64,000 bases of DNA, taken from assembly GCF_009914755.1 (NCBI RefSeq), contig NC_060925.1; one strand, 5' to 3'. Source of the DNA: the human T2T-CHM13v2.0 reference genome, Homo sapiens. The notes under the pieces are model-generated. The model saw only the letters and a program-made list of their open reading frames with translations, did not search any database and had not been told where the DNA came from. Positions within the stretch are counted from its first letter, which is position 1. Each line of letters starts with the position of its first letter. Made by a program: the position numbers and the translations under genes. Positions 1-64,000 of the stretch are shown here, one piece after another.

Positions 1-1142
1 AAAGCCAGGAAGGATTTTAATAATTTTTCTGCCCTGTGCAGTCTCTTCACCAAAAAGCCAACATGGTAAACAGGCCGATGGCAGGATGGGGTGGGGACCA
101 ATCAGGGGGTATGGGGCTAAGGAAGTGCCAGCAGCTTGCTATGTATGAACCAACCTAGGTGGTTTTAAAAGCAGCTTCCCTGAATGCCATCACTGACTGA
201 GTCGCTTCTCACATTCAAGTCACTTCATGTTGGAGTTCAGAACACTCCAGATAAAAGTGGAAGAAAAAACATAAGCTGCAGAAGACATGTCAATTTCTTT
301 AAGGCCTGCCTTTTGCTCACTTCCCTCCTCCCAACCCCACTTGCCAACAAGAAGGAATGAAGAGAATCCAGAGCCAGTGATCTTTTCTGACTAAAGCGGG
401 AAACTGAGAGTAAGACAACGCACCCTCTAAGTGTAGAGAAACTTGGATGGGGAGTGAGAAACCCGGGTGGCGGCCTCTAGTTCTACCACAGACATTGTTG
501 GACCTCAGATGTGTCTTTTACACTTTCTGGGTCTCAGCTTCATCAGTCAAACAAAAAGGCCAGACTAAATGATATTTAACAATGATATACTATTGTCCTT
601 TCCAATAACACTATGAATGACATCCTTAACCATGCTATCTCCATTTGCCCTTGTAGAAACTATAAACAGGTCCGAAAAGATCTAAGTAGAGGCATACCAT
701 TTGATTAATTGGAGTACCTCATGTTATATAAATTATTCAAACTTTTTAAATAATTTTCTATAAGTCTTGCCATTAATACTTAAATCGCATCAATAATAGA
801 TATTTCAGTACCTATCTATGATAGAGGACTGCTGTAAAATAATGTCTTTCAACTGAAAGTGCTTCTAATTCTCCCAGAATAACTTTTTAAATCTACGTAA
901 CCTTTAGGATGAGAAGGCAAATACTCTTATCTCATATGACAGATGAGCAAACAAAGGGACTTCTGAGACCTTTTTAGGAAGCTAGTAACAGACAAACAAA
1001 ACTAGAATCCAGCAATCCCATCTCTATGTGTCAGGTTATTTTTCACCTTGCCAAAGAAACCTTACCAAAGAAGAGTATAAACAAGATCAGAATTAGAAAG
1101 AACTTAAGAACTTTTGTGCACTTTGGGAGTGCTTATTAATAA

Positions 1143-1513
<371 letters not shown>

Positions 1514-1619
1514 CTGCTGTTTCCTTTTCTAACCAGTGGTCTACAATTGAGACTAGGCTTCCTTGCCCATGTTTGTGAAGTTTAGCAACAGAATCACATC
1601 TAAAATTGTTATTCACCTA

Positions 1620-2200
<581 letters not shown>

Positions 2201-3114
2201 GAAAGAAAGTTGGCCAAATCAGAAGGTGTAAAAAAGTAAAAGACCACTGGACTGTTAAAAAAAAAAAAAGGCAAAGAGAAGAAAAAAGAGAAAAGAAAAG
2301 GAAAAGAAAAGAAAAGAAAGAAAAGTTTGCCTGTGTGAAAGTGATAAGGAAAATGTAGAGTTGAGGATCAGTTTTGTTGTTATTTTTGTTTAATGAGGGT
2401 ACTATCCTAGCACTGTCTGTCACATGTACGAGCTGCAAGTCTTAGGAGGTGCAAGTCACCCAAAGGTTTCGAATCTTTTTACCTTCACACTCAACTCAGA
2501 GAATGTGACTTCCCTTGTACTGACTGTTAAGTGCCCAGAGCATCAATCTAGAAGTTTTTTGTTTTACATGCATCTCATCTCCCTTAGGAGAAGTGTATCT
2601 CATCTCTTAAAATGGAAGATTAAAATGCCCTTCTATATACTTGGTGGTATCAGAAGAAGAATACTAAGCTGTACCTATTAGAGAGCCTGAGTGAAAAAGG
2701 TTTTCTGCTGCTATTTTAATTTGAAGGCATATTTTACAGGGTCACTATTATTTCTACCCCCTGTAACAAGTTTATTTCCATTTTATTGCTTCTAGGGAAT
2801 TTCCCTTTGTCTCTATTCCACACTCTCTCTCCATCCTGCCTGCTGCCCTGGCAACATGCTATAAGGGAAAACCACACATGGGATTGAAAGTCAGATTATC
2901 TGGGTTCTATTCTAATTCAGTCACATATTACTTTAAGTGATTAAACTTCACAACCTCAGTTTCCACAACTGTATATAGAGATTACATCTAAACTTCATGG
3001 GACTGTTGTAAGGATTATATAAAAATATACATTAAATGCCTAAGCACATAATGCCTGAACGAAAATATACCCTACACATATTAATTCAATTTTCTTTTCA
3101 TCACTGTACACATT

Positions 3115-3120
3115 CTTTTT

Positions 3121-3162
<42 letters not shown>

Positions 3163-3213
3163 CCCCCCCCCCAATCAGGAAGCCCTGGGGGGGGGCGGGG
3201 GGGGGGGCGGGGG
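3115..3213. repeat. T/(CT)n/C-run followed by G-runs
   Basis: Direct reading. Confidence 0.9.
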
Positions 3214-3494
3214 AAACACCTTGAGAAAGTAACTTGCCCAGTTACAGCAGAAATAATTTTAAATAAGTACTAAGAGAGGTGGATGGGTGGGGCCAGAGGT
3301 ATAATAAGGCAGCATCCAAAAGGGCAAGGAAGATGCCCAAGTCAGAATAATCAGGCTCTGTGCCAGTTCTGCCTCCCACCCCTAAGCCCTAAGTTCCTTC
3401 TTGTAGCTATAACTATGTCTATCTCCTTCTTTTACTAAGTCACACTTGCCAACATGTCTCACGTCAATGTCTACATTATTAAAAACAAACAGGA

Positions 3495-4095
<601 letters not shown>

Positions 4096-4932
4096 AATTA
4101 AAATTAAAACTCACTCACATTCACACACCAGGTAGTACAATGGGCAGTAGAATCCTGAGTTCTACTCTTGTCTCTCCAACTTACTAGAATAGTTTCCTCA
4201 TTTGTAACACAGAAATGACAATGTGTCTTGACTACAAGATTATAAGGACCAAACAGAAGAATGTATGTGAAAGTACTTTGTACACAATAAAACATGGTTA
4301 TTGTCATAGGTACAGTGGGTCTACCTTTGGCCAGTTTAGGTGTTAGGTTTTACTTTAAAAAGGCCTCAGTTCTACAATACTCTATTTCTGTGATCCAAGG
4401 CTGCCTATTTCCAGTTCAAGTCCTCTTCTTCCTGGCAGCTGAAAATTTTATATTGTCATCCTAATTTCACTTGATTCCCTGATTTTTGCAAGGTTCCTCA
4501 AATTTCTCTAACCAAATGGGCTCCATGTCTCCAAAATGGTAACTAAAGACCACTAGAACTGATCACCTCTACCTGTCCTTTTGGTTCTAATATTCTAAGA
4601 TTCTTGGGCCTATGTTCCCAATGCACTTTGTCTGTATCTCTACTTGAGCAATTTTCTTAGTCTACTTTGCATTACAGGTTTATCTGACACCATCTCCTAA
4701 AGAAAAAGCCACAGGTAGGTTGTCCTATGTTGTTTTATATTCCCCGTAGCAATTAACGTGGAGCTTCACAAAAGTATTAGTTGAATTGACTTGATGCTAA
4801 TTTCTCATTTTTTTATACTTACTATCCCTACTACACCATAATTATAGACCACCTTATTCTTTTGTACTGCCATTGGCCTGGTACAGTGTGAAATAAACAG
4901 TCAACATTTTTTTTAACGACCTGATGTGACTA

Positions 4933-4936
<4 letters not shown>

Positions 4937-4963
<27 letters not shown>

Positions 4964-5085
4964 GAGACAGGGTATCACTCTGTTGCCCAGGCTACGGTGA
5001 AGTGGCACAATCACAGCTCACTATAACCTCGAACTCCTGGGCTCGAGCAATCCTCCTGCCTCAGCCTCCTGATTAGCTAGGACAT
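4937..5085 (-). mobile_element. Partial AluJ
   Basis: Long T tract then reverse right-arm sequence. Confidence 0.85.
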
Positions 5086-5632
5086 AACTGAAAGTGAAAG
5101 CAAGTATGACAACTCAGATCTTAGTTTTAGCTTTAAAAATAACAAGCTATGGGTGTGACCTTAGGCAAACTGCTTCATTTCTCCAGGCCTCATTAAGATA
5201 TCTCTTACAACTTTTAAACAAAGTCTGGAGAGGATGTTGAGAGGAATCAAGTAAGAATAAGCCCTTCTGAAAAACCCTAGGTTTATCTCTAGTATAGCAC
5301 TTATCATTCTGTATTATAATTGTCTACTTGTTACTCTCCTGTACCAAACCCCGAGCTCCTGAAAGGCCAGAATTATGTATTTCATCTCTGAATCCAAGCA
5401 TGTGCATAGAACGTGGCACACAGTAACAGTTCAGTAAATGTTCAATGGCCAAACTACTGAAAATTATAAGTGCCTATACTTACGAAGACTCTTATGTATA
5501 AATGGACTTATATAAACTTATAAGAAAGAATAATTCATCTCCCTCATGTACAACCCTTTCAAATAACATTAAATAAAAGTATTTTTCTTATTATCACCAG
5601 CTCAAGTCCAGGTTTTGTTTTTTGTTGGTAGT

Positions 5633-5930
5633 TTTTTTTTTTTTTAAAGACAGAGTCGTGCTCTGTCACCGAAGCTGGAGTGCGGTGGAGCAATCATGGC
5701 TTCCTGCAGTCTCAACCCCCTGGACTCAAGCAAATCCTCCCCGCTCAGCTCCCAGAGTAGCTGGGACTACAGGGATGTGTCACCACAACAAGCTAAGTTT
5801 TGTATGTTTTGTAGAGATGGGGTTTCACCATGTTGCCCAGGCTGGTCTCAAACTCCAGAGCTCGAGCAATTCACCCACCTCAGCCTCCCAAAATGCTGGA
5901 ATTATAGACATGAGACACGGCACCAGCCTA
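5633..5930 (-). mobile_element. AluJ
   Basis: Reverse Alu dimer. Confidence 0.88.
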
Positions 5931-6067
5931 GGAAGTCCAATTATTGAATGCCCAGAATCATCTGAAATTCAGGATCCCTAGAAGATATCCTGACAAGGGC
6001 CTCAGAAGTGCATGCCTCCTACGCTCTAAATAATATACCTCCTAATAAATAAATAAACATATATATA

Positions 6068-6342
6068 TGGAGACAGGTCTCTCTGTCACCCAGGCAGGAG
6101 TGCAGTGGTGCAATCATGGCTTAATGCAGCCTTAAGCTCCTGGGCTCAAGAGACCCTCCCACCTCAGCCTCCCAAGTATCTGTGCACCAAAATGCCCAGC
6201 TAATTTTTTTTATTTTTATTTTTTTGTAGAGACAGGGTCTTGCTATGTTGCCCAGGCTGGTCTTGAACTCCTGGCCTCAAACGATCCTCTTCTCTCGACC
6301 TCCCAAAGTGCTAGGATTACAGGCATGAGCCACTACGCCTGA
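6068..6342 (-). mobile_element. AluJ
   Basis: Reverse Alu dimer. Confidence 0.88.
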
Positions 6343-7123
6343 CAATAATACCTAATGCTTATACATTATTTCATAGTTCAAAGCACTTTCACATCCATAC
6401 TCTCAATCCTTAATAATGACCCCATAAGGATATTATCAAATTCATTTTATATGTTGAAGAAATTGAGGCTCATATTTTAAATACTTTGCTAACCTAAGGC
6501 AAGCTGATATCAACTAAAGGAGGGCTTTCATATTTAGCCTCTCTTGCTTCAGTGCCCAAAAGAGGCAGAAACAAGAACACCACCATCTCCACTCCCCTGG
6601 CCTCTACAAACGAGGTGGATCAGACCACTATCTGCTATTGCTTTACTGAGCTGACTACCTCTTAAGTTTTTCTCGTCTCCATAAAAATCAGTTACCCAGA
6701 GTATTTTATTATGTCTTAAGCAAAAAATAAGACCAGCCCAGGGAGAAAAATCCCCAAGATTACAAACAACCACATTTATAAGCTGCTGGCTTATATCTTT
6801 ATATACAAAGCTAAAAAAATAAGGGGAAAACCTGCTCCAATGGGGAGCTGTAAACCCTACTGACCAAACAGCCCCTTGGCACTTAGGTAGGTAGTTATAT
6901 ACAGCTAATTTAGTCTGTAATAGTTTTTGTACTTCTTCAATAATTTGTACTGCCTATTGTTTTCTCCATACCATTCTAAATGCCTCAAGAGCAGAGATCA
7001 CATCTTCTAGTTAATTTACATCTGTTCCTGTACAATGACCATATAGTACCCAAACCAAAATTGGTTTTTCTGGCCTAGAAATTTATATAAAGTCTTATCC
7101 AAATTTAAAAATTAAAATACATA

Positions 7124-7720
<597 letters not shown>

Positions 7721-8898
7721 TAATTAATTAATTTTAAAAAGACTTTAAGTAATTGACATTCTTCAACTGAGTAACATTTATAAAATCAACAGTTTCTAAT
7801 AAAGAAACACCAAAAGACACTTAACACCTACAATGGTGCCAGGCATACATTTGAGTGGGCACTCAATAAAGTTGTGCTGAATGAATGATAACTGAGAGCT
7901 TAAAATCCATTAAAAACCACTTAAGGCAGAATAAAATATCCAGGACAAGAGCCAAAAGAAATGACTAGAGACTGTCAAGTTAATTGGAAAAATAAGATTC
8001 TAAGGTAGTTCCACTCAAAGTCATACTTAGGGTACCACAAGTGAACACTCTGGATTCAAGCACCACATTATATGTACAGCCAGAGTGAATGCATTAGGGC
8101 AGTGACTTAGCACGAGGGTTCTCTCTGCTCAGACCAGCAGCATGCAACCAGCAGCAGCTTGCCCCTTCCCCCAGTTAGTCCCCATTACCAACGCCCTGAA
8201 GCCTAGTCACAGAACTACAGCAGTTAAGCCAGGCAGTACTAAAAGTTAGAAGGAAATGAGCATGCCACCTGACACTTTTCTGGCACAGGCTAAGCCGATT
8301 AGTTTAGGTTACAAACACAACTACAAGATTCCAGGACACTGAAGAAACTACTCTTTTTCTGCAAACTAAAAATAACCTATTAAAACGGGAGTGTTCTTCA
8401 AGTATTTCTGCCCTGCCAGCAACCCAAAGTTCCATTTCCTCAAATCCTTCTTAGTCTTATTGGATCCAAGTCTCCACACCTCCCCCATCTTCCCAACTCT
8501 TCATCCTAATGCTATGAACACAGTAAAAGACCTAAACTCCTTTCCTAACTCATGCTTTTAACGTTTCTTTTCTAATAAGCAATCGTGCAGAACTTCTATG
8601 GCTCCTGCCTTGTGTAGAACCACAACTGGAAGACATGCTGAGCTTCAGCAAAGAATAATGAAAAACAAAGAAAAACTGAAGGACAAGATGCAGCATGCTC
8701 GGGAAGTCAGCTAAATGCTTTTCATTCAGGCAGGAATAGAAGGAGCCTCACCTACCTAGAAGAATACAGCATAAGGACAAATGGTGTCTAGTATAGAGCT
8801 AGACTATACTTTATCACTTTAGAACAAAGCCATCAAGCGTGTTCTAGAGACAGACTCATGTCCAAATAGCTTTAGTATCCTATAAGAATCATTAGGCT

Positions 8899-9207
<309 letters not shown>

Positions 9208-9250
9208 CTATCTCAAGGTTGAAGTGACATTTTTCAGGGTTAAACAAACT

Positions 9251-9391
9251 CCCATCATTTAAGCCAAATAAATCAAGATTGAATTGCAGACTTTCTGGTC
9301 ATACAGAGCTGAGAGAAGGACTCAAATCCTACTACTAGGAAGTGGAAATTCCAAGGAAGCTAGAAAACCCTGTCCTCAGTAGCTCTCCCTG
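9251..9391 (+). repeat. 141-bp direct repeat, copy 1
   Basis: Ungapped match to 10678-10818 with 10 mismatches by manual count. Confidence 0.95.
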
Positions 9392-10677
9392 CTCTCAGGC
9401 CCTGAGGTAAGCCAGCATTTCCTTTCCAAGGTCAAAAATTAACCATAGACTTTGAACATCTCTGTGCTTTGCAACAGCACCAGGAAAATGCCACAATGCT
9501 AAGCCACCCTATATAGACCTAAGACATTTGCTATTCTTGATTATTCCCAAGAGTAGTCACTTGGGATACTCATTAATGTACTTTCTAAAGATCCAACTTT
9601 CAAAGTAGTCTTTTCTCATTCTTATTTTTAACCTTTCACCATCTCTCTTTAAAAAAACAAAAACATTCAGATGTCTTAGAGCACTGAAGAAAAAGAAAAC
9701 AAAAATTGGCTTATCTATATAATCTACACTCTCAGAAAAATTCCTCCTGAAAAAAAAAATTTTTGCCCTAAGACCACCCAAGGTACACACCATGGTAAAG
9801 TTTCAATGCAGAATCATGCTGTGAGCAAGAGCAAATGGAAAGCTGCAGCCCTTCATCAAACAGCATTAGAACCTTCCAAGATTCGTGAAATCAAAGAATA
9901 TCAGAGCTGGAAAGATACTTAGGGTGCAATAATCTAGTCTAGCCTTTCATTTTAAAGATGGGGAAAATAAAGCCCAAAGAGAGGAAACGGAGTCTTGAAG
10001 CAAAGCTGGACCTAGGACCTAAGTGGCCAGACTCCCAACTCTGGTATCTTCTGCCACACCATACCTCTTCACAAGACTGACTTTAAGGGAGTCAAGTGGC
10101 TAAGGACAGGGTAGGCAAAAGAAAGTAAACATATGGTACCAAGCAAAGAAACCAACTCTCTGTGAATTCTCCTCTGTTGCTTTGTGGTGTGACTCAGGGA
10201 GAGTTATTCCTCCTCCATATGCCTTAATTTCAAGAGTTTTTCTCTTAAATATTTCATAATTTTACTAAGAAGCAAGATACAATTATCACTCATGCCTTAA
10301 TGGTGCCTCCCAACCACTACACAGGTGAAGTCAAAAACAATCGACTACTAGAATGGAAAGACTACAAGAAGCCTTAAACAGAAAGATTAACATCATTTTG
10401 GGGCAAGGAGGTACATTTTTTTAAAAGATTACTCAACTAGATGGCTCCACTGAAGGAATCCACATCACCTGACTTCATATTCTAGTATCTAGACTTCAAG
10501 GAAAATAAGTTCACTTTTCTGACTCTTGGTTTCTTTAACAGTAAAATGAAACGTACAGACTTTCGTTCATTCTAATGCCCTTTCAAACTCTAAATGACCT
10601 AACCTTGACAGGAGCCATGACAGTAAAAAAAAGGCAAGGTACGAAAGTGTTGAGCTTGCCCAGGTTTGGAGGTTTGC

Positions 10678-10818
10678 CCCATCATTTAAGCCAAATAAAT
10701 CAAGCTTGAATTGCAGATTTTCCCATCATACAGAGCTGAGAGAGGGACTCAAATCATACTACTAGGAAGTGGAAATTCCAAGGAAGTTAGAAAACCCTGT
10801 CCTCAATAGCCCTCCCTG
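10678..10818 (+). repeat. 141-bp direct repeat, copy 2
   Basis: Ungapped match to 9251-9391. Confidence 0.95.
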
Positions 10819-12022
10819 GAAGCTGGCAGATATGCTTGGGTATCTGCTGGCCTAGTCCTACGCATGAGTCCTAGCAGATATGCTTACAACCCGACAGTAT
10901 CAGTGGCATCGTTAAAATTAAAATGGAGAAAACAGTGCATACTTTCTTCAAAAGTATGCCCACTAAAATGATGGCTGCGACCCCTGTAAGGATCTAGCTG
11001 GACCATCTGCAGATGGTTTAAATTTGCCATTGCTGATTTTTTTTCTATCCCCTACCTTGATATCAAGTATTTAGTGTCTTACTACGAAGTAAATCATATA
11101 CTTTCTCAATATCCTATTCTCTTTGTTTTTCTCTTTCATTTTAAGTGCATGTTAGACATTTAAAGATCTATGAAAAATAAACTCTTAGTAACAGGTAAAT
11201 AACTAGAATTTTCAATAAACACGGAAAAAAGTGTTGAGTGTGAGCAAGCTTTTTACTAAAGCACATCAGTCTATACAGCCAATTCAGCATTCTCCATTCA
11301 GAGGCTGCCTCTTCCCAGGGATGTGGCTAATAGTGAAAACACAAAATAATGTAAGGAAAGAGGACAAAGGTTTCATTTTCTGCTGTCTCATCGACACATC
11401 TTAACATGGAGGACACAGTATATCAGAGATTAAAGCCAGAAGTTAAATCAATGCAAAAGGAAATGCAAGCTCCAATGTCAATTATGAAAAGTAACGAATC
11501 TTAAATAAGCAAGTACTTGCCTGCCTGCCTGCCTGCCTGCCTACTAAGACTGGGTTGAAGATTATTTCTATCGACAAGGTTACAAACAGTAATTTTCAAC
11601 ACTTCATATGGATATACAATTACCTGGGTACTTGTTAAAATTACAGATTCCTCGGTACCATTTTCAAATCTTCTGATTAAGTGGATCTGTTACAGAGCCC
11701 ACAGACTGTGCATTCTGATACAGATAGTCCACAGACTATACTTTTTAAAATACTGTGAAGTGTGTATGGGAGGGCGATCATTAGGTCTCCTGGACACATA
11801 AATATACGTCTTCTGGAATGGTATAACCCACAGTAAAATATGTGTTCCAAGGATGGCATGCAGGCCAATTTTTAACTGTACCAGACCCACTCCCCTCCCT
11901 TCTACCTCCTAAAGCAACTTCTGAAGTCAGTGCTCTCTCAACTCATATAAAGGGCCCTTCTAAATAGTGACTAAAACACACTATGTTGGCTCCTATTTTA
12001 GATCCTATTTTAAAACAAGCAA

Positions 12023-12130
12023 GGCCGGGTGCAGAGGTCATGCTTGTAATCCCAGTACATTGGGAGGATAAGGCAGGAGGATCAGCTGAGCCCAGGAGTT
12101 TGGGGCCAGCCTGAGCAACATAGTGAGACC
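12023..12130 (+). mobile_element. FLAM / Alu left monomer
   Basis: Monomer ending atagtgagacc. Confidence 0.8.
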
Positions 12131-13141
12131 CAACATACTTGCTTCTCCTGTTTTACTTCTCTTCATGGTTCTCAGTATTTCCTGAGATTCATTATATTTT
12201 ATATTTACTTACACTCTCTCTCACTGAATGTAAGCTCTATTAGAAAAGGGGCTTCCCCACCACTACCACTATATTCCTAGAACCCAGAACAGTACCTGGC
12301 ATATGACAGATGCTCCACAGAAGTTTAAATACGAAGAAGGCACCATTTTAGAAAACAAAATAAGTTCTTAGTCTTACACCCTGTTCAGTTTATTGACCAT
12401 ACTGTCAGCTGTACCTTTCATCCTGGATGGCCATTCTTGCTTTTGATGTTTACAGAATTCAGGAAAGTGAATATAGGTACCAGCCCAGAGAGGCTCTCTG
12501 CTACCTGACTTTCACTACTCTATGGTAATGTGCAATTTCTCCCGCAACTGAACTACAACAGAAGTTTAAATGTCTAGCCTACAGATAGATGTTTCCACAT
12601 GCCTTAAACTCCACAGGAATGAGTTGTCTTTTACTATGTGAGAAGTCAAATGTAATGTTGGCAAATACCAGTGTGAGAGCTACAAGTTTCAACAAAAGCA
12701 GCACACTGTATATTGGCAGTCAAAATCACTTCGCTCTATTCTGCATTAGGTCAGCCAAACGCTTCCTGTCAAGACTCAGTAACTCTCACCATACATTTTT
12801 GTCTATTCATTGGTCTATGGGCAGTAATGTCTTATAAAGCACACATTACTAAGTGCTTTATATACATCACCCTATTCCTCAAAATAATTCTATAAGAGTT
12901 ATTATTCTCATTTTAGAGATTACAAAATTGAAGCTCCAAGGCACTTAGCAATTTGCAACTAATAACTAATTAGCAGGGCTGGGATTTGAATTCAGGTCTA
13001 CCTGACTTTAAATTCTTGGTTTTTTTCACTGTATTAGTTTAATTCTTAAGGCTTCTCCCACCACCTTCCACCCTCTGCACTAAGCCTGGCACACAGAAAA
13101 CATTTGATATTTACTGAATCCATGAGAGTTAAAAAGGATAA

Positions 13142-13923
<782 letters not shown>

Positions 13924-14933
13924 TTATTCCAAAATGGAATCCATCATAACATAATTCATTACTATGGGAATTTGGATATAAAGCAAGTGAAATCATAAAA
14001 AGCAGCATAGCTTAGTGTACTAAGACATGGATGTGAAGTAAAATCTGAATTTATTAATAAGTTTCAGCTAAAAGAGATAAATGTACTTGCCTCCCCATCT
14101 AACAATCATGCTCTAAAGTTCAAATGTGTTAATGCTTATAAAAACACTTCATAAATGTAAAGTGTTATACAATATTAATTATTAGTGTTAATTGAGCCTT
14201 GAAGACAGAATAAAAGCCTCTAAGGCCAGCATTATTAAAACCCCATTATATTTGGAGCATTATAAGGTAAACATCTTAAACTCAAATTAGTTTATCCTTA
14301 AGAAAGAAAGGATGTGGCTTACCCATTACTAACCTTTTTATATGTCTAAGTGCTATGTCTCCAATTGGCACTATTAAGTCTCCAATAGCAGAGAACTGGG
14401 ATACAGACCTCAATATATTGTTTCACTTTTAGAAGGATTATAACCCTGGCCTCATTGTGGGGGAGGGACACTGGGTTCTATAACTAGATAATAATTCCCT
14501 CCTTTCATGCTAAGGCACTTATCTATTCAGAACATTAGATGTCAGATCTGTAATACTGATAAAAAATATTCCAGATTATTTCTTCCAGCTATAAAAGCTG
14601 TGCTTCTTAGGCGGAGCCAATAAACATTAACAGCATAAGCCTATATATTGATTAGTCTTTCCTAAGCTAAAGAGAAAATAAACAGAAAATATGCAACAAT
14701 CTTTAAAGGCTATAGCATCACTCCTAATGAATGTCACAAAGTGCATTTATCGATGACATTGCTGAGACTGATATGAAATGATAAAATATTTTTAAAGCCA
14801 GTGGATCTGGGTAGATAAGAGACTGTTTAGAAGCTACTGGGATTGTGTGTATGTGGTGGGGCATATTTTAAATAATGATCAAGATAGGACAATCTCATCA
14901 TTAGACTCACCATTCTCTTATTTTCAGCCCTCA

Positions 14934-15298
<365 letters not shown>

Positions 15299-16211
15299 TC
15301 AGAATCTTGCAACACATTTTAACATGCACATAGCCTTCTTATAATTCAACATTTCCTCCAATCCATCTCGCAACAAAATCCTCCAACTATTCCACTCCTA
15401 CTAGAGAAACAAATTCCATCCCATCAAATTTTCCTAAGGAAATAAGATCACTTAAAAGATTTTCCTCCCCAGTTCATTCATTTTCTGCATCTGTATCTAT
15501 ATTTATATACGTACCATGTGCCAGAATCACAATGGCATTGTATATCTGCCAGGGCTGAGTTTCAAAGAATACATGTGCACTTAGCAGACAATATTATAAA
15601 TATTATAAATAAATAAGCAGATTTAGAATACAGGTGACTAACACATAAGTAAGATGTATAAAGGGTTATCCACAATAACTACAGATTAGTCTAAATTCCT
15701 TAATGCATCACTCAAAGCCCTGGCAAGCTGGAGGTTATCTTTTTTCCTTCTATGGACAGACTGATCCACTCATTTCCTGAAGACAAATTACTTCATGTTA
15801 TAACTTTGCCCAGACATTTTCCCTGCCTGGAATACCCTTTCCATCTCATCAAATCTATTCAAGAAATTCAATGCTAATCTCTCTTCAGTGGAACCTTTCC
15901 ACATTCACTATTTTTTAACTCTACCTTTGTTGATAACCTACTGACATTCGGTATATAAGCATATATTACTATGATAGATGTACTGTTCTTTTATACAGGA
16001 CATGCATAAACATTTGTGTATGTGTTTATGTCATAATACTCCAAGTAAAACACAAAACTCCTTGAAGGTGCAGAACTGTCATTTCTTTGTATTTTTACCT
16101 GTACAATATTATGAATATAATGGTTATTCAATAGAGATCTGTTTAAGAAAAAAATAAAAGAGGGAAAGAGAGGCGGGGTTATCCTTAGGATCCACCAAGT
16201 TAACAGTTATC

Positions 16212-16350
16212 TTTTTTTTTTTTTTTTTTTTTTAGAGATGGGGTCTCACTATATAGCCCAGTATGGTCTTGAATTCCTAGGCTCAAGCAATCCTCCCACC
16301 TCAGCCTGGCAAAGTGCTGGGATTTCAGGCGTGAACCACCATGCTCAGTC
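16212..16350 (-). mobile_element. FLAM
   Basis: Reverse monomer with T tract. Confidence 0.85.
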
Positions 16351-16439
16351 CCCAAATTAATAGTTTCTTGAAATTAAGCCCTTATCAATGGTCTGAATCC
16401 TTCCATTGTTTTATGGAGTACTATTTGTATTCATCAATG

Positions 16440-17280
<841 letters not shown>

Positions 17281-17316
17281 AAAAACGAGTTTGTTTCCTC
17301 TCACCTAATACTGTAG

Positions 17317-17775
<459 letters not shown>

Positions 17776-18199
17776 TAAATGCACTGAAATCACCAAATAA
17801 CTGCTCAACAAATGAGGACAGAAATATGGTATTTCCTTTTCTGACACCCCCTCCAGTTACATCTTTAAGTCAACAAATACTCATTAAGTACCTACCATGA
17901 GTCAGGCAGTGAGCTAGGCATCATTCTAATTTCTTACTTTTTCAATTTGTCATACTCATCAATGATATTCTGAAAGGTCAAACACCTGGTCATAAGCTAA
18001 AGAATCCTTGACACTGCCATCCCCAGTCAATCTCATTTTATTGAACAAAGAAATGCAACTAATTACAGCTACCTGCAGGGCACCATATAAACGTACTAGT
18101 TACTGTTTATGTCAGGAGACCACACAGAAAACTTTACTGTCCAATTCTTAATATGCGTCTCTTATCTACTATTGTTCTTCAAGAGAACACTTCTTGTTT

Positions 18200-18520
18200 A
18201 AAAAAAAAAAAAAACTATAAAAGACATTCCTGAGAAATCTGGAGACATCTGAATATGGGCTGATAAAGAAAAACAATTTTTTAGGTGTGATAATGGTATG
18301 GTGGTTACATAGCAGATTATCCTTATTATTTAGGGTGACACATCTGCAGCTTGTCAAATTGTTCAGAAAAAAATTTGTTGTGATATATATAGAGACACAG
18401 ATACTAACAGCAACTTAAGTATAATAAGGCAAACAGTTGACAATTACTGAATTCCAATGAATAGTCTAATAAGTATTCTATCAACTTTTCTATGTTTTAA
18501 ATTTTTCATAAGAAGTTGCT
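18200..18520 (+). mobile_element. Old L1M 3' end fragment
   Basis: ttttaggtgtgataatggtatggtggtt and caacttttctatgttttaaatttttcata motifs. Confidence 0.55.
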
Positions 18521-18999
18521 GAGAAGAAAATGTTTATTTTAAGAAGATTATTAGGTGCAATTTTCTAGCTATAACTACTTGATGGTCTTTAATACAAGCT
18601 TTTACATATAATTAGACCAAAACTGATCCAGAAAATACTACAGGACTCAGAAACTGAACCACTAAAACGCAAGAAATACTGACATAAGAAGTAAGGAACC
18701 CAAGGCAAAAACCTGGGCAAAAGCCTAGACTAGGTCCCTTCTTCTTAACCAGCCTTGGGCTCAGAAAAGAAAGACACTCTATTTTGGAAGCCTGCTTCTA
18801 GAAAGCACAACACATGAAGACCCAATCTTTCAGCCTTATCCTCCCAAGGAGATAAGTCTATGATGGGAAACTAAACTACAAAATCACAGTGACGATATAT
18901 ACGAACAGATCTTTCTAAGCTCACAAGCATTTTTAAAAATATTATTTAATTATTATTGCTATTATTACTTAGGCAGATATTAAGAACTATAATCACAAC

Positions 19000-19710
<711 letters not shown>

Positions 19711-19714
19711 AGAT

Positions 19715-19866
19715 CAGGGGTCTGCAAACTGAAGTTTTATAGGAACACAGCAACGCCCATTTGTTTATGAATAATTTATGGCTGTTTTTCCCTCACAAGA
19801 GACAAGATGGCCCACAAACCTGAAAATAGTATCTAGCTCTTTACAGAAAAAGTCTGCTGACTCCTA
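19715..19866. mobile_element. MER58A-like hAT MITE
   Basis: caggggtctgcaaact...tttacagaaaaagtctgctgactcct; 8-bp TSD ctctagat. Confidence 0.8.
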
Positions 19867-19888
19867 CTCTAGATTAAAACAGACACAA

Positions 19889-20485
19889 GGCCAGGCACCG
19901 TGGCTCACACCTGTAGTCCCAACACTCTGGTAGCCCAAGTCAGGAGGATCACTTGAGCCCAGGAGTCTGAGACCAGCCTGGGCAACACAGCAAGACCCCA
20001 TTTCTATAAAAAATTTTAAAAATTAGCCGGGTGTGGTGGTGCACGTCTGCAGACCCAGCTACTCAGGAGGCTAAAACAGGAGGATCACTTCAGCCCAGGA
20101 GATGGAGGCTACAGTGAAGTATGAACACACCACTGCACTCCAGCTTTGGTGAAAAAGTGAGACCCAGTCTCTTAAAAAATAAACAAGGCCAGGTGTGGTG
20201 ACCTACCCCTGAAATCCCAGCACTTTGGGAGATCGAGGCAGGAGGACTGCTTGAGCCCAGGAGTTTGAGACCAGCCTGGGCAACATGGTGAGACCCTGTC
20301 TCTACAAAAAAATTTTTAAAATTAGCCTGGCATGGTGGCGCACGCCTGTGGTCCCAGCTACTTGGGAGAGGCTGAGGTAAGAGAATTGCTTGAGCCCAGG
20401 AAGTTAAGGCTGCACTGAGCCATGATCAGGCCACTATACTCCAGCCTGGGGGACGGTGTGAGACCCTGTCTGAAACAAACAAAAA
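19889..20485 (+). mobile_element. Two tandem AluJ elements
   Basis: Alu consensus. Confidence 0.88.
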
Positions 20486-20510
20486 TAGCAGTGGAAATTA
20501 GTTGCCATGC

Positions 20511-20682
20511 TTTTTTTTTTCCCAACTTTTAAGTTCAGGGGTACATATGCAGAATGTGCAGGTTGGTTACACAGGTAAATTGTGTGCCACAGCGGTTTGC
20601 TGCACAGATCATCCCATCACCCAGGTACTAAGCCCAGCATGCAGTAGCTATTCTTCCTCATGCTCTCCCTCCTCCCACCCCT
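20511..20682 (-). mobile_element. Short 5'-truncated L1PA
   Basis: ttttaagttcaggggtacat..gcagaatgtgcagg L1PA 3' end; TSD tgccatgcttt. Confidence 0.88.
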
Positions 20683-20789
20683 GCCATGCTTTATTAACCA
20701 ATGAAAGCTCAATACAAAAACTCAATCCCCTGGAGTATGTTTCAAGAAGAATCTGTGTGACAAGGAACTATCACCAACAAAACAAATAC

Positions 20790-21055
20790 CAATCCACAAT
20801 TCTTTGTTTGGGGCTAAATGTGTTTTGAAATTCAAAATTTTTCAAACTTTGGAAACTTAAGGACTGGGGCAGCACCCAATAGGCAAACACATTAATATTT
20901 CTACAGTTAAATATGTGAATAATCATAATAAAAAGTGAAATAAAGATTATAAATAGCCTGCTTCAATTCAGGTCAGGTTTTGCCAGGAAGCAAATTACTT
21001 TATTCATTTTAAATGCATTTTGGCTTTTAGAATTACATACAAAGAACTATGGATT
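20790..21055. mobile_element. MER46/Tigger4-like fragment
   Basis: tcaggtcaggttttgcc and ttttggcttttagaattac motifs. Confidence 0.45.
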
Positions 21056-21914
21056 CCTTAGGAATATTCTACACTTGTATTCAAACCATTTAATCAGCCT
21101 ACACTAGTACCTACTTATGGGGTGGAGTTGGGTAGACTTCAGAGATTTTCCAAGAGAATTGTATTTGTGATTCCAACATAGTTGCATATTCTATTGAAGA
21201 TTCAGAAAAAACACATTAATATGAACAAGTGGTTAGGAACAGGCATGGTACTGGAATACATCATTTTAATCAGGATTCAAAGCAACCAGAGAGAACACGG
21301 GTTGGGATAGTGTAAAAGCACTCACATTGGACCGGAGTTGCTGTACATATATCATAGGTAGCCAATTCAAGAGCTTAGAGATACATGTAACTGTTTAAGG
21401 CTGCAAATAGGTCTTTAAAGGAAGAGAATATTATTAAAATTTTAAATTATGCATCAACTTATACCTAAAATATGTAACAAATATATGTTGGTTTTACTTG
21501 ATGCTATAAATTATTAGGGATCAGAATTTGGAGACAAATTACTATAACCCTTAGTTGAGAAGCTGGTAAATTCTTGATATAACTCCTTAACCAGACTAAC
21601 TTAGTAACCCATGACAAAGTAGTATACTGGAAATAGTGGTGAACTGAAAGTCCAGGAGACCTCAATTCTCATCTCAATTCTGCTAGTACTTAATTATACA
21701 ACCTGACCCAGAAACATAGTAGACACCCAGCAAATAGGTTGCTAAATCAATGAGCTTTTTTGTGCCTCTAATTCATCATTTGTGTCACAGAACACTAGAT
21801 TAAAGAAATTTAAAGGTTTGGTTTAGCTATAAATTCTTAAATAAAAATGCAGGTTTATTCAAATGATTAGAGTTAGTCAGAATTAATAACGACTAATTTT
21901 AAAGAAACAGACAG

Positions 21915-21983
21915 GGCCAGGCGCAGTGGCTCACACCTGTAATCCCAGCACTTTGGGAGGCTGAGGCGGGCAGATTCCGTCTT

Positions 21984-22040
<57 letters not shown>
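21915..22040 (+). mobile_element. Internally deleted Alu with (CA)n tail
   Basis: First ~60 nt of Alu joined to terminal tccgtct, then (CA)n. Confidence 0.85.
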
Positions 22041-22043
<3 letters not shown>

Positions 22044-22323
22044 GGTCCTTCATTAAAGAGGAAAAAACAAAAACAATTTTCCAACAAACGTAAAACAGCA
22101 TTACATAGGTCCTGTAGTAAGAACAAATGAGAGGGAGTATAATCTGATCTATAACATGTGCCCCCCAGGACCTTATCAACTCAAACTTTAGTATTGTGTG
22201 ACCTTAAAGATTAGTCCAAATCATTCACTTTACAGATGAGAAAACTGACTCTGAAAAAATTACATAATATGCCCAAGGTCATACTCTCTGGCCGCGACAA
22301 TGACAGGACTAAAACCCAAAGTT

Positions 22324-22656
<333 letters not shown>

Positions 22657-22829
22657 TTACTTCCTTTCTTGTGATCAAAGGCTTCTAGAACTGCATAACA
22701 ACAATGGTGCTATCTGTCATATGGCAATCACTTCAGTCAACATATGCTCTGTCAGAACCTCTAGTTCCACTATATCATCTTTATACATGGCATGGGCAAT
22801 GAACTCTAGGCAATTAAATAAAAAAACCC

Positions 22830-24864
<2,035 letters not shown>

Positions 24865-25081
24865 TCATGCCCTCTCTGGTTGGAAAAAGTAAAATGCCAA
24901 CACAAGGTGAAAGCATCAAGGTCTCAATTCAGTATCTATTGAGCAAGGCATGTACTATAAAGTGGGAATACAGAGATAGTCTGATCTTATGATATTCAGT
25001 TTATTATAAATAAAGTACGCAAATAATTACAACACAATGTGTTAAGTGCAACAACAGATGTACAAAGGGCAGAAGGAGGTA

Positions 25082-25727
25082 TAGGTGACCCTTGAACAAC
25101 ATGGGTTTGAACTGCACAGGTCCATTTACAGATGGATTTTCTTCTACCTTCACTACCCCAAGACAGCAAGACCAAGCCTTCCTCTCCCTCCTCAGCCTAC
25201 TCAATGTGAAGATGACAAGGAAGACCTTTATGATGATCCTCTTCCACTTAATGGATAGTAAATATATTTTCTCCTGCTTATGATTTTTGTAACAATTTCT
25301 TTAGCTTAATTTATTATAAGAGTACAAGTATATAATACATACAACACAGAAAATATGTGGGTCTAATATAGTGGTTCACACCTGGAATTCCAACACTTTG
25401 AGAGGCTGAAGCAAGAGGATTGCTTGAGGCCAGGAGTTCGAGACCAGCCCTGGCAACATAGCAAGACCTCATCTCTACAGTGAAATTTTAAAAATTAGCT
25501 GGGCTTGGTGGCACGTACCTATAGACCCAACTACTTAGGAGGCTGAGGTGGGAGGATCACTTGAGCCTGGGAGGCTGAGACTGCTGTAAGCTGTGCTCAT
25601 GCCACTGTATACCAGTCTGGAGGGCAGAGCAAAATTCTGTCTCAAGAAAAAAAAAAAAAATGTGTTAACTGTTTATGTTATTGGTCAACAGGAGGCCATT
25701 AAGTTTTGGAGAAGTCAAAGGTTACAC
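25082..25727 (+). mobile_element. Tigger2a (MER28) DNA transposon, left part
   Basis: TA then terminal repeat taggtgacccttgaacaac; body matches Tigger2a up to gagaagtcaaaggttacac. Confidence 0.88.
25359..25660 (+). mobile_element. AluJ inside Tigger2a
   Basis: Alu dimer, A tail, TSD-like aaaatatgtg/aaaatgtgtt. Confidence 0.88.
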
Positions 25728-25944
25728 TCAGGCCTTGGAGAGAGTAAGGGCTGGGTGTATTTTCAAGTTGAGGGACCACCCTACTCCTACCCCCACATCA
25801 TGGTGTTTCCTCCAGGAGTCCAAGAGCCTTGCCATTCCTCTTGGTGCTTCCTTCAGGAGTTGAAGGGCCTGGCTATTCTTCTCACTCCTGTAGTAGCACC
25901 TATCCAGACTCTCTGCTGTTTTCTGACTTAGGGCAACTACAACC

Positions 25945-26845
25945 ATGGCTGACAAATGGTAGCTACTCACATGGGTGGAAGAAAGGGTACTACACATATT
26001 ACACATATGTAATACACATATTACACTTACACCAAGCTCCTGGCCATCTCTTGTGGCTTCAAGCAGAACCCCAAGCAGTTCATGATCACCTGGATCTTGC
26101 AGATGCACAACCAGTGGGCCACGCCCTGTCCTTGAACTCCTGGGAGCTGGTGGTGCTAATGGGCAACTTGACTCACAATGCCATCTTCAACTACCACTGC
26201 AATGCCTTGTGGGAAAGTGGCATGGCACTGCTTGCCTGGCTGCTCAGAGCCTGGTGCCAGCGCTAAAAGTCCTTCCTGCCCTTTGAGGCCACCGAGCTGC
26301 CTTTCTAGCCCTGGACCACCAAGGAGGAGGGCATCCAGCTGGTGTGCAAGACAGGCATGCTCGACTGGATCTACTGTGAGCCCCTCTCGGCCTCCTTGGA
26401 CCCCTTGTCCCCCTCACATGAGCCAGTGGCACCCAAGGACATGCCCTTCACTCAGGGCCTACAGCAGTGTCTGCTGCTGGCAACACCTGCTGCTGGCAGC
26501 ACCCTCAGAGCTACATCTCTCCCTGGTCACTCTGCTAGAGGCCATGATGGAGCTCAGACCATCTCCAACGTTGGCCTGCTCTGGCATCAGAGCCAGTCAC
26601 GCCACACCAGGCTCATGCTGGAGCCCAATCCAATGCTCAAGCACCTCACAGGCTGGCTCCTTAGCCACAGTGTGCCCAGGGAGAAGGTGGATAAAGAGCT
26701 CACCAAGGTCCTCCTGGAGCTGTACGGCAAAGAGGCCAAGTACAACCACAGCTACCTGGTCTGTGGGCTGGGAGACGAACAGTCCCTACCACCCCTCTAC
26801 TCTGACCAGGCCAGCAGGTTGGAGCCACCCATGCGTGACAACTAG
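25945..26845 (+). pseudogene. Disabled CDS, ERV-L/Fv1-like Gag (~290 codons reconstructed)
   Basis: Collinear motifs YTYTKLLAIS..FKQNP..MITWIL, LLAWLLRAWCQR*, PWTTKEEGIQLV..GMLDWI, PKDMPFTQGL..AAPSEL, GWLLSHSVPREKVDKELTKVLLELY match HERV-L Gag blocks; stops at 26264 and 26306, several frameshifts. Confidence 0.85.
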
Positions 26846-27384
26846 CCCTCAGCCTGGCTCTTGGAGAACGGGACACGGCCTGGCCCCACATTCCTGGAAG
26901 GTGGGGGAAAGGAGGAAGGCTAGATTTCAGGAAACCTGCTTTCTGCTTTGAGTTCAGGGGAGCCAGGCAAGGGAGCCTGGGACCTTGTAGGGGAGACAAA
27001 AAGCCTTGGGCAGTGCCCTCCCAGTGTATCCCTTGAGCCTCCTGTGGGCAAGCCACACCCTCATGCCATGTTCAAGGGACCCAAGAAGACAGGTGTGTCC
27101 TTGCCCTCAACCACTCACATGGGTATCACTGGTCAGAGCTGATGAGGGGAGCAAGCCACATCAGTGGCCAATTGCAATGAGTCTCTGGTGTCCCTGGAGG
27201 GAGTGAGAGCACCCAAGGACATAGTATTCAGTGTGTTACATTTTGGCCTGGGCAGCAAGGTGGGTGGGCACAGCGGTGCAGCCACCCCTCTGCCACATGG
27301 GCCACCAAAGCACTACAGGCCAAGCAGGGAGATCTCATGGTCCATAACATAAAATCATCTTGAAGTTTTTACTCTAATTTTTGT

Positions 27385-27990
27385 GTTTTTTTGGAAACAG
27401 GGTCCCAATGTCCCCCAGGCTAGAGAGCAGGGGCAAGATCATAGTTCACTGGAGCCTTGACCTCCTGGGCTCAAGCGATCCTCTCACCTCAGCCTCCCAG
27501 GCAGCTGGGACCACAGGCATACACCACAATGCCCAGCTAATTTTTTTTTTTTTTTTTTGAGACAGTTTTGCTTTTGTTGCCCAGGCTGGAGTGCAATGGC
27601 GCCATCTCCGGCTCACTGCAACCTCCGCCTCCCGGGTTCAAGCAATTCTCCTGCCTCAGCCTCCCATGTAGCTGGGATTACAGGCATGTGCCACCACACC
27701 TGGCTAATTTTGTATTTTTTTAGTAGAGACAGGGTTTCTCCATGTTGGTCAGAGTGGTCTTGAACTCCCAACCTCAGGTGACCCACCCGCCTCAGCCTCC
27801 CAAAGTGCTGGGATTACAGGCATGAGCCACCGCATCCGGCAAAAGCCCAGCTAATTTTTAAAAATACTTTGTAGAAACAGGATCTTGCTACATTGCCCAG
27901 GCTGGTCTCGTACTCCTGGACTCAAGTAATCCTCCTGCCTTAGACTCCCAAAGTGCTGGGATTACAGGCATAAACCACCACACCTAGCCT
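27385..27990 (-). mobile_element. AluJ with nested AluS (27541-27840) in the retrocopy 3'UTR
   Basis: Reverse Alu motifs; TSD-like tactctaatttt/tactctaaattt; internal repeat gcccagctaattttt. Confidence 0.88.
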
Positions 27991-28382
27991 ACTCTAAATT
28001 TTAAAAGGTCTTTTTAATGCATTATTTTTAGTTAATATTTTATTTTGTGGATACATGACACTTTAATTTTGGTGACAGTCATTTCTCTTTTTGTAATGGT
28101 TCTTCTCTTAAGGCAATGTTTTTCTTTTTGGCATTGCCTCCCACTTTGAAAGCACATTTTTGCTGTTTGATCACTGAGGAAGGAGCTGCCAGTCCCTTCT
28201 GATGAGTCTGGTTTCTCCAGGGGCATATGTGGCCTCGGGATAATCTGAGTTCTGAATCGGACTTTAGGGTATGATGGGGCCAGAATTACACATTACAGCT
28301 TGCGAGAACAGAGCCCTGGTGGTCTGGCTTCACACCTGAGGTGCTGGGCACACAGGCATCCAATAAATGGTGGGTGCATAAA

Positions 28383-28418
<36 letters not shown>

Positions 28419-28421
<3 letters not shown>

Positions 28422-28482
28422 GATTTTTGACAGCACCAGAGGGTTGGCACCCCTAACTCCCACATTGTTCAAGAGTCAACTG
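28419..28482 (+). mobile_element. Tigger2a right end
   Basis: acagatttttgac...ttgttcaagagtcaactg continues the consensus and supplies the inverted terminal repeat. Confidence 0.88.
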
Positions 28483-28553
28483 CAACTTACTATGGATCAG
28501 GGAAGGTCTCACAGAAGAGAAGATACCTAAAGGTAGATTTTAAAGAATGAATA

Positions 28554-28975
<422 letters not shown>

Positions 28976-29419
28976 CGATGGTAAAATTTAAGCTGACTCT
29001 TTTAAAATGAGTAGAATCTATGTATAAAAAAGAAAAATGACTAGATTTTCAGATATACTAAGGAAATAATAAATAGTGGGCAAAATACAACTGGAAATGC
29101 ACATACTTAGTTTGGCACAGCCAGAGTAACCCAGATTGCTGAAGCGGCACTGACTAGTTACTGGTGATGGTATGACTTTAGTAGAAACACTGTCTATAGT
29201 GTTTTAGTTGCTTCAGTTGTTTTTTGCACATATTCTTACCATAAACATCCCTCTAGGATTGTTATGCTGGATAAAACCTTTGCGCCAGGCTATCTGTTTA
29301 CCATCCTTATTTCATTTTTACAACAAATCTGAGATAAGTATTAATATCCCAATTTTAACTAGAAACTCAACTTCAGAAAGGTTCATAACAGTTCACAGTA
29401 ATACATCCCAGCATTCTGT

Positions 29420-29620
29420 TAGGTGTTACAAATTTATTATCTCATTTAACTCTTCAAACAACCCTAAGAACTAGGTATTGCTGGTACTTCTGTTTTACAG
29501 ATGAGAAAACTGAGGTTCAGGGAGGTTATGCAATTTGCTCAGGGTCACAGTGGTCTTAAGAGGCAGAACTGAGAATTAAAATTCAGGACTGCCTTATCCT
29601 AAAGCTCTCTTCCATTACAG
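29420..29620. mobile_element. MIR
   Basis: ttttacagatgagaaaactgaggttcagggagg core. Confidence 0.8.
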
Positions 29621-30584
29621 TATAATGCTTTATCTATCTTCAATCATAACTCAGTCTAATCCAATATGCTTTGATTGTTATACTCTCTGCATTTCCAGTA
29701 ACTAATATGGTAGTAGCCTCTTGCAAGGACAGGTACAATACACATTTGCTGAAGACAGTGCTTTTACGTATTAAATATAAGGGAAGGCTACAGCCAGAGA
29801 AATGCTAGCCAAGAGAAGCCCCAACACAAGGTGACTTCTCAAAGACTCTTCTTTTCAGGTTTTTCCAAAGGATATGGAAGAGTCTCCAATGCTATATCTT
29901 TTCATCGAAGAGATGGAAAGAGTACATCTGACCAAGATCTGGTTACAGCAATGCAGAGATCTTGCAGTACATACTGCAGCAAAATCAGGTGCTGACAGCT
30001 GAGAGATATCAAGTGGCATAAGGCTGTAAGAAGGGAAAAAAGCCCTAGAAATACTTAGATTCCAAAAATGTCTCTAAACGACTGCAAGAAACTGACACAC
30101 AACAAAAGAGTGGGATTCTATTAAATCCATTTAAGAGTTAAATTGGTGAAACAACTCACATAACACCAACAGATCATACTGGTAGCTCAGGTCTCCTCTC
30201 ATTTTACCTTTTTTCACATAAAAAGGTAAGCTGTCTTCCCAGTTCCTGGCAGATGTGATATCCTTCAAATATTGTTTCTCAGCTTCCCAGATGGCTAGGC
30301 TAGACTAGGACATAAGAAATATGCAGTAACATGCTCCCCACCTCCCATCTAACAGCAGGAAGAGAATAAAAAACCAAAAGAAGAAAGGAGTAGCCAGCAA
30401 TGATCTCTTCTCTCATTCCAAATACCACAGGTTAGTCCTGCTTATATAAGAGAGGTAACTATTAGAACACATCCCAAGCCTTTTTATTTTTCTCTTTCAG
30501 GTTGGGGTTAAGGAATGTTTTAAATTGTATTTCTTTTCATTTTGGTGGGGGTTTTGGGGGGATTTTTTGGTTGTTTTTTCTTTG

Positions 30585-31986
<1,402 letters not shown>

Positions 31987-32183
31987 ATGCACCATTATCT
32001 TTATGCATTCTGAGATTAACATGTAACAGATAAATTTATGCGGAACATAGGCTCTGGAGTCACACAAACCTAGTCACATGACGTCACTTAATAGCCGTAT
32101 GGACAAGTTACTTAACTGCGTCTCAGTGTCCTCATGTGTAAAATAGGGATAATACCTATCACACAGAATTTAAGAACTAAATG

Positions 32184-33310
<1,127 letters not shown>

Positions 33311-34489
33311 TTAAATGGATTATATACTCATCCCAGAATAGTTGTTGGCACATAGTAAGTGCTAAGCAAACACCATTAGCTACTACTGTTAATATTTTTA
33401 TTTCATTTTTCTTTGCCATTTTCCATGTAAACAAGTATCTAAAAAATGTTTGTCTCAAAGCTATCAAGTAATCTTGAAATGGGCATATGTTTTACATTTC
33501 ACATTTCAGTGTCTCCATACTTTGGTAATATTTTCCAGTAAATTTATAATCCATGTAACTAATATTGCTGCCTATGCAAGCATCTCTTCTACCATTTTGA
33601 ACTTAAGAAATACAAGAATACAATAGCTACATTGTGTTTCTTATGTGTAGTGATAATACTGCAAACCCTTATCTCTTAATATAAACTGCCACATTTCTAA
33701 TTACATGAGAGTCACTCTGTATGGCTTTTCATCAAATGCCCCAAATTAAAATAGGTAGTGTCTTCTTAAAATTACTTACTTTTTCATTTGACAAATCTCA
33801 GACCCAAAAGGTAAAGGGACTTGTGACTTGCTCAAGTTCATATAGGTAGATAATGATAAAGACCGACCCGGAACCTTCAGACTGAGTTCAAAGCTCTTTT
33901 TCATCTCTCTGGGCTGAATAATTCCATTTCTTGTCAGGGGAGGTGATAAACATCTGAAAATAGTGAATGACTCAAATCTCCCAAGGTTAAAAAAAAATTT
34001 CAAGAAGACAATCTTCAAAGGTCATTTAATGTAGCACAACAAAACAACGACCAAAGTGGCATAACTCAGTACTGTTTCCTTCTCAAAAAATCAGGTCATC
34101 TCGAAAATTTGCTTTACTAAATTTGTATTAGCCTAACACAAATCTCATGCTACTTCTTCCCAGCTATCTCTGCAACTTTCTGAAACTGGGCAACTTCAGC
34201 TCAAAATTCAATGACAAACTCCAGGGAACTGTCACAGTGCAATGTTATAGGAAATATTCCTGAAAATAAGTGGTGCTTGTGAATTCTATTCTACTGAGAT
34301 TCTCAGTGTAATTATTTTTCTGTGACAGAATCTGATTTGTTTCATGAAACCATGCTAAAATAAAAAAGAACACAAAAATGTTCTCATTTAGGACACTAAT
34401 TGATATAAAATTTCCCAAAAATTTTGGAGCAGTTCAAATCTAACAAGCATTTACCAAAGGATTTAATCCATATCATTCTTTCAAAAAGT

Positions 34490-34770
34490 CTGGCCTATAA
34501 TCCCAATGCTTTGGGAAGCCACGGTGAGAAGACCACTTGATCCCAGGAGTTCAAGCCTAGGAAACACAGACCAATCTCTACCAAAAATGTTTAAAATTAG
34601 CCAGGTGTGGTGGCACATGCGTATGGTCCTAGCTACTCAAGAGGCAGAGGTTGGAGGATCACTTGAGCCTGGGAGGTCGAGGCTGCAGTGAGCCATGATG
34701 GCAACACTGTATTCCAGCCCAGGTGACAGAGTGACACCTTGCCTAAAAAAAAAAAAAAAAAAAAAAAAAA
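34490..34770 (+). mobile_element. 5'-truncated AluJ
   Basis: Alu consensus, long A tail. Confidence 0.85.
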
Positions 34771-35357
34771 ATTAAATTAAAAAATAAAAATTAAGAAAGT
34801 CCACTCTGAAAACAACATAAGACTTTTTACTTGTTATAGATTTAACCAGAGTCAAGACCAGAAGTGACCAATCCATTTTACACACGAGCCACAGCAGGAC
34901 TGAGGAGAGAGGAAGAGAAAACAGGAAGACTAGCAAGTCAAATCAATTATTTACTTAAAAGTCCACAGAGTACAGAGCACTATAAGATGTACAGTGCCAA
35001 CATGCTCCACCCTTTCTCTGCTAGTCAGTACAGGCCACAAGATGAACACCAGAGTCCAACAACCAGCCAAATGCCAGGCAAAATGGCCTTATCAGGCTAG
35101 ATGGGGTCAAACACATATATTTTTAACTTATAGTCAAAGAGGCTCAAGGAAGATGATCAACAACTTAAATATTGCAGCGATATTAAGGAAAACAAGGCTA
35201 GGAAAATGTCTGAATATACAGACATTGGGTCTTTTGAATGTGCATTTACAGTAGTGTTGGGGACAGAAACAAGACAGGAAAAGTCTTAAAAAGTGAGTGA
35301 GTGTAAAAGCAAAAGCTGCATACAAAATGCCATTTTAAAAATGTTTAGAAGTAAAAG

Positions 35358-36018
<661 letters not shown>

Positions 36019-36711
36019 CTAGAACTACAATGATTGCTCCCCTCGTCCAAGGAGTTGCAGAGTATTCAACCAATGAAAACAGAAATAATAGCATTCATTA
36101 CAGAAAAAGCCGTGTTTTCACTTATGGGTTAGGAGATGGAAGAAATATTGGAAGAAAAAAAATTAAGAACTTAGGACTTTGCTCACATTTGTGCACAGGT
36201 TCTACCAGACCCAGCAGAAACAGGTAGTAAAGGGACATCAAGAATGAGGTAGAAAAGAATGGGACTGAGCTTTTAAAATACTGAGGCAATAAGGCAGACG
36301 GAACTTTGAGATAACTTTTTACCAACAGTGAAGATGAAGAAGAGTAATCTAAAGAACTTTATGGCTGCAGAGGATGAGGGGAATGAAGACAAACATATCA
36401 AAAAACTGCTGGATACCACAGACAACAAGTCTTCAGCACTAACTAGCCCTAATTTTCAAGTGGAATCATCTCCAAAACCCACTTTCCCAGAAGCTGGACC
36501 TGAAATATCCTTTAATTTCATTTGCCAAGACTAGCAAGTTGCTGAACTGTGTCAACAGTTTGTTTGTGTTTGTTTTTCGAATTGGACATTTGTTTTTAAT
36601 AACGATTTGTTGTGTTCTACAAAGGCATAGGAGGGACATTCCCCAAAAGATAAATGAATGCCACATGACTAGAACTGGGTCTTCTATTTTTATGATTTAG
36701 AACTGGGTTTT

Positions 36712-37011
<300 letters not shown>

Positions 37012-37389
37012 TAACTGGGTCTTCTAAGCCCCCTTTGCATGCTCAGACAGGATGGAAAAGGATAGATAACACCAGTTAATATTTAGTTAGCACTTCACTG
37101 ATTCAAATTACTATCTAATCAATTAGCTCAACTGACCCACTCTTTATTCCTGTTCTTATGGTGCGTAATCCAAGGATAGAGGAGCAGAAAGAACATGGAC
37201 TTTAAAGTCACTGACCTAGAATTCTAACTCTCCCGGTTCCCCCAGGGATATTTCTTAAACCTCTATGAGCTTCCATTTCCTCACCTGTAAAGTAGGAATA
37301 ACAGTACCTATTTCATGAGGCAGTTGTAAAGATTAAAGTGTAAGTCAAGTACCTACTACACAGTAGATGCTTAAGAAATGGTAGATAAT

Positions 37390-37764
<375 letters not shown>

Positions 37765-38209
37765 CTAAACCATCCAAGCTGAACCACAATTTATTGGTTA
37801 CTGTTGTTAATACACACAGGGCAAATTATGTTAAAAAAATCATAAAATAACAAATGTTTTCCAAAAAGTCCTCTCTATCTAACAGTTAACCTAACTAAGG
37901 ATGACAGTGTTTATTAAGGTACGATTTTCATAACTAGGAACTTATACAATGTTTCATGGTTTGAAACGTACTGTATTTTTTTCCAAATGATTACTTCCAA
38001 AATAAACTAAACTTTTAACTTCCAGCTTAATCCTGGGGCAATTTTAGAGAATCTCAACATCTCACAAATAAATGGAATTGAAAAAGCATATGGATATAAT
38101 GCAGTCCACAGAGAATTTGAGGGCAAAAGAGAGGCTATGTCTTGTACCCTTTCCAACTTCAGTTAACTAATACCACAAATGTTCCTCAATTCTACCAATT
38201 TCTTTCTTT

Positions 38210-38513
<304 letters not shown>

Positions 38514-39328
38514 TAAGCTTAAGAGCTATCTTCACTTTCTTTTCTTCTTTCTCTACGTTATTAAGTCCCATCTCTTCCTTCTCCAAAATCTCTCCAATAT
38601 ATTCCTTTTTCTTCCCATTCCACTTGCTAAATTCATGCCTGCAGCATAATTTTATTTCTTTAAAAAAATTCCTTAACTGGCTTCCTTTCAGATAATCTAT
38701 ACAACACTTCTTGATTAATGTCATAATTCCAAGTTCATCAAGTCACTGCTCAACTTGTAAACCTTCAATGATTCCCAAATGTTAGCAAGATCAGGTCCAA
38801 ATTCCTCAGTATGACTGTTAAGACTGTTCATAATCTCAATGAGCATTACTTCACTATCTTATCTCCTTCCTAGTCCATAATCTAAACTCTATTACTAGAC
38901 CAGACAAGTATTCCCAGTTCCCATCAATAATACGTCTAATCTCTATCTTTGCCCTTGATTTGCTCTTGCCTAGAAAACCATTCCCTCATCCTTAACTTTC
39001 TCAAATACAAAAGAAAAAAATTTAAAAAGTAAAAGAAAAACAAAACCTTCTCTTTCCTTTCTGCCTCTTCAACCTCTATCCATCCACCACTGAAAAACTC
39101 TAGTCTAACTGCCTGCATGAAGCCCTCACAGACCACTTCAGCCTAAACTAATCCCAGTAAACTGTAACCTGTCATTTCAACATACACTATTAGCATAACA
39201 ACAGACCTCCTAGGGCAGTCATTTTAGTCAATGGTATTTTCACCCAAGAATAGTAAATTTTTCATAAGGCTAAATTATTCAACATGAAAAACCCCTTTAA
39301 TCTGAGATGATGCCCTTTCTCTTACCTG

Positions 39329-39359
<31 letters not shown>

Positions 39360-39371
39360 AAGACAGAGTCG

Positions 39372-40497
<1,126 letters not shown>

Positions 40498-41338
40498 CTT
40501 TCCTTTATTTTCCTTTTCTCTCCCTCTAAGTTACCTTATTATTTCCGTATTAATTCTCCCTGCTCCATTAACTGTCCTCCCATCTATTTTTCCATCACAT
40601 GTCTTTAAGATTCTGGTAGTCACTTTAAAACTGCCCTAGGATCTAGTCTCAAAACAAAATTCTAACATAATGATAAGTCCTCAAGTTCCTACAGAAAATA
40701 TTTTCGCATATGTTGGAAAATGTCTAATTTTATCAAATTACACTAAGAATATATCATATTATACTCCATTACAGCTGTGGCAAGAAGCATAAAAACTGGT
40801 ATTCCTGATTTAAATCTACCAGGGACCATTACTTTGTTTACACACCCTAACTACATTTTCTAAATATCTCTATAAGAATCTTCTATATTTAACTAGTTTC
40901 TGTATACTTCTGTAAAGTCTTCCATTTAATGAATCTTTAAGTCCATCAAGATCTAAAAATGGCTTTCTTTCAATCCTAGGAAACATAAGACAATGTTGAC
41001 CTCATTTACTTACAGGGCAGTACACAGTTCATAAAATCATTATGTGTTAAAACAATGTAATGTTCAAGAGTAAACTCAAGGTCAAATCCTAGCTTGGCAC
41101 TGACCTTGGGTCAAACCGATCTCACATCTTAGGGACTTAGTTTTTTCCTCTGCAAAATGAGGATAATAATAGTTATCCTCATTAATATCTACCCTAATGG
41201 GTTGCTGAAAAGAGATTAAATAAACACATAAAAGGTACTTAAGTACTGTAGCTGTCATATAGAAGTCAGCAACTGGTTTCATCATTAGTCCTCAATGACT
41301 AAGAATTCTTCAAAATATCTGAATTATAAACTTAAATG

Positions 41339-41480
41339 GGCCAGGCGTGGTGGCGGGTGCCTGTAATCCCAGCTACTCGGAAGGCTGAGATGAGGGAATC
41401 ACTTGAACCCGAGAGCCAAGATCGTGCCATTGCACTCACTCCAGCCTGGGCAACAAGAGTGAAACTCCATCTAAAAAAAA
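41339..41480 (+). mobile_element. Alu right monomer with deletion
   Basis: Alu right-arm motifs. Confidence 0.82.
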
Positions 41481-41755
41481 ATTAACACTTAAATGAGCTG
41501 CTCATTCACTGGTGAATCACTAAAATGGCCTAAATCAGATAAATACCCGCAGATAATTGGGAAAACAGCACATTTTTGATAAAGCTGTTCCAGGACTTAA
41601 CCAAAAATTAACTTTATCTCAACAGTTAACGTTACCAGTTAACTTGAAACTAGATAAAAACAGAGATTTATGTTTAGAAACAGAAAAATGCTGTCAGACC
41701 AAGGTAAATGATACCATTTTTCTATTTGAGTTCTTCAGCATCTGTAGAAAGCCTA

Positions 41756-42118
<363 letters not shown>

Positions 42119-42721
42119 TCAGTTCGAATCTGTTCCTACACAGATTTGCCTGTCAGCAGACTAAACATGTTCCTTTCTTAGACAAAATTTAACAATATTA
42201 ATTTATTAACGTTATAAATAAAATCACAGTGACATTAATACAACCTAATGTTTTCATTAAGAGAATTCCAATTTAATTGTAATATGGGTCATATTCATAC
42301 CATGATTTGTTTTATAGAGGTTTCAGCACTGAAAACAAGTGCTGTTATTCAATGGCGCCATCTTGGGAGGTAAGACCTTCCAAGGATTGGGATGACTGGG
42401 CGCATCTTCCAATCATGTGGCCAAGACTCAAAACTTTTTTGACGTGCCATTTATAGGATTCTCAAAGACAAACCTCACACACACACAAAATGCTAGTCTC
42501 CACCTTTTAGAATAACATTTCATTTGTGGCCAAAAACAATGCTGACCACTCACTTCCTTCACCAGACTTTCCTATCTCCAAAAGTTAAATATAAGCACCT
42601 GCACAATGATGACTTACCAGAATTAAGAACACGTAATATGCTCTAAAGACAAATTCAAAAGAAATATACCAAATATTTCAGAATTTGGAAATGTCACTAA
42701 AATAAATACATAACTTTCCAA

Positions 42722-43693
<972 letters not shown>

Positions 43694-44014
43694 AGGCAGT
43701 CATAATACCTTACAGTTGCCCCAGAGATGACTATGAAACTACATAGTAACAAAATTGGAAATGTGAAATATCATACCAGATCTGTGTAAAAGCAGTCAAA
43801 TGATACTGAAAAGTAATGAAAAACAACTGAAATTGTCTAATTTAAACATTTAAACTCATACTTCCATTATATTTGCTTCCAGAGTGCCCCTGAAGGCACA
43901 GTATTTAATATGGTTATTTATATCCACTCATCTTTTTATACTCGGTTCACCTTGGTTTGAATAAACTGCGATTTTCCAAAATAAAGACTTTCCATATTGT
44001 TTGTTGTTCTGTGA

Positions 44015-45680
<1,666 letters not shown>

Positions 45681-46774
45681 TTACTACATTACCCTGTAAT
45701 ATTCTGATGTAGTTTCATCAGAAAAGCCAAAATAATCACTGATTTAAAATACACAGTAGGTACCTCCTAAAAACTAATTTAAATTTACCACTTAATTTGA
45801 AATATGTACTGAGTTAAATCAACTAAGTTGCTACTAATTTAAATTTGCATTTAAATTGGCTTATAGAACATTCTTCTGCCTTTAACACAAGAGGAAGAGT
45901 AACTACTGAGAGAGCTTACCCATCAGACAAAGCAGCTTTAAGCAGATTTAATTGGCTCAAGATTTGCTTTGTTGACATCAAAATAAAATGTTAGTCAACA
46001 GAAAATTCAAATAAAGTACTACCTAGTGTCTTGTTTCTGTTAGTAATTCCAATCTGAGAACATTAAACAAGCACTGATAAAGCATTTTTTCTAAGAAGGA
46101 ACTCTGCATAGTTAATTCTACACCAGTGACAAGTTCCAAAGGAGAATCTGCTTTGTGGCATTAGGACTGGACTCCTGTACTTTCACACCCTAATAGTCTC
46201 TATATCGCCGGAAGCAGTTGGTGCACTCCCGGCCTTTAGATTAGAGAAAATACTAAGCAGGATTCTAATAAAAAGAATCCAAGTTAATAAGCTTAAGAAA
46301 TTAAAATTGCTACCTATACATAAATATCATTGGTCATCAAAAACTCTACTAAAGACCTACTATGTGCCAGTGAAAATAACTGAGGAGGGCATTAGCTAAA
46401 ACAGCTTCTGATCGAGAAGCTTCCAGTCAAATTAGCTAATTAAGATATTAATAGAAGCTGGTCAAGTTAACCAAAAATATGAGGGGTACTGGCATAACAA
46501 GCTACAAGATTTCTGAGAAAATAAGAAGCTTTTGATACAACTAGGTAAAATAAGATATGTGATAGTGTGATTTTCCATGAACACAAGGTGGTACTGGCAA
46601 TAAATGCTATAAAATTTTAGAGAAGAAAGATTAACTGTTGCAAAACCATGATAGACTTCAAAGAGGGAGAACTGAGCTCAGTCTTGAGGGGTGGAAAAGA
46701 TTTAAATAGTTAAACAGCATAAGAGGAAAGGACAAAAGATAATGGGACCAAAGGTGCTGAATTGGGAATATGGC

Positions 46775-47150
46775 CATTAAATATTTATTAAATACCTACT
46801 CTATGTCAGTCACTGTGTTAGGCACTAGAGATACACTGGAGAACAAAACAGATGAGTTCTCTGCTTTCATGGAATCTAGCAGGGAAGACATAATAATCAT
46901 GCACGCAGATATATAATCATAAATTGCAATAGGTGCTATGAAAGGAGGCAACAGAAGCCAGTAATAGGGAATAATGGGAAAGGACTAGCAAGACACGATG
47001 ATGAGAAAAAGTATCCCTGATATTTATACATAAGCTCAGGCATGAAGGCAGCCATGCAAAGAGCAGGGAAAAGAAGTGTTCGAGGAAGACAGAGCCATGC
47101 ATACAAAGGCCCTGAGGTAGGAAACAGCTCACTGAGTTTAAAAATAAATA
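46775..47150 (-). mobile_element. L2 fragment
   Basis: aaatatttattaaatacctact..tatgtcagtcactgtgttaggcactagagatac. Confidence 0.75.
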
Positions 47151-48320
<1,170 letters not shown>

Positions 48321-48369
48321 ATAATACATTTTTAAAATACTATTTTGTCCAGATAAAAACAGGAATAGA

Positions 48370-48476
48370 GTGCTCACTTCCACAACACAAATACTAAAAT
48401 TGGAATGGTACAGGGAAGATTAGTATGTGCCCTGCACAAGGATGACATGCTAATTCATAAAGCAGTCCATATTTTT
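48370..48476 (+). pseudogene. Full-length U6 snRNA pseudogene
   Basis: gtgctcacttc...atactaaaattggaa...gaagattag...caaggatgac...tccatattttt aligns end to end with U6; ACAGAGA box mutated to ACAGGGA. Confidence 0.93.
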
Positions 48477-48625
48477 AAATTTTTTTGTAAAAATAAAGAA
48501 ACAAACGGTATAAAGGGGCACATGCAAATACGGCAGGTCTTGAATGAAAGATTACCCGGGTAGAAGCTTTCAGAGGAGTAATTCAAACAGCCAGTGATAC
48601 AAAGTACCATGTTAATAAAGAATAA

Positions 48626-49242
<617 letters not shown>

Positions 49243-49620
49243 ATGCTGAGTCTGGGAAGGAAGTTGTGCAATACTAAAGGATTAACTATCAATTCCTTAG
49301 AACATAAGGAGGAATCTCCAGAAATTAAGAAAGTCATAGATGACAACAGCAATGCCTAAAAAGGTTAGCAATGCTTGTCATGTTGTGGCTCATATTTTAA
49401 TATGGTATTTTCAAGCTCTTCCCTTGACCCTCCACTCCCATACAACTGAGAGTGTAATGACATAGACCCCAAACCTGAGCATCAATCATACCTGAGCTCG
49501 AATCAATGGTCTGCCCCTCACTTGCTCTGGCAGTTAACTGCTCTGAGCTCAGTTCCCTCATTTATAAAATAAGGATAATGACTACCTCATAGAGTTATTA
49601 TTTTTTCAAAGGTGAACAGA

Positions 49621-49693
49621 GTAGTCACTTCTGCAGCACAAATACTAAAACTGGAATAATACAGAGAAGATTAGCATGTCCCCCGCTCAAGGA
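49621..49693 (+). pseudogene. 3'-truncated U6 snRNA pseudogene
   Basis: Matches U6 nt 1 to ~73 including atacagagaagattagcatg. Confidence 0.9.
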
Positions 49694-49881
49694 GGGAACA
49701 CTATTATAGTCACCCCTTTGAGTAGATCTAAAGGGTTATTTTAATTATTATTTCCTAATGGTATACGGAGGACCAATGGTGGATTTAACAAGAACTCCTT
49801 TGCTTCGGGCAGAGCAAAAAAAAAAAGTTTCCATTCTCAGACAAATCCATGGGTGAGAGAAGGGCTTATAAAATAGTCACC

Positions 49882-50210
<329 letters not shown>

Positions 50211-50919
50211 TCAAAAAATAAAGAGAAGGTAGAAATGGGGCTTCTTCTAGAAGCTCACTAGCACAGGTTCCAGGCATTTTCTAAGAGACAGAGACTTGAG
50301 CTAAAGCATACTGGGAGAAGTTCAGTGACTTGAGAAATTATGAAAAGGAAGAAACAATCTTCCCCGCAAGCCACAATTGCTACCTAATGTATTCTTCCCT
50401 TTGTGGAATATTACTTAAAACAAGTTAGAGATCAACACTAAGGATATTCTGTCATAGGTGGAAGGGCAAGGCCTTCAACCACTTTACACCATCCCCACCC
50501 TTAAGTATTATTTGAACAACCATAATTTGTTAAGCGCTTCTTAAGCACAGCCAAAGATGTTAAGTTTTATATTTCAGGAGCTACCATTTCAAAAGAAAAA
50601 AAATAAAAAGTTCAACTCCTTAAATCTTTTGGTAACTTTTTCCCCAAAATGTATCCTCTGTCTTAAAAGTAACTAAAATCTACTTCCTCCTGAATTTATT
50701 TATCTTTCCCCTAATCCAATAAATGTCTCTCCTTATTCTTCCTATTTACCTCACCATTAAATACCTAAGGTTTTCCTATTTCCTCCCAAGTTGGCACATT
50801 AACACTCTAATATTCATTCTGATCTCACAGTATTGAATCTGAGCATAGAAACCTCATAACATTCCCAGGGATAAATCTGCTACCCAATTCCTAAAAGATA
50901 ACACACAGTTTAAAAAAAT

Positions 50920-51323
50920 AAACACAGTGGTGGTAATTATACAACTGTATACATGTGTCAAAATTTGTCAAACTGTACACTTAAAATTGGTGAATTTTAT
51001 TGTATGTAAATTATACCTCAATAAAGCTTTTTTTTTTTTTTTTAAAGAATGCATTCCGGGCAGGGCATGATGCCTCATGCCTGTAATCTCAACACTTTGG
51101 GAGGCTGACATGGGAGGATCCCCTGAACCCAGGAGTTCCAGGAGACCAGCCTGGGAAACACAGGGAAACCTCATCTCTATAAATAAAAAAAAAAGTTAGC
51201 CAGGCATGGTGGCACACACCTGTGGTCCCAGCTTCTCAGAAGGCTGACGTGGGAAAATCACTTGAGCCCAGGCAGTAGAGGATGCAGTGAGACATCATCA
51301 CAGCACTGCACTCCAAAAAAAAA
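50920..51323 (+). mobile_element. L1M 3' terminus (50920-51030) and AluJ (51056-51323)
   Basis: gtgaattttattgtatgtaaattatacctcaataaagc; Alu motifs. Confidence 0.82.
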
Positions 51324-52042
51324 GGGAATACATTCATTACATTCATTCATTCACTCATCAAATATTTGCTATGCATCTATTATATGCATCAAAGTTTATA
51401 CCACATCTTTCAGCCTGGACTATCCGGGTCCTACCTGTAACAGCATGCTTTACTCATAAGTTGACACTGTCCCTAAAAGCTGTATTACATGAAAAATGAT
51501 TCTGTTTCTGATAATGTTACCTTAATGATGGCCGCTTTACACTGGAAGGGCCATTAGCTATCCATCAACTTCCATTACATAAATGAAATATATGATCACT
51601 TAGGTACTCCCCATTTTAACAGAAATGCTTTCATCATAAGAAATAAGTAAGCACCTAGAGGCATATAGTACATACCACTACTACACTACTACAGCCTTAT
51701 ATGTTTGTCTTTTTACCAAAAAAAAAAAAAAAAAAGAAAAGAAAAACAGCACACTTCAAGTGCATATTTACAACACTGCTGAAAGAAAAGGCAATACTAT
51801 TGGAGAATAGACTTAAATGACTTATTCTAGGGCCCACAGTCACCCAGTGGCTGAGTCAAAGGCCAAAAAACTAGGTCTCATGATTCCCAAGGCAGTGGGC
51901 AAAGTAGAGAGACAACCACAGACCTGAGAAACAGACCTGGGTATGAATTCCAGTGCCATTTCTTACTAGTTGTGTGTGTGAACTTGGGACAGCCACTTTA
52001 CTTTCTGACCTTTGGCTTGCTCATCTATAAAACAGGGATGCT

Positions 52043-52342
<300 letters not shown>

Positions 52343-54433
52343 GGGATGCTAACTACCACCTCACAAAATTCTTGGGAAGACTGCCTAAGATCTATACCAC
52401 CTAGCATAATTACTGGGCACAGAATAGGCAACTCAACAACATTAGTTCCTTTTCTTGGTCTTAAATTATTTAAGATTAAGAAAACACCTCATAATCAACG
52501 AAGGCTAATTAACAATCCGCATTATTAATCACTGGTCAACAATGAACCTGTGTTTGCTGCCTTCTTCATACTCCAACCCATTCCCTTCCCAGCTCACTAT
52601 TTCCAGCTTTTCAAACTTTAGTTACTATGTTTAGAAAAGTGATTTAATTTTAGAAACCTGGAAAATTCTTCTAGGAGTAAATTCTTCTAGGAGTAAATTG
52701 AGCAAAACCTTAATCTGCCCCCAGGGGAATTCTGAGCAAAACAATTATTTCTGACAAAAGAAGAATTTTCTATGGGGGTAATTCAATTTAACCACATGAA
52801 TACTACCAAAGTTGCAAACAAGGTGACAGAAGGCAATCTGGAACACACCTTCCAGATTCCCCAAAAAGAAATGTCCTCCTAAAATCCAAACCCCTCCCTC
52901 CCTAATTTGAGGTAGTCAAATCTTATTAGGTGATCTGAATTCTCCCGGCTCTGACACCAGTCCAGCTCCTTAGGCCAGAACTGCAGCCGTCTGTAAAAGA
53001 AATACCCTGAGCAAACCCCACCCCTCAAAACATCCCCAAAAGGCAGGGAGGTCCAGAGAGTATTTTCTCCTCCAACGACAGATAAGGCACCAAGGGCTCA
53101 GCAGCGCAATCCTTCTCCCAAGGTCATTCAAGTCAGTGAAGGTGCGACGGTGGAGCTGCAGGCAGTCTCTGGCCTTCTGGAAATCACACTACAGGGGTTT
53201 TGGGGGTGCCTACTCTCTTCCCCTCTCCCACCCGCAAGGGTGAGCACTGGCCTCGGCATTCCCGAAACAAGCCACAACAAGCTCTGCAGTGTTAGGAAAG
53301 GGGTTGACGCGATGAAGAAACAGATGCTCCAAAGCAAGATGGTCTTTCTCGGCTCACAGAGGCTCCTCCAAGGTTATGCACAGAAACCGCAGCCACCTCC
53401 AAGAGCTCTAAACCGGGCTCCGAAGCCCCAGCGCGGCCGCTGCGGGTCGCCAGGTTCCCTGCAGGCAGGCTCCGCAGCCAGAGGCCACCAGCCCCAGAAA
53501 CCGCACTTCATTCCTGCGCTCCGGGAAGCCATGGCTCCTTCCCTGCCCGGGCGGCTGGGCGGGGGCCGGGGGTGCGCCGGGAGGCGGGCCCCGCGCTGCG
53601 GAAAGTTCACCGCGGCGGGCGGGGGGAGGCCCCGGCCCCGCTCGCCGGCGTCCCCCTGCAGATTCCACCATTAATTAGTCCTAAGGACTGTCTACTGGCA
53701 ACTTAAACAAAGCGAATGCCTCGAATTCCTTCCCGGCCCAGCGGTCTGGCTGCGAGACCAGCAGAGCGCCCGGGACGCGGGCCGGCGCGGCCGACAGCTG
53801 CGGCGGCCGCGGGACCCCTCCCCGCCCGGCCCGCGGCCCGCGCCCCGCGCCCGCAGCTGGCCCCGCACGCCGGCCCGACGCGCTCCCAAACCGCCCTCCT
53901 CCTCCTGCTGCTGCAGCTCCCGGGCCCTTCCTGTCTGATCACTTCCTTCCTCCGGTGCCCGCCGGGCCCCGCGCAGCCCCCTCCACGGCCGCCTCGTCGC
54001 CCCCCGCCCCTGTCGGCCCGCGCCCCCTCCCCCAACCCCAAACTCTACCCCCGAAACTCTTCGCCGCCCCCTCGAAAATGTCTCCTCCGCGTCTCTGCCC
54101 CAAACATTTCTCCTCAGAGTCTCGCTCCCACCAAGAAGTCTCCTCAGAACCTTCCCTCCCCCTCCCGAGGAAAAATCTCCTCAGAGTCTCTTCCTCCAAC
54201 TCCACAAACATGTGCTGGGTCTCGCCCCAAAAGGTCTCCTCCTGAGCCCTTCCTCCAAAATCCATTCCAACTCTCCCCCAACTCCACACCCCCATCTCTC
54301 CTCGGCTGCGCCCGCGGTTTCTTCTGCCCCGTGGCCGCGGGTGCCCCGACCTCACCCGGGACCGGCCTCCCAACCCCGCCGCCCTCCCCTCCCCGCGCCG
54401 CGCTCCCGCCGCCGCCGCCTCACGGACCCTCAC

Positions 54434-54692
54434 CTCTGCGGCCCCGAACCGCGCTCCCGCCAGCGAAGGGTTCCGCCGCTCAGCTGCCAGCGACCGGCGC
54501 CTCCTCTGGCTCCGCGGGACTGACAATGAGGGGCGGGGCCAAATTGTGACGTCAGCGTTCTGGAAGGCGGGGTCTTTGTGATGGGCGGGGTTGTCTGTAG
54601 GCCCCGCCCCCTCCGTCCTTTTTTTCCCTTCCCAGGACTTAGACTCCACCAAGTTTTTATTGCCTCCGTAGCTGGGTCCTGTGCTAGGCGCC
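54434..54692 (-). other. LUZP1: Non-coding 5'UTR exon (internal exon from the distal promoter, first exon from the proximal promoter)
   Basis: Minus-strand acceptor tcttgtcttccatttcgatttcccag| (AG at 54694-54693) and donor GCAGAG|GTGAGG (GT at 54433-54432); lies in CpG island. Confidence 0.7.
54530..54610. promoter_or_regulatory. Core promoter cluster: Sp/KLF GC boxes around a perfect CRE
   Basis: GGGGCGGGGC 54530-54539, TGACGTCA 54547-54554, further GGCGGGG boxes near 54567 and 54584, GCCCCGCCCC 54601-54610. Confidence 0.8.
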
Positions 54693-54745
54693 CTGGGAAA
54701 TCGAAATGGAAGACAAGACTTCTCGATTTCAGGAGGGACACTTTC

Positions 54746-55027
54746 GGCCCGCGTGGTGGCTCAAGTCTGTAATCCCAGAACTTTGGGAGGCTGAGGCGGA
54801 CGGATCGCTTAAACTCAGAAGTTCGAGACCAGCCTGGGCAACATGGCGAAACCCCATCTCTATAAAAAATACAAAAATTAGCCGGGAGTGGTGGCGCCCG
54901 CCGGTAAGCTAAAGTAGGAGGATCGCTTGAGCCGAGGGAGGTCGAGGCTGCAGTGAGCCGTGATCGTGCCACTGCACTCCGGCGTGGGTGACAGAGTGAG
55001 ACCCTGTCTCAAAAGAAAAAGAAAAAA
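54746..55027 (+). mobile_element. CpG-rich AluJ
   Basis: J diagnostics ggaggatcgcttgagcc, ggtcgaggctgcagtgagccgtgatcg. Confidence 0.88.
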
Positions 55028-55636
55028 GCGGGACACTCTCAGTAGGGTTGTGAGGATTAAATGAGATAATCAATGGAAAGGTGCTTAGCCTAGAACCTGA
55101 TATGGAATAATCACTCAACAAATCCTATTTCTATTACTCTGCAAATGCAGAGAAGGAACTCAGCTCAGACTCGGGAGGCATGGGTTCCCGTCCCCCACTG
55201 TGCTATTAATTCTTTGTGTGATGCTAGACAAGTACTTTCCCATCTATGTTCCCGATTTTCATCTTCTTTAAAATGGGAAGGGGGAATAACCAGATGATCT
55301 CAAAATCCCCTCCCATACTTCTATGACATACTTCCTTTAAGTCTACTATCTAAAAGGCACCTAGTGCCCTGAGAAGCCAGGAGGAAGGCTTCAAAGACAG
55401 CCCAAGACCCACACCCAGCATAGTACAGGACACAGCCAGAGACTGCTCTCGCTGCGGATGCCCTCCCACACGCTGGCACGCAGCAGCATTCACAAGCCAG
55501 GACACAGATGGGCTGAGGGCTGCTTCCTCTCTGACTACAGCAGCATGGTTGGTCTCTTGAGACATCTCTTGTGTAAGCTCTTTATTGCCTATGGAATAAA
55601 GGCCAAAGCCCTGGCCTGGTATGATCACTTCCTACC

Positions 55637-55670
<34 letters not shown>

Positions 55671-56012
55671 GTTTATCCAAACTTCTCTTAGCACACCCAC
55701 TGCTTTCCCACATTTGACCCTTTGCTGAAGCTCTTCCCCTGCTGTCTCACCTCCCAGCTTCTCCCAGCCAGAAAGCAATCCTCCCTGTTCTGAATAACCA
55801 ATAACATTGTGTTTAACCCTCACGTGGGCATGAACACTACAACTTATAAAGAACTGACCTCCCATTTGTTTCTTAGCACTTCCTGGAGGTCAGAACCCAC
55901 ACATGTTTGTGGAGCTCAAGCTCTGATGCCAGAAAACCCTGGGATCATATGTTCTGGGGTCATAATAGCCATCTCTGAGCCTGTCTTCTCATCTATAAAA
56001 TGGGGATAATAA

Positions 56013-56758
<746 letters not shown>

Positions 56759-58033
56759 TATATATATATATATATATAATTACTGTATGATTTATATATG
56801 TATTTTTTATATATAACTACTATAATCAGTATTATTTCTAGTTATTAACACCACACAGCACCTCATAACAATCCACCTAATCATTTCATATGGAAGACTT
56901 TAGGGTCTTGAGAAAGGAAGAGGCTTGCTGAAAGTGGCCCTGCAAAGCATTCCCATTGGAATGGAAACCAGCACTCCAGTCTGCAGACCCCAGATGGATT
57001 CAGCAGAGTCACATCTGATGATGCCCCAGGGCATCTCTGCCATTCAGCATGCCTCCAAGCTGGGGTCAGCGTGTAGTTCTCTCTGAGAGTTCTTTGCAGC
57101 ACAGCTGACCCATTTCTGCTTCATGCCTTTCTCCTCTCACCTTCTTTACAGAGACGTGGATCTGTGTTAAACCGCCCTTGGCATCTCTGCAATCCTCTAG
57201 GAGAACTGCAATGAGGCACTGGGCATTTCTAGAGCACTGGCCTGTGGAAGGAGGGGAGGAACTTTGGGGTTCTGATTAATTTCCTATGCTGCAGGCAGGC
57301 ACATGGGTGTCCTGAAATGCCTGGCCCGGTCTTCAAAGGCCTCTAATAAATTATAGCTTATTTTTAGAAAAAATATTCAAAAACACCACTTCCTGTGAAA
57401 AGTAATCATGGCTGTAAGATTGCTGGAGGCAAAGGAAGGGCCTTTACTGAGTTGCTCCTAAGGGCTAATGCTGATTCCAAGTACCACAAACCCTTGGAAG
57501 GAAGAACCCAGGACATATAAGGGAGGTTCTGAAGAAAGAACTTTCTCCCCAGGACCCATGATCCCAGCAACCACTTATTGATTTATTCATAGCAAAAGCT
57601 TTGGCACAGGAAAGATCGGGATTCAAAACCCAGCTCTGCCACTTACTAGTTATGTAATCTTGGGCTTTTAGGTCTCTGCACCTCAGTTTCTCATCTGCAA
57701 AATGGAAATAATAATACTACCTTTCTCACACAGTGCCTGTGAGGGTTAAACATGTGAAAGAGCTGAGTTCAGAGCCTGGCACCTAGTTCATGCCAGGATA
57801 TAGTGGTTGCTGTTACTATTTGAACATGTCCTCATCCTCCCAGCAAGACCTCCATTAGTAAAAGGAAAGGAATAGATTTGTATGATTGGACAATAAAGGT
57901 CTCTATTGGGCATTGTTAAGTGAAAAGAGTAAGAGTAAGTTGCCGAATTACAAGTGTAGTAGGATCCTGTAGTTATAGTTTGTAATATATGCTTAGTATA
58001 TGCATAGAAAAATATGGAGACTATAAAGAACTA

Positions 58034-58938
<905 letters not shown>

Positions 58939-59009
58939 AAGAGCTAGAGAACCTTCAGTTTTTTTTCTTTTTTTTTGCTTTGCTGAGTTTCATTTTGTTT
59001 TTGTTTTTT

Positions 59010-59314
59010 CTTTTTTTTTTTTTTTTTTTTCAGATAGAGTCTCACTTTGTCACCCAGGCTAAAGTGCAGTGGCATGATCTCGGGTCACTACAACTCCTCT
59101 TCCCAGGCTCGAGTAATCCTCCAACCTCAGCCTCCCAAGTAGCTGGGATAACAGGTGCCTGCCAACAAGCCCAGCTAATTTTTTTTGTATTTTTGGTAGA
59201 GATGGGGTTTCACCATGCTGCCCAGGCTGGTCTCCATCTTCTGAGCTCAAGCCATCCACCTGCCTTGGCCTCCCAAAGTGCTGGGATTACAGGTGTGAGA
59301 CACTGTGCCCAGCC
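59010..59314 (-). mobile_element. AluJ
   Basis: Reverse Alu. Confidence 0.88.
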
Positions 59315-59663
59315 TGTTTTGCTGTTCTGTGTGTGCATATAGTGAGAACTTCCAAAAAAGACTTTGCTATGGAGGGGAAAGAGGGTAAAAACACAGCTAC
59401 AAGGTATACCAGCAGTGGGCATCTGAGCCACCTGTGCATACTGCAATAGAAAGTTCCACAGATCCCATCTCCTCCTTCATGGGGTTCCAAGAAAGCCCAT
59501 GCCGAGATGATTTTCACTTTCTCCCCTGACCCTAGCCCTTGGTTGCATTTGGACTTTCAATGCTAGAAGCCAAAAGTAAGACACCTAATAGAAGTCTCAG
59601 GAACCATGACAAGGCCAGGACAAAAAGAATTTTAAGCAGGGAGAATTTTTTTTTGTCCCTGTC

Positions 59664-60182
59664 TGTATTAGTCAGAGTTCCCCAGAGAAACAGAACCAAT
59701 AGGAGTATATATATATATAATTTACTTATTATGAGAATTGGCTCACAAGATTATGGAAGCAGAGAAGTCCCACAATCTGCCTTTTGCAAGCTGGAGAACC
59801 AGAAAAGATGGTGGTACTAAGAATGGGGGTTTGTGGGCAGGGAAGTGCTGGTATAAGTCTCAGAGTCCAAGGATTGAGAACCAGGAGCTCCAATGTCCAA
59901 GGGCAGGAGAAGATGGATGTTCCAGCTCAATGAGAGAGAGCAAATTTTCCTTCCTCCTCTTTTTTGTTCTGTTGGGCCCTCAGTGAATTGGACAAGGGCC
60001 CTTGTTCTTTGGGCCCTCAGTGAATTGGATCATGCCCACCCACATTGGTGGAGGCAATTTTCTCTACTCAATCTACCAATTCAAATATTAATATCTCCTG
60101 GAAATACTCAGAGATAATGTTTTACCAGCTATCTGGGCATCCCTTAGCCCAGTCAAATTGACACATAAAATTCACCATCACA
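59664..60182 (-). mobile_element. MLT2B-type (ERV-L) solo LTR
   Basis: Minus strand starts TGTGATGGTGAATTTTATGTGTCAA and ends GACTAATACA; perfect 5-bp TSD CTGTC at 59659-59663 and 60183-60187. Confidence 0.9.
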
Positions 60183-60664
60183 CTGTCCTATGCCCCCTCC
60201 ACACCTTCCAAAGAATCACAATATGTCAGCACCTTGTGTCTACCATGTCTAAACTTGCACTTTCACTTTCACTCATTATATCTTTCTGCAATTTAATTTT
60301 TTACATGTAGAAGTATTACTGTGTCATCAGAAAAAAAGGCAATAAAGATATACATAAAAAGAAAGCTAACCAAGCTGGAGTTGGCTCACTTTTGCTGGTT
60401 TGCAAACAACAAATGATTACCCAGTATGATTGAGGCCAGTGCAAAGTCTGCCAAGAATCATAGAAAGTCAGAATAGGAAGGAATAAAATAGCCCTCAATT
60501 CTCCTATCATCCCCAAAACGGCATGATTTTAAGTTCCCTCTATTCCTTTCCTCCCTCATGTTTCAGGGCAACCGTTACTACATGCATTTCATTCATTCAT
60601 TCATTCATTCATTCATTCCACAAACATTTATAGATCCTTTATTCTGAACCAAGAATCATGCTGG

Positions 60665-60763
60665 GTACTTTACATACACTACCTCTTAAAGGTTATAGGG
60701 GTCATTATTGCTAGTATATTGCATATACTATCTCTTAAAGGTTATAGGGGGTCATTATTGCTA
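60665..60763 (+). repeat. ~49-bp tandem duplication in a MIR-like sequence
   Basis: ctcttaaaggttatagggg(g)tcattattgcta occurs twice. Confidence 0.9.
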
Positions 60764-61719
60764 TCTTGCAGACTGGGAAAACAAGGCTCAGACAGGGAAA
60801 GTCACTTACTGGTCACACATCTAGTAGGATCTAAACCAAGACATGTGCAACATCAAAGCCCAAGTCCAGGAGGAAATGGACTGTATTCCAAAGCAAATAA
60901 GCTATGCACTCAGGCAGCCATTATTGGCTGGGTGGCTTCGGGCAAGTCATTGAACTCTTCTCAGCAGCAGTTTTCCCACCTCTGCAGAGTAAGTGTATAC
61001 CCACCTATTTCATGTAAGCTAAGTGCTTTGTAAATCGTAACACATAATACAAAGGAAAGGCATCTCAGCTCTTCAGGGACTAGGTCTCACTCGTCTTTGG
61101 ACCTTTTGGTGCTTTCCCCCCTAGTGTTTGCCTCCATTAGTGTTCATCCCCCATTAGCGCAATTAGGACAGTCTTCCTCTCATGCATCTTATTTCTCCCT
61201 CCAGCCTGGGACTTCCTCGACGACAGGAATGATGCTTATTAATTTCTGATCCCTTTCTGTCCCTAGTACAGTGTCTGGCCTGCATCCCTCCATTCCTTTA
61301 CATTTTTATGCATTTCATAAGAAATGGCTGAGTGCCTAACATGTGCCAGGCACTACACAGACTGTAATACAGCAAAAGTCCCAAGTTTCCTGGACTGGAG
61401 GAGTGGAGAAACAGGACAACATTAAACACAATTACTTAATAACAATTCCATTAAGTGCTGCAAAGAATCAGGTGATATGCCAGGAGGGATTGGGGGAATG
61501 CAGGGTGGGGACCTAACTGAATTGAGGAGCCAGAGAAGGCTTCCTAGAAGAGGTGGCATGGAGCCTCAGAGAGGGTAAGGAACATGCTCAAGGTCACACA
61601 GCTGGTAAGTGGCAAAATTGGGATTTTAACCCAGGAATGCCTGAGTACAAAGCCCATACTCTACTAGAAAACACTGTCTCTTATCTGTCTTTTATTTCCT
61701 CCACCTTTTACTTCCTTGA

Positions 61720-62025
<306 letters not shown>

Positions 62026-62542
62026 CCTACTTCCTTGACTTTTATTGACGAGAAAGGAGTAAGACCTGTCCAAATGAATGCTCTAAAGCAATATTTTTTC
62101 CCAGCTTTTGGGGGATCACAGATTCTTTTAAGAATCTAGTGAAATCCATGAAACCTGTCTCCAGAATTCCATGTATACAGACAGACCCACAAAATCTTGC
62201 ATACAATTTCAGGGAGTTCATAGGCATTCTGAGGCCCAGGTTTAGAATTCATTCCATGGAGGACCATCCGACCTTATAGTGAGATGTCAGAACCTCAGAA
62301 AGAGACACCAGGACCCCATAAACAGCTCAAATCCCCAGAGAGATCTCAAGACCCTATAGAAAGAGTCTCAAGATCCAGTAGAAAGATCTGGGATCCTGTA
62401 GAGGCCCCCAAGTTGCTACAGAGTAACAGCTGGGGCTTTGCAGAAATATTCTCAAGAGGCTATAGACATAGAGGAACCTCAACCTCTCATGAAGCTGGGG
62501 TCCTCAAAGCAGACTTGGAGAGCTATAATTTTGGGGGGATTT

Positions 62543-63080
<538 letters not shown>

Positions 63081-63148
63081 TAGGATGAAACAGACCCCGA
63101 GTTGCATCCTGGCCCTGCCGTTTACTAGCCATGACCTTGAACACTCAC

Positions 63149-63476
63149 CTAGAAACCCTCAGGCCTCAGCATCTCACCACCCAAAAGAGAGGGCTGGACA
63201 CCCTTCCCTCCCCAGCCTGGCCCCCGCGGCGTGCGCTCCGTGACGGGTGGGGCGCTGGCGCTTGACAGGACTCAGCCTCTCTCCCCTCCTGCGCCAGTGA
63301 GCCATGAATCCGGCTGCGGCACTTCATGAAATACTCATGGGCCGACTGCACCAGGCTTGCGGGCGGCGGGGGAGGGGGCCGGCGCGTTCGCCGTTTGCCG
63401 CAGTGACAGCTCCGCGCCGCCAGCCGGCCGCGGGCCTGGGAAGCCGCCGGTGCCGGGCGCGCTCTCGGCCTTTCCC
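63149..63476 (-). other. LUZP1: Putative distal first non-coding exon
   Basis: Minus-strand donor TAG|GTGAGT at 63148-63143 at the edge of a CpG island; 5' end approximate and from recollection. Confidence 0.45.
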
Positions 63477-63800
63477 ACCCACCAGGCAGGGCGTTCCCGC
63501 CAGCCGGCTTCCTGCAGCCGAGGGCCGGGGAGGAGGGACGGCGCTGAGGGGCCGCAGGGCCTGGCAGGCCTGGTTCCTGGCTTTCTCTCCGCGTTTCCTG
63601 AGCAGGACCGGCCGGGGGATGGGACCCAGCGCAAACCTCCTACCCCGGGAGCGCAGCCAGGAAATCGCGTCCTTGTTAATTCAGGTTCCTCCTTTGCGCT
63701 GAACGGGGCTGCTTTCCGTCCGCGATCAAGTGGGCATGATGCGACCCACTTATCCCAGGAGGAAGCGGAGAGACGAAATGGCAGCTCCCGACCCCACGAC
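63220..63800. promoter_or_regulatory. CpG island / distal alternative promoter
   Basis: High GC and CpG density over ~600 bp. Confidence 0.85.
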
Positions 63801-64000
63801 ACAGCAAGATTCCAACCCCATGATGTCAGTGTTAACTCCATCCTATGGATGAGAAAGCTGAGGCTTTGAAAAATGAAGTGACTTATCCAAGGTCATCATA
63901 AAAATATTACTACTAATAAAATAACATGCTTACTACATACCAGGCACTGTGCTACAAATGCTCCAGGTGTTTTTTGTCATTGGGTTCCTGTAATCTATGA

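What the first reader, a model, noticed from the sequence alone, without database searches (positions are those of the whole stretch)
25082..28482. Insertion anatomy shows the gag sequence arrived as an mRNA retrocopy and brackets its age
Seen: a Tigger2a element stops at gtcaaaggttacac (25727) and resumes at acagatttttgac (28419), with inverted termini at 25082 and 28482. The 2.7 kb between has ~215 nt of leader, the ORF, a long trailer, AATAAA (28362) and ~12 nt later aaaa(ta)n(ca)n. That tail reads as a decayed poly(A) fused with a degenerate TSD (aaaggttacac versus aaaata..tacac). Inference: L1-mediated retrotransposition of a polyadenylated transcript, younger than Tigger2a and probably older than the AluJ/AluS now in its 3'UTR, so the parent was expressed in germline or early embryo. 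It is antisense to the host gene, so its poly(A) signal would be tolerated.
Basis: partly seen in the sequence, partly recalled or inferred. Interest (0 to 1): 0.7.

Follow-up and report, generated by a model that had tools for sequence, protein, structure and literature searches.

The report
Dead retrocopy of lost capsid gene
This is a broken, intron-free copy of the human gene C19orf48, likely pasted by LINE-1 into an older DNA transposon, and it shows that C19orf48 is the ruined human version of a retrovirus-derived, predicted capsid-like gene that is still intact in many other mammals and was likely lost early in primate evolution.

Summary
The anatomy is real. The insert (25732-~28380) is a full-length spliced retrocopy of the SNORD88 host gene on chr19 (C19orf48). 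Four parental exons follow in order, with about 5.5 kb of introns and three snoRNAs absent. It splits one Tigger-type transposon (8 of 12 intact copies join both pieces), has a degenerate 15-nt target duplication, and later gained nested Alus. Corrections: the gag frame is dead (2 in-frame stops, at least 3 frameshifts), the insert starts at 25732, and little poly(A) survives. The new point is the parent. It is a domesticated ERV-L gag (DUF5535, database name 'Fv1-like'), 89-92% identical between marmot and carnivores, ruminants and a bat, with relatives in armadillo and tenrecs, but wrecked in human. The window copy shares no gap with chr19 and only 3 of 26 changes at conserved sites, so it was likely made while the parent was still intact. 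A younger chr3 copy shares two chr19 breaks. The copy is ordinary; the parent gene is the under-described part.

The parts
25082..25359 (.). Left part of a non-autonomous Tigger-type DNA transposon (name Tigger2a recalled), with left terminal inverted repeat, preceded by TA
   Evidence: (I16)
25360..25660 (+). Old Alu (J-type, recalled) inserted into the transposon
   Evidence: (median distance 0.28 to 49 window Alus)
25661..25731 (.). Transposon continues up to the insertion point
25717..25731 (+). Left target-site duplication, about 15 nt; the bottom strand of intact copies reads TTTT/GA here, a variant L1 endonuclease site (motif recalled)
25732..25754 (+). Copy of parental exon 1 (C19:53894085-53894063, about 25 nt behind a TATA box); three sister copies start at the same place
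   Evidence: 1 of 300 shuffles reach the score
25755..25800 (+). Copy of the next leader exon (C19:53891748-53891708)
   Evidence: (0 of 300 shuffles)
25801..25894 (+). Two 41-nt exon-like units in tandem; the second runs on to match C19 exon 53888849-53888786; camel, goat and hippo gene models also match both units
25895..28379 (+). Copy of the long last parental exon (from C19:53888447): end of leader, gag frame and 3' trailer
25945..26845 (+). Dead ERV-L-derived gag frame (DUF5535 at 26555-26836). Breaks near the start (about 25956-26030), frameshifts near 26117, 26481 and 26555, stops at 26264 and 26306
27382..27989 (-). Old Alu (J-type, recalled) in the trailer, with target duplication 27370-27381 / 27990-28002; absent from the chr3 153.5 Mb and chr2 sisters
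27546..27840 (-). Younger Alu (S-type, recalled) nested in the first, with duplication 27531-27545 / 27845-27859
   Evidence: (median distance 0.13)
28362..28367 (+). AATAAA; the chr2 sister has ATTAAA here and its A tail starts 4 nt further on
28380..28422 (+). Remnant A tail plus right target duplication, expanded into (TA)n(CA)n
28423..28482 (.). Right part of the transposon with right terminal inverted repeat

Best explanation
The insert is a dead, full-length, spliced copy of the chr19 gene C19orf48, likely written into a Tigger-type transposon by LINE-1 in an early primate germ line while the parent, a retrovirus-derived gag gene still intact in other mammals, likely still worked. Steps: (1) an ERV-L gag came to lie in the last exon of a snoRNA host gene and was kept by selection (homology and conservation shown; age before the placental radiation inferred). 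(2) Its spliced mRNA was copied by L1 target-primed reverse transcription at a T-rich site, leaving a 15-nt duplication (anatomy shown, enzyme inferred). (3) The promoterless copy decayed neutrally and gained two nested Alus (shown). (4) The parent then broke in the primate line, after this copy and the chr3 153.5 Mb copy but before the chr3 53.0 Mb copy (inferred from shared breaks). The copy most likely does nothing as a gene; its value is as a dated fossil.
For: Parent: the DNA search finds chr19 plus four other places. The chr19 locus carries three SNORD88 and the window none; C19orf48 and mouse 2410002F23Rik are the SNORD88 hosts (PMC11306581, passages). Splicing: four exons match consecutive window stretches in order (shuffles reaching the score: 1, 0, 4, 0 of 300), skipping introns of about 2.3 kb, 2.9 kb and 0.34 kb. 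Apart from Alus and microsatellites, similarity to chr19 stops at the transcript ends. The chr2 sister has a perfect 17-nt duplication and an A tail at the same 3' site. Gag origin: the 5 best other genomic hits, 5 of 5 checked, carry reverse transcriptase downstream. The window groups with the intact mammalian proteins, apart from those relics (100/100). Orthology: the fused upstream part of squirrel and marmot gene models maps 8 kb upstream of C19orf48. Neutral decay: 31 of 135 conserved residues changed; differences to chr19 by codon position are 79/57/81. Order: the window shares no gap with chr19, while chr3 53.0 Mb shares two coding-region gaps with it; chr19 and the two chr3 copies group against the window (99/99).
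Against: Only four A's remain and the right duplication is blurred by a microsatellite. The first 41-nt leader unit best matches a degenerate chr19 stretch that lies upstream of exon 2, out of order. At the last junction, local alignment also runs into the intron end. Two SNORD88 copies gave gappy local scores in the insert above most shuffles (0 and 3 of 100; third copy 40 of 100); these fall in the gag frame and trailer. Distances do not by themselves make the copy younger than the transposon. Outgroup-polarised site counts are noisy (trailer: 10 for the favoured grouping, 8 for a rival), and chr5 differs in base make-up. No non-human primate genome could be searched. 21 of 56 protein hits are unnamed, so an intact primate orthologue is not excluded.
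Confidence: 0.92

Rival explanations
1. The copy is, or was, a working retrogene that took over from the dying parent, or its DNA now acts as an enhancer.
For: Best single human match to the intact cat protein (60%, E 8e-72). About 97 C-terminal codons are open here and in an unnamed 91%-identical protein. The hub's table lists RefSeq enhancers at 26061-27062.
Against: At least five breaks in the aligned part. With frameshifts allowed, the chr3 153.5 Mb copy is as similar (67.5 vs 66.7%). Codon-position divergence is nearly flat and 23% of conserved residues changed. At about one break per 45 codons, a 97-codon open stretch is unremarkable (my estimate). The 162-aa ORF leaves the gag frame for about 25 codons. 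No promoter came along. Enhancer activity could not be tested.
Confidence: 0.07
2. It is a direct relic of an ERV-L provirus, or a retrocopy of a viral RNA, not of a host gene.
For: About 35% protein identity to more than 100 genomic places, of which 5 of 5 checked are gag-pol relics.
Against: 66-67% identity to the intact host proteins against 36-40% for the relics. The leader is made of chr19 host exons. No long direct repeat bounds the insert, and the trailer matches the chr19 exon rather than pol.
Confidence: 0.02
3. It arose by segmental duplication of genomic DNA, or the two transposon pieces are separate insertions.
For: The last exon is long, so most of the insert is colinear with chr19 DNA.
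Against: Introns and snoRNAs are absent, flanks do not match, and the transposon pieces join in register with a short overlap.
Confidence: 0.02
4. It is a retrocopy of C19orf48, but the parent was already dead when it was made, so the copies do not date the loss.
For: All human copies are similarly old (end branches 0.13-0.20, chr5 0.42). Window and chr19 share the same new residue at 3 of 109 conserved sites.
Against: No shared gap between window and chr19; 23 of 26 window changes at conserved sites are not shared with chr19; chr19 and chr3 153.5 Mb share 0.
Confidence: 0.15

Closest known systems
L1-made processed pseudogenes (retrocopies)
   Same: Intron loss, start at the parental transcription start, 3' end at a poly(A) site, short target duplication, T-rich target, neutral decay
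   Different: Nothing in kind. It has no row in the RefSeq table given by the hub, and its parent is itself a dead gag-derived gene.
Fv7, the L1 retrocopy of Fv1 in Mus caroli (PMC7313476, passages seen)
   Same: Retrocopy of an mRNA of a domesticated ERV-L gag, with target duplication and A-rich end
   Different: Fv7 is a few million years old, open and restricts viruses, and lacks exon joins because Fv1 has one exon. This copy shows exon joins, is far older and is dead.
Fv1 (muroid restriction factor from ERV-L gag, about 45 million years; PMC8922424, passages)
   Same: The parent comes from ERV-L gag, and databases name its orthologues 'Friend virus susceptibility protein 1(-like)'
   Different: A different gene: it sits in the SNORD88 host gene, has relatives in all four placental superorders, and is strongly conserved (89-92%) rather than fast-changing. 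Antiviral activity is untested.
C19orf48 (human) / 2410002F23Rik (mouse)
   Same: This is the parent. A 2026 preprint (10.64898/2026.02.23.707583, passages) notes the 284-aa mouse protein as an Fv1-like, predicted gag-derived structure hit.
   Different: Human papers seen treat C19orf48 as a SNORD88 host, a minor histocompatibility antigen source or a doubtful coding gene. None of my searches linked it to gag, to a mammal-wide intact gene or to retrocopies.
gagV1/ERVFRD-2 and PLAC4 (co-opted gag genes of simians, at least 43 million years; PMC12679747, passages)
   Same: Co-opted retroviral gag under purifying selection
   Different: Those are simian-specific and intact in human; this one is of ERV-L type, likely placental-wide and lost in human.
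Metaviral capsid genes ARC, PEG10/RTL, PNMA (PMC10516033, passages)
   Same: Old domesticated capsid genes; the predicted C-terminal capsid domain aligns weakly with theirs
   Different: They derive from Ty3/gypsy elements; that survey does not mention C19orf48 or ERV-L.

Membership tests
L1-made processed pseudogene | Parental introns removed | tested here: met
   three intron intervals and three SNORD88 absent
L1-made processed pseudogene | Homology limited to the transcript | tested here: met
   starts about 25 nt behind the parental TATA box; ends at the same 3' site as the chr2 sister
L1-made processed pseudogene | Poly(A) tail | tested here: inconclusive
   only four A's, 12 nt behind AATAAA; the position agrees with the sister's clear tail
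L1-made processed pseudogene | Target-site duplication of about 7-20 nt at an endonuclease-type site | tested here: met
   about 15 nt, right copy degenerate; TTTT/GA site (motif recalled)
L1-made processed pseudogene | Disabled frame, neutral decay | tested here: met
Tigger2a (MER28) | Terminal inverted repeats, TA duplication, dispersed family of about 430 nt | tested here: met
   (L046 spans 432 nt; the right TA reads CA)
Tigger2a (MER28) | Best match to the Tigger2a consensus among Tigger2 subfamilies | not testable with these tools
   no repeat library; name recalled
ERV-L gag-derived gene | Homology to gag lying upstream of pro/pol in ERV relics | tested here: met
   the class name ERV-L is recalled from the sequences and from the Fv1 naming
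ERV-L gag-derived gene | Capsid fold | tested here: inconclusive
   marmot model, mean pLDDT 64; 23 of the top 50 VIA rows are capsid domains at Z 4.0-5.1, residues 97-200
Domesticated (co-opted) gene, parent | Intact, conserved frame across distant species at one locus | tested here: met
   (identity); synteny shown for squirrel and marmot and, through SNORD88, for mouse; dN/dS not computed
ERV-L provirus | LTRs and pol next to gag | tested here: not met
Fv1 proper | Orthology to the muroid Fv1 locus | not tested
   no mouse genome on hand; the preprint lists Fv1 and 2410002F23Rik as separate genes
Fv1 proper | Capsid-dependent retroviral restriction | not testable with these tools
   needs cell assays

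The most novel reading that the evidence does not exclude
C19orf48/2410002F23Rik is the oldest domesticated true-retroviral gag of mammals: captured from ERV-L before the placental radiation, kept at about 90% identity across orders as a capsid-like host protein, and lost early in primates. A series of at least five human retrocopies, this one among them, brackets the loss. Humans would then lack an ancient capsid-like factor that mice, dogs, cattle and bats keep.
Probability: 0.55. Interest if true: 0.75.

Novelty: new member of a known kind. Interest (0 to 1): 0.55.

Why it matters
The copy itself is one more processed pseudogene. It matters because it exposes and dates its parent. Co-opted retroviral gag genes in the papers seen are about 43-45 million years old (gagV1, Fv1). 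This one has relatives in armadillo, tenrecs, elephant, carnivores, ungulates, bats and rodents, which would make it roughly twice as old (placental root date recalled). Its conservation suggests a steady cellular role rather than an arms race. It gives C19orf48, studied as a cancer marker, snoRNA host and minor antigen source, an origin: a primate gene loss whose RNA was likely kept for its snoRNAs. The function can be tested directly in mouse.

Tried and rejected
Foldseek of the marmot model against PDB and viral structures: no match at E<=0.001. Sequence searches of PDB: nothing significant. The ESM Atlas gave only the family's own cluster at 0.97; gag clusters scored under 0.9 and are leads only. 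Pfam finds only DUF5535. A DNA search with the distal trailer 27985-28400 found only the window, although direct alignment shows relatives on chr2, chr3 and chr19, so the genome search misses diverged copies and copy counts are lower bounds. A small candidate chr19 exon near 53891965 is not in the copy (245 of 300 shuffles reach its score). Short tblastn of other mammals' leaders against chr19 gave only noise. P0048 (284 aa) could not be taken as the mouse protein: it is unnamed and partly out of frame. Divergence dating could not separate the copy from the transposon. Papers not held, so recalled only: Wang and Han 2020, Boso 2021, Tykodi 2008, Pace and Feschotte 2007, Young 2018.

Full report
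Observation. The coordinates hold. Inverted arms at 25083-25105 and 28459-28481 bound the element. AATAAA lies at 28362 and is followed 12 nt later by four A's and a (TA)n(CA)n run. A pattern spanning the transposon break, with a free gap of 1-8 nt, hit 23 places in the genome, all with a 3-nt gap; the reversed control hit none. I fetched 12 of the 23. In 8 of 12 both window pieces align in register, and 4 gave no hit for the short right piece. The left piece extends to 25731 and overlaps the right piece, so the target duplication is about 15 nt and the insert begins at 25732. The family names Tigger2a, AluJ and AluS are recalled.

The parent. A DNA search of the genome with 25720-27370 found chr19 53.887 Mb, chr3 153.53 Mb, chr3 53.03 Mb, chr2 173.81 Mb and chr5 22.71 Mb at 66-76% identity, one short piece at 88%. 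Only the chr19 locus has introns with three SNORD88 snoRNAs; the window has none. SNORD88 lies in C19orf48 in human and in 2410002F23Rik in mouse (PMC11306581, passages). Exon by exon, chr19 exon 1 matches 25732-25754, the next leader exon 25754-25781, the third 25861-25876 (25847-25876 with its flank) and the last exon from about 25900, with 1, 0, 4 and 0 of 300 shuffles reaching the scores. The introns between them (about 2.3, 2.9 and 0.34 kb) are missing. Exon 1 starts about 25 nt behind a TATA box, and both chr3 copies and the chr5 copy start at the same place. The chr2 copy is 5'-truncated, with a perfect 17-nt duplication and an A tail within 4 nt of the window's 3' end. Against a tidy picture: the first of two 41-nt leader units matches a degenerate chr19 stretch out of exon order, the last junction is ambiguous by local alignment alone, and two snoRNAs gave gappy above-shuffle scores inside the gag frame and trailer. 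Camel, goat and hippo gene models match both 41-nt units, so the doubling is likely old.

The coding frame. It is dead. No frame is open from 25945 to 26845. A frameshift-aware alignment gives 66.7% identity to the cat protein over 261 residues, with stops at 26264 and 26306 and frameshifts near 26117, 26481 and 26555, plus breaks near the start. The 162-aa ORF carries DUF5535 but leaves the gag frame in its middle. 31 of 135 conserved residues are changed, and differences by codon position are nearly flat. An unnamed 117-aa protein, 91% identical over the C-terminal part, is probably a primate orthologue of this copy; its open stretch is short enough to be chance.

What the parent was. A search with the marmot protein returned 56 relatives: 35 named (carnivores, ruminants, camel, hippo, whales, bats, horse relatives, rhino, rodents, armadillo, tenrecs, elephant; no primate) and 21 unnamed. 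Marmot is 89-92% identical to cat, dog, sheep, hippo and a bat, 74% to armadillo and 55-56% to tenrecs. The same query type finds more than 100 human places at about 35% identity; 5 of 5 checked have reverse transcriptase downstream, so the gene derives from retroviral gag (ERV-L class recalled). In a tree of 17 rows (11 of the intact proteins, the window, 5 relics), the window and the intact proteins form one group apart from the relics (100/100; long branches flagged). Synteny is shown for squirrel and marmot, whose gene models fuse an upstream gene that maps 8 kb upstream of C19orf48; it was not tested for armadillo or tenrecs. The predicted structure is of middling confidence (pLDDT 64); in the wide structural search 23 of the top 50 rows are capsid domains, each weak (Z 4.0-5.1). 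A capsid fold is likely, not shown.

Order of events. Nesting puts the copy after the transposon. Both trailer Alus came later: they have their own duplications, and the chr3 153.5 Mb and chr2 copies show the empty site. Outer and inner Alu differ from other window Alus by 0.25-0.28 and 0.13. Distances do not resolve copy and transposon: 0.21-0.25 to sisters and 0.26-0.27 to chr19, against a median 0.19 for the transposon arm in 7 of 12 copies that had been picked by an exact pattern. The window shares no gap with chr19; chr19 and chr3 53.0 Mb share two coding-region gaps, one of them frameshifting; chr19 and both chr3 copies share two small trailer gaps and group at 99/99. At conserved residues, window and chr19 share 3 of 26 window changes, and chr19 and chr3 153.5 Mb share none. 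So the window copy and the chr3 153.5 Mb copy likely left an intact parent, and the chr3 53.0 Mb copy left a broken one. End branches of 0.13-0.20 put all this tens of millions of years back, likely in early primates; site counts with chr5 as outgroup are noisy, and no other primate genome was available.

Mechanism. L1 target-primed reverse transcription of the spliced, polyadenylated mRNA at a TTTT/GA site in the transposon is inferred from the anatomy and established knowledge. Decay and Alu insertion are shown. No function of the copy is supported; the enhancer tiles in the hub's table and tolerance through antisense orientation to LUZP1 were not tested.

What is in print. Searches: C19orf48 (109 papers, 40 listed); C19orf48+gag; Fv1/ERV-L/co-opted/SNORD88; gene co-option; Friend virus susceptibility protein/DUF5535/Fv1-like (61 papers, 30 listed); 2410002F23Rik; oldest co-opted gag; Tigger2a ages; domesticated capsid; C19orf48+pseudogene+retrovir. 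Only listings were seen for most. Passages were read in: a 2026 preprint, which calls the 284-aa mouse 2410002F23Rik an Fv1-like, predicted gag-derived protein (its supplements are closed); PMC11306581; PMC3071930 and PMC6593292 (minor antigen); PMC4383229; PMC6101605 (C19orf48 as a doubtful coding gene); PMC8922424 (Fv1 about 45 million years; 177 co-option events in Wang and Han 2020); PMC12679747 (gagV1 at least 43 million years); PMC7313476 (Fv7 retrocopy); PMC10516033, PMC11905727 and PMC5753468. None links human C19orf48 to gag, to a mammal-wide gene, to a primate loss or to this copy. Wang and Han 2020 was not held and may list the locus, and databases already name the orthologues Fv1-like.

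Verdict. The copy is an ordinary, apparently unannotated processed pseudogene (confidence 0.92). The interest lies in its parent, an ancient domesticated gag that humans have lost and whose loss these copies help to date: new member of a known kind, interest 0.55.

Noticed in passing
P0002 model residues 199-260 (window about 26590-26760): The DUF5535 part aligns weakly (Z 4-5) with small helix-loop-helix nucleic-acid-binding domains (Rho N-terminus, endonuclease VII C-terminus, SAP domains): a possible RNA- or DNA-binding module behind the capsid domain.
   Followed up: no
window 27370; C19:53887180; C3:53032710: Three separate Alus sit within a few tens of bases of the same T-rich trailer spot in the window copy, the parent and one chr3 copy; they look like different subfamilies (recalled).
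   Followed up: partly
L028, C3:153531101-153531533: The chr3 153.5 Mb copy keeps about 350 nt of the intron behind leader exon 2, so it came from another splice form. Both chr3 copies keep CpGs (observed/expected 0.58 and 0.54, against 0.14 in the window).
   Followed up: partly
C19:53892470-53892300: A degenerate fourth SNORD88-like unit followed by a degenerate exon seems to lie in intron 1 of C19orf48 (by eye; exon match; no Rfam hit).
   Followed up: partly
L054, C12:107836062-107836249: A further short piece of the trailer (76% to the chr3 copy), perhaps a sixth, 5'-truncated retrocopy.
   Followed up: partly
C19:53902234-53903044: Remnant of the upstream neighbour gene that squirrel and marmot models fuse to the gag gene.
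   Followed up: partly
window 25895-25930: This leader stretch is homologous to the chr19 reading that I recall as the C19orf48 minor histocompatibility peptide; not checked, the primary paper was not held.
   Followed up: no
window 26061-27062: Two RefSeq enhancer tiles in the hub's table lie on the dead gag frame, a GC-rich stretch (56-59% against about 40% around).
   Followed up: no
window 48370-48476, 49621-49721, 1395-1512: Two U6 copies (annotated pseudogenes) and an SRP-like match, probably an Alu.
   Followed up: no

What the first reader, a model, noticed from the sequence alone, without database searches (positions are those of the whole stretch)
25945..26845. Fossil copy of a domesticated ERV-L (Fv1-like) gag gene hidden across three reading frames
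Seen: joining frames from the strong-Kozak ATG at 25945 gives MAD/NGSYSHGWKKGY..YTYTKLLAISCGFKQNPKQFMITWILQMHNQ/GHALSLNSWELVVLMGNLTHNAIFNYHCNALWESGMALLAWLLRAWCQR*KSFLPFEATELPF*PWTTKEEGIQLVCKTGMLDWIYCEP..APKDMPFTQGLQQC/LLLAAPSELHLSLVTLLEAMMEL/QTISNVGLLW..KHLTGWLLSHSVPREKVDKELTKVLLELYGKEAK..MRDN*. Established: these blocks are collinear with HERV-L/MuERV-L Gag (YT..ELL..YKQK..WEWILRVWDNGG; FAWL..W.KRW; LPW..VEEGIQRLRE.GM.EWI; GPED.P.T..AP..LK; WL..HGVP..EID.KPT.FLL.LY), the family that gave mice the Fv1 restriction factor. Inference: this is not raw provirus. Only part of Gag is kept, with its own ATG and stop, codons are visibly G/C-ending unlike the AT-rich surroundings, and no pol follows. 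The source was therefore probably an expressed host gene exapted from ERV-L gag, a candidate capsid-like or Fv1-analogous factor.
Basis: partly seen in the sequence, partly recalled or inferred. Interest (0 to 1): 0.92.

Follow-up and report, generated by a model that had tools for sequence, protein, structure and literature searches.

The report
Dead copy of an Fv1-like gene
This stretch in a LUZP1 intron is a long-dead human copy of a gene that many other placental mammals still keep intact, a gene their ancestors captured from the capsid (gag) gene of an ERV-L retrovirus, as mice later did separately to make the antiviral gene Fv1.

Summary
The similarity is far above chance: Pfam DUF5535 at E 3e-27, an intact deer protein at E 1e-71, and hamster Fv1 at E 3e-14.

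The element is a pseudogene, with two in-frame stops and at least three frameshifts. Its source is a gene of about 285 aa that is intact in 7 mammalian orders and 70-93% conserved between them. That gene is collinear with the C-terminal half of ERV-L Gag, the part that forms the C-terminal domain of Fv1. It lacks Fv1's N-terminal half and lies on a separate long branch from Fv1. Its model looks capsid-like, with foamy-virus capsid as the best match at Z 6.1.

The human genome holds four broken copies and no intact one. High GC3 (0.74-0.85, against 0.36 in HERV-L gag), the absence of pol, and shared UTR-like flanks all point to a copy of the host gene rather than raw provirus. Whether this copy is the ortholog or a retrocopy could not be settled. 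I found no paper on the family in the library, but the key survey paper is not held.

The parts
25685..25944 (+). 5' flank shared with the other three human copies. It also matches upstream sequence that dog, donkey and Myotis gene models read into N-terminal extensions, so it looks like a 5' UTR. The 5' limit is approximate.
   Evidence: blastn against the paralogs starts at 25727-25730. By eye the homology to the chr3:153.5 Mb copy runs about 40 bp further. tblastn of the N-terminal extensions: dog 62% over 29 aa at 25756-25842, donkey at 25732-25788, Myotis at 25726-25788.
25945..26845 (+). Decayed coding region of the ERV-L-gag-derived gene, from an ATG in accATGg context to a terminal TAG at 26843-26845. 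Broken by TAA 26264-26266, TAG 26306-26308 and frameshifts near 26115, 26528 and 26553, with at least one more within 25945-26013.
   Evidence: 65% identity to the intact marmot protein over 265 aligned residues. Start and stop fall where those of the intact proteins do.
26117..26491 (+). Stretch that matches the C-terminal domain of hamster Fv1 directly.
   Evidence: tblastn with Fv1 residues 287-504: 31.7% over 126 aa, E 2.8e-14.
26555..26836 (+). Pfam DUF5535 (PF17687) match, the C-terminal domain of the gene family.
   Evidence: 95.2 bits against a cut-off of 25, profile positions 11-104 of 105. It is the best of 134 matches in the whole genome.
26846..27383 (+). First part of the 3' flank, shared by all four human copies and by read-through models from whale and sheep-like records (3' UTR-like). 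GC 0.56, CpG o/e 0.07.
   Evidence: blastn 26019-27392 against the chr3:153.5 Mb copy, 70% over 1407 bp. Read-through tails of P0009 and P0034 resemble this flank (by eye). Composition.
27384..27989 (.). Later Alu-type insertions that split the 3' flank.
   Evidence: Repeat families D1 and D4-D6. The paralog homology resumes at 27990.
27990..28367 (+). Second part of the 3' flank, ending in AATAAA at 28362-28367. A (TA)n(CA)n run follows from about 28378.
   Evidence: Homology to the chr3:153.5 Mb copy at 27990-28216 and to the chr19 copy at 28098-28357. Sequence seen.
25347..25662 (+). Alu inserted just upstream of the unit. It is not part of the unit.
   Evidence: Repeat families D2, D3, D7-D9 and the A-run ending at 25661.

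Best explanation
Window 25945-26845, with about 260 bp of 5' flank and about 0.9 kb of 3' flank (25685-28367 minus the Alus), is an ancient non-coding pseudogene. It is one of four in the human genome.

Its source is a single-exon host gene of about 285 codons that an ancestor of placental mammals made from the C-terminal half of the gag gene of an ERV-L-type (class III, spuma-like) retrovirus. That gene is Pfam DUF5535, which NCBI names 'Friend virus susceptibility protein 1-like'. It is still intact and conserved in many mammals.

In the human line the copy has decayed without constraint for roughly the age of the placental orders. It makes no functional protein.

Most likely (about 55-60%) this copy is a secondary copy, either retroposed or duplicated, of the host gene, made after the gene had become GC3-rich. 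The less likely alternative is that it is the original locus.

Inferred, not shown: the live protein in other mammals is a two-domain capsid-like protein with a C-terminal PPxY motif. It would act through capsid-capsid contacts, for example by binding or poisoning the cores of ERV-L or foamy-like viruses. It would do so differently from Fv1, because it lacks Fv1's coiled-coil half.
For: **It is a pseudogene of the family.**
- DUF5535 at E 3e-27.
- 57-59% identity to intact proteins by tblastn and 65% when frameshifts are allowed for.
- Start and stop coincide with those of the intact genes.
- Two stops and at least three frameshifts.

**The source gene is real and constrained.**
- 55 database hits, of which 31 carry organism names from 7 orders. 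No named record is a primate, Mus or Rattus.
- Marmot and bear are 93% identical and marmot and deer 89%. The four human copies are 45-53% identical to each other, yet each is 55-69% identical to marmot, deer or bear.

**The origin is ERV-L gag.**
- The whole-genome search gave 1377 candidates. Of these, 137 were scored, at 28-40% identity apart from the window copy and the chr3:153.5 Mb copy.
- 29 of 29 examined loci are collinear with the protein and 25 of 29 have RT downstream.
- RT, RNase H, integrase and dUTPase are present in three sampled proviruses.

**It comes from the host-gene lineage, not generic provirus.**
- At 59 columns where HERV-L and the intact genes differ, this copy has the gene state 42 times and the HERV-L state 0 times, out of 56 covered.
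- GC3 is 0.74-0.85, against a median of 0.36 (range 0.32-0.41) in 29 HERV-L gag loci.
- None of the four copies has RT within 10 kb.
- None of the four copies matches the N-terminal 286 residues of Fv1, which 27 of 29 HERV-L loci do match.

**It looks like a secondary copy.**
- It forms a GC 0.56-0.61 island in an intron with 0.41 GC.
- All four copies share the same unit of about 2 kb with UTR-like flanks.
- The unit ends at AATAAA followed by an A/T-rich microsatellite.
- No LTR pair was found.

**The fold is capsid-like.** In an AlphaFold2 model (mean pLDDT 69), 11 of the 12 best rows of the search that does not use Foldseek are retroelement capsid domains. The top row is prototype foamy virus capsid, 8ozk_A, Z 6.1, 152 residues aligned, rmsd 4.8.
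Against: - No target-site duplication and no clean poly(A) tail were found, so retroposition is not shown.
- Synteny of the intact gene in other mammals could not be examined with these tools, so this copy might be the ortholog.
- A FastTree tree groups the four human copies (support 0.96), which would suggest duplications in the primate line. However, they share only 0-3 identical derived residues, no more than with unrelated long branches, so I read that group as long-branch attraction. The outgroup in that tree also attaches to the sequence I used as alignment reference, which is an artefact.
- Fold matches are all below Z 8, a range the tool says is common for helical models. Foldseek found nothing at E <= 0.001 in PDB or BFVD.
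- Selection on the intact genes is inferred from protein identity only; no dN/dS was computed.
- Database clusters are at 90% identity, so an intact primate member could be hidden inside a cluster that is named after another species.
Confidence: 0.85

Rival explanations
1. Unitary pseudogene. This LUZP1-intron copy is the human ortholog of the intact gene, which was lost in the primate line, and the other three human copies are its retrocopies.
For: - It is the best human match to the intact proteins by bit score (250.8 bits) and to the Pfam profile (96 bits).
- Start, stop and both flanks are collinear with the gene models of other mammals.
Against: - It is no closer to the intact genes than the chr3:153.5 Mb copy (65% against 67-69%). 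That is not what one expects of a locus that stayed under selection longer.
- It is a GC3-rich island in an AT-rich intron.
- The dog and leopard-cat records lie on contigs of 123.56 and 62.59 Mb.
Confidence: 0.2
2. Sibling provirus relic. The four human copies and the progenitor of the gene are separate insertions of one rare, gag-only (MaLR-like) offshoot of ERV-L. Only one of them was domesticated and the rest, this one included, were never genes.
For: - ERVL-MaLR elements have neither pol nor env and share homology with ERV-L gag (review PMC11359688, passage seen).
- The four copies share a fixed unit of about 2 kb.
- The chr3:153.5 Mb copy has an AATAAA just upstream of the shared 5' end, as the end of an LTR would (by eye).
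Against: - No repeated terminal segment was found in any of the four loci.
- There are only four copies in the genome.
- GC3 of 0.68-0.79 in all four copies, against 0.36 in HERV-L gag, fits a sequence that had already lived as a host gene in GC-rich DNA.
- The copies carry the gene state at 30-43 diagnostic columns and the ERV-L state at 0-2. Sibling insertions would show the same pattern, so this point does not decide.
Confidence: 0.12
3. Ordinary HERV-L or MaLR internal fragment decaying neutrally, with no host-gene stage.
For: The region is homologous to ERV-L gag.
Against: - It is 57-65% identical to the intact host genes, while those genes are only 29-34% identical to HERV-L gag.
- The DNA search finds 4 copies, not hundreds.
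- There is no pol.
- GC3 is about twice that of HERV-L gag.
Confidence: 0.02
4. The locus still does something in humans: either the 178-aa open frame 26309-26845 is translated, or the GC-rich relic has been reused as an enhancer.
For: - A 167-aa protein 99% identical to this frame, and a 117-aa one 91% identical, are in the database from unnamed assemblies.
- The table added by the hub lists RefSeq 'enhancer' features at 26061-27062.
Against: - The open frame lacks the N-terminal capsid-like domain and includes a frame-shifted stretch.
- CpG o/e is 0.14, as in methylated neutral DNA.
- The 91% relative has its own differences in frame.
- No expression or conservation data were available here.
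Confidence: 0.05

Closest known systems
Fv1 (mouse and other muroid retrovirus restriction factor, derived from ERV-L gag)
   Same: - Both derive from ERV-L-type gag with the rest of the provirus lost.
- The deer protein's residues 4-189 align to hamster Fv1 residues 287-469 at 36%, E 2e-35. That is Fv1's C-terminal domain, which binds capsid and sets specificity (PMC7313476, passages seen).
- Databases name the family 'Fv1-like'.
   Different: - It has no counterpart of Fv1's N-terminal 286 residues, the coiled-coil multimerisation half. There were 0 hits in the four human loci, against 27 of 29 HERV-L loci.
- Fv1 is 50-61% identical to HERV-L gag, while this family is about 30-37% identical to either. 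The two families sit on opposite sides of a branch of 1.49 substitutions per site.
- The family occurs in 7 orders including armadillo and elephant, whereas reviews I read date Fv1 to muroid rodents about 45 My ago (PMC8922424, passage seen).
- I therefore read it as an independent and older capture.
HERV-L / MuERV-L Gag
   Same: Collinear over about 240 residues with the C-terminal half of Gag in 29 of 29 loci examined. The DUF5535 profile also matches at least 130 dispersed ERV-L loci weakly, at 27-37 bits.
   Different: - Only 29-34% identity.
- No N-terminal half and no pol.
- GC3 of 0.74-0.85 against 0.36.
- Four copies rather than more than a thousand.
Pfam DUF5535 genes of other mammals (for example dog LOC484356 and the deer, sheep, bear and cat 'Fv1-like' genes)
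   Same: Same family, same start and stop, same flanks, and 55-69% identity depending on the copy and the species compared.
   Different: Those genes are open and conserved. The window copy has 2 stops and at least 3 frameshifts, and it has lost the PPxY motif: it reads LPPLY where 6 of 7 aligned intact proteins read PPPPPY or PPCPPY.
Other captured capsid genes (Arc, PNMA2, MOAP1, the yeast Ty1-derived Drt2, human gagV1/ERVFRD-2)
   Same: They are capsid-fold host proteins. Arc, MOAP1, PNMA2 and Drt2 are among the top 10 structural matches at Z 4.9-5.7.
   Different: They come from different donor elements: Metaviridae, Ty1 and HERV-V (the HERV-V origin from PMC12679747, passages seen). There is no detectable sequence relation: Pfam finds only DUF5535 in the intact proteins.
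ERVL-MaLR internal sequences
   Same: A gag-only derivative of ERV-L without pol or env (PMC11359688, passage seen).
   Different: MaLRs are very abundant and flanked by LTRs. Here there are four copies and no LTR pair was detected.

Membership tests
Pfam DUF5535 (PF17687) | Profile match above the curated cut-off of 25 bits | tested here: met
   95.2 bits, E 3.2e-27, profile positions 11-104 of 105 on window 26555-26836. Intact relatives score 174-186 bits.
ERV-L (class III) Gag derivative | Significant similarity to the gag of proviruses with ERV-L organisation (gag-pol with dUTPase after integrase) | tested here: met
   - The deer protein aligns to 29 of 29 loci.
- RT lies downstream in 25 of 29.
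- RVT_1, RNase_H, rve and dUTPase are present in three sampled 10-kb loci.
- That dUTPase placed after integrase marks ERV-L is recalled, not read in a paper here.
Fv1 | Homology to the capsid-binding C-terminal domain of Fv1 | tested here: met
   Window 26117-26491 against hamster Fv1 residues 287-504: 31.7% over 126 aa, E 2.8e-14. Deer protein against Fv1: 36% over 187 aa.
Fv1 | N-terminal coiled-coil half needed for multimerisation | tested here: not met
   No hit of Fv1 residues 1-286 in 10 kb around any of the four human copies. The intact proteins start at the point that aligns with Fv1 residue of about 287.
Fv1 | Orthology: the muroid locus next to Miip | tested here: not met
   - The window lies in a LUZP1 intron (hub table).
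- The family occurs in 7 orders.
- It is separated from the Fv1 clade by a branch of 1.49 substitutions per site, support 1.0.
- Fv1's position beside Miip comes from PMC7313476 (passage seen).
Fv1 | Restriction of incoming retroviruses | not testable with these tools
   This needs infection assays with an intact ortholog.
Retroviral/retroelement capsid (CA) fold | Two all-helical domains (NTD and CTD) that superpose on solved capsids | tested here: inconclusive
   - Foamy virus capsid 8ozk_A: Z 6.1, 152 residues aligned, rmsd 4.8, model residues 12-195.
- 11 of the top 12 rows are capsid-type domains.
- All Z values are below 8, and Foldseek E values are 0.9 or more against PDB and 0.13 or more against BFVD.
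- Model mean pLDDT is 69.
Processed (retroposed) pseudogene | Poly(A) tail, target-site duplication, and a parent gene elsewhere | tested here: inconclusive
   - AATAAA at 28362-28367 is followed by (TA)n(CA)n.
- No clean tail is present and no duplication was searched for systematically.
- The human genome holds no intact parent.
ERVL-MaLR internal region | High copy number and flanking LTRs | tested here: not met
   4 loci by DNA search. No upstream copy of the 3' segment in any locus.

The most novel reading that the evidence does not exclude
The DUF5535 gene is a so far undescribed capture of an ERV-L capsid gene that dates to the root of placental mammals, at least about 100 My ago. That makes it older than Fv1 and independent of it. 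It has been kept as a capsid-only protein with a PPxY motif that acts against or with ERV-L or foamy-like cores. It was lost in the line leading to humans, and apparently in mouse and rat, leaving four fossils in the human genome, one of which is this window.
Probability: 0.3. Interest if true: 0.75.

Novelty: new member of a known kind. Interest (0 to 1): 0.5.

Why it matters
Fv1 is the textbook case of a host turning a retroviral capsid gene into a weapon, and it is treated as a rodent speciality. The fossil in this window points to a second, much older capture from the same virus group. That gene is still conserved from armadillo to deer but dead in humans.

If the family is indeed unstudied, three questions become testable:
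- Are capsid-only ERV-L proteins ancient antiviral or assembly factors?
- Why did primates and murids lose the gene?
- Did Fv1 fill the gap in rodents?

For the human genome alone the result is modest: an unannotated ancient pseudogene inside a LUZP1 intron that overlaps RefSeq 'enhancer' features.

Tried and rejected
- **Sequence search against solved structures.** phmmer with the window ORF found 0 hits. The profile found only 3 chance-level hits at E of about 1.
- **Foldseek.** Nothing at E <= 0.001 against PDB or BFVD. Retroviral capsids and Gag proteins appear only among the weak rows.
- **tblastx of window 25300-28500 against three HERV-L proviruses.** Apart from Alu noise, matches lay only inside 26153-26758. 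There was no sign of pro or pol in the 3' flank, but the copy is too decayed for that to weigh much.
- **LTR search.** The 3' segments of three copies were compared with all four 10-kb loci and found no upstream partner. The general repeat scan of 22000-31000 found only Alu and simple repeats.
- **Deciding orthology from N-terminal extensions of gene models.** The window and the paralogs both match, and nothing reaches beyond about 25726, so this was undecided.
- **Trees.**
  - FastTree grouped the four human copies, but I reject that grouping as unreliable after the count. Its root is also biased towards the alignment reference.
  - A first gapped tblastn read-through ran through frameshifts and was replaced by a frameshift-aware alignment.
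- **Homodimer prediction for the intact protein.** The job could never be queued, so it gave no result.
- **Literature searches.**
  - 'DUF5535' returned 0 papers.
  - 'Fv1-like' with ERV-L and gag returned 1 paper, which is irrelevant.
  - 'Friend virus susceptibility protein' returned 10 papers, none about this family judging by titles and abstracts.
  - Three broader searches found nothing on it, nor did the gEVE search.
- **Papers not held.** Wang and Han 2020, Boso 2021, Young 2018 and Boso 2018. A paper I did read says that more than 100 retroviral gag co-options are documented, citing among others Wang and Han 2020 (PMC8321522, passage seen). This family may therefore already be listed there or in its supplements, which I could not see.
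Full report
**What is there.**
An ATG in accATGg context opens a reading that has to hop between all three forward frames. It passes two in-frame stops (TAA 26264-26266, TAG 26306-26308) and ends at TAG 26843-26845. The longest open piece is 26309-26845, 178 aa.

The region is a GC island of 0.56-0.61 in an intron that is otherwise about 0.41 GC. Within the in-frame pieces the third codon position is 0.74-0.85 GC, against 0.29-0.45 at the second position. CpG is depleted to 0.14 of expectation, as in old methylated non-functional DNA. Alus sit just upstream (25347-25662) and inside the 3' flank (27384-27989).

**It is a member of a real protein family.**
The 178-aa frame matches Pfam DUF5535 at 95 bits, E 3e-27. 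A protein database search with it returned two near-identical short ORFs (99% and 91%) from unnamed assemblies, and then intact proteins of 261-311 aa from marmot, red deer, a bat, narwhal and a whale at 40-56% identity.

Searching with the deer protein (283 aa) gave 55 hits. Of these, 31 carry organism names. They cover ruminants, hippo, camel, cetaceans, carnivores, bats, equids, rhinoceros, rodents (marmot, beaver, jerboa, mole rat, ground squirrel), armadillo and a partial elephant entry. None is a primate, Mus or Rattus. NCBI and UniProt call many of them 'Friend virus susceptibility protein 1(-like)'.

Seven intact members align almost without gaps at 78-96% identity to the deer protein. 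In the common frame used later, marmot and bear are 93% identical, marmot and deer 89%, and marmot and armadillo 71%. One caveat applies: the database is clustered at 90% identity, so a species name stands for a cluster.

**How the window copy is broken.**
I made a frameshift-aware alignment to the marmot protein, with X at stops and nothing placed at shifts. It covers residues 17-287 with 172 of 265 identical (65%). It passes the two stops and three frameshifts near 26115, 26528 and 26553, plus a few in-frame indels. The first 16 codons did not align. By eye they hold at least one more shift and an expansion of a TACACATAT-like unit. The conserved PPPPPY near the C-terminus of the intact proteins reads LPPLY here.

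**Four human copies, none intact.**
A DNA search of the whole T2T genome found only four loci:
- this window;
- chr3:153.53 Mb, 69-70% identical over 1.4 kb;
- chr19:53.89 Mb;
- chr3:53.03 Mb.

The protein search confirms that these are the only close relatives, and all four are broken. The chr3:153.5 Mb copy has 5 frameshifts and 1 stop at 67% identity to marmot. The chr19 copy has 6 frameshifts at 56%. The chr3:53 Mb copy has 10 frameshifts and 1 stop at 59%.

The copies share more than the reading frame. Homology starts about 220-260 bp before the ATG and runs about 0.9 kb past the stop, interrupted in the window by Alus. It reaches about 28357, just before an AATAAA at 28362-28367 and a (TA)n(CA)n run. 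The same flanks appear in gene models of other mammals that read through into them.

**Origin from ERV-L gag.**
The deer protein matches a dispersed human repeat. The first look gave 1377 candidates, of which 137 were scored. Apart from the window copy and the chr3:153.5 Mb copy, identities are 28-40%, with E-values down to 1e-34.
- All 29 loci fetched are collinear with residues of about 8-247.
- 25 of the 29 have reverse transcriptase at a fixed distance downstream.
- Three 10-kb samples carry RVT_1, RNase_H, integrase and dUTPase.

These are therefore ERV-L proviruses, not pol-less MaLRs. A profile search then brought in hamster Fv1 (504 aa). Deer residues 4-189 align to Fv1 residues 287-469 at 36%, and Fv1's C-terminal part hits the window itself at E 2.8e-14.

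Fv1's N-terminal 286 residues match 27 of 29 HERV-L loci but none of the four human copies. The gene therefore keeps only the C-terminal half of ERV-L Gag. According to the Fv1 literature that I read in passages (PMC7313476), this half is the capsid-binding, specificity-determining domain, while the missing half carries the coiled coil used for multimerisation.

**Not Fv1 itself.**
Fv1 is 50-61% identical to HERV-L gag. The DUF5535 genes are about 30-37% identical to both. In a tree of the shared region, Fv1 clusters with ERV-L gag ORFs of primates, lagomorphs and guinea pig, while the DUF5535 genes form their own clade across a branch of 1.49 substitutions per site with support 1.0. Given also the family's presence in Xenarthra and Afrotheria, I read it as an independent and older capture.

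**Copy of a host gene, not raw provirus.**
- HERV-L gag and the intact genes each have a firm but different residue at 59 alignment columns. At those columns the four human copies carry the gene's residue 30-43 times and the HERV-L residue 0-2 times.
- GC3 is 0.68-0.79 in all four copies, whatever the GC of their surroundings (0.44-0.56), against a median of 0.36 in 29 HERV-L gag loci.
- None of the four has RT within 10 kb.
- No pair of terminal repeats was found.

The four copies are 45-53% identical to each other, but each is 55-69% identical to the slowly evolving marmot, deer and bear proteins. They share only 0-3 derived residues pairwise, no more than with unrelated long branches such as elephant. 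That is a star pattern: each copy has decayed on its own from something close to the ancestral gene.

At strongly conserved columns the window copy has changed at 49 of 179. My rough estimate, from general neutral rates and not from a tool, puts that at about 70-100 My of unconstrained decay.

**What stays open.**
I could not see other mammals' genomes, so I cannot say which human copy, if any, is the ortholog. Three observations make me favour a secondary copy for the window at about 55-60%:
- it is a GC3-rich island in an AT-rich intron;
- the unit ends at a polyadenylation signal;
- the window copy is no better preserved than the chr3:153.5 Mb copy.

There is also a lead from memory only. 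The dog and leopard-cat records lie on contigs of 123.56 and 62.59 Mb. These sizes fit dog chr1 and cat E2, which are syntenic to human 19q, where the chr19 copy lies about 6 kb from a histidine acid phosphatase exon. Against this, the chr19 copy is the most decayed of the four.

**Structure and likely action of the live gene (inference).**
An AlphaFold2 model of the deer protein (18-row alignment, mean pLDDT 69, pTM 0.58) has 13 helices and a disordered tail from 246 that carries the PPxY motif. The search that does not use Foldseek puts prototype foamy virus capsid first (8ozk_A, Z 6.1, 152 residues aligned, rmsd 4.8, model residues 12-195). The spumavirus Gag central domain is fourth (5m1h, Z 5.3). 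The rest of the top twelve, with one exception, are Arc, MOAP1, PNMA2, copia and the Ty1-derived restriction factor Drt2.

The Z values are in a range the tool warns is common for helical proteins, and Foldseek alone finds nothing significant. I therefore call the capsid fold likely, not shown. A foamy-like best match does fit ERV-L's place among class III, spuma-like elements (PMC8922424, passage seen).

My best guess is a capsid-only protein that works through capsid-capsid contacts, with the PPxY motif linking it to NEDD4-type ligases. Without a coiled coil it cannot work exactly as Fv1 does. None of this applies to the human copy, which is dead.

**Novelty.**
The family is in Pfam and in automatic gene annotations, so it is not unknown to databases. 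The window copy is not in the RefSeq table supplied by the hub. My searches of the held library found no paper on the family. The survey most likely to list it, Wang and Han 2020, is not held. A later paper by the same authors says that more than 100 retroviral gag co-options are documented (PMC8321522). I therefore file the finding as a new member of a known kind and leave about 30% for the family being an undescribed, placental-wide, pre-Fv1 capture.

Noticed in passing
T2T chr3:153,530,197-153,531,019 (-), chr19:53,887,150-53,888,330 (-), chr3:53,031,430-53,032,261 (+); loci L002-L004, L070-L072: Three further broken copies of the same gene unit in the human genome, each with the same UTR-like flanks. 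The chr3:153.5 Mb copy has a later insertion right after its 3' flank that by recall starts like a MaLR LTR. The chr19 copy lies about 6 kb from a His_Phos_2 exon.
   Followed up: partly
proteins P0044, P0045, P0046, P0052, P0053 (Myotis, Pipistrellus and unnamed records): Vespertilionid-bat members are only 53-60% identical to the deer protein and lack about 25 residues in the C-terminal third. This could be fast evolution or decay in that bat family.
   Followed up: no
protein P0060 (listing): A 208-aa 'hypothetical protein' from a Clostridium botulinum D/C assembly matches the ERV-L gag profile at E 4.6e-66. This is most likely animal host DNA in a bacterial assembly. The sequence was not fetched.
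   Followed up: no
protein P0058 vs L069:1455-2318: A metagenome-derived protein is at zero distance from a human HERV-L gag frame in the tree, which suggests human DNA in a metagenome record.
   Followed up: no
window 26061-27062: The hub's table lists two RefSeq 'enhancer' features that cover most of the pseudogene and its 3' flank. I had no data to judge them.
   Followed up: no
window 25990-26030 and 28378-28421: Two small repeat runs: a TACACATAT-like expansion inside the first codons of the dead gene, and a (TA)n(CA)n run right after the AATAAA at the end of the unit.
   Followed up: partly
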